A stretch of DNA of 64,000 bases from an uncultured Methanosarcinaceae archaeon (GTDB lineage: Archaea > Halobacteriota > Methanosarcinia > Methanosarcinales > Methanosarcinaceae): the NCBI GenBank assembly GCA_963847185.1, contig CAWJYV010000001.1, positions 96,001 to 160,000 on the forward strand, in the 5' to 3' direction. The stretch's first letter is position 1, and each line of letters opens with the position of its first letter. The notes below the pieces were generated by a model. The model did no database searches. It was not told where the DNA came from and worked only from the letters and a program-made list of their open reading frames with translations. Both the position numbers and the translations under genes were made by a program. This document shows positions 1 through 64,000 of the stretch, piece by piece.

Positions 1-360
1 GGTTATGGAATAAGTGCTGGCACAGTGATTAAAGTATTCATTTTAATATGTTGTGGAGCCGTCCGGGATATATTTGGTCCATCTGGCTACAAGCGACATC
101 TCTGGCCATTGTACGTGGCTTCTAAGAATATGTGCGTGGAGGATTCGGGATAGATGTACTGCACTATCTTCCACAATTATCCCAGAAACCTCTCCGATAA
201 CTCAGATCTGAGTCATCGGGGAAAAGTAGTCGGAAGGCTATAAAAGAAGTGCTGGTATAGAGTATTTACTCTTTTTAATTGAGTTGTAGAACTTTCCGGG
301 AATATATTTGGTCCATTTGGCTACGAGCGACAGCCTTGGCCTTTGTACGTGGATTCTCAG
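1..360. repeat. Tandem copies (~233 bp period) of a dispersed intergenic repeat family; may continue left of the window
   Basis: Core GGGATATATTTGGTCCAT..GGCTA....GCGA......TGG....TGTACGTGG at ~65 and ~298; 1-64 aligns with ~238-300. Confidence 0.85.
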
Positions 361-502
361 CCAAAGTACGGACCACGATTATCATATAAAAATAAACATT
401 TTAAAAAGATTTATAAAGTATTATTAACTTTAAAGAGTAATTATAAAAGCATTGTTTAAGCTGACAACTTGTCTATAAAACTAGAAATATCAAGGGGTTA
501 TC

Positions 503-901
503 ATGAAAGACTTAGAAATAAAAATATTGGACGAAGCAGATTATATTTTTATTGAAACATTAAGGAATCTCGGGATGTCAAGAAATGTTGCTACAACCAT
601 GGCATATCTTATGAATGTGGATGAAGCTTCATCCCGTGAAATTGAAATAAGTACTGGATTAAGGCAGCCCGAAGTAAGTATTGCAATAAGGTTAATGTGC
701 AACCAATCCTGGGTTAGTACTCGCTCGGAAAAAAAACCTAGTAAAGGACGGCCGACAAAGATTTATTCTCTTGCAGCTCCGGTTGACGAGGCCATAAGTT
801 ATTACGAAGACAAGATTTACAAAGAATCTCAGGCAACCATCTCAGCAATCAAGAAGCTGAAAGTGATGAGCAAACAATTGTCTCTTACTTCCTCAAAGTG
901 A
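503..901 (+). CDS. Winged-helix transcriptional regulator (Methanosarcina COG4738-like)
   Basis: SSREIEISTGLRQPEVSIA helix-turn-helix and KGRPTKIYSL wing; paralog at 3356. Confidence 0.85.
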   Translation: MKDLEIKILDEADYIFIETLRNLGMSRNVATTMAYLMNVDEASSREIEISTGLRQPEVSIAIRLMCNQSWVSTRSEKKPSKGRPTKIYSLAAPVDEAISYYEDKIYKESQATISAIKKLKVMSKQLSLTSSK

Positions 902-1330
902 AGGATTTCAAATGGGGTTAGCTCCATAATGGCTGACCATTGAGAAAGATATGTAAAAAAGACAGCAAAAAGAGTTACATAAGAAGAAGCATAGGATCAC
1001 TGCATTTATTCACTGTATCCCCCATACAGTCTTCGACCATTAAGCTCCCCCAAGCATATTGGTTCGAAGAAGGATCAGCAATCCCAGGCGATTCTTTCAT
1101 TATGGTAGATGATTCCCCAGTTATTTCCCAACTCCAGCATATAATAATTGGATAAATTATTTAAAATAAATTATATCAAAAATTGCATTTAAACGAAAAA
1201 AAGTCCCATTTACTTTATTTTAAAGATATTAAAATTTTCAGAAAAATATAATTTTTCAATTATATTGAAATTGTGGATCAGAAACAATCTTTCGTATCGG
1301 TTATGATATATATCCCTGATACATTATAAA

Positions 1331-1437
1331 TGTACAGATTAAGAGAATAGGGTTTCCTCTTAATCTTTGGGTTGGATCGCAGGTAGGGATTTGAGAATAG
1401 GGACTCAAAACTCTACCATCTACTTCTAAGCTGATTT
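1331..1437 (+). ncRNA. Candidate two-hairpin sRNA with AAUAGGG loops, copy 1
   Basis: Stems AGATTAAGAG/CTCTTAATCT and GGTAGGG.TTTGAG/CTCAAA.CTCTACC; TATA-like GATATATAT ~1305; near-identical inverted copy at 39139-39245. Confidence 0.6.
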
Positions 1438-1449
1438 AAATTATTCATT

Positions 1450-1630
1450 TTACTCGTTCTAATTGCTTTGTGGAATTTTCAGGGATATATTTGGTCCATC
1501 TGACTATAAGCGATAACCTTGGACATTGTACGTGGCTTTTAAGTATGTGTGCGTAGGAACGAGGGATAGATGTACCGCGCCAGCTTTCTATATATTCCAG
1601 AAGTCTAGCCTAAGTGTTATGGAATAAGTA
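1450..1630. repeat. Dispersed intergenic repeat copy
   Basis: GGGATATATTTGGTCCATCTGACTATAAGCGATAACCTTGGACATTGTACGTGG at 1482, GGATAGATGTACCGCGCCAGC at ~1564, GTTATGGAATAAGT also at window start. Confidence 0.85.
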
Positions 1631-1784
1631 ACTGAAAAACGTAAGCTTAAGAATCTCTCTACATTATCCCCAAATACGGGTGAAATACTCGTTTTTCACA
1701 TTTGCTCAACGGACCTCTACTATCTAAAACAGTAAACCAGAAAAAATTGTAATAAAAATTTAAAAGAGATAAAAGGAGAACAAT

Positions 1785-2066
1785 TTAAAGTTTGAGTTCC
1801 ATAGCCATTTTTTGGAAAACCTTTCCTTTGTTAGTTGTAATAAAAAGCCCGTTTTCGTGCTTGATGAGTTCTTTTTCGTTCAACATTTCCAGATATTTCT
1901 GAGTAATATTAGAGTTTAGATTTGCCTCATATAAAATATGAGTTTTCTTCGCCCCGTTCATTGCTATTTTTAAAATATCTATGGCGATATCAGTCCTGCT
2001 TCTTCTTTTAATACTAACTCTCCTCCCCACAGTAGATTGAAAAAAATAACTATAGATGTTCAACAT
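1785..2066 (-). CDS. Winged helix-turn-helix protein (COG3432/HTH_45); true start probably downstream of the called one
   Basis: RRSRTDIAIDIL..GAKKTHILYEANLN..YLEML..FITTNKG pattern. Confidence 0.85.
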   Translation of the reverse strand: MLNIYSYFFQSTVGRRVSIKRRSRTDIAIDILKIAMNGAKKTHILYEANLNSNITQKYLEMLNEKELIKHENGLFITTNKGKVFQKMAMELKL

Positions 2067-2267
2067 TAATCGCTAAAGACTCTAATTCCTGCAGATTCTG
2101 CAATACCTGGATCAGTAACAACCACATTCTTTTTTTGCAGTTGTTGTTTTACCGAAGATGCATGTACAGGATTTAAGCTGGAGGTCAGATAACAAAAGAT
2201 GAAACATCCTCCTCTACAATCTAATCTCCAGTAAAGTGCTTAACGACATGTTTTATCCTGCTCGAAC

Positions 2268-2687
2268 TCAGGCAGGAGCTTCTTTGTTCATGATATAAGC
2301 GACCATTCCAGGGTTAAGTTTGCTTTCCCTTGAGACCTTTGCCTCAATCTCCTCAGCAGGTTTTCCTTCTATTTTCATCTCCTTTATTCTTTCAATCACT
2401 GAAGACGGAACGGTATAATATTCGTTTAGATCTTTTCTGTGACCCCATACATCCCCTTCGATAAGCTGAATTCTCTGCATCTGAAGGAACATTTCTATGG
2501 ATTTTGAAACCGTTGCCATGTAAGATTTCGGTAACTGAATAACCTCTATCTTCGGGCAGGTCTCAACTAACCCGAAAATGTCCTTATTTGAAGGTCTGAA
2601 GGCTAAGTGAATGATACGCTCATTAGGATTTAATGTAAAGATTTCCTCTCTTGAACTGACTACTCGGATTTTCATACTTTTCCCCAC
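2268..2687 (-). CDS. DUF1699 family protein
   Basis: MKIRVVSSREEI...LAFRPSNKD...EGDVWGHRKD signature. Confidence 0.9.
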   Translation of the reverse strand: MGKSMKIRVVSSREEIFTLNPNERIIHLAFRPSNKDIFGLVETCPKIEVIQLPKSYMATVSKSIEMFLQMQRIQLIEGDVWGHRKDLNEYYTVPSSVIERIKEMKIEGKPAEEIEAKVSRESKLNPGMVAYIMNKEAPA

Positions 2688-2752
2688 TTTTAAGTTCTTT
2701 CTTGACTGTAATGTGATATAATGTGCATATACTGATTATAAATAATCATCTC

Positions 2753-2774
2753 ATTGAACTAACATTATTTCAAT
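2753..2774. promoter_or_regulatory. Palindromic operator candidate upstream of DUF1699 gene
   Basis: ATTGAACTAACATTATTTCAAT, exact reverse complement of 44512-44533 upstream of the second DUF1699 paralog, next to a TTTATA box. Confidence 0.6.
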
Positions 2775-3355
2775 AGTATTCTGGAGATGCTGATTATACA
2801 AAATTTCCTAAATTGATCTAAAAAAGCCAAAAAAGAAATGAAAATCGATTTTAGAATGTCATTTTTCCATTTTTGCTTCACTTTTGCTCTATTTCATGCT
2901 ATGATTTTTTCAGAATCTGTCTAATTATTTTCATCTTCGATACCTTTCAGTTTCAGACTTTAATAAGAATTTACCGTTCAAGTAAAATAAATTAGTTTGT
3001 GGGAGTCAGGTACTGAAAGTCAAAAACAAAAGTATTTGTCTCAAACTTTGGAAAGCAAAGCAAAATTAGTAGCTATTCAGCCTACTTAAAATCAGTTTAA
3101 TGATACTGACTTCGGTGTAATTGATAACTGTAATTGCTAATCAATGAACAAAGAAAAACGTTTTTTTATTTATTTCATAGTATCAAAACGGCACAGATAT
3201 ATACTGCAGGTGCATATATTTTGAAAGTGTTTATAAGTTATCATCCATTTTAAAGATAGTATAAAAGCGTTCTTTAAGGGTCTAAATAAATAATTGTCAT
3301 GATATTTCTAAGTTGACAAGTGTACCTGCTAAACTACAAGTATGAAGGGGTTATC

Positions 3356-3754
3356 ATGAAAGACTATGAAATAAAAATTTTGGACGAAAACGATCATGTT
3401 TATATTGAAGCATTAAGGAATCTTGGGATGTCTAGAAATGTTGCTACAACCATGGCATATCTTGTGAATGTAGACAAAGCTTCGTCCCGTGAAATCGAAA
3501 TCAGTACCGGGTTAAGACAACCCGAAATAAGCCTTGCCATAAGGCTAATGCACAACCAATCCTGGATCAGTGTACGTTCAGAAAAAAAGCCTGGTAAAGG
3601 ACGCCCAACAAAGATTTATTCTCTTGAGGTTGTGGTTGATGAAATCATAAGTTATTATGAAAACAAGATTTACAAAGAATCTCGGGCAACCATCTCAGCA
3701 ATCAACAAGCTGAAAGTGATGAGCAAAAATATGCCCTTTACTCCCTCGAAGTAA
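3356..3754 (+). CDS. Winged-helix transcriptional regulator, paralog of 503..901
   Basis: High similarity to 503..901 including flanks; ATG at 3356 after GAAGGGG. Confidence 0.85.
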   Translation: MKDYEIKILDENDHVYIEALRNLGMSRNVATTMAYLVNVDKASSREIEISTGLRQPEISLAIRLMHNQSWISVRSEKKPGKGRPTKIYSLEVVVDEIISYYENKIYKESRATISAINKLKVMSKNMPFTPSK

Positions 3755-3871
3755 GGATTTAAAACAGGGTTAGATCCATAATGGTTGACAATCTTTTTTG
3801 GGGATTCACTATTATGGAAAATTAAATTTCTCCGGAATTCTCATTTAACTTTTCTATCTGCTCATCCTTAA

Positions 3872-4080
3872 TGTGGAGCCTTCGGGTATATTTGGTCCAT
3901 TTGGCTATAAGCGATAGCCCTGGACATTGTACGTGGCTTCTAGGCATACGTGCGTGGGTAGGGGGTTGAAAATTACAAAAAGAAGCTATGCTTGTTTTCG
4001 CCTTAGCCTCGTATACGCTCTGGCTTCGATAATAAGTGGCTTCTAGCCACATTATGCTGACTGAACGACTTACAAGCATT
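3872..4080. repeat. Dispersed intergenic repeat copy downstream of PAS kinase 1
   Basis: GTCCA-TTT-GGCTA-TAAGCGA-TAGCC-C-TGGAC hairpin then TGTACGTGGCTTCT; homologous to 31900-32100. Confidence 0.85.
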
Positions 4081-4087
4081 ATTAAAC

Positions 4088-7000
4088 TCAATATTGTAGA
4101 GCTGATGCCAGATTATCTTTTTCTGTTACTGTGAATTTTATAGTGAATTCCGTCCCCTTGTTCCTTTTCAGTTCAAGTTCACCATCTAATTGATCTACAA
4201 GGGAAGTTACTAGCTGAAGCCCAAGACTATCAATCTCTTCAATATCAAGGTTTTCAGGAATACCGACACCATTGTCTAAAACGGTCAGGGTAAAACTGGT
4301 ACTTTTACAGCCATTGCTTTTGCATTCGCCTTTTTCTTCTCTACGGAGTTTGATTCGGATTTCTCCTTTATCCATGTCAGGAAATGCATACTTGAGGGAG
4401 TTTGAAACTAGTTCGTTGATGATTATCCCTAATGGAATAGCAGCATCCATGTCTAAAAAAAGGTTCTCTTCTAGATCCAGATTTAAGCTGATATTTGCAT
4501 TTCCAAGCCTATATGTCTGGAAAAGATTTTCAGCTAGTTCCTCAATGTATGGCGAAAAGTTAAGTGTATCGAGTCCTTCACTTTTGTGTAGTTCCTCATG
4601 AATCAGAGCCATGGATATTACTCTGTCCTGGCTTTCCCTAAAAGCTTCAATAACTTTAGGATTATCGAACTTTTCAGCCTGAAGGTCAAGAAGGGATGAG
4701 ATGATTTGAAGGTTATTTTTAATCCTGTGGTGAATTTCTCTTTTGCGTGCAATTTCTATATTTGTCAGAGCTTTTTCTGCTTTTTTCCTCTCAGTAACGT
4801 CGAGAACAAAGGCTATGCCTTCATTGTGCACCCGATCGAAGGCAGCTATTCCAACAATGACAGGTACACGTGAACCATCTTTGCGAATGTATTCCTTTTC
4901 TTTTGGTTCTTTTACACCAATAGTTTTCATCTCAGCAATGGCTCTCTCGTCTAAGAATCGTTGCTCAGGCGGAGTCATCTTGTTCCAATTAACCTTCCCT
5001 TCCTGCAAGTCCTCACGCGTGTAACCTATAATCTCCAGTAACTTGTCGTTGGCATCGGTGATTAAACCATCAAGATTAAAGTAAAATACGCCGAACATAT
5101 CTGATTCGTAAAAGTGGCGAAGGCGTGTCTCGCTCTCACGCAGTGCTTTTTCTGCCTTGATACGCTCAGTAATATCTCTTACAATACCTGAGATAGCTAC
5201 AAGCTTTCCTGTAATGTCAAAGATCGGAGAAAAAGTTATTGAAACATTTATATGAGTACCGTCCTTTCTTAAACGTATAGTCTCATATTGGTGGATTTTT
5301 TCTACTTGTAGAACCCTTTCAGTTAATTTTTTTGTTTCGTCACGTAGATGGAATGGAGCCAGAAAGGATACGCTCTTTCCCAAAACTTCTTCAGCTAAAT
5401 AACCATAAACCTGCTCTGCAGCCTTGTTCCAGCTTGTAATAATACAATCAAGAGACAAGGTTATAATAGCATCATTCGACGATTCTATAGCATCTGCTAA
5501 TATCCTTATTTTCTCTTCTGTTCTTTTGCGCTCAGTTATGTCCTGGGTTATTCCCCTCACTCTAATAGGGATATTTTTCCCATCAAAAATAATTTCGGGT
5601 TTTGTATGGACTGAGCGCTCTTCCCCATTAGCTAAAATAATCCTATAATCAATGCCATAGAAATTCCCTTTTAATCCTTTTTTAACGGCGTTATCAAAGT
5701 AGTCTCGATCATCAGGGTGTATATAATTTAAAAGTTCATTAAGACCGGGGGCTGGTTCGTGAGGATCACGTCCGAAAATATGATACATTTCCTCAGACCA
5801 GTATGCTTTATCAGTTGCAATATTCCATTCCCAATTTCCAATATGAGCCATTTTTGAGCTTCAGCAAGACTTTTTTCACTTTCTTTCAACGAGTCATATG
5901 ACTTCTTCAAGTTCTAACTGTACGCTCTTTGACTAGTTTTTCCAAATTGTCACGTGCTTTTTTTAGAGCTTCTTCTGCCTGTCTGCGCTCGGTGATGTCC
6001 CGCGCCGCTCCTATCAGTCCTATGATGTTGCCCTGTCCATCATAGTACGGTGCTTTTACGGTCTGGAGGATGCGCCATCCATGTGATGTAAATATTCTCT
6101 CCTCTAAGGTTGTCCCTTTTCCGGTCTCTATGACTCGTTTGTCATCCTCCGCTAGCTTCTTGGCTATCTCAGGAGGGTGAAAATCGGCAACGGTTTTATT
6201 GAGTACCTCTTCAGGGGATTTGCCCATAAGCCTATAGTAAGCTGGGTTTGCCAGGATCATCCGGGCTTCTCTATCCTTGACGAAGATGGCGTCCGAGACG
6301 TTCTCCATGATGTCTCGGAGGAAGGCCTCACTCTTCCGGACCTCGTTCTCGATGCGACGCAGCTTCATAATCTTGTGAAGCTCATTAGCCACCAATTGGA
6401 GCTGCATGATATCGCGGTCGTTCGTACTCATCCACCTTGTTGCCCACACCGAAGATGATCCTCACCTTGTCGTTTTCGGTGACCGGCACGCTCATGAACC
6501 GCTTCACTGTAGCGTGTCCGGGCGGCAGTCCTTTTTGGTTCGGTGAGGAAGGAAAGTCGTTGTAGACCACCGGCCGCTTTAGCCGGACGCAATCGACCCA
6601 GTTACCTGCCTTTTCAATAGGGTAGTGCCCTTCGTTCCCTGCCAGTGCATGACCTCAATGCTTCCTGGTTCCAGGTGGTGAGGATGATCTCTTTCTCGTC
6701 CTCGGAGACGAGGTGGAAGAAGCCGATCGTGCTATCGGTTATCTTGACGGCTTGATTGAGTGCGAAATCGTAGAGTTCGCGGTCTGATAGGTTCGATGAT
6801 CGGGTATAGAGCTCGTATAAGCCGGTCGCTCGCGCCAGTTCGTTACTGAGCTGGTGCTCCGCCTGCCTGCGCTCGGTTATATCCTGGGTTATACCAAAAC
6901 CGCTTACGACAGCTCCATCTTTGTCAAACTCAAGATATGCTTTTTCACGTACCCACTTGATCTTACCGTCTACGATAATGCGGTGCTCGATGTCGTATGG

Positions 7001-8003
7001 TTCTCCATCTAACCCTGCTTTCCATTCTTTGTCAACATATTCCCTGTCATCCGGATGAACTGTTGAAAGAAAAGTCTCGTAGGTTAAAGGAGTACCTTTT
7101 GGGATTCCGAAGATACGATGATTTTCATCGGACCATGTTAATTCGTTTTTATGCACATCCAGACGCCAACTTCCTATATTTCCTACAGCCTGAGCCCGGT
7201 CGAAATCTTCACTTTTTTTCTCTAGCTTATCCACCAGAGCATCTCGTACCTCCAGCGACTGGGCTAATTTAATGTTACTATGGCTTAGCTGTGAGATCAT
7301 GTTAGCAAGTTTCATGAAGAAGGACATGCTCGTTTCAACAGTATCTCTGCTCAGCCGTGGAACTTTTTCCAGAGCTGCTATGTATTCCTCTTCATTAAAA
7401 TCATATTTTCTGGCCTGGGATCGGAAAAGCTCATAGTCCATAGGCTCGTCGTCAAAAAAGAACTGTCCTGAAAAGATATTGCCGACATGTTGGTTACCAG
7501 AGAAAATTGGAGTTACTATATCCCACATGTTGTTTTTGCACTTGTATAACTTAAACTCTCCCAGAGGAACGCCTGCGGACAGCTTTGTATCACTTTCCAC
7601 ACAGTGCTTGCAGGTTTCGGGGTGAACCCTATGGAACTTGGTGCAGATATCCTGCCATCCAACACCTATCAGAACATTGCCTTTGAGATCAAGTAAGGCC
7701 ATGGTAATGTGAGCAAATTTATAAAAGTCACTCATGAGGGACTGGACTGCCTGAACATCGATAATATCAGCCAGCTCAAGGTTTTCTACCCTCCTAGAAA
7801 GTGGGAGATCATTTTCCAACTTCAACCTGACGCGTTGCTCACTCTGGCTAAGCGCCTCGTTTGCCTTCTTACATTTGGTGATATCCCGGTTTAGTGCCAT
7901 ATTTTCGACATGTAAAGTCTTGATTGGCTTTTTCCAACTCAGCGATCCGTTCCCACATCTGGATCTCTATTTCATCCTTATTCGGAAGGTTAGAAGCACC
8001 CAT
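4088..8003 (-). pseudogene. Frameshifted multi-sensor histidine kinase (PocR-PAS-GAF-PAS-PAS-PAS-PAS-HisKA_2/HATPase)
   Basis: Consecutive ORFs 6614-7900, 6385-6570, 5907-6449, 5728-5910, 4088-5851 form one collinear protein (WQDICTKFHR PocR, EIHHRIKNNLQ H-box, DNGVG); N-terminus at 8003 matches 32102..33838; at least 5 frameshifts. Confidence 0.85.
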
Positions 8004-8532
8004 AATTCCCCAACCCTGCTTTAAAGCAGGGTGTTAATATTCTCTCGTTAAATCTCTTTAGTCTGAAATTTTTGTCTAACAGGACTGGTACAAATATGAT
8101 TCCCGAAAAATCCCCAATAATAACAATAATATTATATTTCCTGAATTATCCATATAGGTTCAGTCTTCCTAGCAACTGCCAATTCATCATTCAACCTTAT
8201 TTATATAATTTACTGTATTTTTATTTTTAAAATTTTGGCATGAGAGTTATTTGCAAGAAGGAATATTTTATCTATGATATAAAAAGACTTGAAAAATTCA
8301 GACAGAATTTATATTTAGGAAAAAAGTCTTGGAGACTTAACTATCAGGTTTTGCTACGACTCAATTTAGCCAAATGCTCGAGTATCATGTATAAATAGAA
8401 GGAAGTATAAAAAGCGACTTTTACTTCTTGTGTACCAGCCTCTTAATATCCACCCTCACATAAAAAATTCCCTTATAAACCCGATCCACAACATCCTCAT
8501 CTTCTTGTATTAGTAGCTACTTTTAAGCCTAG

Positions 8533-8625
8533 TTTTTTCAGTCAAACACTCGAATCAGGTTAGTGCATAAAAGCCTGATCTTTAGCATAACCTTTGAAGC
8601 ATACAAGGTTATTACAGATAGTATT
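8533..8625. ncRNA. Candidate structured element with two GCATA-loop hairpins, copy 1
   Basis: ~90 bp near-identical to 31663-31753; stems TCAGGTT/AGCCTGA and ATAACCTT/AAGGTTAT. Confidence 0.45.
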
Positions 8626-9097
8626 CTCTACCTATATTGCCTTCTGCAAGATTCAAAACAAATGGTGAGCTTAACTCATCCGAAAATAACAATACATAAT
8701 ATGGAACAGCACCATTATTCTAGTGAAAAATCGCATCATCACCCTTTATATACGAGCCGAAAGAAATAATAAATTGTCTTTCTGGGTTATAAGATTGCCA
8801 TAAAATTACCAAACATAAACCACCTTACGGGAAAACACCTCGATGATACCATACATCCCGTAAGCTTTCTTCAAGGCTGTCATTAATTCTTGGGGACAGC
8901 CAATTCTGCTTTTTAAAAATTAGTTTTTATGCCCACACCCTTTGTTATGATAGAAAGAGTTTAAACAATAGGTCCGGGATAATTAGAATTCAGCCTTTAG
9001 TTTTGGATGGATAATTAGCAAGGAAGTCAATTTACGAAGGCTGGCGCTTATTAGCGTAGCTTCTAGATAGGTCTACGAGGCGTAGATTAGAAAAAGA

Positions 9098-9310
9098 TTA
9101 GTCGTTGTCATTCTTCACCCATAGTATTTCTCTACTACTCAACGCCTGCACACGCTGCACTTTCCCTGAAGCTTCAAGCTCCGTTAGATTTTTGACTGTT
9201 GTTTTGTTTATGCAACCAAACTTCTGTGAGAGCCAGTGCGGATGCACCAGCTCACCTTCTGGCATAGCCGCCAAGAAGTCGTTGGGGTAGAACTGTTGTT
9301 TAGCGACCAT
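9098..9310 (-). CDS. Small winged-helix-like protein
   Basis: LSQKFGCINKTTVKNLTELEASGKVQR...W resembles HTH plus wing; GAGGA RBS upstream. Confidence 0.55.
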   Translation of the reverse strand: MVAKQQFYPNDFLAAMPEGELVHPHWLSQKFGCINKTTVKNLTELEASGKVQRVQALSSREILWVKNDND

Positions 9311-9908
9311 GATTATTCCTCTTCTTCCTCAATTTCTTCTTCATTTTCCTCTACTTCTTCATCTACAATAATAGTTTGTCTCAGTTTCATCGTAACACCA
9401 ATGCTATAAAAATCGATCAAAAAATATCTAATGTTGCAAAACAAATAATATAATATTTTTGAGTATAAGTGCGTTATTTTTTTTGTACAATTATTTTTTC
9501 ATGACTTATCAATGATAAATTATATGGTGGCGAATCCGACAAACATAAATAAACTTTGCTTGATATTTTCATTTGACTAAAGTTCACTCATTTTCTTCAA
9601 AATAATAAATAAACAATATAGAACATTTAAGCTACTATTTAAATTTTTTTATACAAGTTATTGAATAAATGCTTGAATCAATAGTATTAGGGACCTAAAA
9701 AGAAGACTCGAAATTAAAGTATATTTGTGCTTTATTCTTCGAAAGAACATTTTAATTTCCTATTAAAAAATACACTTCATTTTTGCCTAGAAACTATTTT
9801 TACTTTGCTAAAAATCGTGAAACTTAGTGAGGAGGACATACAACCCTCCTCTGGAGATAAACTATGAAATCTCCATATATTAGGGATATAATACTTGATT
9901 TCTTATAG

Positions 9909-10268
9909 TTGTTTATCATATATCGTGTTATGGGGAAGGATAGAGCAACAATTTTGTTTAAGGTATACATGAACGAAGAAACACCAAACGAAATTGATCT
10001 AAGAATATCTAAATTAAAAAAAGTTTCATCTAAATCAAATAAAAAGTTTTTAACTCTGCCTGGTTCAAATGCTATTGAATACAGCAGTAATATAAAGGGG
10101 TTCATAATACGCAGGTTAGGACGAATTGTATCAATTTCAAATGATGATATGAATTCTCTTATCAAAATGACAGACGATGACATGGAATCTTATATTATGA
10201 AAAGATTCCAAGGAGAGGAAAGAAAACAGGAAATTTTAAAAGAGTTCGTAAAAATAGTAATTGATTGA
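9909..10268 (+). CDS. Hypothetical protein
   Basis: 119-aa ORF in AT-rich accessory DNA; no recognisable motif. Confidence 0.45.
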   Translation: MFIIYRVMGKDRATILFKVYMNEETPNEIDLRISKLKKVSSKSNKKFLTLPGSNAIEYSSNIKGFIIRRLGRIVSISNDDMNSLIKMTDDDMESYIMKRFQGEERKQEILKEFVKIVID

Positions 10269-10299
10269 AAGGTGACATCATGAATTGTATTGATATTGT

Positions 10300-10445
10300 T
10301 TGCCCAAGAGGATACGAATCAAATGTATGTTGATTCTCACCAATTGATTTTTTCTTTTCTTTGTATCTTTTTCCAACCATATAAGCTCTCTGATCATTTG
10401 TAACGTTTCTTTTCGACAACTGATTTTAATCGTCCATATAATGAC
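10300..10445 (-). pseudogene. Fragment of phage/plasmid ParB-associated-type protein
   Basis: NQLSKRNVTNDQRAYMVGKRYKEKK..GENQHT resembles the NQLGRRNLT..Q.SY..G.RY motif of mobile-element proteins; upstream stop. Confidence 0.4.
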
Positions 10446-11136
10446 ATAAGAACAAGAATTGGAATCTTTTTTCTTTTGTTGTAAATTCAACTCTCAATTT
10501 TCTGAATATTTTCCTGATTTTCTAGGTTTATATGGAATACACGGATAGTATGTAATTATAAACACAAAAATAACGCTTAAGTCGAATAAAATTTAAATTC
10601 GTAGTTTTTTATTCAAATTATATGCAAAATCAGGGAAAATACTCAATTTTAGAGTATGTGTTCTAAACTCGACCATACAAAAGACTATAGGAATATACTT
10701 GTTTACATCGATGAGTAGGATAGTAAACACGAAAAAATACTATGAAACACATAGGCACTTTTCTCAAGGTCTAATGATATCGAAAAAAGGCAGTAGATTT
10801 TGATTATATAAAACTATTATTATAAGTTATTAAAAAACAAAATTTTTAAAAAGTGTAAGACAAATGTAACCACCGTGCAACAAACTGGGTATTTTTGCCC
10901 AACGCCCAATAAAGTAAAATAAGCAATGAATATTATAGAAATTCCTTTTAATTAATCAAACAATCGTTAGCAAGGTAAGTTACATCAAAAGCGCAAGTAA
11001 AATTTTTAATTTTCGATTTTAGTCAAAAAAAGACTATTAACCTTAACTTTAAAATAATTCAAGTACATATGAAGCTGAAAGAACTTTAGAGGCAAAACAC
11101 AATTGTTTTCCCAATAATTTACTAGATCAATTTTAT

Positions 11137-12778
11137 CTTGACTTTGTCACATTTCCTTTTCACGTCTACCGTGAAGTATAATTTTATTCCTATATATTTG
11201 AGATCGTGAAACAAATAACAAGTGACTTTATCAAGTCAAACACTATCTCTGTAGAAAAATACATTTCTGAAACGAATCTTGAATTCTATTTTCAAACTAA
11301 AACTCGTTGTGTCGCTTCAACGTGTATTGATTACCTTAATGGTTTGATGCTTCTTCCATATCGGAAAAATTTGAGAAAAATGGCAATTTATTGTTGTAAA
11401 TGCTCTAACAACCAATCACTCAGCCATTTCCTCTCAACTTCTCCTTGGCTTTCTGCAGATCTCCTCAAATCTGTTCGAACAAAAGCCATTCAAACTATAG
11501 GCAAAAATGGTGTTCTTATACTTGACGAATCAAGCATAAAAAAATCTGGAAATAGTTCTGTTGGAGTTTCTCATCAGTATTGTGGCAACCTTGGAAAAAA
11601 GGACAATTGTCAGGTTGGTGTATTCCTTGCTTATTTTAAAAAGAAGAGAAGAATGTTGATTGATGAGAGATTATATCTCCCACAAAAATGGATTGATGAT
11701 AAGGTACGTTGTTTAAAGGCTAAAGTTCCTCTTGAAGAGATTAAATTCCGAACCAAGCATGAGCTTGGTCTTGAAATGATTGATAATGCAATAGAAGAAG
11801 GTATTCCTTTTTCCTATGTTACAATGGATGGATTCTACGGTGAAAATCCGGAGTTGTTGACAGAACTTGAAATTAGAGGTTTAACTTTTGTTGCAGACAT
11901 AGCTGTCGATACTCTTGTTTATATTGAGGAACCAGTTGCTGAGATACCTGCGAAAAAGGGAATAAGAGGAAGAAAACCCACTATCCCCAAGGTTTTGAAT
12001 ACATTATCAACAAGAGTAGATTCTCTTTCCAATTCAGTTGAGGGATGGGAACTTATCAATGTTAGAAAAACGGAAAGAGGGTATAAAAAAGTCTATTTTA
12101 AGGCTATAAAAGTTTGGAGACGTCAGAATAAATTACCTTGTGAGAAGCCGGTATGGCTTCTTATAAGTAAAGATTCAGAATCAAATGAAATTAAATATTC
12201 ACTATGTAACGCCTCTGAAGATACATCATTCGATAAACTTGCAAAAATGCAGAGTTCAAGGTATTGGATTGAGAGAGCATTTCAAGATGCGAAAGGAGAC
12301 TGTGGAATGGCAGAATACATGGTGAGAAATTGGAATGCGTGGCACCATCATATGGCATTAGTAATGCTTGCAATGCTTATTTTACTCTCCTATCAGAAAA
12401 AATTCAACAAAATGTATAAGATGTCAATTCCTGGAGTTTTATGGATACTGAAGTACCATAATCCATTGAAAAGAATCGATGCTCGGGAAATTGCAGGAAT
12501 CTTAAATCAAGATAATGAGTTGAGAAGGAAAGCAAGGGTTAGCAGATTAAGAAGTTCATAATAATTTTCTGATTGGAATAAATGGATTCGTGTTCCGACG
12601 ACTGGTAAGTATACAATTTTGACAGGAAAAATTTATGACAGTAGAAATAATGGAGATAGTGATCAAGAAAAAAATAGAAGAAACAAGAATAGGAAAGGGA
12701 AAAGATTAAAGATACAGCAAATTTGAATGGAAATAAGTTGTGATGATTGTAAAAATGAGTTAATTTGACAAAGTCAAG
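11137..12778 (+). mobile_element. IS701-family insertion sequence
   Basis: TIR CTTGACTTTGTCA / TGACAAAGTCAAG, 4-bp target duplication TTAT on both sides, intact transposase. Confidence 0.9.
11206..12561 (+). CDS. IS701-family DDE transposase
   Basis: LILDES..KSG..SVGV..QYCGNLGK.DNCQVGV, MDGFYG, RYWIERAFQDAKG, WHHHMALVMLA. Confidence 0.92.
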   Translation: MKQITSDFIKSNTISVEKYISETNLEFYFQTKTRCVASTCIDYLNGLMLLPYRKNLRKMAIYCCKCSNNQSLSHFLSTSPWLSADLLKSVRTKAIQTIGKNGVLILDESSIKKSGNSSVGVSHQYCGNLGKKDNCQVGVFLAYFKKKRRMLIDERLYLPQKWIDDKVRCLKAKVPLEEIKFRTKHELGLEMIDNAIEEGIPFSYVTMDGFYGENPELLTELEIRGLTFVADIAVDTLVYIEEPVAEIPAKKGIRGRKPTIPKVLNTLSTRVDSLSNSVEGWELINVRKTERGYKKVYFKAIKVWRRQNKLPCEKPVWLLISKDSESNEIKYSLCNASEDTSFDKLAKMQSSRYWIERAFQDAKGDCGMAEYMVRNWNAWHHHMALVMLAMLILLSYQKKFNKMYKMSIPGVLWILKYHNPLKRIDAREIAGILNQDNELRRKARVSRLRSS

Positions 12779-12962
12779 TTATAAAACAACTTTCTTATTT
12801 TACCTTTTCGCGGCGTTGGGCAAAAATACCCAAGTTAAAGGCTGAAAACGCTTATTCTTAGGACACTGAAAGCTACCTTGTGGCAAAGGAGCAGAAGCGT
12901 AAAAACATAGCAAAAATCGTTAAGGCAGAAAAAGTCAAAGGTATAATTAGAAGATAAGGAGT

Positions 12963-13736
12963 ATGACAATGGAAGAAATAACAATCCACGAATTTGATTT
13001 TGCCCTCATCAATGAATTTTTCACAGAGCTTGAACGGCAGGGACCCGGCAGCCCCGAAGAAACCATCAAAGCATTAGGTTTTATCGGAAATCTTTCAAAC
13101 AAAACAAAAATTGCCGATTTAGGCTGTGGCACAGGCTTTCAAACAATGGTTCTGGCACAAAATACAGAAGCAACCATCACCGCCCTCGACCTTTACGCCG
13201 GCTCGATTGATAAACTTAACGCAACAGCCGGAAAACTTGGTTTGCAGAATAGGGTAAAAGGTATTGTCGGTTCAATGGATAATTTGCCGTTTCAGAATGA
13301 CGAATTTGATCTTATATGGTCTGAGGGAGCTATTGCCAATATAGGTTTTGAAAAAGGCTTGAATCACTGGAAAGGCTTCCTCAAAAAAGATGGTTATATT
13401 GCCGTAACATATGAGTCATGGTTTACCGATGAACGCCCCGCTGAAATTGAGAAGTGGTGGTTGGATGCAGTTCCTGAAATTGGCACAATAGGGTATAATA
13501 TTTCCATCATGCAAAAAACAGGTTATATTCCTGTTGCCGCATTTACGCTGCCTGAAAATTGTTGGATAGACAATTATTTTATTCCGCAAAAAGCAAGGCA
13601 AGAGGAATTCTTGAAAAAACATGCGGGAAATAAAACCGTTGAGGATATGATTGCATTTATGAGGCGTGAGGCAGACTTGTATTCAAAATACAAACAGTAT
13701 TATGGATATGTATTTTATATTGGGAAAAAGATGTAA
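12963..13736 (+). CDS. Class I SAM-dependent methyltransferase
   Basis: IADLGCGTG motif [10 protein letters not shown]; RQGPGS N-terminal motif. Confidence 0.9.
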
Positions 13737-14212
13737 AATAATAATATTCAAATAAATTCAAGAAAAAACATTTGTCAATTGCGATTAAGCTATATCTGTT
13801 TTCTTAAAAACAGAATGAAAAAAGTTAAGTTTTTTTGTCTAGTTTTTCAGAAGGTACTAGATGGATTTGATATCCTTTTATATTAAGTCCTTCAATTTTA
13901 CTTTCAGGATTTCTTTTATCAAGGTATAAATGTCCCCAGCATTTAGAACTATATTTCGTCGTGAACATGCCACCCGACGACAAGATGTACTTTTTATATG
14001 GAAGATTGCTGTTAAAAATCTTTCTTCCCACTTCAGCAGCTGAATCTAATAATTTTGAATCCGTGTTTTTTTATATATGTTTCATTGTATGTTAATTTGA
14101 TGTGTTTGCCTTACTCCCTGATTGTGCTTATTCAAATACGAACGTTTTAGCGTACAACGTTCGGATTAAAATATCCTGAAAAATTAGATTTAATAACTCT
14201 ATTTTATAATTA

Positions 14213-14226
14213 TTTGCAACGGAACC
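14213..14226 (-). mobile_element. Orphan IS6-family terminal inverted repeat
   Basis: TTTGCAACGGAACC is the reverse complement of GGTTCCGTTGCAAA at 19313. Confidence 0.65.
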
Positions 14227-14238
14227 GAAGAAGTTAAT

Positions 14239-14360
14239 GTTCATGTCCACAGACCTTCTGCAGTAAATTTGATTTAAATCTTCTGACATCGTCCAGTGGA
14301 AATATGGAATTCCTTGGGAGTTTCATTGAGTGCTATTGCAGAAGGTCTGTGGACATGAAC
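14239..14360. mobile_element. Small MITE (~122 bp)
   Basis: 24-bp perfect TIR GTTCATGTCCACAGACCTTCTGCA / TGCAGAAGGTCTGTGGACATGAAC. Confidence 0.75.
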
Positions 14361-14384
14361 CCTAGCTCTACCCCTTATAGAAGG

Positions 14385-15674
14385 TTATTGGCTAGAGCGT
14401 AATCCGTTAATGATTTCTTCTAGAAGGAGGAGGGCACCCGAAACTCCCAGATATGTCTTAGGGAGAAAGTGGATGTATCCCTCTTCAGGAATGGTTATTT
14501 CAATGCCTGTTTTGCAACATTCCTTTGCTTTTAAAAGTTGCAGAGTAGGACCATCTGCAAAGGCAATGTCCACCGATTCAAGGGTAAGATCTTTATCCCA
14601 TGCTTCAAAAAAACCATTTTCTTCTAGAAATATTCTGAGATTTTCTGCTGCTTTAGGATCGCTTCCAGGAAGTAGTTTTACTGCAAGAGGAGCCATTCCC
14701 AAGTAAGAATAAAGCCAGTGTATAAGGGAATAGGCAAGGGAACTTTCAGCCCTGACTGAAAAACTGGCTCCTTTGGGAAGCCCTGAGAAAGAATGGAAAC
14801 GCGAAATCTGTTGATAACTTACCTTTCTGGCTTTATGGACTTCTGCGAGGGCAGGTGCAGGGTTGATATCCAGAACAGCTGCAACTTCCCTCAGCAGGCT
14901 TTCAATCGCATCAAACCCAAGGGGAGCCCCAAAAGGAGAAAACACAGCTGGGATCCCAAAATGTTCTTTATACCATTCTGCAATCCTTCTTCCGTATTCG
15001 GGGAAAATAACGATATTACAGGCTGCTTCGCCTGACTTCCGGATTTCGTTGAGGGAAGTTCCGGCAAGGAAAACGGTTCCTACCTCCAGGTTAAGAAAAG
15101 CCAGAAGCCGCTTCATTTCTGTAACTGAGCCTTCCCAGTGTTTATTGAGCAGGGAAAGCCCAATCAGATTCACTTTTTTTGAAGAGCCTATATTATGGGA
15201 GGCCTGAAGATTCAGGTGCTTGAGCAGGGTAAGGGCAGTATTTTCAAAGCCAGTTGCTGCGGGAAGGGAAAAACCTGTATTTTCTATCACAAAACAGCGG
15301 TCCTGCATCCTTACTTTTTTAATTACACCTTCCAGGTCGTCTCCCAAAAGGCTTGCTCCTGGGGAATTAATCACCACAAGTAAGCCTTTTTCCTTTGCTG
15401 CTATTGTTGTAAGTGCTCTCTCAAATTTTTCAAGGGAACCTTGAATGTAGTCTTCCCCATCCAAGCAGGTGCAGGGAACTCTAGGCTGCCCGACATAGAA
15501 CTCATCCTGGAATGCCAGGGGGTCATGTGAACTTTCTCTGGGAAATTGTCTGTCTGAGAGAAAACCATGGTATAACTTGCATCCTGTAGGCCCGTTCAGG
15601 AGCACAGCCGCATCTCTGATCCCTTCTACCGCCATGATAGAACCTGTAAAAGAATCAGGAGAAAAAATCAACAT
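14385..15674 (-). CDS. Nitrogenase component 1-like oxidoreductase subunit (group IV, NifK/NifN/BchB-like)
   Basis: PDSFTG...LLNGPTGC...[12 protein letters not shown]; overlaps the upstream gene. Confidence 0.85.
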
Positions 15675-18004
15675 TCATCACCACCGTCATACTTCCATCC
15701 TTCCACAGCTGGAAGCCGTAGAAGTGTACTCCAGCGTTTTGCAAGCTCAAGCCCACTAAGGAACCCCACCCGTGGGGAAAAGGGGATGGTATCGTAATGC
15801 ACTCCATCTTCAGGGACCGAAAGTGCATAATTCGAAAGGACAAAGTCTGGCTTGAAAATCTTAATATCCCTTTCTCTTTTTTCATCAGTATAGTTCCTCT
15901 CTATTGGGAAATTTTCGTGAGACTGGAGGTTGAGGTTTTTCCTCTCAAAAAAAGAGACTGGAATTCCAACTTTGATAATTTCCATTCCTAGATCTTGGAT
16001 GGTGTCCAGCACCCATCCGCTGTTCTCTGTGTAGTTCACCAAAAGTACGCGCTTACCTGAGAGATAAGGAGCATATTTTTCAATCCCTAATCTATACATC
16101 TTTTCCTGTTCCTGCAGCAGGGGTGTGAAATCTTTTCCAGGGAGCAGACGTGCTACTAGGGCTTTCACCCAGAGAGAACTTTCCTGGAAACCCACAGGAA
16201 ATGGAAGCTCAAAAAACTCAACCCCGAAACGCTCAGAAAGGTATGCTTGCATGTTTCGGGTATCTGGGTCATCATAGGCTAACAAGTTGATTTCCGCTTT
16301 TTTAAAAGAACGAAGGGAAAGAGTGTCTGTCCTTTTTAAAAACCTGCAATTGACCTTGTAACCCAACCTTTTGAGGAGCTTCTCAACAGTATGGAAGTGT
16401 TCTTCGTCCCTCAGGGAAACACTCCTTTCTCCAATAATATTGACCAGACCTTTTTCAGGCTTTACAGAAGGATCAATCAGGTCAGCAACTTTTTTGTAGC
16501 CCTCAAGCAATCCAGTCGAAAAGTCTCCTGTAATAACTCCTTCTACAGGAATGGGGATAACTCTTGCTCCGGGAAAACGGACTTTCGCTCTTGAGGTTGC
16601 CTTTTTTATGTCGTCGCCTATAATCCCTGTGGGGCAGGTGTTCACCACAAAAACAGTTCGCCAGCCAGCTGAAAGGGCTTCTTCGATTTTCCTCTCAAGC
16701 TTTTCAAATCCCCCGAAAATTGCTTCCTCTTCGTTTATATCTGTGGGTAAGAGGCTAGAGATCTGCCTTTCATCGTTAGTCTGTATATTTATTCTTCCTC
16801 CCCTTAAAAATGAGCCTACAAGGGCATCGGTTATAAAATGAGTGCAGCTTCTTGGCCCGTGTAGAACGGTAGCAGCATCGTTAACCTGAAAAGTCGCAGT
16901 TACAGCCCCTGAAAAAGCGCAACCATAAAGAAGCGGTCTAGAAGTAAATACTATTGGAGATGGCGTAGACACTTTTTTGGAAGTTCCCGTGAAAATTTCT
17001 ACAGGTTGTATTTCGGGAATCACTTTACAGCTATTTTCAGAACTTGCTTCGGGTATCTTCATGTGGATTTTCGTGGAAGATCCGTTTTCTTGTCTGATAG
17101 GAACAGATTCAGCATATTGCCTTTTTTCGGATACAGAACCTATTTCAAATGACTTTATATCGGGTCGTTCACGCCTTCCAAGCACCAAGGCTTCAAGCTC
17201 AAGGTCACTTAGGGGGTTGGCAAGGTAGAGCAGGCTCCGATTCTTTTCCAGGGTTTCAACATATCTTGCTAACTCCCTGAAAACATTTGCAGGGACAGAA
17301 GAAGGGAAGGCTTCAGCCAGGGTTTTTCCGGCTTTTTCAGCCCTAGAAAATACTTCATCCCTGGGAAGGGAGGCTACTACAGGCAGCCCTACTGCCTGAG
17401 CAAAGGCATAAACTCTTTTCTCTTCAGCGAAAAGTCCGCGTCTGTTGAAGATGATGCCTGCAACTCTGGGGGCTGTGTCCTCGAAATTCTGGATTCCCCG
17501 GAGGATATTATTGGCTGCGTATAGGGCCATATATTCCCCTGAAGTCACCAGAAAAACCGCATCAGCATATTCTTTCCTGAGGGGAAGTGCAAACCCTCCA
17601 CAGACTACGTCCCCAAGAACATCATAGAGAACGACGTCGAAAGAGGAAGCTCTAAGCCCTAGGCGTTTTAAGACCTCAAAGCTACTCAGTATTCCCCTAC
17701 CTGCACATCCTATTCCGGGTTTTGGACCTCCGACTTCTATGCAGGCAATGCCTCCATAGCCTTCAAAGACCACGGCTTCAAGATGCTGCGCTTCCTGAGG
17801 ATTTTTGCGCATATAGTCCAACACTGTGGGGATATCGGCCCCTCCAAGGAGCAGACGAGTAGAATCGTGTTTTGGGTCGCAGCCGACCTGCAACACCCTT
17901 TTTTTCAAATCAGCAAGGGCAGCCGAGAGATTTGCAGCAATGGTTGACTTCCCTATGCCTCCTTTCCCATAAAGAGCAATTTGGATTATGTTTTTTTCCC
18001 CCAT
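15668..18004 (-). CDS. NifH-like Fe protein fused to a NifD/NifE-like component 1 domain
   Basis: [42 protein letters not shown]; C-terminal [24 protein letters not shown]. Confidence 0.92.
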
Positions 18005-18053
18005 GGTTTACTGAATTATCTAGGATGGATATTCCTGAATCATTTGCTAAATT

Positions 18054-18491
18054 TTAGTACTTTCCCATAATCTTTACAATTCCCCTGTGCATACCATGAA
18101 TGCTTAACCCATTACCGAGATACATCATTGGGCAGTATCCAGTTATACACTTAAATCCCTGTTTTTGGCAGGCTTCCACGGATTTTTCAGTATCAGTTCT
18201 CCAGTGAAGCCATACTTTTTTTATGCCTTTTCCTTTAAGAATAGGAATTAAATCGCCTGGTTCGGTATTTGTGACTCCAATAACCACATGATCTACGTCT
18301 ACGGGAATTTCAGCCAGGTCTGTAAGTGAATCTCGATCAGGTTTTTGGGAAAGGTCTACAAGATATACTTTTTTACCTCTGCTTTTGAGTTCAGAGGCTG
18401 TCCATTTCATAGCCGGCTTTGTGTGATCAGTGATTATTGCAAAAGTTTGTGCATCCCAGAACTTTTCTCTATCCATGCTAGAGGAGTCCAT
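18054..18491 (-). CDS. CoA-binding domain protein (CoA_binding_2/YccU-like)
   Basis: Rossmann-like FAII...GIKKVWLH...GYCPMMYL; probable start MDSSS at 18491. Confidence 0.7.
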   Translation of the reverse strand: MDSSSMDREKFWDAQTFAIITDHTKPAMKWTASELKSRGKKVYLVDLSQKPDRDSLTDLAEIPVDVDHVVIGVTNTEPGDLIPILKGKGIKKVWLHWRTDTEKSVEACQKQGFKCITGYCPMMYLGNGLSIHGMHRGIVKIMGKY

Positions 18492-18513
18492 ATTGAGTTC
18501 ACCTTTACTTTGA

Positions 18514-18918
18514 TCAAAGCAATTTCTGTCCTGCATTTGGACCAGGAGCACATTGAAAGACGTTGGAAATCTGAACTTCTATAAGAGTCTTTGCAGGAAG
18601 TCCGGGTTTTGCTGTATGCACAATTGACTTCATTTTTTCAAACTTTTCTCCCGATTCGATAACAATTGCTTTACCTTTTATTTGAAAGCAGCCACCTGTA
18701 TCAGGACCCCAAACGTAAATTGCAACATTAGGATTTTCTTTTAAGTTTGCTAAGGATTTACTCATGAAATTATCCACAATCCAGATTGTATCATCATCGA
18801 TAAGTTGGCAGAACCCTATAGGTACTACATTTGGAATTCCATCCTTTGAGGCTGTAGCTACAGGAAAAATCTTAACCTTTGAAAATGCAGTTTTCGTCTC
18901 TTCATCTAATTTTACCAT
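18514..18918 (-). CDS. Pyridoxamine 5'-phosphate oxidase-like FMN-binding protein
   Basis: VATASKDGIPNVVP...DNFMSKSLANLKENP...FQIKG...PGPNAG. Confidence 0.85.
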   Translation of the reverse strand: MVKLDEETKTAFSKVKIFPVATASKDGIPNVVPIGFCQLIDDDTIWIVDNFMSKSLANLKENPNVAIYVWGPDTGGCFQIKGKAIVIESGEKFEKMKSIVHTAKPGLPAKTLIEVQISNVFQCAPGPNAGQKLL

Positions 18919-19190
18919 AATATCACAACCATCAATTATCAACATCTTAAAGATCTGGTTCGTAATTTATAAGCAAGTCTTAACGGTGTATATTTATATA
19001 CCTATGCGTCATAATTATGTACCAATTTTATATTGTACAGAAAAATGACCTTGGGATAGTTTTCTATGATAGCATTAAACCGTTAACAGTCAAATAAGCG
19101 ACCTGAATTAAAGCAACATTTTGTCGAAATAACATTTAATTGCATCAAATTAACAATCGGTTTTCTAGTAATTTTAGAGGGTAAGCAAAA

Positions 19191-19312
19191 GTGGAGACAA
19201 AGAGTGAAAACACTGAGGATTATTACAGAGAAGAACTGCACGCTATTAAAGAAGAGATTATATCTCTGAGAAACGAATTTTCACAATTTTTACAAAAGGC
19301 AAACCAACAGCA
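19191..19312 (+). pseudogene. 5' fragment of a gene (possibly the operon's divergent regulator) cut by IS6
   Basis: Coiled-coil-like N-terminus runs directly into the IS6 TIR at 19313. Confidence 0.45.
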
Positions 19313-19862
19313 GGTTCCGTTGCAAAAAATCATGATATTGAAGCAAAAATTTAGTTTCACAACAAAGAACATAAAGAAACAGAATATCTCAAATAACATC
19401 CAGATTTAGGCAGCTATTTCGAATAACTGGTTTATAAAATTGACTTCAGCACGGACACATTGATTTAAAGTATCAACCTGTCCTTTTTTATCATATGCAT
19501 GATTTCAATTCCTTTTATAGTTTTAATAGCCGTAGAAAAAGACTGGAAACCTAACATTGGACACACTATCCGTTTTATAGATCTATGATCCTGTTCAACA
19601 ATGTTATTTAAATACTTAATTTGTCGAAGATTTACATTTTGAGGTAACATTCTATTATTTTTCAGTTCATTTATAGCAGGTGGATAAGCTGGATTTTTAT
19701 CAACTGTTATTACTCTTGGGATTTGATTGTGCTTTGAACCCAAAGCTTTCTTAAGGAATCTCTTTGCAGCTTTTTTACTTCGTTTTGCACTTAACATGAA
19801 ATCGATTGTATTACCATTTGAGTCAACTGCTCTGTAAAGATATTTCCATTCACCTTTTACTG
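19313..19862 (-). mobile_element. Truncated IS6-family element (3' half of transposase plus right TIR)
   Basis: VKGEWKYLYRAVDSNGNTIDFMLS, ITVDKNPAYP, KYLNNIVEQDHRSIK; TIR GGTTCCGTTGCAAA; 5' part replaced by IS200. Confidence 0.88.
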
Positions 19863-19865
19863 CTA

Positions 19866-20577
19866 TGGGAGCGCGGAGGGTCACGAATGCCCAGACTTTT
19901 AAGTCTGGGATGAAGTGAACCCTCGCAGGTTTTTCGACATTCACCTTAAAAATCTAAAATCGTCACTTTTTTCAATATAAAGTTTTTTGACACCATAGCC
20001 ACAGGCGGTTGCAGCCACCTATGGCTAGGATGTGATAAGCATTGGAATTGCGTAGTTTTAGCCACGGCTATGGTCAGATCACCTACCACCTCGTATTGGC
20101 GCCTAAGTACAGATTCAAAATATTCTATAACAATAGAGTTAAAAAGGATTGCGAATCGATCTTCAAAAACATTTGTACTGAGAAAGGCTATAGAATACAT
20201 GCCATGGAAATAGTAGAAGACCATGTGCACTTGTTTCTGGAATTCCATCCCAGCACCTCACTATCCAAGGTAATTCAACACCTAAAAGGAGGAAGTTCTT
20301 ACAGATTATTTAAGCTTCATCCTGAACTAAGGGAAAAATACTGGGGTGGAAGTCTATGTCAAGTGGCAAGTTCTATAGATCAATTGGGAATGTAACTGCT
20401 GACACAATCAAGCATTATATTAACTATTCACAAGGAAAACCAAAAAAAGAGATTATAACGAATAGAATAAAGAAATCTGGACAATTGAAACTAAGCGATT
20501 TCTAACTTCCTCAAAAATCGGCGGACGGCCCGAAGCATACCCTACCTTTTAAGGTAGGGTGGCCGTCTGCAATTTGA
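19866..20577 (+). mobile_element. IS200/IS605-family element (tnpA only) abutting the truncated IS6 transposase
   Basis: Subterminal hairpins CCCAGACTT-TT-AAGTCTGGG (19890-19909) and ACCCTACCTT-TT-AAGGTAGGGT (20539-20560). Confidence 0.8.
20042..20505 (+). pseudogene. tnpA: IS200 Y1 (HUH) transposase, frameshifted near 20357
   Basis: YHLVLAPKYR, DHVHLF, LKGGSS, YWGGSL; C-terminus continues in another frame to TAA 20505. Confidence 0.85.
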
Positions 20578-20665
20578 TTTCTTATTTTACAAAAGATGAT
20601 AACTATAATATATTCATTTTATATGTTATTATGTTTAATAGTAATATAGTAAATGGAGCAGATAA

Positions 20666-21958
20666 ATGTCATCAAGAAGAATGTATCTCCCAATTATGGC
20701 AATGGTTCTTTTTTTGATTTTCACATCCACCAGTGCATTAGCAGCAACGCCAGTATTCACGGAATCTCGCATCACAACTAACATTTCTAATTCGCAGTTC
20801 CCTGCTATATATGGAGATAATATAGTATGGCAAGACGATAGAAATGGAAATTGGGATATTTATATCTTAAATATGAAAAGTAAAGTCCAGATTCATACAA
20901 CGAATAAAGTAGAACAAGAAAACTCCGCGATTTATGGTGATAGAGTAGTTTGGCAAGATAAACGATATAATGGAGATTATATTTATCCAGATCCTGATGT
21001 TCTTAGTTCATATCTTGAGGGTTATGATATAGTACTCGAGAATCTAACAACAAAAACACAAACTCGAGTCACTCATACAAACTCAGCAGCGAATCCGGAC
21101 ATCTATAAAGATTGGGTCGTATATAGAAACCAGGCATATAGCGAGAGAGAAAATTGGGGGGAAATTTATGCATACAACATAAAGACAAAGAGGACAGTAA
21201 CAATAAATAATTCTTGGTATTCCGAAAATCCCGCAATATATGAAGATAGAGTGGCGTATCAAAGTGGCGGTGAAGGATTGCCAGATATATATTGTTACAA
21301 CCTAACAACTAATAAAAACATACAGGTTACTAATACCAAATCAGCAACAGAACCTGCAATATATGGTGACAATATCGTTTATATAGATTATTATACATAC
21401 CCAGTTATGGCTGATAATAATTGGTTAACGTATGATGCAGTATATATGTATGATATTTCTACTAAAACTACAAAAATGATAACTAATTCTACAGGATATA
21501 TCGAGAAAGTTAGAATATATGGAAATCTTATAGTTTGGGACGAATACCGTGATGGTAGCAAGGATATATACATATATGATATTTCCACCAAACAACAATG
21601 GCATACCACAAATAAATCTGACCAATCAGACCCAGCGATTTTTGAAACTAAAGTAGTCTGGCGAGATTCCCGAAACGGAAATGATGATATTTATATGGGT
21701 GCCTTTATATATCCCCCTGTAGCAGGATTCTCCGCAAGACCAGTAGATGGAAGATCACCGCTTACCGTTAGGTTTACCGATAAAAGTTCAGGGAGCCCTA
21801 CATCATGGAGCTGGAACTTTGGAGATGGTAAAAGCTCAACGTCACAAAATTCAACACATACATACAACAAGAAAGGAAAGTATGATGTAAGTTTAACGGT
21901 GAAAAATGTAGCTGGATATAACATCAAAAAAGTTAAAAGTTATATTATTGCCCGATGA
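20666..21958 (+). CDS. Secreted cell-surface protein with beta-propeller repeats and C-terminal PKD domain
   Basis: Signal peptide; repeated PAIYGD.IVWQD.RNG..DIY; PKD FTDKSSGSPTSWSWNFGDG. Confidence 0.9.
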   Translation: MSSRRMYLPIMAMVLFLIFTSTSALAATPVFTESRITTNISNSQFPAIYGDNIVWQDDRNGNWDIYILNMKSKVQIHTTNKVEQENSAIYGDRVVWQDKRYNGDYIYPDPDVLSSYLEGYDIVLENLTTKTQTRVTHTNSAANPDIYKDWVVYRNQAYSERENWGEIYAYNIKTKRTVTINNSWYSENPAIYEDRVAYQSGGEGLPDIYCYNLTTNKNIQVTNTKSATEPAIYGDNIVYIDYYTYPVMADNNWLTYDAVYMYDISTKTTKMITNSTGYIEKVRIYGNLIVWDEYRDGSKDIYIYDISTKQQWHTTNKSDQSDPAIFETKVVWRDSRNGNDDIYMGAFIYPPVAGFSARPVDGRSPLTVRFTDKSSGSPTSWSWNFGDGKSSTSQNSTHTYNKKGKYDVSLTVKNVAGYNIKKVKSYIIAR

Positions 21959-22223
21959 GATTTACTTTAATCTCTGAGTCTTACAACTCAGAGCCTGAAG
22001 GAAACAAAAATTTCATCCCTCTCAGGCTTGAATTTAAATTATGACTATGAACCTATCCGAAAAATAGAGCTACTAACTTAGCTTTAGAGATTTACTAATT
22101 TTTTGGAAGGCTCTAAGTCACTAAACTCCACGAATAGGCTATTTGGAATCGAAATTTAATCCCATTAATACTTTCATCTAACTTCCTTTAACCTTATTAT
22201 CTTTTTTAATTGAATATTACTTG

Positions 22224-23334
22224 ATGCTCGCACTCAATCCTCATTCAAACAGCCCAGAAAGGCAGATTGTTCTCCATGTAGACATGGATTCGTTTTTTTG
22301 CATCAGTTGAAGTCAGAGAACATCCTGAACTTAAAGGTCTACCTGTTGTAGTGGGCTCAGACCCGAAGGAAGGGAAAGGTAGAGGAGTGGTTAGCACTTG
22401 TTCATATGAAGCAAGGAAATACGGGATACACTCGGCAATGCCAGTTTCGCAGGCTTATAAACTTTGTCCAGATGCTGCCTTTGTGCCTGTGAACATGAAA
22501 CTCTATGCACAGGTTTCAGCGAACTGTAATGGAAATAATAAAGGGTTTTGCTGAAAAATTCCAGCAATATAGTGTGGACGAAGCCTTTCTAGTGCCAGGA
22601 CCTGAGATAAAGAATTTTGAAGAAGCTGCCATTATTGCACTGAGGATAAAGGATGAGATCCAGAAACAAGAAAGAATAACCTGTTCTGTAGGAGTGGAAC
22701 CGAATAAGCTTGTTGCAAAGGTAGCTTCAAAGTTTGAGAAACCTGATGGTCTCACAGTTATTAGACCTGACAGATGTCAAGATTTTCTATTTCCCTTAAA
22801 TGTTTCAAAGATTCCGGGTATTGGTGAAAAAACAACAGAGGCCCTTAAATTGATGGGAATAACTCAAGTTGAAGAGCTTGCTAATTGCGATATCCAGAGG
22901 CTTTCTGAAAGGTTCGGGAAAATGGGGCTCTGGATGAAGCAGGTGGCATATGGTCTGGATTTCAGTGAAGTAAAGGAATGGGAAGAAGCTGTAAAGTCAA
23001 TAAGCAGGAGTGGAACGTTTGATGAAGATACAAACGATCCTGTAAAAATTGCAGGCTTTCTGGAATTGCTTGCTGAGAGCGTACATAGAGCTCTCATAAG
23101 AGATGGATTTCTTTTCAAAGTCGTAACCCTTAAAGGTCCGCTTCGAAGACTTTTCCACATATACACGCTCAAAGACTGTTTCTGTCTGGACTTCTGATAT
23201 TTTCGTGATTAAAAGGGTCGCCATGCAACTGCTTTCTGAGTTTATTGGAAAACAAAAAATTAGACTAGTAGGTGTAGGAGTTTCAAGACTTAGGGAAAGA
23301 GACGAGAGACAGACGCTTGATTACGGATTTTTAA
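22224..23334 (+). pseudogene. dinB: DNA polymerase IV (Y-family), multiple frameshifts
   Basis: LHVDMDSFF at start, [31 protein letters not shown]...KPDG, IPGIG, IRLVGVG; ~4 frameshifts. Confidence 0.88.
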
Positions 23335-23400
23335 AGTATTTTTCGAGATTATTCAAGTCCAGCATGCTCTGGATGGATATTTAGCAGGGTAAGTAAATTT

Positions 23401-25656
23401 CGGTACTTCATTTGTATTTAGTTGATATTATATAGTAGGAAAAATATCATATTCTCCTAATGGGAAAAAGAGGAGCAAAGCCAAAGTTCACTGACGTTTC
23501 TTGTCCTAATCCGGATTGTAAACTTTATGGTGTTACTGGAAAAGAAAACATCATAGGCAATGGTACCTATCAAATCAAGAATAAGCGAGTTCGAAAATAT
23601 ATCTGCCGCAAATGCGGCAGAGTATTCAATGATCGAACAGGTACTTTTTTTGAGAATGTTCGCAAAGACGAATCTGACATTAAACTAGCCCTTAAAATGG
23701 CTATTAAAGGAATGTCAATACAAGCTATTTCTTATGTATTGGAAGTTCAACCTGCCACAGTAAGTAACTGGTTGTTTCGCGCAGCGAAACAATGTGAGAA
23801 GGTAAATGAAGACTTGATGAAGGATCTTAATATTTCCAAAGTTGAGATGGATGAACTATGGGTAATAATTGAAAAAAAGTTGCTCCAAGAACAGAAGTTG
23901 AAGATGATGGAGCATGGATGTGGGTGAGCTTTGCACCTGAGTCCAGATTAATAATTGATTTTGTACTGGGACCAAGAAAACAGTATGTGGCAGACGAATT
24001 TGTAAATATTACAGATAAACATCTTTCAACTTTAAAACCTCTTTTTGTTACAGATGGATTCTATGCTGAAGCTCTTTTGAAAAAATATGGTGATTTGGTA
24101 GAGTTTTCTAAAAATGGGAAGAGAGGAAGACCCAGAAAACTAGCAATAGTACCTAATGAAAATCTGAAATATGCTCAGGTTATCAAAAACAAACTGGGAA
24201 AGAAGCTTCAGAAAATTGAAAAAAGAGTAATCTTTGGTCAAAATATAGATCAAAGTGAAATTTCAACAAGTTTGCTTGAAAGACAAAATCTAACATTTAG
24301 ACAGGATAACAATAGAGTTTCAAGGAAGACAATAGGGTTTTCAAAGAAAATTGAGGGATTGTACAACCAAATGAGACTTTATTGCACTCATTTTAACTTT
24401 TGTAGAGACCATAGAGGATTAAAAAAGAAAAAGAAAATGGAGTTTTGGGAAAGAAAACACCAGCAGAAAAATATGGGATTACTAAAAATATAGTTCCTGA
24501 CTCAACAAATTACACTTTTTATTTGTGGATTGAATGTTTCCATCCATTTCTTTGCAAATGATAATGAGTTTTTCACTTTCATAAATTCATTTTTGATAAT
24601 CTTTTTTAAATGTTCTTTTGATTGAATAAATCTAACAGATACTTCTCTCTTAATCGTTTTCCATACAAATTCTACAGGATTTAGATCTGGTGAATAAGGA
24701 GGAAGAAACACAAGTGTTATATTTAATTCTCTTGCTTTCCTTACCGTTTTATCAGCATGATGTGACCTCGAATTATCCAGAACAAGAATTATTCTTTTCC
24801 CTAAATTCTGTTCCACAATTTTCTCAAGGAATTCACATACATTTTCTGCTTTTGAACTTTCCATAAAATCGATGAGATTTCTACCATTAATCGAATAGAA
24901 TGCAAACGCATTTGCTTTTATATAATCTGTATTTTTTGTTATCAAAGGCTTTTTAAATGACCATAATCGTTGCGTATTTGCTTTTGTTTGTGGTGAGGAT
25001 TCATCCAAAAAACCTATAAGATATTGATCATCTGGACCAATATATGCTGGAATTGCTTCTATTAACTTTTTTTAAAATTTCCTCAGCATTTTTAGGTCTT
25101 CTGTAGTCAAGAGTATATGGTTTTGAATGATACATGTTAAAACTATGCAGTATAACTCCTACTTGTTTCTGTGAATACTCTACCCCATATTTTTCCTTTA
25201 TTAACTCCAAAGCTTCTCTTGTAGTCCAATGATCTTTTTTTTCCAGCAAGATTCTTAACTCTTTTATTTGATCATCGGTAAGCTTGGATTTTCTCCCCCC
25301 ACCAAAATTTGGTATTAAGGCGGCATAGCCGCCTTTATTCCAGGCATCTTGCCAGTAATATCCTGTTTTCTTAGTAACTCCAACTTTAGTAGCGGCTTCT
25401 TCTACTGAATCCCCTAAAAATCTAAATTTTACAAAATAGAGCCTTTTAAGCACTCTTGAATTGGTTTCATGTTTGATTAAAACGTTGATTTCATCAAGAA
25501 CTAATTTTTGATCAATTGGAATGCGTTCTTTCCCCACCATATAAGTAGATAGGTGTTAATACGTGTAATAAGTTACGTTGAAGATTATAAATGGACATTA
25601 ACAGATTTGTTAAATTATAGGAATAGAAAAATATCAACTAATTAATGAGGCAGCGT
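23401..25656 (+). mobile_element. IS1-family element interrupted by IS630
   Basis: ORFs 23460-23927 (Zn-finger CPNPDC..CRKC, HTH, EMDELW) and 23918-24493 joined at A7 slippery site ~23872; C-terminus KWTLTDLL resumes at 25590; imperfect TIRs sharing TTAGTTGATATT. Confidence 0.82.
24491..25587 (-). mobile_element. IS630-family element inserted at a duplicated TA
   Basis: HTH ORF 25028-25540 plus DDE ORF 24502-25008 (DES, LDNSRSH, LPPYSPDLNPVEFVWK) with A-run frameshift; TA at 24489-90 and 25588-89. Confidence 0.88.
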
Positions 25657-25659
25657 CAA

Positions 25660-26000
25660 TATTTTTGAATGATTTTATTGACGTTGAGTCTTCTCTCGTC
25701 TTTTTCCAACGATATTCTGTTGGGTTCCTATCTGGAGTAGCTGGAGGGAAAAATAGTATTTGCAACCAATGCTTATTATTTTGATAAAATTCCTTTGCCT
25801 TTGTCGATCTATTCCATGTAGCTCTGTCCGTAGAAGAAATATCTTTATCCCTATATCTCTCTTAAAATCGAGTACTGATTTTAAGTAAGATTCTGTATTC
25901 TGTTTAACTCCTAAATCATACCAATAATTTGGAATAATCGATTGAGTTTCTGATCATGTAAAATAGTTCTGAAACTCTCATTGATTGGGAAATAAAATTG
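25660..26000 (-). pseudogene. Degenerate IS630-type transposase remnant
   Basis: Broken frames give DRATWNRSTKAKEF and FPPATPDRNPTEYRWKK, the IS630 DDE tail motif. Confidence 0.55.
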
Positions 26001-26486
26001 GTTTTGGGACGAGCTCTTCTTTTACTTTATTCCAAGCTTTACCACTCCAAAATCAAGCCCATAAAACTCTCTACTATCCTCTTAGCCAAGCTTTTCTTCA
26101 AATCTGGATTAATTTTTATTCACTCATACACAAAAGTTCGTCACCGATCATGTACGTGTTGACTGGATAGTTTATACTACATTTATTTTTTATACTGTTC
26201 TTATGGAAGGGATGGAAGGGATTTGAATTAAACTTAACATATAAGGTAAGAAAAAAATATTTTTTAATTTTTTTGTATTATACGTATAATTATTGCTTCA
26301 AATCTCTTCCATTACCCCCATAAATTTCGGGACAAGTGAAACAATAAGCCAATAACATCTTTTGCGCTACTCCGGATACAAGTACTTCACCATTATCCCG
26401 AAAACCTGTTACTGATCATGTATGTAACGTGCAGATGGCTTATTGTAGCTTTATAACATTCCAGTGTGAATTTTCGAATAATTTTG

Positions 26487-27016
26487 TTATACAAAGCCAA
26501 ATAAGATAACTAGCGTCCAAATAGTCGATGGTAAGAAAAAGCTTAGAAATACTGCTATCATGGATTTTCTCATACTTACATTATGCACGATCATACCACC
26601 TACAGTAAGAAGATACATCTCGTAAATTACAGCGACTGAGACAACATAAGGAACTGTTAAAAATACCAGTGCAGCACTTGCATATGACGCAAATCTTACG
26701 GTGCCTTCATAACTTCCAGTTCCTCCAAGCGCCCTATAAAGGAGGTTAGCGATTAGAGATAGGATAAGAAAAGAGACGAATACTAAAAGAAGTCCTACTC
26801 CCAAAATCAAAGAAATAGCCTTTAAGTCAGAAAAGCTGAATTTAGAATCGTCCATTGTTAACATGCTGAAGGAGACGAACATAGATAAAAGCCAGGATAT
26901 GATATAGCTGATTGCTGCAAAAGTTAGTGGATCAGAATATCCTCAGTCGTTGGCATTTTCATGAAAAATTCAGCTGGTTTCAGCATACCCTCTTTCCAAG
27001 TTTTGATGTAGTCCAT
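26487..27016 (-). pseudogene. YIP1-family membrane protein, frameshifted near 5' end
   Basis: MDYIKTWKEGMLKPAEFF.KMP then GYSDPLTFAAIS in another frame; LGGTGSYEGTVRFASYASA. Confidence 0.75.
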
Positions 27017-27327
27017 CTTTATTAGAAATTGAGTTGATACTAATTAAATTTATGGAGGCAGTTCTTGGATTGAATCATGATGCAGAGTAGGGACTTTATG
27101 GCCCTAAAGCTTCTACTTATTCCTTGTTTTGAATGAAATTTAATGCTTACATCGGTCTTTGTGAGTATTTCAAGCAACCTTCATAGTCACTTTGTATGTT
27201 TTCTGGATATAAATCACTCCACTATTATCCCGAGAACCTGTTACAAGCAATGTTACGTATCGTATGAAGGGCTTACAACCATACTACCTTAATACGGAAA
27301 ATAAAATTGCGTAAAATCTTTTGTTAT

Positions 27328-27528
27328 TTACATGAGACCTATTCTAAGATAGCTCAATATGATAATTAAAAGTGCTCTGAATACACCTCCAATTGCTGCA
27401 GCTAAGACTAGAGCTCCAAAAATAGTATTCATAGCAAGCTGAGTACCGTTTTTAAAAATTACATATAATACAACGGCTATTATAATTGCCAGAAATAGCG
27501 TTGAGATTTCTATAACTGCAAATACCAT
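27328..27528 (-). CDS. Small membrane protein, BofA (pro-sigmaK inhibitor)-like
   Basis: Hydrophobic; LAMNTIFG...AIGGV...LLIIILSYL pattern, possibly internally deleted. Confidence 0.55.
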   Translation of the reverse strand: MVFAVIEISTLFLAIIIAVVLYVIFKNGTQLAMNTIFGALVLAAAIGGVFRALLIIILSYLRIGLM

Positions 27529-28308
27529 ATCTCTACTTAGAGATTCAATTCATTTATAACTATCATTGTTCGTGAAATGCCCTTAACAGCCTTCGCTAAT
27601 TATTTTGTATATTCCTTGGATATAATTTATTCACTCATACACAAAAGCTTGTTACCGATCATGTACGTATTGTAAGGATATCTTACAACTATCCTACCTT
27701 TATACAGGATAAGCAAAGATGGATATCAAATTTTTAAAAACCTTTTTTCTCTTTTTTTGTCCCAATTAACGGTAAATAGACACATAAGGAATGAAATAAA
27801 TATAATTTATAATAGGACGAAAAATAGTTTCAGGCAAAAAAGTGTGTACGGGCTTGACACTAAACCATCAACAATAAAAATAATTGACGAAAGTCGTGGT
27901 CAACTTATTGTTGAAAAGTATAGTAAGGTGGTTTAAATGGTCAAGCAAATTTCAAAAGAAGAAGTACTAAAAGAAATTTATGAATAAATGGTTAAACTCG
28001 AATCGAAAATTGCAAAATGGAATCCTAAGACTGACAGTTTGCAATTGATTGGAGAATGGATGGAGAGGGAAGAGGAATTAATTTGCTATCAATTCGAAGA
28101 AGTTGAAGCTATTAGTAGGTGTAAAGGGATGGAACCTATATCCCGATCTCTTTTTTTGCGTATGCTAGGCTTTTGTGTCTCTTTTATTGATCTTTATCTA
28201 TAGAAAAAATCCGTAATCAAAGTTGCCTATCAAAGGGCTATTTTTGAGCCTTGACTCCACTAATTATTTTGAAAATGCTTTTATTGATAGGTTTTGTATA
28301 CATAGCTC

Positions 28309-28986
28309 ATGGATATTGAACATTATTTTCTTCCAGGCGACGGATGCAAAGTTCCAGCGATTCTCATTAAGCCTGTAAAGCCAATGGGTGCAGCTGTCAT
28401 TGTGCATGGATATGGGGGGAATAAAGAAGAACAGCTGGGACTTGGATTGCGAGTGGCAGAGGCAGGTCTTATAGCTTGCGTAATAGACCTTCGCGGCCAC
28501 GGGGAGCACTCTCTCCTGTTGGACAGGGATATCGGTGCAGATTTGGATGCAGCAATACGTTTCTGTCGCTTGTTTGGGAAGGTTGTAGCAATAGGTCATT
28601 CTTTTGGTGGTCATTTGGCTCTATTAAGCAATGCAGATTATCGTATCGCAATCTCGCCATCTATTAAAAGGCCACTAAGTGAACTTACGCAAAAGGCGCT
28701 CAAAAAAAGGTGTAGTTACCGTGTGCGGCCTTCGGACTTTGAAGTTGTACGTATAATACATGAGGGACTTCCAACCTGGGATCCTACAAACGACAATGGA
28801 AATACACTGATCCTCTTTGCAGAGTGGGATCTCCCTGAAATATCATCAGGCTGCAATGAACTAAAAAATGGAGGGGCGCACGTAGTTCAAGTACCAAAGT
28901 CAACACATAATAATATCTTTCTTGTGGAACAGACATTTGAGGATGTCCGGAACTATATTCTGGAACGGTATGGTAATGGGAACTGA
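28309..28986 (+). CDS. Alpha/beta hydrolase
   Basis: VHGYGG, DLRGHGE, GHSFGG nucleophile elbow, C-terminal His. Confidence 0.88.
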   Translation: MDIEHYFLPGDGCKVPAILIKPVKPMGAAVIVHGYGGNKEEQLGLGLRVAEAGLIACVIDLRGHGEHSLLLDRDIGADLDAAIRFCRLFGKVVAIGHSFGGHLALLSNADYRIAISPSIKRPLSELTQKALKKRCSYRVRPSDFEVVRIIHEGLPTWDPTNDNGNTLILFAEWDLPEISSGCNELKNGGAHVVQVPKSTHNNIFLVEQTFEDVRNYILERYGNGN

Positions 28987-29296
28987 CCATTATACTGGAG
29001 ATATTTGTAGGTAATCCAGTTAATACCCCCAACCCAAGCCATACATTCTCAACCTCACATCCAAACATTGTTTAAAAGCCAACTAACAAAATCCTCATTT
29101 TCTTTATTTGTAGGCAAATTCTTCATTTATCCCTAAAAAAGCGAAAGGTCAAAACTAATTAAGGCATATACCATCTGAGTAACGAAGAGGATATACCCTA
29201 CCGCAGCATGAGAAAACCTTTCACGCCTGGTGTTCAAATTCCCATTCTTATCCCAGGCAGTAGCCTTGCACTTTAATTATTAAGTATGTACTTTTA

Positions 29297-29487
29297 GGAT
29301 AGACTTACCGCGCCAGCCTTCCATATTATCCCAGAGGCCTGATCCGTACGCACTCGTTTTAATCGATTTGTGGAACCTTCCGGGATATATTTTGGTCCAT
29401 TTAGCTACGGGCGATAGCCTTGGCCATTGTACATGGATTAGGTATATTTTAGGTATGTGGAGTATATGTCTTCAAGGATAGACATGC
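29297..29487. repeat. Dispersed intergenic repeat copy (~179 bp period)
   Basis: GGATAGAC at 29297 and 29476; GGGATATATTTTGGTCCATTTAGCTACGGGCGATAGCCTTGGCCATTGTAC at 29382. Confidence 0.85.
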
Positions 29488-29609
29488 AAAAATAGCTGCG
29501 CCAAGAAGAGCAAACGATATCTTTATCCCTCTAAAATTATAATATTTCTTTTAGTTTACTATTGATAAAGGACTAAAATTTCGTAGTAAAGGAAAAGGGA
29601 TTATGGTAT

Positions 29610-29790
29610 ATCTGACCTTAAAGGACCTGACCTTGAAAAGGTTAACCTTAGAAGCTAACCTTAAAGGAGCTCATCATTTATCACTTGACCAGCTTTCGAA
29701 AGTGAAAATACTTATGATATAAAATTAGACGAAGAGCTCTTCATACCACTAAAAAGAAATACCTAGCCCTTTTTGAAGTACCTGAGTGCG
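29610..29790 (+). pseudogene. Degenerate inverted copy of the pentapeptide-repeat gene 3' end
   Basis: AAAGGAGCTCATCATTTATCACTTGACCAGCTTTC matches the reverse complement of 30886-30920. Confidence 0.65.
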
Positions 29791-30008
29791 ATGGATGACC
29801 GAATATTATCAAAAAATTCCAGTGTAGCATAGATTTCAGCCGTTCCCGATGATGGGGAAGAAATCACGATTTTCCATGAAAAACTTGGGTATCCTTATGA
29901 AAACTTTCCATATTTCATACATGTGTCAATGGCTCATGAGGGTTTGAAGCGGCTATATTTTTCTGAAAGAATAAAATAAAATTAAAATTGAAGTGACACA
30001 ATTATTCA

Positions 30009-30398
30009 TTAATCAAAATATTTTTCGAAACTTTCACACATATTAAGCACGTCGCTCATGCATTCATCAGATAGTTTTTTATACCTTTCCACATCGGCTG
30101 TATGTATAGGTTCACCTGCCAATGTTTTCATCTTAGCGACTATAGATAAAAGATCATCAGTTACCCGTTTAGGCAATATATCACGAACCTCAACAGCGAC
30201 CTCTATAAAAATTCTAGCATGCCTTCTGAACATTTCCTCAAAAACACTGTACCCATCATACTCACCACGAGTCTTCCAATCGAAGTAAAATTTCAAAAGA
30301 GCTTTTTTTACCACAGATTTCGCAATTCTAAACTGCTCTTCTTTGTCATTTCGAGCATCTAGCAACCGATCAATCTCAGAATATACAATACCCCACAT
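30009..30398 (-). CDS. Hypothetical protein
   Basis: 129-aa helical-looking ORF with normal composition. Confidence 0.6.
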   Translation of the reverse strand: MWGIVYSEIDRLLDARNDKEEQFRIAKSVVKKALLKFYFDWKTRGEYDGYSVFEEMFRRHARIFIEVAVEVRDILPKRVTDDLLSIVAKMKTLAGEPIHTADVERYKKLSDECMSDVLNMCESFEKYFD

Positions 30399-30789
30399 AA
30401 CAATGGCTATAGCACTAATTCATTAAATACTTGCATGATGCGTTAAATACTTTTAATTAAGTAGATGATTTGTAACAGATGGTGTAACCAATGTCTTTTT
30501 ATTTATTCAGCAGATAATTAGAACTATCGAAGCTATACACTTTGACTTTCATAAAGGCTTCAAAAATTTTACATCCTTGAACTTTTCTGCTTGAGATTAA
30601 GAAGAAATGAATAACCTGAAGGTTTTTTACTTGGTGATGGTAAAATCTAGAAGCTAAACAAGAACATTACAACCAAATGGGCTTATATTCAAACCTTGAT
30701 TTTTGATCTAGAGGATAGCAGGATAAACATTAAGCTGCTTCCAGAGAATAAAGGAAATAAAAAGCAACAATGAAAATTTGTAATGTTCG

Positions 30790-31146
30790 TTATTCATCAG
30801 ATTTTTCAAAAAGAGCAGGATACTTCTTTTTTAATGGCGTATATAGCTCTTCGTCTAATTTTGTATCATGAAGTGTTTTCACTTTTGAAAGCTGGTCAAG
30901 TGATAAATGATGAGCTCCTTTAAGATCAGCCCTTTCAAGATTAGCCCCTTCAAGATTAGTCTCTTCAAGATTAGTCTCTTCAAGATTAGTCTCTTCAAGA
31001 TTAGCTCCTTGAAAATTAGCCTCTATAAGGTATGCCCCTTCAAGGTTAGCTTCTATAAGGTCAGCTCCCTGAAGGTTAGCTCCTTGAAGTTCTTTTCTCT
31101 CTGGAATAGCCATATACAATTGTTGTCTTTGAACTAAAAAAAGCAT
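30790..31146 (-). CDS. Pentapeptide-repeat protein (probably a C-terminal fragment)
   Basis: GANLQ GADLI EANLE ... ETNLE x3; 15-bp DNA repeats. Confidence 0.8.
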   Translation of the reverse strand: MLFLVQRQQLYMAIPERKELQGANLQGADLIEANLEGAYLIEANFQGANLEETNLEETNLEETNLEGANLERADLKGAHHLSLDQLSKVKTLHDTKLDEELYTPLKKKYPALFEKSDE

Positions 31147-31662
31147 TACTCTACTAGGAAGATATCTTCTGCTGTTAAGGATTTATTTTTAAAAATTGCA
31201 TATATATTCTGGATCTATAAAGCCTGCAGAAAAGGACAGCAACTTTTATCCCTATAGATTGCTGTTTCTCCAGTTTTAGGCTTATTTCCTATAATTGGTA
31301 CCACTTTTGAAGAAAAACTCTTCTGACCTAGGAGAATAGCAGGTTAAAAATCAAGCTGTTATTCTCATGGATCAAATAATTAATATAGACAGCTTGCTTT
31401 TTGGTCCTTCATTTAGCTTTTATATCTGGGCATCCTCGTGTGCATCTGGCTCTTTGACCGTCAAGGCTTTCTTGTCTCTTTCACACCTTACCCAGGGCCT
31501 CTGTACTCAATTAAAAACAGCTACCTTACCTCTTCTTCCGAAAATAGCGCAGGCAGCTCGACAACGCCATCTACACACCATCCTCACACCTAAAAATCCA
31601 TAAAAAAGCCAACCAACAACATTATCAACTAATTATTTAAGTAACCACTTTCAATCCATCTT

Positions 31663-31753
31663 TTTTCAGTCAAACAATCGAATCAGGTTAGTGCATAAAA
31701 GCCGGATCTTTAACATAACCTTTGAAGCATACAAGGTTATTACAGATAGTATT
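31663..31753. ncRNA. Candidate structured element with GCATA-loop hairpins, copy 2
   Basis: Near-identical to 8533-8625. Confidence 0.45.
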
Positions 31754-31824
31754 TCAAAGCCTTTTAAAAAATTATTTCATAAAAGATAATCAAAGCTGCG
31801 CTGATGCATCCTGCTGCAAGCAAT

Positions 31825-32095
31825 GGAGTATATTCGCGCCATCCTTTCACATATCCCAAAAGCCCTGGTTCATAAGTGCTCGTTTTAATTGCTTTGTTGA
31901 GCCGTTAGGATATATTGGTCCATTTGGCTATGAGCTATAGCCCTAGACATTGTACGTAGTTTCGAGGTACGTGTGGGTGTTTAGGTATGTAGCTACAAAA
32001 AGAAGCTATGCTTGTTCAACCTCAATCTCATATTTCGGTCAGTTTTAACAGTACGTGGCTTCTGTGACATATTAAGTTTGGTGAACAAGTTCTAG
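31825..32095. repeat. Dispersed intergenic repeat copy downstream of PAS kinase 2
   Basis: GGATATATTGGTCCATTTGGCTATGAGCTATAGCCCTAGACATTGTACGT at 31908; second GTACGTGGCTTCT at 32051. Confidence 0.82.
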
Positions 32096-32101
32096 CATTG
32101 T

Positions 32102-33838
32102 TCAATTGATTGCAGGATTTGATGCTTGATTATCTTTTTCTGTTACTGTGAATTTTATAGTAAATTCCGTCCCCTTGTTTATTTTCAGTTCAAGTTCACC
32201 ATCTAACTGGTCTACAAGGGAAGTTACTAGTTGAAGCCCAAGACTACCAATCTCTTCAATATCAAGGTTTTTAGGAATGCCTACACCATTGTCTGAAACG
32301 GTCAGAGTAAAACTGGTACTTTTAGGGCCTTCCTTTTCGTATTCTTCGTTTTCGTCTCTCTGGAGTTCAATTCGAATTTCACCTTCATTTTTGCCGGGAA
32401 ATGCATACTTGAGGGAATTTGAAACTAGCTCATTAATAATAATGCCTAATGGAACTGCATAATCCATATCAAAGAAAATATTTTCTTCCAGATCCAGATT
32501 TAAGCTGATGTTTGAATTTCTGAGCCTATATGTCTGGAAGAGATTTTCAGCTAGTTCCTCAATATACAGAGAAAAGTTAAGTGTGTCGAGACCTTCACTT
32601 TTGTGTAGTTCCTCATGGATAAGAGCCATGGATATTACTCTGTCCTGGCTTTCCCTAAAAGCTTCCATAACTTCTGAATTCATTATGAATTCTCTGTTAC
32701 CGAATTTTTCCGCCCGAAGATCAAGAAGTGACGAGATAACCTGAAGGTTATTTTTAATGCGATGGTGAATTTCCCTTTTGCGGGCAGCTACGATATTTAA
32801 AAATGCTTTCTCAGCTTCTTTTTTTTCTGTAATATCCTGAACTATCCCCTTTATTTGGACAGGGATACTATTTTTGTCAAAGATAATCTGGGATTTCATA
32901 TGGACAGTACGTTCTTCCCCATTGGCCCGACTTATTCTATAATCAATGCTATAGGGCTTTCCATTCATAGCTCTATTAGCAGCATTATTGACATAATCCC
33001 TATCGTCTGGGTGTATATAACTTAAAAACTCTTGATAAGTTGGGTACGGTTCGTGAGGACCACGTCCGAAAATACGATATAGTTCATCAGACCAGTATGA
33101 TTTATCAGTTGCAATAGTCCACTCCCAGTGGCCAATGTGAGCCATTTCTTGAGCTTCAGCAAGACGTTTTTCACTTTCTTTCAATGAGTGATAAGCCTTC
33201 TCAAGCTCTGCTGTACGCTCTTTTACTTTCTCTTCTAGATTTTGATGTGCTTTTTTAAGGGCTTCCTCGGCTTTTTTTTGCTTGGTAATATCATGGTAAG
33301 TGCAGATTATCCTGTATATGTGGCCTTCTTCATTCAGGATCGGTTCGGCGCTTATCAGCATCCAAGTAAGTTCTTTCTTCCTAGGATTTCGCACAGCGAC
33401 GAGCTGGTCTTTCACAGGCTTACCAGTCATTACGGCTTTCCTAACTGGATGATTGTCGATACGAAGCAGTTTACCATCCTCTCCATAGACTTCCCATTGG
33501 CTCCAGTCCTGACTATTAACATTTAGAATATCGAGTTCGTTATCTAGGCCGAACATCTGCATTAATGTTGGGTTGACCACTGCGAACATGCCGATCTCAT
33601 CGATAAGTGCAACTCCGGATTTCACGTTCTGGAGTAGCACCCGGAACTGGTCTTCGCTATAGCGAAGGGTTTCTAGATCTTTCTTACGCTCTTCCTCAGC
33701 CCTTTTGCATTCAGTGATATCCCTGTTTAGTGCTACTATCTGGACACACAAATCTCCATTAGCCTTTTCCAATTCACCTATCCTTTTTCGCAATTGGATC
33801 TCTATTTCATCCTTATCCGAAGAGTTAAAAAAAGTCAT
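32102..33838 (-). CDS. PAS-domain sensor histidine kinase (HisKA_2)
   Basis: Two PAS domains, EIHHRIKNNLQ, ELVSNSLKYAF, DNGVG, SLGLQLV. Confidence 0.93.
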   Translation of the reverse strand: MTFFNSSDKDEIEIQLRKRIGELEKANGDLCVQIVALNRDITECKRAEEERKKDLETLRYSEDQFRVLLQNVKSGVALIDEIGMFAVVNPTLMQMFGLDNELDILNVNSQDWSQWEVYGEDGKLLRIDNHPVRKAVMTGKPVKDQLVAVRNPRKKELTWMLISAEPILNEEGHIYRIICTYHDITKQKKAEEALKKAHQNLEEKVKERTAELEKAYHSLKESEKRLAEAQEMAHIGHWEWTIATDKSYWSDELYRIFGRGPHEPYPTYQEFLSYIHPDDRDYVNNAANRAMNGKPYSIDYRISRANGEERTVHMKSQIIFDKNSIPVQIKGIVQDITEKKEAEKAFLNIVAARKREIHHRIKNNLQVISSLLDLRAEKFGNREFIMNSEVMEAFRESQDRVISMALIHEELHKSEGLDTLNFSLYIEELAENLFQTYRLRNSNISLNLDLEENIFFDMDYAVPLGIIINELVSNSLKYAFPGKNEGEIRIELQRDENEEYEKEGPKSTSFTLTVSDNGVGIPKNLDIEEIGSLGLQLVTSLVDQLDGELELKINKGTEFTIKFTVTEKDNQASNPAIN

Positions 33839-34313
33839 AATTCCCCAACCCTGCTTTAAAACAGGGCATAATACTTTTGTTAGATCCTCATTCGTCTGAT
33901 ACTATTGTCTAATAGATTTGACCTTAATATGATACTAAACAGATCCCAATAATGCCTAATTACAAATTAATTCTTCATTCGTTATTTATACAATTGTTCT
34001 ATAATAGAATATCACATACTAAAAAGCTATCTGGATACCATTTTCAAATCTCACAGAGCCTCTACACACAATTAAAAATAGCCACCTTACATCTTTTATT
34101 TTGAATAGAGCAGTCCTATTGGACAGCGTCAGCCTTGCGGGCATCTTTACAGTCAACCCCAGCTCAAACATTGCCAATTCAAGCCAACAGCTTCCTCAAC
34201 TTTCTTATTTCTAATTATATTTTCTAAACATGGTTAAAAAATCAGCTACTTTTTAAGTTTATTAATGGAAATAATACGGAAAATTATAAACCTTATCGAA
34301 AAGAAGATTAATC

Positions 34314-34877
34314 ATGAAACAATCAATCGGCGCAAAGACACTTGCTTTTCCGACACCTACATGGGTTGTCGGGACTTATGACATGAATGGAAAACCCAAT
34401 GCAATGACTGTAGCCTGGGCAGGAATCTGCTGTTCAAATCCTCCCTGTATCACTGTGTCCTTAAGAAAAGCGACTTACAGCTATGCAGGCATCATGGAAA
34501 ACAAGGCGTTTACTGTAAGTATCCCCTCAGAGGATTATGTGAAACAAGCCGATTACTTCGGTATCGCAAGTGGAAGGGATGAGGACAAGTTCGAAGCAGC
34601 CTGTCTTACCCCGGCGAGAAGTGAGCTTGTACCTGCCCCTTATGTAGGGGAGTTCCCTGTTATCCTTGAATGCAAGCTTCTCCACAGCATTGAAGTAGGG
34701 CTTCACACCATGTTTATAGGAGAGATAGTTGATATCAAGGCCGAAGAATCCGTACTCGATGAGAACGGAAACCCTGATATAGAGAAGATCAGACCTGTTA
34801 TTTACGGGACAGGAAATAGAAGTTACTACAGCATCGGATGTAATCTTGGGAAAGCTTTCTCAATAGGGAAAGAGTGA
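34314..34877 (+). CDS. Flavin reductase family protein (flavoredoxin)
   Basis: [38 protein letters not shown]...HTMFIGEI. Confidence 0.9.
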
Positions 34878-35089
34878 TAAACTCTAATAAATTGTAATAT
34901 ATATTATACCAAGGACTTATAAAAATTCCAATGAGGTCTGAAATTAGAAAGATTCATCAGGTTATCGGAGAGGCTCATAAGGTTATTACTAATTCATCTC
35001 TTTCAGGCCTTTAACCCTATTCTTCGACCCTTAATCCTATTATTTTCTACTTACTTATATTCCTGACTTTAATCTATAATTCCTGCCCT

Positions 35090-36286
35090 TTACCCTTTTC
35101 CAAAAGCCTTTTTCGCCATTAATCTCCATCCCTTGAAATCTTTTCCCTCAAATTCTTTTGTGATAGCTTCAAGCAGGACTTGTATATCCAGATGTTGAGG
35201 GCATTTTTCAAGGCACTGTTCACACTTCACACACTGGGAAGCATAACCTGGGATGTCACCTCTAATTATTCCACCGGGCTTTGCTGCATACATGAGTTTT
35301 GCTTCTCTTTCATTCCCTGAAAGGTAGAAGTTATCGTAGATCTCAAAACAACTTGGAATGTCTACTCCTGAAGGACAGGGCATACAGTATCTGCAGCCTG
35401 TGCAACCTGTTTTCATGAGTCCCCTGTATTTCTGTTCAACTTTCTTAACAAGCCCCAATTCAGTATTTGTCAGAGAATTCGGATAAGCTTCATTTGCTAT
35501 TTTCAGGTTTTCTTCGATCTGGGATTCTTCGTTCATCCCTGAAAGCACAACAGTCACTTCCGGGTGATTCCAGATCCAGCGAAGGGCCCATTCTACAGGC
35601 GTCCGTTCCACTGCTGCCACATTCCAGATCTCCTGTACTGCAGGAGGAATGGGACTTGTCAGCTTACCTCCTCGAAGAGGCTCCATGATAATAACTCCCA
35701 GGCCTTTTGAAGCAGCATATTCCAGTCCTTCTGTTCCGGCCTGGTTTTTTTCATCCAGGAAGTTGTACTGGATCTGACAGAAAATCCAGGGGTACGCATC
35801 CACTATTCGCTTAAAATCGTCAACTGAGCCGTGGAAAGAAAAACCTGCATTTAATATGCGTCCGTCCTCTCTGGCTCTTTCAAGAAAATCGAGAACATTG
35901 AGTTTTTCCATTTTGTCCCACAGAGCTCCCACAAGCCCATGGACCAGATAATAATCTATATGGTCTGTCCTGAGCCTCTCAAGCTGGGCATTCAGGATCC
36001 TATCCATATCTTCCTGACTTTTAACAGTCCAGGAGGGAAGCTTTGTGGCAACCTTAACTTTTTCTCTATAACCGTCAGCAAGAGTTCGACCCAGGAAAGG
36101 TTCACTTTCTCCCATGTGGTATGGCCATGCTGTGTCAATGTAATTTACTCCGTGGTCGATTGCATAACGTACCTGTTTTGTGGCTCTTTCTTCATCTATC
36201 TTTCCTTCTTTGAGGGGAAGGCGCATGCACCCGAACCCAAGTATTGAAAGCTCGTCTCCATTTTTAGGTATTTTTCTATACAGCAT
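35090..36286 (-). CDS. Aldo/keto reductase with C-terminal 4Fe-4S domain
   Basis: LGFGCMRLP, NYIDTAWPYH, CTGCRYCMPCP and CVKCEQCLEKCPQ; start MLYRK at 36286. Confidence 0.92.
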   Translation of the reverse strand: MLYRKIPKNGDELSILGFGCMRLPLKEGKIDEERATKQVRYAIDHGVNYIDTAWPYHMGESEPFLGRTLADGYREKVKVATKLPSWTVKSQEDMDRILNAQLERLRTDHIDYYLVHGLVGALWDKMEKLNVLDFLERAREDGRILNAGFSFHGSVDDFKRIVDAYPWIFCQIQYNFLDEKNQAGTEGLEYAASKGLGVIIMEPLRGGKLTSPIPPAVQEIWNVAAVERTPVEWALRWIWNHPEVTVVLSGMNEESQIEENLKIANEAYPNSLTNTELGLVKKVEQKYRGLMKTGCTGCRYCMPCPSGVDIPSCFEIYDNFYLSGNEREAKLMYAAKPGGIIRGDIPGYASQCVKCEQCLEKCPQHLDIQVLLEAITKEFEGKDFKGWRLMAKKAFGKG

Positions 36287-36342
36287 TTCCATTACCCGTT
36301 TTAACTTATTTCTCTGCTTTCTCTTTAAATGTCCTATATACT

Positions 36343-37596
36343 TTAAACACTTTTTATATCTAAAATAGTTTTTAACTTTCGATTCTTTCCGAATCTTTCT
36401 CTTGCAGCTTCTTTCCAAATCTGGATATCAGGCCCTTCGAACCTTTCTGAAATTGTTTTAAGCAGAGAAGGTATATCCAGGTGTTGAGGACATTTTTCAA
36501 GACATTGACCGCACTGCACACACTGAGATGCATAGCTTGGGACGTCGCCTCTTATTATTCCCCCAGGCTCTGCTGCGTACATGATTTTTGCTTCTTTTTC
36601 ATCTCCTGAAAGGTAGAAGTTGTCGTAGATCTCAAAACAGCTTGGAATGTCTACTCCTGATGGACAGGGCATACAGTATCTGCATCCCGTACATCCTGTG
36701 TTCATAAGTTCTCTGTACTTCTTTTCTACTTTATCTACAATATGAAGTTCAGCTTCAGTCAGAGAATTCGGATAAGCTTCATTTGCTATTTTCAGGTTTT
36801 CCTCTAGATGGGATTCCTCGTTCATACCTGAGAGCACAACTGTAACTTCTGGATGGTTCCAGACCCAGCGGAAAGCCCATTCTGCAGGTGTCCGTTCTAC
36901 AGGTGTTTCTTCCCAGATCTTTTTAACCCCAGAAGGTATTAAATTTATAAGCCTGCCTCCTCGCAGGGGTTCCATTACAATAATACCCAGACCTCTTGAA
37001 GCAGCATACTTGAGCCCTTCAATTCCAGCCTGATTCATTCTATCCATGAAACTGTACTGAATCTGACAAAAAGTCCAGGGATATGCATCAATAATTCGTT
37101 TAAAATCCTCAATTGACCCATGAAATGAAAAGCCAGCGTTTGTAATCCGTCCGTCAGCTTTTGCCCTGTCAAGAAAGTTTAAAACATCAAGCTTCTCAAG
37201 CTTATCCCAAAGAGCTCCAACAAGTGCGTGTACAAGATAGTAATCTATATGATCCGTCCTGAGCCTTTTAAGCTGAGAATTGAGAATTCTGTCCATATCT
37301 TCCCTGCTTTTTATTGCCCATGAAGGAAGTTTTGTGGCGAGCTTAACCTTTTCCCGGTAGCCATCGGCAAGAATCCGACCAAGAAAAGGTTCGTTCTCTC
37401 CTAAATGGTACGTCCAAGCTGTATCAATGTAATTGATTCCGTGGTCGATTGAATAAAGAATTTGTCTCTTTGCTCTTTCCTCATCAATCTTGCCATCTTT
37501 GACAGAAAGCCTCATGCACCCAAAACCCAGTATGGAAAGTTCGTCCCCATTGCCTGGAATCCTTCTGTAAAGTATCCACTTCCCCCCATCTCCCAT
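36343..37596 (-). CDS. Aldo/keto reductase with 4Fe-4S domain (tandem paralog)
   Basis: Same motifs as 35090..36286. Confidence 0.92.
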   Translation of the reverse strand: MGDGGKWILYRRIPGNGDELSILGFGCMRLSVKDGKIDEERAKRQILYSIDHGINYIDTAWTYHLGENEPFLGRILADGYREKVKLATKLPSWAIKSREDMDRILNSQLKRLRTDHIDYYLVHALVGALWDKLEKLDVLNFLDRAKADGRITNAGFSFHGSIEDFKRIIDAYPWTFCQIQYSFMDRMNQAGIEGLKYAASRGLGIIVMEPLRGGRLINLIPSGVKKIWEETPVERTPAEWAFRWVWNHPEVTVVLSGMNEESHLEENLKIANEAYPNSLTEAELHIVDKVEKKYRELMNTGCTGCRYCMPCPSGVDIPSCFEIYDNFYLSGDEKEAKIMYAAEPGGIIRGDVPSYASQCVQCGQCLEKCPQHLDIPSLLKTISERFEGPDIQIWKEAARERFGKNRKLKTILDIKSV

Positions 37597-38042
37597 TTTC
37601 CCATTTTTCCATTAATTAAAATGAGGTCATTAATGTAATTATAGGTTCTCATTGGGGATAGGAAAGAATTAAAACACCTAAATTCCGGTAAAAATTGAAA
37701 ATTTAATTCAGAAATTTATTAGAGAGCTTATCTATACAAATCAAATCAACCAAATTAAGATTGCATGCTCAAGTACAAGATCAAAAGAACTTACGGTTCA
37801 GATACTGCACTGAATGTTACTGACTCAAATGCTGTGTTTGGATCATTACTTTCGGAGTCTGTTGGCTTTGTAATTTCATTGTTGCCGAAGTATAGTTCAT
37901 GCATTAAAAATTGGCACTTTATAAACTATGATTTTGTAGTTTTATAGTAACTCTTTCATCGGTCTTAAATGAAAAGGTGAACCGCAGAATACACGGAAAA
38001 CGCAGACTAGAGGAGTTTTGAGCACAGTTGTTTCTGCGCTTT

Positions 38043-38155
38043 CCACCCCGAATTTCGCTTCGGGATCACAGGAAATCGGAGATTTTCTAGGAGTTGCAAT
38101 GTAATCGCAACAGCACGATATCCTTTTCGTTGCGCTCAAGGGAGCGCCGTTAACT
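38043..38155. repeat. REP-like hairpin repeat (also 42457-42556, 56569-56626)
   Basis: CCCGAA...TTCGGGA hairpin, GTTGCAATG.AATCGCAAC, TTTCG.T.CGCTCAAG. Confidence 0.7.
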
Positions 38156-38332
38156 ATACCCTAATAGTTACAAAAATATTAAAAATTTGATTTTTAGTCT
38201 ACAGTAAATTAACGACATTGATATGGAAAATCAAAAATGAATAATAACAATCCATGTAGTAAGAGCCTTTCGGAAATCTTTTGAAGTGATCCATAGGGCC
38301 TGGTCCATTTTATGTGATTTAGCACTGTACTA

Positions 38333-38494
38333 TCAAGTTACCTTAGTCAAGTTACCTTAGTAAGTTACCTTAGTCAAGTTACCTTAGTCAAGTTACCTTA
38401 GTCAAGTTACCTTAGTCAAGTTACCTTAGTCAAGTTACCTTAGTCAAGTTACCTTAGTCAAGTTACCTTAGTCAAGTTACCTTAGTCAAGTTAC
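38333..38494. repeat. 14-bp tandem repeat (TCAAGTTACCTTAG) x 11 plus partial unit
   Basis: Read directly; third unit lacks one C; no spacers. Confidence 0.95.
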
Positions 38495-38828
38495 ATTTCT
38501 TCTTTGTACGTCTTCTTCATACATCAGGGACTAACCCTATGGACCAGTTATAATTATGTAAATAAAAGTATAAATATTAATTGTACAAATATAGTTTTTG
38601 ACAGTACTGTTATTTAATATCAGTGGCGACACGCAATATTAACAGTCGGCGCCCGAAAATAATGCTCAAAATGTGTATCTGAAATTAAAATGATCCCATG
38701 AAAACAATTACACGAGGCTCCTACCAGAGAAAAGTCAAAGATAAATATTCCCTGTGACAGGATCTGGAGCGATAACTGCCCAATCTTTTGATTTATTTAA
38801 GTCCAACAGCTTAAGCAGCATGTAAAAA

Positions 38829-39080
38829 CCGACCTTCCGTAGATGTCTTCAAAAAAATAACATTTTTCTTGTTATCGTTTTTGTAGAATTATTCGAAATT
38901 CTTCAGTTAGTATATCAACTGAAGCCTTGGAAAATGGGGGCTTGAAGTTTTCAATGAAAGCAAAAGGTCGAAAATTGCAGGATGTTTTAAAAAAATATGT
39001 TTAAGTGATCAAGAAGGTTTTAAGAAAAAACGATAGCAAGAAAAATTGAGAAAATTGTAAGGACATCTGCGGAAAGTGGG
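38829..39080. mobile_element. MITE (~250 bp; IS1634-like inferred from 6-bp TSD)
   Basis: TIR CCGACCTTCCGTAGATGTC / GACATCTGCGGAAAGTGGG, TAAAAA on both sides; relatives at 50615-50864, 47690-47808, 52594-52718. Confidence 0.75.
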
Positions 39081-39138
39081 TAAAAAGCATATAAACAAGA
39101 TAATTTTATAGTATGTAAAATGAGCAAACATTTCTTGA

Positions 39139-39245
39139 AAATCAGCTCAGAAGTAGATGGTAGGGTTTTGAGTCCCTATTCTCAAGCCCTACCTGCGATC
39201 CAACCCAAAGATTAAGAGGAAACCCTATTACTCTTAATCTGTACA
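39139..39245 (-). ncRNA. Candidate two-hairpin sRNA with AAUAGGG loops, copy 2
   Basis: Reverse complement of 1331-1437 with few changes; promoter region also homologous to ~39345. Confidence 0.6.
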
Positions 39246-39432
39246 TGTACTATAGCACGGTCGTATATATCATAATCGTTATGAAAGATTGTTTCTGATT
39301 TAGAGTTTCAATATATTTGAATAATTATATTATCTTGAAAATTTTAATGTAATTAAAATTTTAAATTACATAAGGACATTTTTAGAAACTTAGTCTCATT
39401 ATACACCTCGACTTTTGAAGATAAAATCAAAT

Positions 39433-40209
39433 TTAAAATTCAAGTTCAAGTCCAACAGGGCAGTGGTCCGATCCCGTAATCTCACTGTAAATCGGAGCAG
39501 ATTTTACATTATCTCGAAGATTTTCGCTGATGAAGAAGTAGTCCAGGCGCCAGCCAACATTTCTTTTGCGTGCACCTGTTCTTACTGACCACCAGGAGTA
39601 ATTTCCTCCTTCGCTGTTGAACATGCGGAAAGTATCAATATATCCGGCAGCAAGAAACCTGTCCATCCAGGCTCTTTCTTCAGGGAGAAAACCGGAAATA
39701 GTCTCATTTTCTCTGGGACGGGCCAGGTCGATTTCTTTATGGGCTGTGTTTACGTCTCCACAAACCACAATTTTTTTTCCTTCGTCTTTGAGGGCATTTG
39801 AATAATCAAAAAAAGCATCGTAAAAGTCCATTTTATAGTCAAGGCGCTCCTGAGAAGCTTTGCCGTTTGGGAAGTATATATTCATTAAAATGAAGTCTTC
39901 GTAATCGATCCTTAAAAAACGGCCCTCTCTGTCGAACTTCTCGATTCCCATACCATATTTTACATCAAGGGGTTTTCTTCTCGAAAAAACTCCTACTCCA
40001 CTGTAGCCGTTCTTTTCTGCTGAAACGAAAAAGTTGTAATAGCCTGGAATGTTTTTGACTTCTCTTGGGAGTTTGTCAGGAGAAGCTTTAGTTTCCTGGA
40101 TGCCGACAGTATCAAACTTCTGATCCAGCAAAAGGTCAAAAAAGCCTTTTTTTAGTACAGCCCGAAGGCCGTTTACGTTCCAGGAGACAAGGTTGTAGTG
40201 GCCAGACAT
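39433..40209 (-). CDS. xth: Exodeoxyribonuclease III
   Basis: SWNVNGLRA, IQETK, GYSGV, YFPNG, GDVNTAH, WRLDYF, GSDHCP. Confidence 0.95.
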   Translation of the reverse strand: MSGHYNLVSWNVNGLRAVLKKGFFDLLLDQKFDTVGIQETKASPDKLPREVKNIPGYYNFFVSAEKNGYSGVGVFSRRKPLDVKYGMGIEKFDREGRFLRIDYEDFILMNIYFPNGKASQERLDYKMDFYDAFFDYSNALKDEGKKIVVCGDVNTAHKEIDLARPRENETISGFLPEERAWMDRFLAAGYIDTFRMFNSEGGNYSWWSVRTGARKRNVGWRLDYFFISENLRDNVKSAPIYSEITGSDHCPVGLELEF

Positions 40210-40402
40210 TTCTATCCCACGTATGAAATTATTTGCTTATTATTCATAGAGTATTACCCAAAACATTTGGATGTTTATTCAGGGTATTATTCAGAATATT
40301 TAAGGATATCATAAAAATATTTTTAATCAAATCTGACACATTATGGAAATATCCCATATTTCAGATTTGATTATGAATTCCCTTTCTGGTTATTTGATTA
40401 TT

Positions 40403-42049
40403 TTATTTCCTTTTATGTAAAGCTACAACAAGCAGACCAGCTAGTCCGTAAATCATTTCAAAGCCAGGAGCACTGGTAGTTTTTTCGGAAGTGCTTGAAT
40501 TGTCCTTATTTTCAGACTGCGGTTCAACATCTGATGCTGTACTTCCAGTATCCTCTTTATTATCTTTAATCTCAGGCTTTACATCAGTTTGCTTTGCTAC
40601 AGACTTACCTGTTATTGCAAATGGAGAGAATCCAGGCGTTTCGGCTGCGAAATAAAGATATTCGTTATCTTCGCTGAGCAGGGTAGTTGGGAGTTCGTTC
40701 CATTTTGTATCATTGTACCTGTCAAGGATAATTGAAGATTGGTCAATACCTTTATCCTGTATCCAGGAATTTTCGACCTTGAAATATACTACCGCATTTT
40801 CGATGTTAGTTGGAGTTGCGTAACCGCTGCTTCCAACCCAGATGTTTATGAACTTATAGACTTCATCAGAAGGTGGCTCTGAAACCAGAGTAGACTGATT
40901 CTTTAACATCTCGGCTATAGTGGTTGTCTTGCCAACAGTCTTTTTTGAATCAAAGCTTATGTTCATAACAGGAGTGGCATTTTGTGGGAAATCAAACTCT
41001 GCAAGGTTCCCGTTTGAAATAAAAGTTTGGGAAATTTCTTTAGCCTCAACATTGCTTTGAGGTTCAGGAGAGGCACCAACTCCTCCACTACTGTGGCTAC
41101 TTCCTCCGCTGCTGTGGCTGCTTCCTCCATCATCACTGTCGTCGCTGTCATCGCTGTCATCACCTGAACTGCTCGCTTCTTCCACAATTATTGTTTTAGT
41201 TGCTGAGTTTATCCCGTACTCGTTGCTTACTGTGAGGGTAACCGGATATTCTCCTGCTGATAGATATGTGTGCACTGGGCTATACTCACTTGAATTAGTT
41301 CCGTCTCCAAAGTCCCAATAAAATGCATTTACATTTTGTGACAGATCAGTAAACTGTACAGTAAGCCCATTGGAAGTATCCGCTTCAAAGTCTGGTTCAG
41401 GAAGAACATTTCCCTGCTGTTCTCCTTGAACAACTATTTCTTGAGCTATTGCATCCCAGCCATTTATATTGTTCACTACCTCAACAACACGGTATTTTCC
41501 TGGTACATTGAAAGTGTATGTTGGGCTCTGCTCTGTAGAAGTAGCTTTGTTCCCAAAATACCATATATGTGAAGTTGCACCTGTGCTGTTATCAGTAAAT
41601 GATACCGTCAGGGGCGCATTTCCAGAAAGTGTAGATGCAGTAAACGCAGAAACCGGAAGACCGGTTGTGTTTTTGTTGGCAACTACATAAGCTATTTTTT
41701 TGAGTGTAGCGTTCCCTGTTGGCCCTGAGACAACCAGTGTCACATTGAAAACTCCATAAACACCAGTGCGTCCAAATGTGTGTTTAGTAGTTCCCGGTGA
41801 GCTGCTATATGAAGACTTGTTGAATTGGGTATTATGAAACGCCCAAAGCCAATTAGTTACTTCACCAGTGACGTTAGCAGTTATCCTGGCATCTAAAGGA
41901 ATAGTCCCTTTTGTAACATTACAAGTAAAGTCATTGATCACTGTCACATTATCTACTGCCGAAGCTATTTGAATTGATGATATAACCGCTAAAGTTGCTG
42001 GCATTAATAATATAATTAATAAAACTATAGACGAAATATGTTTTTTCAT
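40403..42049 (-). CDS. Cell-surface protein with PKD, PGF-pre-PGF and PGF-CTERM domains
   Basis: Signal peptide, WDFGDG PKD, AETPGFSPFAITG, C-terminal APGFE plus TM helix and KRK. Confidence 0.92.
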   Translation of the reverse strand: MKKHISSIVLLIILLMPATLAVISSIQIASAVDNVTVINDFTCNVTKGTIPLDARITANVTGEVTNWLWAFHNTQFNKSSYSSSPGTTKHTFGRTGVYGVFNVTLVVSGPTGNATLKKIAYVVANKNTTGLPVSAFTASTLSGNAPLTVSFTDNSTGATSHIWYFGNKATSTEQSPTYTFNVPGKYRVVEVVNNINGWDAIAQEIVVQGEQQGNVLPEPDFEADTSNGLTVQFTDLSQNVNAFYWDFGDGTNSSEYSPVHTYLSAGEYPVTLTVSNEYGINSATKTIIVEEASSSGDDSDDSDDSDDGGSSHSSGGSSHSSGGVGASPEPQSNVEAKEISQTFISNGNLAEFDFPQNATPVMNISFDSKKTVGKTTTIAEMLKNQSTLVSEPPSDEVYKFINIWVGSSGYATPTNIENAVVYFKVENSWIQDKGIDQSSIILDRYNDTKWNELPTTLLSEDNEYLYFAAETPGFSPFAITGKSVAKQTDVKPEIKDNKEDTGSTASDVEPQSENKDNSSTSEKTTSAPGFEMIYGLAGLLVVALHKRK

Positions 42050-42456
42050 ATCAATTTCTCCTTAGAACTGAATTAACTGAGGTTTAAAAGAATGGAAGTA
42101 TAATATACATTATGATCCCGGCAACTTGAAGTTTTGTACAATCGATTTTCAGCTATACAACCGACTTTCAGCTGAGTTGCCTGAGTTCTGCTTATATGAG
42201 TGTCTTTCAGCTGTCTGTTGGCTGATAGTCTCAAATCAACTAATTTACATATAAACTTATTTTTTTAATTCGAAAGCCAATCATCTATTTTAATTATTTG
42301 GGTTATTATTTGCTTATTCTTAGAACTTTAGAATAATCTTTGAAGCTCAGTGTCATGTCAATACTCCATGATTCAATAATTGTGAATTACGATCAATTTT
42401 ATGCAATATTTTGCTATTACGAAACGCTAGTGCATCGATTCCAAAGTCTGTTTTCT

Positions 42457-42556
42457 CACCCCGAATTGCACCTCGGGATGATTGGAGATTTTCTGGGAGT
42501 TGCAATGCAATCGCAACAGCATGGGGTCTGTTTCGCTTCACTCAAGAGGACTAACT
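42457..42556. repeat. REP-like hairpin repeat copy
   Basis: Homologous to 38043-38155. Confidence 0.7.
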
Positions 42557-43108
42557 CTAACTTATGAATACATTTCTTCCGCATTTTCGGGGGTTATAGA
42601 GTTTAGAGCAATTATCCATGCGATCCTCTTCTTCTCTGCCTATCCTTTCATAAAGATGTAATCTTTTTCTTTTATCCTGAAGACCAATTTCCTTCGAATT
42701 TTGCTGGCAGAAATGACCATAAATATATATGTGGGTTGTTCAAAATAGCTACAAATAGCAGGGCAGAAATAATCCAAATTCTTATTTTAATGGATCCTGC
42801 TCACAAATAAGAAAGACATTTAAGATTATTCGTAACATGTATTACAAATTTCATATTGACCTTTATTTACTGGGTAAGAAACTCTCAGATAAGCTATGAA
42901 ATTCTTCGAAAAAATAAAAATAACATCGTAAAAAATAATCTATAATTCTATAGCTTTATTGGAAGCTCCTTCGGTTCCCGTTCCTACATTTTTGGTTTGA
43001 GGGATTTAAATCTCTCAGCTTTGTTATTGACAAATAAGATGAAAAAGGCTGGTATTCGAAGTGGCCTTATGGTAACACTTTGCCAGGTGGCAGAGGAGGT
43101 TTGTTAAA

Positions 43109-44173
43109 ATGGAAAAAACAAAAATAATGGAAAACGTTTTCAAAGTCTTTCTTATATTTGTACCGCTGAGTCTGTTTGCAGAATATATGCACTTTTCGCC
43201 CATAGTAATTTTTATTTTAGCTTCGCTTGCGATTATACCACTTGCGAAATTTATCGGTGAATCAACTGAGGAGATTTCGGTACATACCGGTCCAGCACTA
43301 GGTGGATTATTAAACGCTACCTTTGGGAATGCAACAGAACTAATTATAAGCATTTTTGCCCTGCAAGCAGGACTTACTGAAATGGTAAAGGCGTCTATTA
43401 CAGGCTCTATCATTGGAAACTTGCTTTTGATTTTGGGTATGGCGCTTTTTTTCGGAGGTCTTGGAAAAGATGAACAGGTGTTCAATACGACAGCAGCAAA
43501 GACAAGCGCCTCCACTCTTTTTCTTGCAACTGCCGCTATTGTCATGCCAGCTGTTTTCGTTCTGACTTCAGAAGATCCTTCAGCCGCGACGATCGAGACT
43601 CTGAGCATTGCAGTTTCGGTCATCATGGCAGTGTCTTATCTTGCAAGCCTGCTTTTCTCACTTCACACCCACAAGCATTTATATACTGCTGACACGGCAG
43701 AATGCGTTGCCAAGTGGAGCGTCAAGAAATCTGTTTCGGTTCTTCTCTCATCAACTGTTGCGGTTGCTGTTATGAGTGAAATTCTGGTCGGCTCCATAGA
43801 ACCACTGGCTGAAAGCCTTGGCTGGACGGAACTGTTCATAGGTATGATTTTCGTAGCAATTATCGGAAACGCCGCGGAACATTTCTCAGCTATCACAATT
43901 GCCATCAAGAACCGGATGGATCTGTCACTCCAGATAGCAATCGGCTCGACAACTCAAATAGCTATGTTTGTCGTGCCGGTTCTGGTGTTTACGAGTTATT
44001 TCTTCGAAACTCCTATGAATCTTATTTTCACCACGTTTGAACTTGCTTGCATAGTCTCTGCCGTCTTAATGGTTAAATCCATCATCGAAGACGGAAAAAG
44101 CAACTGGTTTGAAGGATTACAGCTTCTGGGGACGTACGGAATAATGATTGTGGTCTCTTTCCTTCATCCATAA
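43109..44173 (+). CDS. Calcium/proton antiporter (CaCA/CAX family)
   Basis: GGLLNATFGNATE, GSIIGNLLL, IIGNAAEH, GKSNWFEG. Confidence 0.93.
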   Translation: MEKTKIMENVFKVFLIFVPLSLFAEYMHFSPIVIFILASLAIIPLAKFIGESTEEISVHTGPALGGLLNATFGNATELIISIFALQAGLTEMVKASITGSIIGNLLLILGMALFFGGLGKDEQVFNTTAAKTSASTLFLATAAIVMPAVFVLTSEDPSAATIETLSIAVSVIMAVSYLASLLFSLHTHKHLYTADTAECVAKWSVKKSVSVLLSSTVAVAVMSEILVGSIEPLAESLGWTELFIGMIFVAIIGNAAEHFSAITIAIKNRMDLSLQIAIGSTTQIAMFVVPVLVFTSYFFETPMNLIFTTFELACIVSAVLMVKSIIEDGKSNWFEGLQLLGTYGIMIVVSFLHP

Positions 44174-44511
44174 GCGACAAAAATAAAAGTAGAACACAAG
44201 CTAGGAAAGAATGGAAGCTTGCTCAAGATGTGGAGTCTATATGCCCTGCAAGCGACTGATATTGCTCCTGCAATTGGATGTTTGACTATGGAATCAATTA
44301 TCAACATCCTAAATCTTATACATTATATTTTCTTTCTTCTCTACGAAATTATTTGTAATCAACACTCCAGAATTTACAACATTATTCTTGATGCTCTAAT
44401 CAAAGCATGACTAAATTGAAGAAAGTAGCTTATGAAAAAACTCTTCTATCCTTGTTTCAACTTTTTAGACCAATTTACAAGATTTAGCAGAATCCGCATC
44501 TCTAGAAAACT

Positions 44512-44533
44512 ATTGAAATAATGTTAGTTCAAT
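44512..44533. promoter_or_regulatory. Palindromic operator candidate upstream of second DUF1699 gene
   Basis: ATTGAAATAATGTTAGTTCAAT, identical to the site at 2753-2774. Confidence 0.6.
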
Positions 44534-44614
44534 GAGATAAATATTTATAGAAAGTATAACTAGTATATACTGTAGTAAAATTAAAAGAAGTTACAAGAGG
44601 TAAAAGAAAATAAT

Positions 44615-45022
44615 ATGAAAATTCGAGTAGTCAGTTCCAGAGAAGAAATCTTTACATTAAATCCTAATGAGCGTATTATTCACATGGCCTTCAGACCTTC
44701 AAACAAGGACATTTTCGGACTTGTCGAAACCTGCCCGAAGGTCGAGGTAATTCAGTTACCTAAATCTTATATGGCTACAGTTTCGAAATCCATAGAAATG
44801 TTCCTTGAAATGCAGAGGATCAAACTTCTCGAAGGGGATGTTTGGGGTCACAGAAAAGATATAAACGAATATTACACCATTCCTTCCTCAGTAATTGAAA
44901 AAGTAAAAGAAATGAAGATCGAGGGAAAATCCGCTGAGGAAATCGAGACAAAGGTTTCAAGGGAAAGCAAACTTAACTCTGGAATGGTCGCTTATATCAT
45001 GAACAAAGAAAGTTCTGCCTGA
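44615..45022 (+). CDS. DUF1699 family protein
   Basis: Close paralog of 2268..2687. Confidence 0.9.
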   Translation: MKIRVVSSREEIFTLNPNERIIHMAFRPSNKDIFGLVETCPKVEVIQLPKSYMATVSKSIEMFLEMQRIKLLEGDVWGHRKDINEYYTIPSSVIEKVKEMKIEGKSAEEIETKVSRESKLNSGMVAYIMNKESSA

Positions 45023-45338
45023 AGCTAATCAGGATAAAACACATCAGTAAGCGTTTTACTGGGGATTAGAGCATGAAGGAAGGTATAACTTCTTTCATGA
45101 TCTGATCTCCAATTTTTTTGCTTGAAAAAAAATGTTGTTTTGAGTTAATTAACTGTATTTGTGCAAAATCCAGAGAAAAGCCTACACTTATCTTAGTTGC
45201 ACTTAGATTATCCATTCCTAGAAACAGCTTTTTATTTTTTCGCTTTTTCGAGTAATTAATATTTTTGTGGTTGGAAGTTCATTCCATTTCCTATCATCAA
45301 AATATGTATAATTAATTTAGGCAGCTATAATGAGGTAT

Positions 45339-46544
45339 TTAGAGAATAAAGCTAACTGTTTTTATCGCATCCTCGATAATTAGAAGGCCTTTCTCTAATT
45401 CATCCTTCCTTATGTTTAGAGCAGGAAATATCCTAATCCCATTACTCTGAGTTTGAGTGACAAATAAACCTCTTGCCAAACATTCATTTTTGACATTTGT
45501 AGCAATGTCTTCGTTCTGGAACTCGACCATAATAAGAAGCCCTTTTCCCCTTATGTCGGCAATCACATTTCCATAAATTTTCTGCCATACACTCATCCGG
45601 TTCAGAGCGAGACAACCCATTTCTTCAACATTCTTGGAAATATTGTTATCTATCAGGTGTTTTATCACTGCATAGGAAACTGCACATCCAAGAGGATTAC
45701 CACAGTATGTACCTCCATGATCGCCTATTTCAAGCTTCTTTGCAACCTCCTCAGATAAGGCAAAAGCACCAAACGGAAAACCACCTGCGATTCCCTTTGC
45801 CATGGTCAGGAAGTCTACGCTCACTCTAGAGGAACTTGTAACGAAAGCCGGTCCTGTTCTAAAAAAGCCGGTTTGGATCTCATCCATGATCAGCAGGCTG
45901 CCATTTTTCTTACACAGGGTACTTACCTCTTTCAGGTATCCATCGGATGGTACACGAACTCCACCTTCTCCCTGAATAGGTTCAATAATCACTGCTGCAA
46001 CGTTCTCGTCCAGAGAAAGCTTCAAAGCCTCTAGATCATCATAGGGAACGAATCTATAATTGGGCATCAAAGGGTTATACCTGTCCCTATGCTTGGGCTG
46101 GCCTGTTGCCGATGTTGTACTTATCGTACGTCCGTGAAAACTTTGATCTGTAGAAATAATATATGATCTGCCTGTTACCTTTCGAGCCAATTTAATGGCA
46201 GCGTCGTTTGATTCAGCTCCACTATTTGTAAAGAATACTCTTGTAAGATTGGGAGGCAAAATTCCTGCCAGTAATGATAGTAGACGTGCGCGTGCCGGAG
46301 AATATGTAAGTCCTGAATTGGGATTTTGAATTATTTTTCTTCCTTGATCATTTAGGGCATTGGTAATGACGGGATTTGCATGACCAATACACGTTACACC
46401 CCAACCTGATGTGAAATCAATATACATCTTCCCTTCTTCATCCCATACATAAATTCCCTCTCCCTTCTCAATAGAGATCTTCTGTTTCACGAAGAAAGGT
46501 GGAAGACACTTGTCTTCGATTTTGAATGTTGTCTCGCTTGACAT
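45339..46544 (-). CDS. Class III aminotransferase (acetylornithine aminotransferase-like)
   Basis: FFTNSGAESND, SFHGRT, IEPIQGEGG, DEIQTGFFRTG, TMAKGIAGG, HGGTYCGNP. Confidence 0.88.
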   Translation of the reverse strand: MSSETTFKIEDKCLPPFFVKQKISIEKGEGIYVWDEEGKMYIDFTSGWGVTCIGHANPVITNALNDQGRKIIQNPNSGLTYSPARARLLSLLAGILPPNLTRVFFTNSGAESNDAAIKLARKVTGRSYIISTDQSFHGRTISTTSATGQPKHRDRYNPLMPNYRFVPYDDLEALKLSLDENVAAVIIEPIQGEGGVRVPSDGYLKEVSTLCKKNGSLLIMDEIQTGFFRTGPAFVTSSSRVSVDFLTMAKGIAGGFPFGAFALSEEVAKKLEIGDHGGTYCGNPLGCAVSYAVIKHLIDNNISKNVEEMGCLALNRMSVWQKIYGNVIADIRGKGLLIMVEFQNEDIATNVKNECLARGLFVTQTQSNGIRIFPALNIRKDELEKGLLIIEDAIKTVSFIL

Positions 46545-47211
46545 TATGAATCATTTCCTCTACAGCTAGCCGAAAGGAATTAAAAGGTAGCACCTAACTG
46601 CTACTTGTTTAAACTCATTTTTCGGTATCGCTGCATTTAATTGAAGTTATTCCACTTTATCAATCTGTTGATCCTCAAAAATCTAACCTACAATAGTGTT
46701 CAACTCCTGAAGACATTGAAGAATCTGATCTTACTCTGAAAATTGTTTAGTTTTCCAGACTGAATTTTACTCTAATAATGCAGTAAAGTCATAGCACAAA
46801 GGCAAAACCTTGTGGTTTTTATAACACACGCAGAATCTCTACACTTGGCCAAAATAGTTACCTTACTTTCATTTATTCAGAGAATAGTGCAAGCTTTGAA
46901 GCGTACATTAGTAAGCCAGTACAGTTCTAATTATACGGCCTGGATATGACATAACAGAGGAGAAGGTACAAAAACAGTTTATTCTTATTTTCCGGTATCT
47001 ATAAAGGTGAGCCCAAATCCAAACATCGTTTTTTAAGATTAACGGTTAATTTTCCGATCTTGTTTTTATTGATCTAGTTTTTTCTTTTATCCCGAAAAAA
47101 TGCCAAAAGTCTAACTTAATTGAAGGAACAAATCTTTGAATAACGAAGTGTATATCAAAGAATTACAGACAAACACAAAATATATAAACAGCAATTAAGT
47201 ATATCAAAAAT

Positions 47212-47457
47212 GTGTCGAGATCGCAAAAAACAACAAACTCAATAATAGACAAAGCAATAATTTTAGCACCAACAGTACTTATTTACTTCATTAGCTACTT
47301 TTTTATATTTGTCAAAGAAAACAGAATGAAAACAATATCATTAGACTATACAACTGCCTTTCTAAGCTTAATACCTCCAATAATATTTTTAGCAGTAATA
47401 TTTATTTTTCACAAATTCTCAAGTAGGCAGGTAAAGGACACTAAAAAACTACCTTAA
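47212..47457 (+). CDS. Small putative two-TM membrane protein
   Basis: Two hydrophobic stretches; AT-rich so could be spurious. Confidence 0.4.
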   Translation: MSRSQKTTNSIIDKAIILAPTVLIYFISYFFIFVKENRMKTISLDYTTAFLSLIPPIIFLAVIFIFHKFSSRQVKDTKKLP

Positions 47458-47941
47458 TAATTTTTTTATTTTGTGATACTTTCCTATTTTTTACTTATTA
47501 AACGGAACTTCTGAGAAATAAATAAAATTTGGCAGAATATACTAATAGGGGCATGATAATAGCCCATTTTTATAGATAACCTCTATATTCTGCCCTATTC
47601 TTTAAAACCAATTATTTAGCGTGTGACTATCCTCTAAGATCTGAAACATATACCCCTTTAACCATATCGGCTTTCAGGCTTGAAAAATCCGAAATTCCGA
47701 AGATATTCAAAAGAAACAATACTTTTCATGCTATCGATTTTGGAAAAATTACTCTAAAATATCCGGTTATTATTTCAACTAAAGATTTGGGAAATGGGGT
47801 TAAAAGTATTCACGGAATATTAATCTTGGGATAAATTCATATATTAACTACAATATTTTTATATAATCTGTAAAAAATATTCAACCGTGTAAGTCCTAAT
47901 AATATTGCTTTCAAGCTCTCTAGTCTTTAAGTCTTCTAGGG

Positions 47942-50107
47942 GTGTTCACAATAGATATTAGTAAAAAGGTTCTGATAATAACTTTGTTGATTTTTGCCGT
48001 TCTTACCACTGCATTTACTTTCACCTATAATATGCAACTTTCTAATTTTTTAGAGCTTGAACAGGCGGACACAATGGAGAATGTAGAAAGGGTACAAAAT
48101 GCAATTTCGACTGAACAGGGATATCTTGATTACCTGGTTGCGGATTGGGCCTGCTGGAATGAGACTTACAGGTTTGTCGAAAATAGGAATCAACTGTTTG
48201 TAGATGAAACTATTGATAATGAAACTCTTGTAGGGCTCAAACTTGACGTGATAATTTTTGTGAATAATTCTGGATCTGTAGTCTACGCAAAATCGGTAGA
48301 CTCCGATACCGGAGAAGAAAAATCGGTTCCCAAGAGCCTTTTTAAACTCATAGAAAACAAAACTATTCTTGTAGAATCCGAAAATAAACCCATTAGAGGT
48401 TTTGTTTTACTCGATGAAGATCCAATGTATATTTCCTGCTATCCTATCCTGACGACAAATATGCAGGGACCTATGAAGGGCACTCTGATTTTTGGGAGAT
48501 ACTTTGACAGCTCTCTTATTGATTCTTTAAAAAAAGTTACACGATCTTCTCTTTTGATGTACAGGGTAGATGAAAATATGCCTCTCGATTTTAAGACAAA
48601 GTTTCACAATTTATCCACGCTTCCTGGTAGGACTATTGTCGAGCCCCTTAGTGAAGAGAGAATAGCAGGTTATTTTGAGTTCAAGGACATTTCAGGCAAG
48701 CCTGCCATTATAATGAGAGCTGATTTCCCAAGAGATCTCTATCAGCATGGAGAAAAAACTCTGAATTACATGTATTTTTTTCTTTTGTTAACCGGGATTA
48801 TGACGGGTGTCGGAGTTAAATTTTCACTTGACAGGTTATTCATTTCAAGATTAGTTGAAATTGATAATTTTGTTACAAAGGTAAGATCGGAAAAGGATCT
48901 TTCCAAAAGATTATTTCTTAAAGATAATGATGAACTCTATCGTTTGTCAAGAGAAATAAATGGAATGCTAAACGAAATTCATTTGATAGAGCAAGAATTA
49001 AAATCACAGGAAAGGGAAAAGAAAGTCCTGCTAGATTCTCTTGAGGAACTAGTTATCTTCATAAATCCTGATCTTAATATAATATGGGCAAACAAGGCTG
49101 CCCTCGGACATATTAAAATGAGCCTCCAAGATGCAGTGGGCAAATGCATAAAATCCATTCCTGACATGAGCGGTGCTTTATCTGAAGACAAGCAAATTGA
49201 ACAAATTTTTTTAATAGGCAACAAAAAATCATGGGAATTTACTTCAAAGGACGACAGGATCTGGTTTGTACAGGCAATCCCGGTTACTGGAGAGGATGGA
49301 AAGATTATAGGTATTATGGTAACCTGTAGAGAGATTACGGAAAGGAAGGTAGCAGAAAAACTTCGACAGGAAAAACAAATTGCAGAAATTGCAAACAGGA
49401 CGAAAAGCGAGTTCCTGGCAAATATGAGCCACGAACTGAGAACCCCACTTAACTCAATAATAGGATTTTCTGACATGCTGTATGAGCAGGCGTATGGAAA
49501 ACTTAGTGAAAAACAATTAAGAGCAGTAGGAAATATATCTAGGAGTGGAAAACATCTACTGGGTCTTATCAATGATATTCTGGATCTTTCAAAAGTGGAA
49601 GCCGGAAAACTTGAACTTGACTATAAAGACTTTGAACTTGCTCCCAAGCTTAGTATGATACAAAATTTGCTGTCTCCAATTGCAGATCGAAAAAATATTA
49701 AAATCGAAATTGATATTGATAGTGAGCTTAAAAGTATCCGTGCGGACGAATCCAGGTTTGCTCAGATCATGTATAACCTTGTGGATAATGCTATTAAGTT
49801 CTCCTATGAAAACAGTCTCATAAAGATTAAGGCAAGAAAAAAGGGAGACCTGGTGGAGATAACAGTTAAAGATACCGGAATGGGTATTAAACTTAAGGAT
49901 CAGAATAAACTTTTTAAACCCTTTAGTCAGATAGATTATTTTTCCTCCAAAAAATTCCAGGGAACGGGGCTCGGTCTTTCATTAGTTAAGCAGATTGTCC
50001 AGTTGCATGGTGGATATGTCTGGTTCAAGAGCAATCTGGAGGAAGGAAGTACTTTTGCATTTACAATTCCAATAAATGGAGATAGAGGCAAAGGAGGAGA
50101 CTTATAA
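47942..50107 (+). CDS. CHASE4-HAMP-PAS sensor histidine kinase
   Basis: DWACWNETY (CHASE4), DELYRL (HAMP), FLANMSHELRTPLN, DNAIKF, GTGLGL. Confidence 0.93.
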   Translation: MFTIDISKKVLIITLLIFAVLTTAFTFTYNMQLSNFLELEQADTMENVERVQNAISTEQGYLDYLVADWACWNETYRFVENRNQLFVDETIDNETLVGLKLDVIIFVNNSGSVVYAKSVDSDTGEEKSVPKSLFKLIENKTILVESENKPIRGFVLLDEDPMYISCYPILTTNMQGPMKGTLIFGRYFDSSLIDSLKKVTRSSLLMYRVDENMPLDFKTKFHNLSTLPGRTIVEPLSEERIAGYFEFKDISGKPAIIMRADFPRDLYQHGEKTLNYMYFFLLLTGIMTGVGVKFSLDRLFISRLVEIDNFVTKVRSEKDLSKRLFLKDNDELYRLSREINGMLNEIHLIEQELKSQEREKKVLLDSLEELVIFINPDLNIIWANKAALGHIKMSLQDAVGKCIKSIPDMSGALSEDKQIEQIFLIGNKKSWEFTSKDDRIWFVQAIPVTGEDGKIIGIMVTCREITERKVAEKLRQEKQIAEIANRTKSEFLANMSHELRTPLNSIIGFSDMLYEQAYGKLSEKQLRAVGNISRSGKHLLGLINDILDLSKVEAGKLELDYKDFELAPKLSMIQNLLSPIADRKNIKIEIDIDSELKSIRADESRFAQIMYNLVDNAIKFSYENSLIKIKARKKGDLVEITVKDTGMGIKLKDQNKLFKPFSQIDYFSSKKFQGTGLGLSLVKQIVQLHGGYVWFKSNLEEGSTFAFTIPINGDRGKGGDL

Positions 50108-50398
50108 ATTTGGACAATATCCTTGCAAATTTATTACGTGCATTACACAGCCAAGAATGTTACATGTAACCAAACTTAGAATTTTATAAAAGGAACTAAA
50201 GTAAAAGAAGAGGGCTACAGAAGCTCTTAGAAGGATCTCGCATATATAGAAGGTAGGGATAGAAATGCAAAAATAGCTATCCCATATTTCCATCCAGATC
50301 ACAATAATTCGAAAAAGAATCTACTGAATGCAGGCAAACTAAAGTTTAAACATTGTTCAGAATATAAGTTGACAGCCTCCTCCATTTTTTAATTTCTA

Positions 50399-50596
50399 GC
50401 CCAAATTTGACAGAAGCACATATTGTATAATGTCTAAATGGGCTTCATGCTTTTGTTTTCTGTATACAATTCAAAGTTTTGTTTCGCATCTTATGATTTT
50501 TTAACATTTTTCATTTTACGGAAATGTAATGTGTCGATGAACTTGTTTTGTGTAAGAAAATAATGTATTGATTAACAGAATCTGTCAAATTAGGGT
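50399..50596. mobile_element. MITE (~198 bp)
   Basis: TIR GCCCAAATTTGACAGA / TCTGTCAAATTAGGGT with TCTA on both sides. Confidence 0.7.
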
Positions 50597-50614
50597 TCTA
50601 ACCATATCTTCTAA

Positions 50615-50864
50615 CCGACATTCTGCAGATGTTCTCAAAAAAACAACATTATTCCTGCTATTGATTTTGGAGAATTATTCAAAAATTCTCCAGTTATTAT
50701 CTCAACTGAAGCCTTGAGAATTGGGGTTAAAAGCTTTTATTAAAGGCAAAAAGGGCGAAAATTGGAGGACATTTAAAAAATATTTTTTTGAGTTACCGGG
50801 GTAGTTTCCAAAAAACGCTAGCAGGAAAAATCGTGAAAATTGTCAGACATCTGCGGAAAATCAG
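50615..50864. mobile_element. MITE, same family as 38829-39080
   Basis: CCGACATTCTGCAGATGT ... ACATCTGCGGAAAATCAG and shared interior (TCAACTGAAGCCTTG). Confidence 0.72.
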
Positions 50865-51018
50865 TTGAATTCAGCAAATTGTCACATTTCTGTTCAGACA
50901 GATGTCAGTATTTAAATAACAATTTTTGTACCTTTTTTTAGCTATTAATAAGATTTAAGGTACTTTTTGCCCCAAAAGCGAAATTTAAATATTAACAATG
51001 AATAGGATGTTTTGCCAA

Positions 51019-51032
51019 TTCACAATTGTGAA
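51019..51032. promoter_or_regulatory. Perfect 14-bp palindrome between TATA box and tRNA-Cys 1
   Basis: TTCACAATTGTGAA; TTTAAATATTAA upstream at ~50984. Confidence 0.75.
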
Positions 51033-51042
51033 TATACAAAGT

Positions 51043-51114
51043 GCCAAGATGGCAGAAAGGCTATGCAATGGGCAGCAGATCCATTTAATTTCGGTTCGAA
51101 TCCGAATCTTGGCT
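51043..51114 (+). tRNA. tRNA-Cys(GCA), variant with A33
   Basis: Acceptor GCCAAGA/TCTTGGC, U73, anticodon loop CAGCAGA, T arm TTCGG-TTCGAAT-CCGAA. Confidence 0.85.
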
Positions 51115-51313
51115 TGGGAATTTCTATGTACAGGAGGGAAAGAAAATACTTTGAGTTATCATTCCTGGAACATCTGGAAATTCTCAGAAAAGCACTAAAA
51201 ATGCTGGAAAAACATTAGGAAGGTAGAAAATGAAGAAATATGGGAAAAAATATTGGAACAGATAATATGTGAAGTTAAAGAAGGCAAAAATATGAATTCA
51301 ACAAGGTTAAAGT

Positions 51314-51790
51314 ATGAAAGGAGAGATCGTTAACGGAATACAGAATTCTGTCTTCGATCTGGATGAACATGTCGTTGAAAAGGCCTCGGAGGCTCTTGAC
51401 GATGGATTTACAGTTGAAATAATCTGGGAGGCTCTTGAGCTAATTGAGCTGTATTTTATTTTGCGTATAATGGGGCATTTGCTTCTTGAAGCGGAATATA
51501 TACTTCTCAAAGTTAGAACTAATCCTCTCCATCTGATTGAACAGAAATTTGTTCAAGCTGTAAAAATAATAGGTGGTATCCTTGAAAAAGGGAAATTCCA
51601 ACTATGGCAGATATTTAATATGTATCACATTTCAAAAGGAACAGTGATAAAAGTGCGCAGACAGTTAACAATGGAATCTAAAAAAGATACAGGGTTATAT
51701 GGGAACTTTATCATGGAGTCTGATCGCACATCAACTCGCCCTCTGGTTTCACATGTAACCGAGACTTTAACTTCATCATACTGTTGTTGA
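51314..51790 (+). CDS. Divergent corrinoid-protein cap (B12-binding_2)-like protein or remnant
   Basis: VFDLDE..VEKASEAL..G and NPLHLIEQKFVQAVKIIG..LEKG.F.L.QI resemble methyltransferase corrinoid N-terminal caps; no DxHxxG motif. Confidence 0.45.
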   Translation: MKGEIVNGIQNSVFDLDEHVVEKASEALDDGFTVEIIWEALELIELYFILRIMGHLLLEAEYILLKVRTNPLHLIEQKFVQAVKIIGGILEKGKFQLWQIFNMYHISKGTVIKVRRQLTMESKKDTGLYGNFIMESDRTSTRPLVSHVTETLTSSYCC

Positions 51791-52028
51791 TTGAGACTAT
51801 TATAAACTCCCTAACCTCCTTTTATTTTTTTCTAAGATATCTACTGCACAAAATAATTTTTACCAGAAAACTCTCTTTTTAAGCTGGAATGTTCCATAAA
51901 GTTGTGGTCTCTGCAGTTGTATATTCGTTTTCGATTTCGTTTCTGGCATCAAACATTAGAAATATTTGGATTACTTTTTGCCTTGAAAAGTAGTTTTAAA
52001 TATTAATAATGTGTATGAGTATTATCCA

Positions 52029-52042
52029 TTCACAATTGTGAA
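52029..52042. promoter_or_regulatory. Palindrome before tRNA-Cys 2
   Basis: TTCACAATTGTGAA downstream of TTTAAATATTAA. Confidence 0.75.
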
Positions 52043-52049
52043 TTGATGT

Positions 52050-52121
52050 GCCAGGGTGGCGGAAAGGCTACGCAATGGACTGCAGATCCATTTCATCCCG
52101 ATTCGATTCCGGGCTCTGGCT
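52050..52121 (+). tRNA. tRNA-Cys(GCA), A53.C61 mismatch in T stem
   Basis: GCCAGGG/CTCTGGC, loop CTGCAGA, CCCGA-TTCGATT-CCGGG, U73. Confidence 0.88.
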
Positions 52122-52256
52122 TGAAAGTTTCGTTGCAGGTACTACAAGAAAACTTTTGAAAATTTACAGTTTTCTTCGCCCTTAAATGCCGTAAAAGGCA
52201 TATTTTGCCTTGAAAAAAAGGTTTAAATATTAAAAATGAGTATGACGTGTTGCCAG

Positions 52257-52270
52257 TTCACAATTGTGAA
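52257..52270. promoter_or_regulatory. Palindrome before tRNA-Cys 3
   Basis: TTCACAATTGTGAA downstream of TTTAAATATTAA. Confidence 0.75.
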
Positions 52271-52277
52271 TTGATGT

Positions 52278-52349
52278 GCCAGGGTGGCGGAAAGGCTACG
52301 CAATGGACTGCAGATCCATTTCATCCCGGTTCGATTCCGGGCTCTGGCT
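52278..52349 (+). tRNA. tRNA-Cys(GCA)
   Basis: Canonical cloverleaf, loop CTGCAGA (G37), CCCGG-TTCGATT-CCGGG, U73. Confidence 0.95.
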
Positions 52350-52468
52350 TAAAAGTTTTCTCATAAAGGTTAGCAGAAAACTTTTAGCAAGAAAATTCCA
52401 GGGCTCTTTTTGCTCAGAAGGAGGCTCAAGAAGAATAAACAAATAAGAAATAAACAGCAAATAAAACC

Positions 52469-52482
52469 TTCACAATTGTGAA
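52469..52482. promoter_or_regulatory. Fourth TTCACAATTGTGAA palindrome, upstream of tRNA-Cys 4 and pscS
   Basis: Exact match, not immediately followed by a tRNA. Confidence 0.65.
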
Positions 52483-52593
52483 GCATAATGGCGCCAGTCA
52501 ACAAATGACTCAACTAAAAAGGTATGAAACACTCCCATTCGTAGATGAACAGACAAAACACGACTCATAAAACCCACAACCAAATTTGTGCAA

Positions 52594-52718
52594 CTCACTT
52601 TCCGCAGAAATCCACAAAATAATACCCTTCCACTCAATATGGGTATAGCCCTAAATTTTATTAGTAATATAACTATTGGGCAAATCACTCCTCAATTGTG
52701 TACATCTGCGGAACAGTG
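52594..52718. mobile_element. Short MITE related to the 38829-39080 family
   Basis: TTCCGCAGAAATCCACAA / TTGTGTACATCTGCGGAA inverted ends. Confidence 0.6.
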
Positions 52719-52745
52719 TGTATAATATAAAAAACCAGAAAAGAT

Positions 52746-52817
52746 GCTGTGATGGCGGAAAGGCTACGCGGTGGACTGCAAATCCATTACATCCCGGTTC
52801 GATTCCGGGTCTCAGCT
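52746..52817 (+). tRNA. tRNA-Cys(GCA), divergent (A37, U5.U68 mismatch), 12 nt before pscS
   Basis: GCTGTGA/TCTCAGC, loop CTGCAAA, CCCGG-TTCGATT-CCGGG, U73. Confidence 0.9.
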
Positions 52818-52829
52818 TAGGGGTAATAT

Positions 52830-54218
52830 ATGGATATAAGAACACAAAAAACATTTGAGGCACTTTTTGCCCTTGAAGATATTAGGGAGACTCTTAGACA
52901 AACACTTCCAAATATCACAAGTCCAGAAGAAGAGCATGCCATTAAAGAAGGCGTGAGCAAAGTCAGAAAAATTCTGGATGATATCGAGAACGATACCGGA
53001 ACCCCGGACATAAGAAAAATAGCTGATAATATTGATATTCGGTCCAGAGAAGAAACATACATCAATATACAGCCGATCCAGGCAGCTGGAAGGCTTACAC
53101 CAGAAGCAAGAAAAGCTCTAATAGCATATGGCGATGGCTACTCCACCTGTGATGCCTGCCGAAAACCTTTCAGGCTAGACAAAATAAGCAGTCCGCCTAT
53201 CGCTCCATTTCATGAACAACTCGCTAGCTTCGTTAATATGGATGTTGCTCGAGTAGTACCAGGCGCTAGAAGAGGATTCCAGGCAGTGGCATCCACTCTG
53301 GTCAATAAAGGAGATTTAGTAATAGTTTCATCCCTTGCTCATTATACAGAATTCCTTGCAGTAGAAGAAGCAGGAGGAATAGTTAGAGAAGTGCCCTTAA
53401 ACGAGCACAATCTTGTAACTGCAGATGCAACTGCTGAGAAAATTGAAGCAGTTAAGCAGGAAACAGGTAAACTGCCTGTACTGGTAATGATCGACCATTT
53501 TGATTACCAGTATGCCAATGAGCACGATGTAAAAAGCATTGCAAAAGTTGCGCACCAGTATGATATTCCTCTCCTGTATAACGGAGCATATACTGTTGGA
53601 GTAAGGCCAGTTGATGGAAAAGATATCGGTGCGGACTTCATCGTGGGTTCAGGCCACAAAAGCATGGCATCACCTGCACCGTCTGGAGTACTGGCAACAA
53701 CCGAGGAATGGGCTCCGAAAGTATTCCGCACAACTCAGATGACAGGTGATCTCACAAAACGCAAGTTTGGTGTAAAAGAAGTCGAGATGCTTGGCTGCAC
53801 ACTAATGGGCTCAACATTGCTGGGTATGATGGCTTCGTTCCCTACAGTTAAGGAGAGAGTAAAGAACTGGGAAGACGAGTTAAAAAAATCGAATTATCTG
53901 ATCGATGGGTTGCTTGCTATAGAAGGCAGTAAAGTAGTCTCAGAGTACCCACGAAAACATACCCTCTCCAAAGTTGACACAAGCAAGAGCTTTGATCTTA
54001 TAGCCCAGGAGCATAAACGAAGAGGTTTCTTCCTTTCAGACGAACTTTCAAGCAAGGGCATTGTCGGAGAATTTGCAGGAGCCACACGCGTTTGGAAACT
54101 TAACACATACGGGCTTTCATGGGAGAAAGTTCGCTATGTAGTAGATACATTCCAGGAAATTGCTGAAAAATACAAACTTCAGGTAAACAAGGAGAAGAAT
54201 TCCAATGGTAACAAATAA
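52830..54218 (+). CDS. pscS: O-phosphoseryl-tRNA:Cys-tRNA synthase (SepCysS) with ~60-aa N-terminal extension
   Basis: [21 protein letters not shown] (CxxC), [13 protein letters not shown] (PLP lysine), EMLGCT, KLNTYGL. Confidence 0.93.
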
Positions 54219-55500
54219 CTATAAACTGGGAACACTTGCCCTTCACGCTGGACAGGTTCCGGACCCCACAACAGGATCACGTACAGTACCGATATATCAG
54301 ACAACATCGTATGTTTTCAGGGATACTGACCATGCAGCCAACCTTTTTGGCCTTAAAGAGCTTGGCAACATCTACACCCGTATAATGAATCCTACTACTG
54401 ACGTTTTTGAACAGCGCATAGCTGCTATTGAGGGTGGAACCGGCGCTCTTGGAGTCGCTTCCGGCTCGGCAGCAATAACTTATGCCCTGTTAGCGATTAC
54501 GCGGATAGGGGACGAAATAATATCCGGAAACAACCTCTACGGGGGAACCTATGAACTTTTCAATTACACTTTCCCCAAGCTGGGAAGAAAAGTAACATTT
54601 GTAGATTCGACTGATATAGAAGCCTACCAAAAGGCAGTCAATGAAAAGACCAGGGCTATTTATATTGAGTCTGTTGGAAACCCTAAACTTGATATTCCGG
54701 ATTTTGAGGCAATTGCAGATATTGCTCACAGAGCCGGAGTTCCGCTTGTTGTAGACAATACAAGTGCTGTAGGACTTGTCCGGCCCATTGATCATGGAGC
54801 AGATATTGTTGTACATTCTGCAACCAAATTCATTGGCGGGCATGGAAACTCAATTGGAGGTTCAATTGTCGATTCCGGAAAGTTCTCCTGGAACAACGGC
54901 AAGTTCCCGGAATTAACAGATCCTGATCCAAGCTACCATGGTTTAAAATACTGGGATACCTTTTCAGATTTTCCTGGGCTTGGGAATGTGGCATTTGTCT
55001 TTAAAGTAAGGTTGCAGCTTCTTCGAGACACAGGTGCTGCGATTTCACCTTTTAATTCGTTCCTGCTGCTTCAGGGACTTGAAACCCTGCATCTAAGGAT
55101 ACAGAGACACTCAGAAAACGCCCTCAAGGTAGCACAATATCTTTCAAAACATCCTAAGGTCTCATGGGTCAATTATCCCGGTTTACCGGATCATCCAAGC
55201 CATAAACTTGCATCCAGATATCTCAAAGGCGGATATGGTGCGTTGCTGGGTTTCGGCGTGAAAGGCGGTGCTGAAGCAGGTAAAAAGTTTATTAACAATC
55301 TGGAACTGTTTTCACACGTCGCAAATATCGGAGATTCAAAGAGCCTCGTTATTCATCCTGCAACTACCACACATCAGCAGCTTACGCCGGCTGAGCAGGA
55401 AGCTACAGGTGTTAAACCGGATTATATACGCCTTTCCATAGGTATTGAGGATATAGAAGATATAATCTCAGATCTAAAACAAGCTCTGGAGAAAGTGTAA
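54205..55500 (+). CDS. metY: O-acetylhomoserine aminocarboxypropyltransferase / sulfhydrylase
   Basis: [54 protein letters not shown]; overlaps pscS by 14 nt. Confidence 0.92.
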
Positions 55501-55560
55501 CTGGCCTTATGCCAGTGGGCACTAATGCCGATTTATATAGAAACATTACAAAAAGAAATG

Positions 55561-55590
55561 GTATTTTGATGAGTTACATCTCATCAATAC
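55561..55590. terminator. Hairpin between metY and pdxS
   Basis: TTGATGAG-TTACAT-CTCATCAA. Confidence 0.4.
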
Positions 55591-55660
55591 AACCTTGCTA
55601 CTACTTTCATTACTCTTATTTTACAATTCTTTTTTAAATATTATTTAGATAAACAAACGG

Positions 55661-56567
55661 ATGACATTCATGGACTTCGAAAAATTACGACACGGGACCG
55701 AACTTATCAAGCGGGGCTTTGCACGGATGCAGAAAGGGGGTGTGATCATGGACGTTACAACTCCCGAACAGGCCCGGATCGCAGAAGAAGCCGGAGCAGT
55801 TGCCGTTATGGCTCTTCAGGCTGTCCCCGCAGATATCAGGAAAGCCGGGGGAGTTGCCCGGATGGCAGACCCTGAAATCGTTCAAAAAATCATTGATACG
55901 GTCACAATTCCTGTAATGGCAAAAGCCAGGATCGGGCACTTCGTAGAGGCTGAAATATCTAGAAGCCCTTGGCGTTGACATGGTGGACGAATCAGAAGTC
56001 CTGACCCCTGCTGACCCTTACTACCACATAGACAAGACACAGTTTACCGTTCCTTTTGTCTGCGGAGCCAGAAACCTTGGAGAAGCTCTTCGCAGAATTA
56101 ATGAAGGGGCAGCCATGATCCGGACAAAAGGAGAAGCCGGAACTGGAGATGTCAGCCAGGCAGTAAAGCACATGAAGCAGATTCAGGGAGAAATCCGTGC
56201 CCTTGCCGGAAAAACCAAAGAAGAACTCATTCTGGTTGCAAGGGAAATAGAAGCTCCTATAGAACTTGTTGTCGAAACCGCAAAAATGCAGCGCCTTCCG
56301 GTAGTAAACTTTGCAGCAGGCGGAGTTGCAACTCCTGCAGATGCAGCACTTATGATGCGCCTTGGAGCAGACGGAGTTTTTGTGGGCTCAGGAATTTTCA
56401 AAGCCGAAAACCCTGAAAAGATGGCAAAGGCAATTGTTGAAGCAGTCAACAACTTTGACAACCCTGCAAAACTAGCAGAAATCTCAAAAGGCGTGGGTGC
56501 AGGCATGAAAGGCATCAGCGCAGATATGATCCCTGCTGCAGAAGCTCTCCAGGAACGCGGGTGGTAA
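55661..56567 (+). pseudogene. pdxS: PLP synthase lyase subunit with a single frameshift near 55958 (possibly an assembly error)
   Basis: [22 protein letters not shown] then [39 protein letters not shown]. Confidence 0.9.
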
Positions 56568-56568
56568 T

Positions 56569-56626
56569 CCACCCGAGTTTCGCTTCGGGAGCACGAAGTC
56601 TTTTCGCTTCGCTCAAGAGGACTAAT
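56569..56626. repeat. REP-like hairpin repeat right after the pdxS stop
   Basis: CCCGAG-TTTCGC-TTCGGG and TTTTCGCTTCGCTCAAGAGGACTAA. Confidence 0.7.
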
Positions 56627-56963
56627 TTATGGCTTAGAATCTTATTTAGCTTCCTTAATTGGGTGGATCTTGAGAAAATTCGATTTGTTTCACTGCGCTT
56701 AAAAGTACTAACTTCTGGTAATTATACAGCCATTTGATAGCACTTTCCCAATAAACGATTAATCTTTAATTATATATATCATGAAGAACTCTAATGTGCT
56801 GGGCATCTGGGTAGGTCATTAAAGACCCTTTATAAACTCTTTTTAATAACCCCCCAACACCCCCAACTCCCCAATACCCGGGTGCTCATTCCCATTTTCT
56901 ACTCCTTAGATCATAGAATTCGTTTTCTTGTTCGGATTTGTCTGGAGAGGACTCAATTCAGCT

Positions 56964-57200
56964 TTTTCAGGCAATATAACTCAACTGGTAATTTTCAGGC
57001 AATATAACTCAACTGGTAACAGAACAATAATTCCTATGAGCCCTTTTCCTCCTCCAATCAGATGGTTATAATCAGGATAAACGAATCCATATCCTATGAC
57101 CTGTGCATTGAAAACTCCGTACACGTATGAAGCCAGAAGTATTCTTTTATTTTCAGGGTCAAAACCCCGATATAAATTCCAAGCAGAGTGATCAGGACAG
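56964..57200 (-). pseudogene. Remnant of a CPBP/CAAX-protease-like membrane protein with a 28-bp tandem duplication
   Basis: Broken frames LITLLGIYIGVLTLK / ILLASYVYGVFNAQ / LIGGGKGLIGIIVLL; TTTTCAGGCAATATAACTCAACTGGTAA x2 at 56964-57019. Confidence 0.4.
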
Positions 57201-57712
57201 TAAGTATTAGGCCTCCGGCTATTTTATCAGGATAATCTCTGGAGTTAAGAAGAAGTACAAAAGGCAGATGTCAGAGTCCCCAGTTAAACCTGAGATTATG
57301 AGTGCTTTTTCTCTTCAAAAGGCAGTAATTTAGGGAGCTTGTCCAGTGCTTCAGCGCGGCTTAAACCGTTTCCTCTCAAAAAAGGTATTTAAAAATAGGG
57401 ATTTTAGGGATTTTTAATAACAAAGATTAATGATCAAATTGCGGAAAATAATAACCAAAAATTTATCCTAAGTAAATTTCATTAGTTTTAATTTCAATTT
57501 AATATAAATAAGCATTATTCCGTAAGCTTATTCAGAAATATTGGTTCTTTCTATTAAGAAAAATTCAAAAAAGTTAACAAATTTTAATATTTACTTATAT
57601 TTCACTACTAATTCCTCTAAATTTCAAAAGTAGAAAATAATTAGAAAAACTAACCGAAAAACTTTTAACCTTTCTCGAAGGAATATGTAATTCATTAAGA
57701 AATTATGTATGA

Positions 57713-58312
57713 TTGGGAGTGGTTTATACGGAAAACTTCAAGATTACCCGTGGGAAGGGTAATTGTTTTGAATTTATGTATAATTCAAATACAGTAAAAG
57801 AATTAAAATCAAGTGAAATATGGAAAAGATGTGCAGCTCATATTTTTGATATTTTTATGGTAAATCTGTTTGCTCTTCTTATTCTTATATCAGTCACGTT
57901 AATTGTTGTTCAACCTTTGAAAATATATGGCATGTTGCTTGCAAACCTGGCTATCCTCGCTTATTTCATTTATTTTGAAGACTCTTCGAGAGCAGCAAGA
58001 TCCGGAAAAAAATGGATAAATCGAATTTATAGCTGTTTTGAATGCAAAAAAATCTCTGTTGAGAGGGCATTTTTCAGTTATTGTACAGGAGGAATGGCAG
58101 GTTTTTTTCTGGTAGTTATAGATGTGGCTGCTAACGGGGTGGCGATGGCCAGCGAACATCTGGGATTTTACTTCATTATACCTCTCGTAACATATGCTCC
58201 TGTACTATTTATGAGCCTTAGAGAGAATGTTCATGATTTATTTACAGGTACAGTATTCCTGAAAAATCCGGAAGTAAATTCGGCTGTAAGTCCTGGAGGA
58301 AATGAGGAATAA
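57713..58312 (+). CDS. RDD-family membrane protein
   Basis: WKRCAAHIFD, GKK, HDLFTGT. Confidence 0.75.
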   Translation: MGVVYTENFKITRGKGNCFEFMYNSNTVKELKSSEIWKRCAAHIFDIFMVNLFALLILISVTLIVVQPLKIYGMLLANLAILAYFIYFEDSSRAARSGKKWINRIYSCFECKKISVERAFFSYCTGGMAGFFLVVIDVAANGVAMASEHLGFYFIIPLVTYAPVLFMSLRENVHDLFTGTVFLKNPEVNSAVSPGGNEE

Positions 58313-58415
58313 AACTTTTTTGTTTGTATAAATTTTTCCTATTATACAATTTTGTCCTGCTTTACAATACCTTTAATTGTTCGATTTTTTCGATTTTTTC
58401 CGGCTCTCCTCTAAT

Positions 58416-59882
58416 TCAGCTCCGCCAGCTCCTCTCCATTTTCTCATACAGGCCGATTAAATTATTTCTTGTAATTTTGAAATAAGGATGGTCGGGTCCA
58501 TACTCTTTTTCAATTATATCGAGGGCTTTTTCGTAAAGGTCTATCGAAGTTTCATATTCACCCATGCTTTCATGGAGACCTGCGAGGTTGTTGAGTGTAG
58601 TGCCTACATCAGGATGAGTTGGGCCCAGGGTTTTTTCATAGATTTCAAGGGCACGGGTGTAGAGGGGGAGGGCTTTTTTATGCTGACCAATTATTCTGTA
58701 AAGCTCGCCCAGGTTATTGAGAGTCTTGGCAACTTCAGGACTGTCAGGACCAAGGACACGTTCCCGGATTTCAAGGGCTCTAGTGTATGCTTCCAGAGCT
58801 TTTTCATTGCGACCTTTCTGCACATATACGCCTGCCAGATTGTTCAGGGTTGTGGCAAAGCCTGTGTGTTCGGTTTTTCCGAACTTTTCCATGATATCAA
58901 GGGATCTTGTGTAGAGGATGAGCGCTTTTTCATATCTCGTTGTCTGGAAATAAAGAAGAGCAAGATTATTCAGCGTTTGGGCTACCTGTGGGTGTTCAGG
59001 GCCGTATACCTTTTCCTGAAGCTTTAAAGCCTGCCTGTATCTATCTTCAGAGTCCTCAGTTTTTCCCATCTCTGAGAGCAAAACACCCAGGTTATTCAGG
59101 GTTCCGGCTTTATACGTCATAGTCCCGCGCTTACCAGGATCTCTTACCTCGAGCTTCTCAAGGAGTTCGAGAGCTCTGGTAAAGAGTTCTTCAGCTCTTT
59201 CGGGTTTTTCCATTCCCTTATAAAAAAATGCCATCCTGTTCAGAGTTCTAATAGCACCGAGATTTTCCGGGCTCAGAAATTTTTCCTGGATTCCTAAAGC
59301 CCGCATGTAATATGAAAGGGCTTCATCTGGCTTTTCCATTAAATAGTAGAGAGTACCAAGCTCACTGAGAGTGTCTCCAGTTTCAGGCTTCTCAGTTCCA
59401 GAAAATTTTTCACGAATCCTGAGCGCTCTGGTAAAAAGCCTGAGCGACTCTTCATAATTTTCCATGTAACGGTAAATTCCTGCTATTCCATTTAGTATAG
59501 ATGCGGTTTCAGAGCTTTCAGGCTCAAGGCAGTTTTCAGAAATACCAAGCAGCTCCTCGTAAAGAGGTAACAACATTTTCCAGGACCCAGACCTGTAGAA
59601 AGGTTCAGCTCTAATAATAAACCATCCTACCAGCTCCTCAGGTCTGAAAAATTCTTTTGCATATAAAAAAGCTTCCTTAAAGGCTATCTCGTCTTCAGGG
59701 GTGATAAGTTCAGGGTCCAAGTCTTTCAGCCTTTGTTCATACCTCTCAAGAATAGCTTTTTTGCTTCCCTCCTTTTTGTCCTCTATCTTACCAGAGCTGT
59801 TTTTGGCAGAAATTTTTTCTTTTCCTGAGCTTTCTCCTCTTTCTGAACTTTCTTCTTTTACTGAATCTTTGGAATTGATCAT
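58416..59882 (-). CDS. Tetratricopeptide repeat protein (kinesin-light-chain-like TPRs)
   Basis: Repeated A.TLNNLA.LY...YTRALEI.EK.LGP.HP. Confidence 0.92.
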   Translation of the reverse strand: MINSKDSVKEESSERGESSGKEKISAKNSSGKIEDKKEGSKKAILERYEQRLKDLDPELITPEDEIAFKEAFLYAKEFFRPEELVGWFIIRAEPFYRSGSWKMLLPLYEELLGISENCLEPESSETASILNGIAGIYRYMENYEESLRLFTRALRIREKFSGTEKPETGDTLSELGTLYYLMEKPDEALSYYMRALGIQEKFLSPENLGAIRTLNRMAFFYKGMEKPERAEELFTRALELLEKLEVRDPGKRGTMTYKAGTLNNLGVLLSEMGKTEDSEDRYRQALKLQEKVYGPEHPQVAQTLNNLALLYFQTTRYEKALILYTRSLDIMEKFGKTEHTGFATTLNNLAGVYVQKGRNEKALEAYTRALEIRERVLGPDSPEVAKTLNNLGELYRIIGQHKKALPLYTRALEIYEKTLGPTHPDVGTTLNNLAGLHESMGEYETSIDLYEKALDIIEKEYGPDHPYFKITRNNLIGLYEKMERSWRS

Positions 59883-60812
59883 TGTTAACCCCTCATGAAC
59901 GAAAAAAAGGCTAATGAAATCTTTATCCGAATATTAATTGGAATATTAAAAGATGCTTCTATATTAAATCTAACATGCCTGCGTAAAAAGGGGTATAGAA
60001 ATGAGATTTTTCCGATATATTATTTTCTTATTTTTGCACTAATACAACTTCTGAATTCTAGAATGCCCTATTTAGTTTTCGACGTAAATTTTACACTTTA
60101 ATCCTTTTTTGAGGAAAAATCTGCTTCGTCAGAAATATTTAAATTTCTACGCTGTCAAATACATACAAAAATACCCACTCGGCGGTTTATTGCTTTTTTG
60201 GATTAGTGAAAGAAGTTAAGAGATTTACTATATCTTAATTTTTCTTTTCGATTTAGTATACTTATAAATAACTTTATTCATATCTTTAAATAATATTATA
60301 CTCAATCACTCGGTGTTTTTATCTCGTTTTATCATAAATTTTATATGTATTGAGTACAAATAATTATTGACTTTAAAAAAGTTAATGAACTATATGGTCT
60401 TGGGGAAGGATTAGGCTACTTTGTAGAGTTATCCTGCTGAAATAGTGAGTAACTTTTGTTTTAATCTCTGGAGTTTTGGGAAGCAAAAATCGATTGGATC
60501 GTTTTGAAAGACTTCCAGTACGAAAAAATATTGATTTCCAGAATTCGGCTAATTTCGATGTGTTCAACTGCATACCTTGAAGACTTGAAGCCTTCAAAGC
60601 ATCAAAAAGATTCACGAAATCTAAAATATCTGTAATTGCCCTACTACTATTATTGCTACTACTATTTCGTGTAGATGAAAAAAGATTCCTTGGCCATATG
60701 AATAGAATAAGTTTTCAGGCCGATATGATGTCTGTCAAATGATTTTTAGGTCTGTACGGCTGATGTTAAACGTTTACAAGTAAAGTGAACTTATTTGGAT
60801 TGGGGAGCGAAT

Positions 60813-61844
60813 ATGGAGAATATTTCAAGACTGAAGTTTACAAAAACGTCTAATGAGCTTCTGGCTATCCTTATATTAGGGTTCATTTTTACAGCGATAG
60901 CCTCCAACTATAACCTTATTGAATTTATTGTTACGTTTGTCAGAGGATACGACAGAGGGGAGATAAGAGAACTGCTGATTATTCTGGCATTCATTGGTTT
61001 TGGGGCAGGAATCTTTTCCTTTGGCCGCTGGATAGAATTTGAAAGGACTCTGAAACGTTGCAGAGTCACGGAAAATGATCTGAATGAAAGGAATAAAATC
61101 TACAGATCCTTATTTGAGCAGGCCAGTGAAGCAGTCATCGTTGCAGACGGAAAGAAAATTCTTAATATCAATAAGAAAGGCTGTGAAATTTTCGGTTTAA
61201 AGCAAGAATCTCTCTGTGATCTCTCCTTGGTATCTCTTATTCCAGCAAAATACCTTTCTGAATTTCAACAGACTTTGAACGAGACATTAAGGGAGAATTT
61301 CTCCTCTTTTGAGCTGAAATATACAAAACCTGACGGAAATATAATAGACATGGAAATTAGCTTATCTCTTGTAGATAGAGAAGATAAGATTGTTCAGGTT
61401 ATTGCTCGTGATATTACTGACCGAAAGAAGACAAGAAGAAGGGAACAAGAAGGCAGGGAAAGGCTAAAAACTATCTTTGACAACACTTTTTGCGGCATTT
61501 TTCTGATTGAAGCTTCCACCAGAAAAATTGTGGGTGCAAACTCGGTTGCACTTAAGGCTACGGGTTATTCTGAGAAAGAACTTATGGGTAAAGCCTTGCA
61601 AGAATTAATCTGCCAGATCGGGGATGAAAGATTTGCTTCTTCTTTGAATCCGGCTGGAGATCTTTCAGAAGGTATACTCTTCAGGCAAAGAGGCGATTCC
61701 ATACCGATTCTAAGAAGTATTGTGCCTGTATCAATAGGAGAAAAAGCATACTTTGTTGAAAGTTTTGTTGACCTGCCTGAATTTAAGAAAACAGAAGAAT
61801 TTTTCCAGACAAAAACAGAACTTGAAGGAGCAAACTATATGTGA
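60813..61844 (+). CDS. Membrane-anchored two-PAS-domain protein lacking a kinase domain
   Basis: Two TM helices, YRSLFEQASEAV...ARDITDRKK, second PAS; ends at ELEGANYM. Confidence 0.8.
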   Translation: MENISRLKFTKTSNELLAILILGFIFTAIASNYNLIEFIVTFVRGYDRGEIRELLIILAFIGFGAGIFSFGRWIEFERTLKRCRVTENDLNERNKIYRSLFEQASEAVIVADGKKILNINKKGCEIFGLKQESLCDLSLVSLIPAKYLSEFQQTLNETLRENFSSFELKYTKPDGNIIDMEISLSLVDREDKIVQVIARDITDRKKTRRREQEGRERLKTIFDNTFCGIFLIEASTRKIVGANSVALKATGYSEKELMGKALQELICQIGDERFASSLNPAGDLSEGILFRQRGDSIPILRSIVPVSIGEKAYFVESFVDLPEFKKTEEFFQTKTELEGANYM

Positions 61845-62004
61845 AGGCATTCTTTAGCTTGAGCTAGCTATATGAAAACAGTCATTAGCTTTAGCTATTA
61901 CTTCCCACTTAACTGCAGCCTTCAAATTTCCAAAACCGGGATTAAAAATAAAGGCTTTCAGAAAAGAAAAATTGTAAATTTTTGTTTTTTCTCAGGTTTT
62001 CGTT

Positions 62005-63112
62005 TTACCAGACACGGCTGTTTTTCAGGGTAGCCAGGATATTTGTGAACTCGTTACTGAACCTGCAATTTCTGAAATCAGCCGAGCCAAGAATGTTTTT
62101 CTTTATCTCCTGTAACCCGATAAACAGGCTGATATCGTCACTGTATTCAAATTCCTCTCCGGATGGAGTGATGTTTTCTGCAAGAATTTCTAGGAGCTTC
62201 GGATCAAGGTCATTTGTTAAATATGTGTCCAGAATCAGAATATCTGAAATTCTTTTATAAAAATCAATCAGATGCTGGTAACCGGGTATAGGAGTAAACT
62301 TTTGCCAGATCCTTTTGCCTGTTAAGATAAATCAGGTAGCGAGAGATTGTGCTTACTAGGGTCTCAGTGATTTGCTTTTTAGGAAATTCGATTGGGAACC
62401 TTTTCAGCATTTCCGAGTTCAGCTTACCGTTGTTCTGTGCCTTTTCGCGGTTTAGGATCTCAGGAAAAGCTCTTGATATCGAGGAATTAAGTACAGCTGT
62501 TGTATAGTGGTATAGCGTGGGATCCCCGAGAACTATCCCTACTCCATCTGCAAATACATGGCGCCCGATCTGATCATATGAAGCCTGCAAATGCACATTA
62601 TTAGTAACAATGATTTTTGGTGTTTTTACGTAATGCAGGAAATTTTCTTTTTCCAGGCGATAGATATCAGCAGAATCCAGTTCCTGTCCATCGGTTTCTG
62701 ATGTATGTTTGATTTCTACCAGCTGCTTGTAAGCTACAGGATACTTCGTTTTTATCTCCTCTGGCTGATATAATCTATACTCCTTCTTGATACCATAGCC
62801 GAGGATTTCATATGGCAGCATAAACTGGTACTGGGTTGAATGAATAGTAAACTCATTCGTGAGGGAGCCATCCATATAAGGATACATAAGTTCCTTTTCT
62901 ATACTTACCTGCTCTACGCTTACATTACTTTGGGGGGTTCCACAACCATTGGATGCGTCTGTACAATATTCTCTGGAAAGGCCAGTTTTATATAAAAAAT
63001 CATTTTTTGTAGGTACGCCTTCAAAGACTTCTATTGAGATGTCTTCCAGCGTTCTGGATATTTTACTGAGCCTTTCTACAATGTCGTCCTTACTCCAGAA
63101 CATATATTTCAC
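62005..63112 (-). pseudogene. Stand-alone TaqI-C-like target recognition domain protein; frameshift near 62285
   Basis: KTPKIIV, YTTAVLNSSI, LKRFPI motifs; alternate frame QHLIDFYKRISD...KNSRVW open to TAA 62005. Confidence 0.65.
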
Positions 63113-63422
63113 TTCTCTTAAATATATATAGGGAATTCCGGATAATAGCCTTAGTCATCAGTCGCAATGTCAAAAAATACAGCTGGGTCGCATTGTCAAA
63201 AATTACAACTGGGGGATTTTAAGACATGTAACTTTTGACTTTTCAGAATCTCCGTATCAACTTTGAATATGACTCTTAATATAATAATCTATCTATATTA
63301 AAAGTTGACAATTACAATTTACTTTTTCAGGTTAACTGAAAAGCAAGAGCATATGGCCTCAAATTAGATATTTGATACCTTAAGAAGTAAGCTTTTTGAG
63401 AAATGAGAAAAAACCTCGCGGT

Positions 63423-64000
63423 TCACATATTAGATAAGACTTTAAAAGCCATTCTTGCATTTTCCAGCATACTGTGATTATTATTGAAATAGATGTAAAC
63501 TTTCCCAGGCCCAAAATCATTTATCTTCCGGGCAGTTTCTTCGATCTCTTTTTGTAAATAATTATAGCTATACCAGCTTTCTCTTCCATGCATTCTCAAA
63601 TAAATGATTTTTCCGGGAAAGATTCGGTCTCTATAATCAGGCGAATCTACAGATACCAGTGTCACCTTTTTCATAAGCTCTTCACACAATTTATCGTCTC
63701 CAAGTAATTCTTTATTCCTGAGCTCAAAAGCGAACCTCTCGCCAAGTCCTGTATCTTCCGCAAATCTGAGAGCCCTCGCGATATCATTAAACTTTGGAGG
63801 TGTCTGGAAAAGATAAAAATCAATTAAATGGTCCATGGGTTCAAAAAGCTCCCGAAAATTGTCCCAGATTTCAAGAGCACTTTCACTAAACTGGCGCCAG
63901 TGAGTTATGGACCTGTGAACTTTTACGCTCCATCTGAGCCCTGATCCTTTCACTTTCCAGCTTTCGACTTGCCGTGGAGATGGAAATCTGTAAAAGCTGA
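63423..64000 (-). CDS. DUF72 family protein (5' end outside the window)
   Basis: SFYRFPSPRQV, WSVKVHRSITH, LFQTPPKF, AFELRN, YLRMHGR, YIYFNN. Confidence 0.9.
   Translation of the reverse strand, partial: SFYRFPSPRQVESWKVKGSGLRWSVKVHRSITHWRQFSESALEIWDNFRELFEPMDHLIDFYLFQTPPKFNDIARALRFAEDTGLGERFAFELRNKELLGDDKLCEELMKKVTLVSVDSPDYRDRIFPGKIIYLRMHGRESWYSYNYLQKEIEETARKINDFGPGKVYIYFNNNHSMLENARMAFKVLSNM

Follow-up and report, generated by a model that had tools for sequence, protein, structure and literature searches.

The window analysed here, that is, the whole stretch of 64,000 nt, harbours exactly four tRNA genes according to ARAGORN, all of them forward-strand tRNA-Cys(GCA) genes: tRNA-Cys 1 (51043..51114; 48.1 bits with the Rfam tRNA family), tRNA-Cys 2 (52050..52121; 49.0 bits) and the canonical tRNA-Cys 3 (52278..52349; 55.0 bits), the latter two carrying G37, and tRNA-Cys 4 (52746..52817; 54.5 bits), which represents the pscS-proximal class and carries A37. 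Exact matching revealed four copies of the 14-base palindrome TTCACAATTGTGAA, to which no strand applies, at 51019..51032, 52029..52042, 52257..52270 and 52469..52482, so that both the tRNA genes and the palindromes lie where a preliminary description of this DNA had placed them. Palindromes 1 to 3 end 10, 7 and 7 nt upstream of tRNA-Cys 1 to 3, respectively, and each is preceded by TTTAAATATTAA; palindrome 4 lies 263 nt upstream of tRNA-Cys 4. By sequence, the TATA box of tRNA-Cys 1 (50984..50995, forward strand) starts 35 nt before palindrome 1 and is part of a conserved promoter cassette of ~70 nt. The corresponding boxes of tRNA-Cys 2 (51995..52002) and tRNA-Cys 3 (52222..52229), both on the forward strand, start 34 and 35 nt before their palindromes.

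An assembly artefact, which the preliminary description had considered as an explanation for the tandem genes, is unlikely, because tRNA-Cys 2 and 3 differ by a single base and have distinct flanks, and because arrays of 1–3 tRNA-Cys genes occur upstream of the same pscS paralog in the single-contig genomes of relatives (G004, G046, G073 and G074). Three of the four tRNAs have atypical bases, i.e. A33 instead of the usual U33 in tRNA-Cys 1 (shared with the ortholog in genome G009), an A53.C61 mismatch in the T stem of tRNA-Cys 2, and a U5.U68 mismatch in addition to A37 in tRNA-Cys 4; tRNA-Cys 3 is identical to a copy in G009. Judged from compensatory changes at 16 of 22 predicted pairs across 27 copies and from the invariant U73, the tRNA-Cys are real tRNAs. 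Several copies carry defects, and a fifth tRNA at C1:218650 of the source genome scores just 34.6 bits; such defective copies fit a birth-and-death process as well as adaptive amplification. The operator is confined to the accessory class, and the four housekeeping tRNA-Cys copies (C8:1424-2517) lack the palindrome.

Behind the array lies pscS2 (52830..54218, forward strand; NCBIfam PRK09331, 636 bits; TIGR02539, 413 bits; also matched in Pfam), which encodes a SepCysS paralog of 462 aa with an N-terminal extension of ~60–76 aa. It is an accessory second paralog, 42% identical to the housekeeping SepCysS encoded at C8:87915-89006. Only 12 nt separate the end of tRNA-Cys 4 from the pscS2 ATG, which leaves no room for a promoter and thus argues for co-transcription of both genes, and RNA-library contigs from two studies indeed bridge them. 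The metY ORF (54205..55500, forward strand; O-acetylhomoserine sulfhydrylase/homocysteine synthase; Pfam Cys_Met_Meta_PP, 462 bits; TIGR01326, 674 bits) overlaps pscS2 by 14 nt. Among 30 pscS2 loci, a tRNA-Cys ends 10–14 nt before the ATG in 22 and 38–41 nt before it in 4 more, that is, the proximal tRNA-pscS2 junction is kept in 26, and 26 of the 30 have a palindrome with at most one mismatch within 1.5 kb upstream. The short tRNA-pscS gap and the pscS/metY overlap described initially hold, and pdxS does follow metY. This gene (55661..56567, forward strand) is, however, a second copy split into ORFs 55661-55978 and 55980-56567 by a frameshift near 55955-55980; it starts after a 160-nt gap behind metY, and an intact pdxS is present at C2:36115-36729. 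Since it has its own TATA-like box (55634-55645) and no palindrome, its membership in the unit is not established.

Two further elements accompany this module. One is orf158, an open reading frame at 51314..51790 on the forward strand, which matches no Pfam or NCBIfam family and gave no Atlas lead. It is present in 22 of 59 genomes of the genus, and every match whose place was compared adjoins a pscS2 locus. The other is the leader between palindrome 4 and tRNA-Cys 4 (52483..52745, forward strand), whose conservation emerged from an alignment of 15 loci, the motif being present in 15 of the 30 pscS2 loci. It contains a 16-bp inverted repeat (arms 52602-52617 and 52696-52711) enclosing two small hairpins, with a compensatory change at only one arm pair, and matched no Rfam family.

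To describe promoter geometry, TATA boxes were scored as matches to TTTAWATA at no fewer than 7 of 8 positions. Such a box starts 34–36 nt upstream of the palindrome in 26 site-orientations, exactly 35 nt in 22 of them, and every other distance accounts for at most six cases. At the unrelated sulfur genes described below, the palindrome is always located behind the TATA box or between the TATA box and the predicted start. The transcription start sites, which we take to follow archaeal promoter geometry, would lie ~5 nt before the palindrome at 26 cassette-type promoters, which would place palindrome 1 at about +5 to +18 in the pre-tRNA 1 transcript. At iscS2, metY2, metX and orf95, one palindrome copy begins 0–3 nt after the TATA box, and a second copy follows 19–30 nt further on.

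Palindrome 4 was correctly reported to lie upstream of tRNA-Cys 4, but its setting differs from that of the other three: no conserved TATA box is found 35 nt upstream of it, and it falls within a region covered by RNA-library contigs, which suggests that it is probably a second or internal operator rather than part of a promoter. Its position is conserved ~260–290 nt before the pscS-proximal tRNA and ~181–247 nt (mostly 201–213) after palindrome 3. Transcription is not fully stopped at palindrome 4, since RNA-library contigs extend over it.

These observations raise the question whether the palindrome acts as RNA, that is, as a 5'-leader hairpin of pre-tRNA-Cys and mRNAs that serves processing, stability or protein binding. 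The palindrome is predicted to be transcribed at the cassette-type promoters, the minimum-energy structure shows it as a hairpin of 6 bp, and one of the RNA-library contigs over palindrome 4 ends in an adapter at 52578, hinting at a discrete RNA of ~210 nt. Nevertheless, we regard this possibility as improbable. The copies 0–3 nt after the TATA box lie upstream of any plausible start and are therefore not transcribed, tandem copies are spaced variably (19–52 nt), and the gene for the candidate regulator introduced below has sites on either side. Moreover, the common variants (TTCACGATTGTGAA, TTCACTATTGTGAA) are asymmetric single changes that break the pairing, and the spacing is fixed relative to the TATA box but ranges from 5 to 43 nt relative to the tRNA.

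The palindrome is strongly over-represented. In the window, four matches with at most two mismatches compare with a shuffle mean of 0.69, and one of 100 shuffles reached four. The whole genome (4.04 Mb) contains seven exact copies versus 0.047 expected under a dinucleotide model, placing TTCACAATTGTGAA third in frequency among all perfect 14-bp palindromes of the genome, and 12 sites when one mismatch is allowed; the reversed pattern used as control gave no match in the source genome or in any of the 59 genomes of the genus. Conservation in relatives, proposed initially as a check, was likewise observed: 51 of the 59 genomes of the genus contain the palindrome, as do 42 of 121 genomes of the family, representing six of 16 genera (Methanosarcina and five others). 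Outside the family, five other families of the order, sampled with 16 genomes, all lack it.

Including the locus described here, the palindrome is found at non-homologous sulfur targets, namely metX-CBS, metY and the second SepCysS, iscS2-iscU2-nadA, genes for a PP-loop protein, a cysteine desulfurase, FdhD, ThiM and ThiE, HcyBio (in the source genome behind rSAM-ABC-CobW-FeS), and cooS and orf95-wHTH; of these and other sites, cooS and the leader of a polysaccharide gene are without an evident sulfur link. Across the six genera, metX, metY, iscSU, HcyBio and other sulfur genes carry it. The palindrome-tRNA unit is likewise found at the head of metY-metX operons. As these operons make no use of tRNA-Cys, the earlier proposal that the tRNA is amplified and regulated as a metabolic carrier is weakened.

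We rejected the palindrome as a by-product of tRNA duplication, as it recurs at unrelated sulfur genes across genera. A related notion, in which the palindromes at the tRNA genes merely travel along as a tRNA-Cys gene is repeatedly duplicated with its promoter, i.e. as a self-propagating cassette with no present regulatory function at the tRNAs, could draw on the copying of the whole 70-nt cassette rather than of the palindrome alone, on decayed pseudo-tRNA-Cys genes downstream of the cassette at C1:218093, at C10:183694 and in relatives (L034, L036, L039), and on the copy number and sequence of array members, which vary between close species. It appears very improbable indeed, given that the palindrome is the best conserved block of the cassette, exact in most copies with variable flanks, that the same 14-mer occurs at promoters without cassette homology and in other genera, and that the tRNA-pscS2 junction is so widely kept. 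TTCACAATTGTGAA is best read as the operator of a family-wide sulfur-assimilation regulon that includes the accessory tRNA-Cys class and the second SepCysS paralog. Of the single sulfur-linked operator proposed initially, the shared element is backed by the fixed TATA spacing and the sulfur targets in six genera; repression through the palindrome and responsiveness to sulfur are what this arrangement would predict.

As regulator, the best candidate is a Cro/XRE-like HTH protein of only ~110–120 aa, as yet uncharacterised, with four cysteines that are invariant in 17 orthologs (HTH-Cys). Its gene is flanked by palindromes and is divergent from iscS2-iscU2, with operators in between. In the genus, 49 genomes have both an HTH-Cys ortholog and the exact palindrome, three the ortholog only, two the palindrome only and five neither; the three genomes with the ortholog only have kept one-mismatch sites beside the HTH-Cys gene. 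In other genera, all 25 palindrome-bearing genomes have an ortholog-level match (E 1e-23, a cut that we set), and the palindrome is lacking in all 43 genomes that have no such match. The same co-occurrence is seen within genera, with two genomes having both and four neither in g23, and ten both and one neither in g26. In seven other genera, 14 of 18 orthologous genes have the 12-nt core (at most one mismatch) within ~205 nt upstream of the start. Across the family, 33 of 76 genomes without the exact palindrome still have an HTH-Cys ortholog, and such genomes, some of which were checked, may use variant sites. Against Pfam, HTH-Cys gave sub-threshold HTH matches alone (HTH_3, E 0.003), and no solved relative was found.

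The source genome (99.8% complete) lacks an HTH-Cys ortholog despite its retained sites, as does G015 (75% complete). A repressor at work in this very genome, as the preliminary description had it, is thus not borne out by the best candidate, whose gene is absent here. One may therefore ask whether the operator is real but bound by another protein in this genome, and perhaps generally, which we judge to be unlikely. One option is an 88-aa winged-helix protein (C9:34826-35092), encoded in an operon with two palindromes. A palindrome lies ~0.3–0.9 kb upstream of every such gene compared for which palindrome places were listed, also in genus g16, and genomes with the gene have more sites (2–14) than those without (0–8). 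However, only 24 of the 59 genomes of the genus contain the gene, versus 51 for the palindrome, and some complete genomes, e.g. G002 and G014, carry the palindrome but not the gene. Another option is a 119-aa HTH-Cys paralog (C8:439633-439992), whose recognition helix is nearly identical and which shares the four cysteines, but this paralog also occurs where the palindrome is wholly absent (genome G012 and genera g13, g24 and g25).

Taken together, we consider it likely that TTCACAATTGTGAA is the operator of a family-wide sulfur regulon with HTH-Cys as the likeliest regulator. According to this model, a dimeric regulator would bind the palindrome between the TATA box and the start, or just across the start, and block transcription. 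The conserved 70-nt cassette with its operator would drive the accessory tRNA-Cys genes and, through tRNA-Cys 4 as co-transcribed leader, also pscS2 and metY; RNase P and RNase Z would then cut out the tRNA, and the remaining pscS2-metY mRNA would begin with a leader of 12 nt. The same operator may control metX, HcyBio, iscS2-iscU2-nadA, the cysteine desulfurase-FdhD-ThiM-ThiE genes, cooS and the orf95-wHTH operon, so that the extra tRNA-Cys and the tRNA-dependent cysteine route would share one switch with homocysteine, Fe-S and thiamine sulfur trafficking. Such switching would tie the accessory tRNA-Cys to cysteine, methionine and iron-sulfur metabolism. HTH-Cys is presumably autoregulated, and its cysteines may sense sulfur or Fe-S status. 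Following loss of the HTH-Cys gene in the source genome, the operators may be served by another protein, or the regulon may be constitutively on.

Archaeal repressors bind palindromes at or after the TATA box, e.g. NrpR at the nif and glnA operators of methanogens. Similar to NrpR sites, the element described here is a short perfect palindrome, single or in tandem, located between TATA box and start or across the start of several operons belonging to a single pathway. It differs in sequence, in the pathway concerned and in the candidate protein (Cro/XRE-like HTH, four cysteines), and it has tRNA genes among its targets. In bacteria, IscR, CymR and SufR each exemplify one autoregulated regulator controlling cysteine desulfurase/scaffold genes and cysteine metabolism, and IscR and SufR carry a Cys-ligated Fe-S cluster. 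The divergent arrangement of the candidate gene and iscS2-iscU2 with operators in between is reminiscent of these systems, but no sequence relationship was found, and sigma-70 control is replaced by putative occlusion of an archaeal promoter in a regulon that includes tRNA genes and SepCysS. T-box leaders of bacterial cysteine genes also tie tRNA-Cys to cysteine biosynthesis, and here, too, both are part of one regulatory unit. In contrast to T-boxes, however, the leader contains a whole tRNA gene and the conserved element is a DNA operator; neither a specifier or antiterminator structure nor a match in Rfam was detected. Finally, in the E. coli tufB operon, tRNA genes precede a protein gene in one transcript and tRNA processing generates the 5' end of the mRNA. 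The position of tRNA-Cys 4 upstream of pscS2 is alike, but the adjacent gene encodes the very enzyme for which this tRNA serves as substrate scaffold, and the unit carries an operator.

A linkage of tRNA-Cys, SepCysS and sulfur genes at clade VII SepCysS loci has already been published, as the preliminary description had surmised for tRNA-Cys next to pscS (Mukai et al. 2017, mBio, PMC5424206). The words promoter, palindrom- and regulat- are all missing from the main text of that paper, which, unlike the present analysis, names neither a regulator nor a shared operator, nor a regulon extending past the locus; our literature search yielded no earlier account of the operator, of the regulon or of the candidate regulator. 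According to the same text, some clade VII SepCysS copies have an N-terminal SepCysE-like domain (PMC5424206). The source genome resembles these loci in having the tRNA, metY and a long N-terminus, and it also has a tRNA-Thr_ED gene (C1:233663-234091).

The 14-bp palindrome TTCACAATTGTGAA occurs in four exact copies in the window (51019, 52029, 52257 and 52469), and ARAGORN predicts four tRNA genes there, every one of them tRNA-Cys(GCA): tRNA-Cys 1 at 51043-51114, tRNA-Cys 2 at 52050-52121, tRNA-Cys 3 at 52278-52349 and tRNA-Cys 4 at 52746-52817. Palindromes 1-3 end 10, 7 and 7 nt 5' of their tRNAs, each preceded by a TTTAAATATTAA box, and palindrome 4 is 263 nt from tRNA-Cys 4. These tRNAs, the exact palindrome matches and the ORFs discussed below confirm all coordinates of the preliminary description. 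In the genome of this archaeon (4.04 Mb, 10 contigs, with the window at C1:96001-160000), seven exact palindromes were found as compared to 0.047 expected under a dinucleotide model, together with five more sites at one mismatch; a reversed-pattern control gave none. The palindrome ranks third among all perfect 14-bp palindromes of the genome by copy number (the commonest, ACTCAGATCTGAGT, has 12 copies). Within the genus, the exact 14-mer is present in 51 of 59 genomes, including the present one, and the reversed control in 0 of 59; near-identical proteins encoded by relatives in this genus carry Methanosarcina as their source name. Across the family it was detected in 42 of 121 sampled genomes, representing 6 of 16 genera, and it was absent from all 16 genomes of five other families of the order.

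To define the position of the palindrome relative to promoter elements, sites were aligned on the palindrome and TATA boxes were scored as at least 7 of 8 matches to TTTAWATA. Such a match begins 34-36 nt upstream in 26 site-orientations, and exactly 35 nt upstream in 22, as compared to at most six site-orientations for every other distance. The common cassette spans ~70 nt and consists of tttttgcc, an A-run, TTTAAATAttaa, gagtatga, tgttgccag and the palindrome; it precedes the array tRNAs, cooS and several leaders that open with decayed tRNA-Cys remnants. Archaeal TATA boxes are centred at about -26/-27 relative to the start, and transcription from the cassette would begin ~5 nt 5' of the palindrome. 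In a second promoter type, found at iscS2, metY2, metX and orf95 (a small ORF), one palindrome copy follows the TATA box by 0-3 nt and a further copy lies another 19-30 nt downstream. An element acting in the RNA is disfavoured mainly because the first copy is located upstream of any plausible start, which argues for a DNA operator. The palindrome thus keeps a constant spacing from the TATA box, close to the predicted start, and the operator reading is well supported by the comparative evidence; we infer that the putative operator mediates repression in response to a signal. Palindrome 4 has no conserved TATA box 35 nt upstream and is spaced 181-247 nt, mostly 201-213 nt, from palindrome 3. 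It probably acts as an additional operator, either second or internal.

The sites outside the window are located at promoters without homology to tRNA genes. Pairs of sites precede metX-CBS (C10:183675 and 183694), a 95-aa ORF followed by a gene for an 88-aa winged-helix protein (orf95-wHTH88; C9:34176 and 34205) and an rSAM-ABC-CobW-FeS-HcyBio gene row (C1:227387 and 227411), and single sites precede cooS (C1:232643) and a decayed pseudo-tRNA with a weak tRNA-Cys (C1:218093). Mapping of the neighbours in relatives, named via Pfam and NCBIfam, revealed recurrent targets: a palindrome followed by tRNA-Cys and pscS2-metY, where pscS2 denotes the accessory SepCysS paralog; two palindromes followed by tRNA-Cys and metY2-metX; a small gene that diverges from iscS2-iscU2-nadA across a spacer carrying palindromes; a group comprising a PP-loop protein, a cysteine desulfurase, FdhD, ThiM and ThiE; and HcyBio, cooS and orf95-wHTH88. 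Other genera show variants of these arrangements, namely nadA, two palindromes, tRNA-Cys and pscS2 in g23, a palindrome before HcyBio in g16, palindromes around a small gene beside ThiF or iscS2 and then tRNA-Cys and pscS2 in g18, and two palindromes, tRNA-Cys and a CysRS-like ORF in g17. In the latter case (G095, L121:2349-4053), the two sites are palindrome-like and the product of the ORF is 38% identical to the CysRS of the present genome. As judged from the predicted gene functions, the targets centre on building sulfur into homocysteine, cysteine, Fe-S clusters and thiamine. The proposal of an operator shared by the array is supported, and the palindrome is conserved across species at functionally related, non-homologous promoters. 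Comparative sequence evidence thus provides good support for a putative family-wide sulfur regulon marked by the palindrome, with a specific candidate for its regulator. In M. acetivorans, an iscS2-iscU2 cluster with methionine and NAD biosynthesis genes has been described (PMC7585200), in a paper that makes no mention of a tRNA or a regulator.

Three small genes adjoin palindromes, encoding orf158, wHTH88 and a protein termed HTH-Cys. As orf158 is present in 22 and wHTH88 in 24 of the 59 genus genomes, both are too rare to bind a site found in 51 of them, and they were rejected as regulator and as general binder, respectively; orf158 matches no Pfam or NCBIfam family and nothing in the Atlas. 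HTH-Cys comprises 110-122 aa and gives sub-threshold matches to Cro/XRE-type HTH domains (Pfam HTH_3, E 0.003, 18 bits, cut-off 23; P22_Cro, E 0.0037). It belongs to no NCBIfam family, is not significantly related to any PDB sequence and is annotated at source as 'transcriptional regulator' or 'HTH cro/C1-type domain' protein, nothing more. All 17 orthologs compared, drawn from 8 genera, share four invariant cysteines. In the genus, the exact palindrome is present in 49 and absent from 3 genomes with an HTH-Cys ortholog, and present in 2 and absent from 5 genomes without one; the three genomes with the ortholog alone have one-mismatch sites beside the HTH-Cys gene. In other genera, with E 1e-23 chosen by us as ortholog-level cut, HTH-Cys was matched in 25 of 25 palindrome-bearing genomes, and none of the 43 genomes lacking this match has the palindrome. 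The same contrast is seen within genera: palindrome and HTH-Cys are both present in 2 and both absent in 4 genomes of g23, and both present in 10 and both absent in 1 of g26. A 12-nt core of the palindrome (at most one mismatch) lies within approximately 205 nt upstream of the HTH-Cys gene at 14 of 18 loci in seven other genera, a hallmark of autoregulated repressors. HTH-Cys is the candidate regulator. Since related genomes are not independent, all these counts overstate the statistical weight.

The present genome lacks an HTH-Cys ortholog and encodes a 40% paralog (C8:439633), whereas its closest relative G009 retains the gene. Upstream of metX (C10:183600-184110; L013:3600-4110), there remain a pair of palindromes, a decayed pseudo-tRNA-Cys and, from metY2, a 43-aa C-terminal remnant. 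It seems that an iscS2-iscU2-nadA-tRNA-metY2 block, the regulator gene included, was deleted here. In this genome the sites are either bound by another protein or recent relics, the regulon then being constitutively on.

The array genes are tRNA-shaped by covariance. Their Rfam RF00005 scores of 48.1-55.0 bits (gathering score 29) compare with 53.5-54.6 bits for the housekeeping tRNA-Cys copies. In a set of 27 tRNA-Cys copies drawn from this genome and its relatives, compensatory changes are seen at 16 of the 22 predicted pairs and U73 never varies (27/27); the GCA anticodon is kept in all four array tRNAs. The GCA anticodon and the U73 discriminator are identity elements of tRNA-Cys, as cited in PMC8762117; a JBC 2008 paper cited there has M. 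mazei tRNA-Cys isoacceptors as its topic. This pattern of conservation indicates that the accessory copies are maintained as tRNAs. The genome contains 64 tRNA genes, 10 of them tRNA-Cys, and encodes both SepRS and CysRS; four housekeeping tRNA-Cys genes at C8:1424-2517 have ordinary promoters without palindrome. Canonical tRNAs carry U33, G37 (m1G37 in archaea) and G53:C61. Three array tRNAs deviate from this pattern, tRNA-Cys 3 alone being fully canonical: tRNA-Cys 1 has A33 instead of the near-universal U33, tRNA-Cys 2 has A53.C61 and tRNA-Cys 4 has A37 and U5.U68. The four tRNA-Cys of the window are members of a divergent accessory class. A37 is conserved in the pscS2-proximal tRNA at 19 of 26 loci, and is also typical of the tRNA-Cys class preceding metY2-metX. 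In PMC5424206, m1G37 is a reported determinant for methanogen SepRS, and A37 tRNAs are nonetheless charged by M. maripaludis SepRS. The A33 of tRNA-Cys 1 recurs in G009 (L037:2861-2932). In G022 (L057:6326-6396), a GTA (Tyr) anticodon sits in a tRNA-Cys body whose promoter bears the palindrome. Immediately upstream of the array, the window encodes a CHASE4-PAS-HisKA-HATPase sensor kinase (47942-50107).

Downstream of tRNA-Cys 4 follow pscS2 (52830-54218, 462 aa) and metY (54205-55500). The pscS2 product gives full-length SepCysS matches (PRK09331, 636.3 bits, cut-off 301; TIGR02539, 413 bits, cut-off 365.25) and MetY matches PF01053 (Cys_Met_Meta_PP, 462 bits) and TIGR01326 (674 bits, cut-off 495). 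The housekeeping SepCysS (388 aa, C8:87915-89006) is 42% identical to the pscS2 product, which is a second paralog by this comparison; a pscS2-type match was found in 30 of the 57 genus genomes having any SepCysS match. The N-terminal extension of pscS2 (~60-76 aa) is not covered by the family models, and when residues 1-80 were compared with PDB sequences, no match fell below E 0.24 and none was SepCysE; Mukai et al. (main text, PMC5424206) describe a fused SepCysE-like N-terminal domain in some clade VII SepCysS. The end of tRNA-Cys 4 and the pscS2 ATG are 12 nt apart, and the pscS2 and metY ORFs overlap by 14 nt. As 12 nt leave no room for a promoter, transcription of pscS2-metY must, judged from the layout, pass through tRNA-Cys 4. 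The corresponding distance is 10-14 nt in 22 and 38-41 nt in 4 of the 30 pscS2 loci, and 26 of the 30 have a palindrome (at most one mismatch) within 1.5 kb upstream. The tRNA 4-pscS2 junction is bridged by RNA-library contigs from two studies (X1 record 3, 52399-53023; X3 record 17, 52739-53251); these metatranscriptome contigs (shares at most 0.12) show bridging alone, stretches that they leave uncovered are uninformative, and they prove no single transcript, no RNA origin and no starts, strands, levels or regulation.

The pdxS gene, counted in the preliminary description as a member of this unit that supplies PLP to both enzymes, is a doubtful member. The window carries a second copy (55634-56567) that has its own TTTAAATATTA TATA-like box, lacks a palindrome and is frameshifted near 55955-55980, its SOR_SNZ domain being divided over two frames (55661-55978, profile positions 3-87; 55980-56567, positions 95-207). 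Intact pdxS is located at C2:36115-36729. The PLP argument is weak because of the frameshift, the separate TATA-like box and the missing palindrome.

The leader between palindrome 4 and tRNA-Cys 4 contains a conserved inverted repeat with 16-bp arms at 52602-52617 and 52696-52711, part of an element of ~120 nt (52596-52716) of the form CCGCAGAA.TCCACAA ... TTGTGTACATCTGCGG. Its inner ends look like palindrome half-sites, the element is found at 15 of 30 pscS2 loci, and two loci keep the arms and miss the inner 70 nt. A single arm pair shows a compensatory change, and the whole-leader fold has a z-score of -1.6; Rfam at 50500-53000, with E up to 1, returned the four tRNAs and a chance miRNA match. 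Two RNA-library contigs (99.5-100% identity) cover 52362-52578 across palindrome 4, and one of them runs into adapter sequence at 52578. There may thus be a discrete ~210-nt RNA containing palindrome 4. The sequence ATCTGCGGAA, with copies at ~50851 (upstream of tRNA-Cys 1) and 52703 (in the pscS2 leader), is enriched in the genome (28 copies as compared to 6.2 expected from base composition).

Little is known of how methanogens regulate sulfur assimilation, or of why Methanosarcina maintains two Cys-tRNA routes, a pair of SepCysS paralogs and numerous tRNA-Cys genes. One 14-bp site and a named candidate protein make the question of sulfur regulation directly testable. If the operator reading is true, the locus would clearly exemplify pathway-specific operator control of tRNA isoacceptor genes, with a tRNA gene doubling as processed mRNA leader for the enzyme acting on that tRNA. 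The regulon list would also tie the less understood HcyBio, rSAM-ABC-CobW, cooS, orf95 and orf158 to sulfur trafficking. The tRNA-palindrome unit also heads metY-metX, which weakens the earlier idea that the tRNA serves as a metabolic carrier. A far-reaching reading, which we consider a long shot, is that the operator-controlled tRNA-Cys paralogs, above all those of the A37 type leader-fused to pscS2 and metY-metX, are dedicated non-ribosomal scaffolds rather than extra translation capacity. They would be made in step with SepCysS2 on falling sulfur or Fe-S, and cysteine or persulfide would be built on the tRNA and released to metabolism; control would lie with a novel Cys4-HTH repressor that senses Fe-S or thiols, and its loss here would create a natural constitutive mutant. 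Searches of non-subscription literature returned nothing on the motif, on a sulfur regulon in Methanosarcina or on the HTH-Cys regulator; the 14-mer as letters was not found, and shorter strings appeared in unrelated papers. The linkage of tRNA-Cys, SepCysS and sulfur genes has been published by Mukai et al. (PMC5424206); the words promoter, palindrom- and regulat- are absent from the main text of that paper.

The genome encodes a tRNA-Thr_ED gene (C1:233663-234091) and fits the description of clade VII in the main text of Mukai et al. This gene falls within C1:147000-234100, where 9 of the 12 sites at no more than one mismatch (5 of the 7 exact ones) lie within 86 kb. As HcyBio, rSAM-ABC-CobW and cooS are also located there, this stretch resembles a sulfur island, and the palindrome sites of G004, another compared genome, are clustered in a comparable manner.

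Follow-up and report, generated by a model that had tools for sequence, protein, structure and literature searches.

The tRNA-Cys gene that opens a small gene array in this archaeal DNA (Cys1) carries A at position 33, and raises the question of whether such a tRNA takes part in translation or serves chiefly the tRNA-dependent synthesis of cysteine. Few nucleotides in biology are as conserved as U33, which makes the anticodon U-turn; the original prediction, drawn from the sequence alone, was that Cys1 may be charged through SepRS and SepCysS and decode poorly, so that its cysteine would be diverted into sulfur metabolism. We analysed the 64,000-nt stretch that contains the gene (the window; G000:C1:96001-160000, G000 being the source genome), and coordinates are positions in the window unless a contig is given (Table 1). 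The G000 assembly comprises 4.04 Mb in 10 contigs and has a tRNA-Pyl gene. It was compared with coded genomes (G002, G052 and so on), including a survey of 59 genomes of one genus (g1, evidently Methanosarcina).

Table 1. Features of the tRNA-Cys array and adjoining genes, in window positions
Feature	Coordinates	Strand	Remarks
TATA-like box TTTAAATA	50984..50991	+	59 nt 5' of Cys1; BRE-like A-rich stretch (gcgaaa) before the box
Perfect palindrome TTCACAATTGTGAA, putative operator	51019..51032	.	Cys1 -24..-11, near the predicted transcription start
Cys1, tRNA-Cys(GCA), 72 nt, no encoded CCA	51043..51114	+	ARAGORN; Rfam RF00005 48.1 bits; syntenic copies in G052 and G002
Cys1 anticodon loop CAGCAGA	51073..51079	+	A33 = 51074; GCA = 51075-51077; G37 = 51078
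orf158, 158 aa, no family known	51314..51790	+	Conserved at 51-94% identity within the arrays of 8 genomes; C-terminal ..Y-C invariant
Palindrome (52029-52042) and Cys2 tRNA-Cys (52050-52121), U33	52029..52121	+	
Palindrome (52257-52270) and Cys3 tRNA-Cys (52278-52349), U33	52257..52349	+	
Fourth exact palindrome	52469..52482	.	No tRNA directly behind; 264 nt 5' of Cys4
Cys4 tRNA-Cys, loop CUGCAAA (A37 replaces G37)	52746..52817	+	Ends 12 nt before the SepCysS start codon
SepCysS2, 462 aa	52830..54218	+	NCBIfam TIGR02539 413 bits (cut-off 365), NF006810 636 bits
O-acetylhomoserine sulfhydrylase (OAHS, homocysteine synthase)	54205..55500	+	Overlaps SepCysS2 stop; Pfam Cys_Met_Meta_PP 462 bits, NCBIfam TIGR01326 674 bits

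Infernal and ARAGORN agree on a class I cloverleaf with 7/4/5/5-bp stems and 7-nt anticodon and T loops for Cys1 (GCCAAGA UG GCAG AAAGGCU AUGC A AUGGG CAGCAGA UCCAU UUAAU UUCGG UUCGAAU CCGAA UCUUGGC U), and the loop therefore reads C32 A33 G34 C35 A36 G37 A38. The predicted A33 is thus borne out by the ARAGORN call, with A at 51074 where a canonical tRNA has U33; Cys1 is the sole exception among the 64 tRNA genes that ARAGORN finds in G000, the other 63 having U33. The score against the Rfam tRNA model is above the gathering score of 29, over model positions 1-71 and with zero non-canonical pairs flagged, and the nucleotides of the tertiary interactions (U8, A14, G18G19, T54-T55-C56 and A58) are all intact. 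The identity of archaeal tRNACys for SepRS and CysRS has been assigned to G34 C35 A36, U73, G1:C72 and m1G37, with G15 and A47, and A59 for SepRS, as weaker determinants (PMC9976931, PMC9499178). Cys1 retains GCA, U73, G37 and G1:C72, as had been predicted, and also has A47 and the minor SepRS-specific A59; G37 is encoded, its methylation to m1G37 being invisible in DNA. The acceptor and T-stem differences from Cys2 and Cys3 are likewise paired changes that keep the fold, in agreement with the prediction that they are compensatory.

Several features count against regarding Cys1 as a fully functional isoacceptor. Position 15 is A, as in 48 of 48 parsed array tRNAs, and G15 is missing; the Rfam score is the lowest among the tRNAs of the window (49.0 bits for Cys2, 55.0 for Cys3 and 54.5 for Cys4); and the anticodon stem closes with G:U while the T stem has two A:U pairs where the neighbours have G:C. 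G31:U39 and A12:U23 in Cys1 stand against A31:U39 and G12:C23 in Cys2 and Cys3. The minimum free energy fold of Cys1 has a C32-G37 pair and a 4-nt loop; the same method gave no cloverleaf for the G002 copy or for the M. mazei-type gene described below, and was judged uninformative. Contigs of four public RNA runs (>=90% alike) gave no cover on 50600-51219, in runs holding 0.05-0.11 of the sampled words. Relatives' contigs from public RNA runs cover parts of the region from Cys3 to SepCysS2, though such contigs cannot demonstrate a transcript; they include a 626-nt contig spanning 52399-53023 with 40 differences, a relative's and not that of G000, and a 205-nt contig of depth 966, again a relative's, overlapping Cys3.

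Searching the 59 genus genomes with Cys1 by BLAST, and running ARAGORN on the loci obtained, identified Cys1-type (hereafter window-type) A33 copies in G052, with two differences (positions 26 and 64), and in G002, with 10, both in synteny directly upstream of orf158. The prediction had named uniqueness to this assembly or a read error as what would overturn it, and such an error can be dismissed because the same A33 variant occupies the syntenic place in both genomes. Six of the 10 differences between the G000 and G002 copies form three fully compensatory pairs (5:68, 49:65 and 50:64), the remainder being one change of G29:C41 to G:U and three unpaired sites, with no pair broken. Between these genomes the tRNA is about 86-87% identical, compared with 68% for the 150 nt upstream and 70% for the spacer. 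The compensatory changes and the better preservation of the tRNA than of its flanks indicate that the gene is under selection as a folded tRNA. Judged from these alignments, Cys1 is an evolutionarily maintained tRNA-Cys gene and its A33 is no error. Retention of A33 itself over such short divergences would also be expected under neutrality, by arithmetic at ~0.86 per site for 86% identity.

The same array position has U33, A31 and G12:C23 in G017, G051 and G007. In a quick maximum-likelihood tree of SepCysS2 (28 rows), G000 and G052 are sisters (SH-aLRT 99) and G002 falls in another supported clade, so that A33 needs at least two changes among its three carriers and its history is not one of simple descent; a single origin of the window-type A33 was rejected on this basis. 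With positions 12, 23, 31 and 33 set aside, the G002 A33 copy differs at 3 sites from the U33 orthologue in G051 and at 10 from the G000 copy, and the states that the A33 copies share at those four positions fall within one 22-nt tract. A gene conversion tract, descent with losses and parallel change would all fit this history and are indistinguishable on it. Window-type A33 is rare, accounting for 3 of 50 distinct array tRNAs, and its pattern had no match in metagenome contigs; with any base allowed at position 33 the same pattern matched 51 times, in 47 stretches, and every match had U33 and A31.

A33 in tRNA-Cys of this genus is already known. A pattern consisting of loop CAGCAGA and the T loop that follows had 33 matches in 31 of the 59 genus genomes, comprising 25 of a housekeeping-type gene, 3 of the window type and 5 that are not tRNA-like (ARAGORN reported no tRNA in four of these loci, and the fifth, G057:C1:1383100, was judged by eye). 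The housekeeping-type gene (AUCGC CAGCAGA GCGAU ... CCUGG UUCAAAU CCGGA), called tRNA-Cys by ARAGORN in 23 of the 23 loci run, is identical in every letter to the M. mazei tRNACys transcript given by Yanagisawa et al. (2015; PMC4329189). The M. mazei A33 isoacceptor named in the original prediction therefore exists, its printed loop being CAGCAGA and its gene being present in 25 of the 59 genomes. In that paper the transcript was charged in vitro by M. mazei CysRS, and the SelB-like protein MM1309 protected the Cys-tRNACys made from it against hydrolysis. The gene occurs as 9 distinct sequence variants over the 25 genomes, all with A33, and U33 versions of its body lie in the housekeeping clusters of G000, G002 and G040, G000 having no A33 copy. 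With this pattern, no A33 tRNA-Cys could be detected in 31 of the 59 genus genomes, several of them complete. When the scan was extended to the family level (177 genomes, 16 genera), the 118 genomes of the 15 other genera yielded 10 pattern matches, none of them a tRNA by ARAGORN.

This M. mazei-type tRNA shares with Cys1 the genus, the loop CAGCAGA, U73, G1:C72 and a 72-nt class I cloverleaf, but belongs to another paralogue, identical to Cys1 at 53 of 72 positions in an ungapped comparison, with its own AUCGC/GCGAU anticodon stem, a housekeeping-type D loop with G15, and T loop UUCAAAU. Its gene stands alone at a different locus, with an ordinary promoter and no palindrome, whereas Cys1 lies in an array and is preceded by one; in G010 the promoter is strong and the neighbours are unrelated to sulfur. 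SepCysS2 is present in 13 and absent in 12 of the 25 carriers, and the M. mazei-type gene thus shows no tie to it. A complementary distribution of the two A33 types was also considered, as the three window-type carriers are without the M. mazei-type gene; we make no claim of it, chance being ~0.19 ignoring kinship (34 of 59 genomes lack that gene). Hauenstein and Perona reportedly studied M. mazei tRNACys isoacceptors in 2008. The oddity is present and apparently undiscussed in the M. mazei isoacceptor: the literature searched contained no discussion of A33 with tRNACys or SepRS, and among the matches listed for U33 and Methanosarcina none concerns tRNA-Cys by title or abstract.

Cys1 is the first gene of a module with the order [palindrome-tRNA]n, orf158, [palindrome-tRNA]n, tRNA, SepCysS2, OAHS, which is found in nine genomes including G000, that is, in all eight others with long stretches examined (G052, G002, G017, G051, G004, G007, G058 and G057; tblastn synteny for orf158). 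No Pfam family matches orf158, its one NCBIfam match lies below the cut-off (E 0.0053), and its AF2 model is uninformative (mean pLDDT 54). The SepCysS2 protein has an N-terminal extension of ~60-75 residues and, across residues 78-449, shares 41% identity with the other SepCysS of G000 (C8:87915-89003). Orthologues at >=85% identity occur in 26 of the 59 genus genomes, with a ~70%-identity clade in four more, and in 21 of 24 loci with full-length orthologues of >=85% the start codon lies 10-13 nt beyond the end of an array-type tRNA-Cys of the Cys4 subtype. A link of the array to the SepRS/SepCysS route, as had been proposed, is therefore plausible from context, SepCysS2 starting 12 nt past the last array tRNA.

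Linkage of tRNACys genes to clade VII SepCysS genes has been published (Mukai et al., 2017, mBio, PMC5424206), and the linkage of array and SepCysS2 is accordingly not new. The array at 51043-52817 is of that locus type, with tRNA-Cys adjoining SepCysS and a sulfur-metabolism gene: tRNA-Cys lies directly 5' of an N-terminally extended SepCysS, OAHS adjoins it, and a tRNA-Thr-ED gene is also present in G000, near another copy of the palindrome. The main text of that paper speaks of 'a tRNACys gene' and leaves arrays, a shared palindrome and A33, A37 or C38 loop variants unmentioned; neither 'A33' nor 'U33' appears in it.

G000 is rich in tRNA-Cys, which accounts for 10 of its 64 tRNA genes: four in the window, four ordinary-looking copies at C8:1424-2517, a 71-nt copy at C1:218650 and a third type at C2:49490. 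Of the residues encoded by 1238 long ORFs, 1.11% are cysteine. The genome encodes SepRS, CysRS and two SepCysS genes, and no CysK or CysE was found in it above NCBIfam cut-offs, so that the tRNA route may be its only cysteine source. The module is not a replacement for the tRNA-independent route, because CysK exceeds the cut-off in 21 of the 26 SepCysS2 genomes; the idea that SepCysS2 stands in for CysK was rejected for this reason, although G000 itself is without CysK.

The promoter and palindrome of Cys1 were predicted to be kept, and they are: TTTAAATA at -59 and TTCACAATTGTGAA at -24..-11 recur before Cys2 and Cys3, at -55 and -56 for the box and at -21..-8 for the palindrome. Cys4 has neither element in exact form. 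The TTTAAATA box probably acts as a promoter, and the position of the palindrome, ~25 nt downstream of it, suggests a repressor site at the transcription start. Exact copies of TTCACAATTGTGAA number seven in the 4.04-Mb genome against ~0.04 expected by base-composition arithmetic, and four of these are in the window array. Outside the array, one exact copy precedes a MetX-like homoserine acetyltransferase gene (alpha/beta hydrolase and two CBS domains) by ~400 nt and another lies between a Prismane-family gene and a methyltransferase/tRNA-Thr-ED pair; the remaining three sites, which include one-mismatch partners, precede a radical-SAM gene beside an NMT1-type ABC transporter, a small ORF with an HTH gene, and the 71-nt tRNA-Cys at C1:218650. 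The palindrome precedes array tRNAs in eight other genomes and occupies the place equivalent to the fourth window copy in G052, G017, G004 and G058, and we found no mention of its core with Methanosarcina in the literature searched. From this distribution it may regulate the array tRNAs. Promoter and palindrome of the A33 gene are intact in G000 and G002; in G052 the palindrome has decayed to TTCATATCTGTGAA, which counts against a maintained, regulated Cys1.

Fifty distinct array-type tRNA sequences were collected, the sampling following the loci fetched, and 48 were parsed by fixed positions. Standard pairs fill 929 of 960 stem cells, the constitutive G13.A22 being left out, with abundant covariation (3:70 is U:A in 17 and C:G in 28; 5:68 is A:U in 21 and G:C in 23). 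G34, A36, U73, G18G19 and T54T55C56 are invariant in the 48, and the loop has U32 in 5, A33 in 3, A37 in 12 and C38 in 6. Most tRNAs with A37 or C38 are those immediately before SepCysS2. In the housekeeping-type family (23 distinct sequences) the loop varies at position 33 alone, with A in 9 of the 23. Clearly aberrant array members also occur: one in G002 is 73 nt long and has the anticodon ACA, and one in G038 has GUA. A loop that varies beside identity elements that do not would be predicted if the array tRNAs were carriers for cysteine synthesis, and would also result from relaxed selection on surplus copies.

We give an even chance to the reading that Cys1 is a functional isoacceptor that can be charged and is probably regulated by sulfur, its A33 being tolerated and perhaps weakening decoding. 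Cys1 would be a working tRNA-Cys paralogue, the first of four divergent array genes, and would presumably be expressed and charged. Cys1, Cys2 and Cys3, each with its own TATA box and TTCACAATTGTGAA in an array that runs into SepCysS2 and homocysteine synthase, would be switched together with the sulfur-amino-acid genes and would supply extra tRNA-Cys for the SepRS -> SepCysS route and/or CysRS. A33 would be a tolerated change in a highly redundant family (10 tRNA-Cys genes against 1.1% Cys residues), probably lowering the decoding efficiency of Cys1 alone without abolishing charging. In a 2024 review (PMC11415595), U33 is described as stabilising the sharp turn needed for efficient decoding and G33 as curtailing decoding by Candida tRNASer(CAG), and natural A33 tRNAs are known as the bacterial tRNAProX family, which mistranslates and therefore decodes, the role of its A33 being termed 'unexplored'. 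Because of these effects of position 33 and of A33 tRNAs that decode, A33 plausibly lowers decoding and need not abolish it. As in Cys1, the cloverleaf of tRNAProX and Candida tRNASer(CAG) is described there as otherwise normal, but in both the identity and anticodon are mismatched and mistranslation results, whereas in Cys1 they agree (Cys/GCA).

The next best explanation, a real though minor possibility, is that Cys1 is a redundant copy on its way to becoming a pseudogene: selection on it would be weak because the genome has nine other tRNA-Cys genes, and A33, G31:U39 and A:U-rich stems would be early decay. The lowest Rfam score in the window, the weaker stems, the aberrant ACA and GUA array members, the decayed palindrome in G052 and the rarity of window-type A33 are all in keeping with this, as would be the C32-G37 pair and 4-nt loop if the folding model were informative. 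Decay is harder to reconcile with three compensatory pairs and none broken between G000 and G002, with a tRNA far better conserved than its flanks, with intact G18G19, T54T55C56, U8, A14, GCA and U73, and with the promoter and operator kept in both genomes; moreover, the M. mazei-type A33 gene has been kept in 25 genomes with all 9 variants retaining A33.

Less probable again, and in our view unlikely, is that Cys1 is a dedicated scaffold for cysteine synthesis, charged by SepRS and converted by SepCysS, with A33 barring it from the ribosome. Tending towards this role are the array's end 12 nt before the SepCysS gene, the variability of decoding-related loop positions in the array family but not of its identity elements (the housekeeping loop being invariant except at position 33), a tRNA-Cys gene number far above translational need, the possibility that the tRNA route is the sole cysteine source of G000, which has no detected CysK or CysE, and the fact that A33 arose in each of two tRNA-Cys paralogue families within a single genus. 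Non-proteinogenic Staphylococcus tRNAGly, the glycine donors for cell-wall synthesis, are the textbook case of tRNA outside translation; alterations of their G18G19/T-loop and T-stem features weaken the binding of EF-Tu. Cys1 resembles them in belonging to isoacceptor genes beyond translational need and in its proposed role as a non-ribosomal amino-acid carrier; unlike them it keeps G18G19 and UUCGAAU and departs in the anticodon loop instead. To our knowledge no enzyme has been proposed for release of cysteine from a carrier tRNA, which counts against such a scaffold. Further against it, the M. mazei-type A33 gene stands behind an ordinary strong promoter, lacks both palindrome and sulfur neighbours, and has SepCysS2 for company in 13 of its genomes but not in the other 12; the pattern used detects no A33 tRNA-Cys in 31 of 59 genus genomes; CysK is present in 21 of 26 SepCysS2 genomes; and window-type A33 is seen in 3 of 50 distinct array tRNAs and in none of the 51 metagenome matches. 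In the published work, the curtailed decoding of the Candida G33 tRNASer speaks for a tRNA kept off the ribosome, but the natural A33 tRNAProX mistranslates and hence decodes (PMC11415595), and the M. mazei A33 transcript is charged by CysRS, not only by SepRS (PMC4329189).

A wider version of this idea, which we consider quite improbable, would make the SepCysS2-linked arrays as a whole a tRNA-Cys scaffold pool for cysteine synthesis under a sulfur-responsive operator, with selection acting on fold and synthetase identity and not on decoding. A33, A37, C38 and U32 would then be tolerated or favoured, keeping Sep- and Cys-tRNA off the ribosome, and A33 would have been recruited at least twice in the genus, in the M. 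mazei housekeeping-type gene and in the array gene, where A12:U23 and G31 accompany it on both occasions. G000 also encodes a 350-aa protein with a full-length match (697 bits) to PDB 3wnb/3wnc/3wnd, presumably the MM1309 structures. This match, and the protection by MM1309 of Cys-tRNACys made from the A33 transcript, could point to a special partner other than EF1A and the ribosome, either a SelB-like Cys-tRNACys binder or a regulatory or sensor role for the RNA in a sulfur regulon, but we regard this as highly improbable, since MM1309 homologues occur in many genera while A33 tRNA-Cys occurs only in genus g1 among the 16 scanned, the portion of the paper available reports no U33 control for the protection (PMC4329189), and we see no obvious regulatory target.

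One genus thus far offers two independent lineages of A33 tRNA-Cys, one of them in a model organism with a transcript already charged in vitro, and the other in an array with a putative operator, joined to a cysteine-synthesis gene. With two such lineages, the tuning of a tRNA toward amino-acid synthesis over decoding becomes directly testable by an A33-to-U33 swap. If A33 should instead be neutral, the pair would still provide a useful calibration of the importance of U33 in archaeal translation.

Searches of the whole genome from which the window derives (99.8% complete) found neither CysK nor CysE above the NCBIfam cut-offs; CysK exceeds its cut-off in 43 of the 59 genomes of the genus. The genome encodes a SelB/EF-Tu-like protein of 350 amino acids, which aligns along its entire length with PDB 3wnb/3wnc/3wnd (697 bits) and is presumably the homologue of MM1309, a SelB-like protein of M. 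mazei reported to bind Cys-tRNACys (PMC4329189).

The tRNA adjoining SepCysS2 (window 52746-52829 with its spacer) carries A37 in the loop CUGCAAA, and only 12 nt, including a purine-rich AGGGG, separate its end from the SepCysS2 ATG. G37 has been reported as a determinant for SepRS as well as for CysRS (PMC9976931, PMC9499178), and is often lost at this position in the array, as the loops found among relatives are CUGCAAA, UUGCAAC, CUGCAAC or CUGCAGA. A third tRNA-Cys type is also present in the genome (see table); in four other genomes of the genus (G040, G013, G014 and G027; stretches L118-L121), tRNAs of this type end ~41-45 nt upstream of a SepCysS gene belonging to a ~70%-identical clade. 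Aberrant copies include array members of two related genomes with other anticodons in a tRNA-Cys body, and, on contig C1, a tRNA-Cys of 71 nt whose D arm is unusual, preceded by a stretch resembling a decayed tRNA.

The ORF located inside the arrays shares 51-94% identity across the genomes that retain it, with a nearly invariant C-terminus ending in SSYCC; its AF2 model is of low confidence (pLDDT 54). The gap between the two parts of pdxS is 22 nt in the window versus 21 nt in two relatives (G052 and G007), in which the frame is unbroken. The gene is split by an apparent one-base insertion near 55958, which could reflect either a genuine frameshift or a mistake in the assembly.

Locations of features in the window, its genome (G000; C, contigs) and other genomes of the genus (L, numbered stretches with their own coordinates)
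Feature	Location	Remark
SelB/EF-Tu-like protein, 350 aa	G000 C7:36757-37809 (L125:1435-2487)	PDB 3wnb/3wnc/3wnd match
pdxS (SOR_SNZ), in two ORFs	window 55661-56567	
158-aa ORF, no known family	window 51314-51790	kept within arrays of 8 genomes
Third tRNA-Cys type, loop CUGCAAC	G000 C2:49490-49561 (-)	solitary gene
Array member, anticodon ACA in tRNA-Cys body, 73 nt	L076:3525-3597 (G002)	left unnamed by ARAGORN
Array member, anticodon GUA in tRNA-Cys body	L103:930-1000 (G038)	called tRNA-Tyr by ARAGORN
One-mismatch palindrome, decayed-tRNA-like stretch, 71-nt tRNA-Cys	L070:2093-2720 = G000 C1:218093-218720	
Palindrome TTCACAATTGTGAA, array copies	window 51019-51032, 52029-52042, 52257-52270, 52469-52482	exact match
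Palindrome TTCACAATTGTGAA, copies elsewhere	G000 C1:232643, C9:34205, C10:183694	exact match

The perfect 14-nt palindrome TTCACAATTGTGAA occurs in seven exact copies in the whole genome. Its counterpart ahead of the A33 tRNA in G052 (L075:14140-14170) has degenerated to TTCATATCTGTGAA; the tRNA itself is retained there. A literature search for the palindrome core together with Methanosarcina found no paper. The palindrome looks like the operator of a sulfur-amino-acid regulon, the apparent members of which would be the tRNA-Cys array with SepCysS2-OAHS, a MetX-like gene, a Prismane-family gene, tRNA-Thr-ED and a radical-SAM gene.
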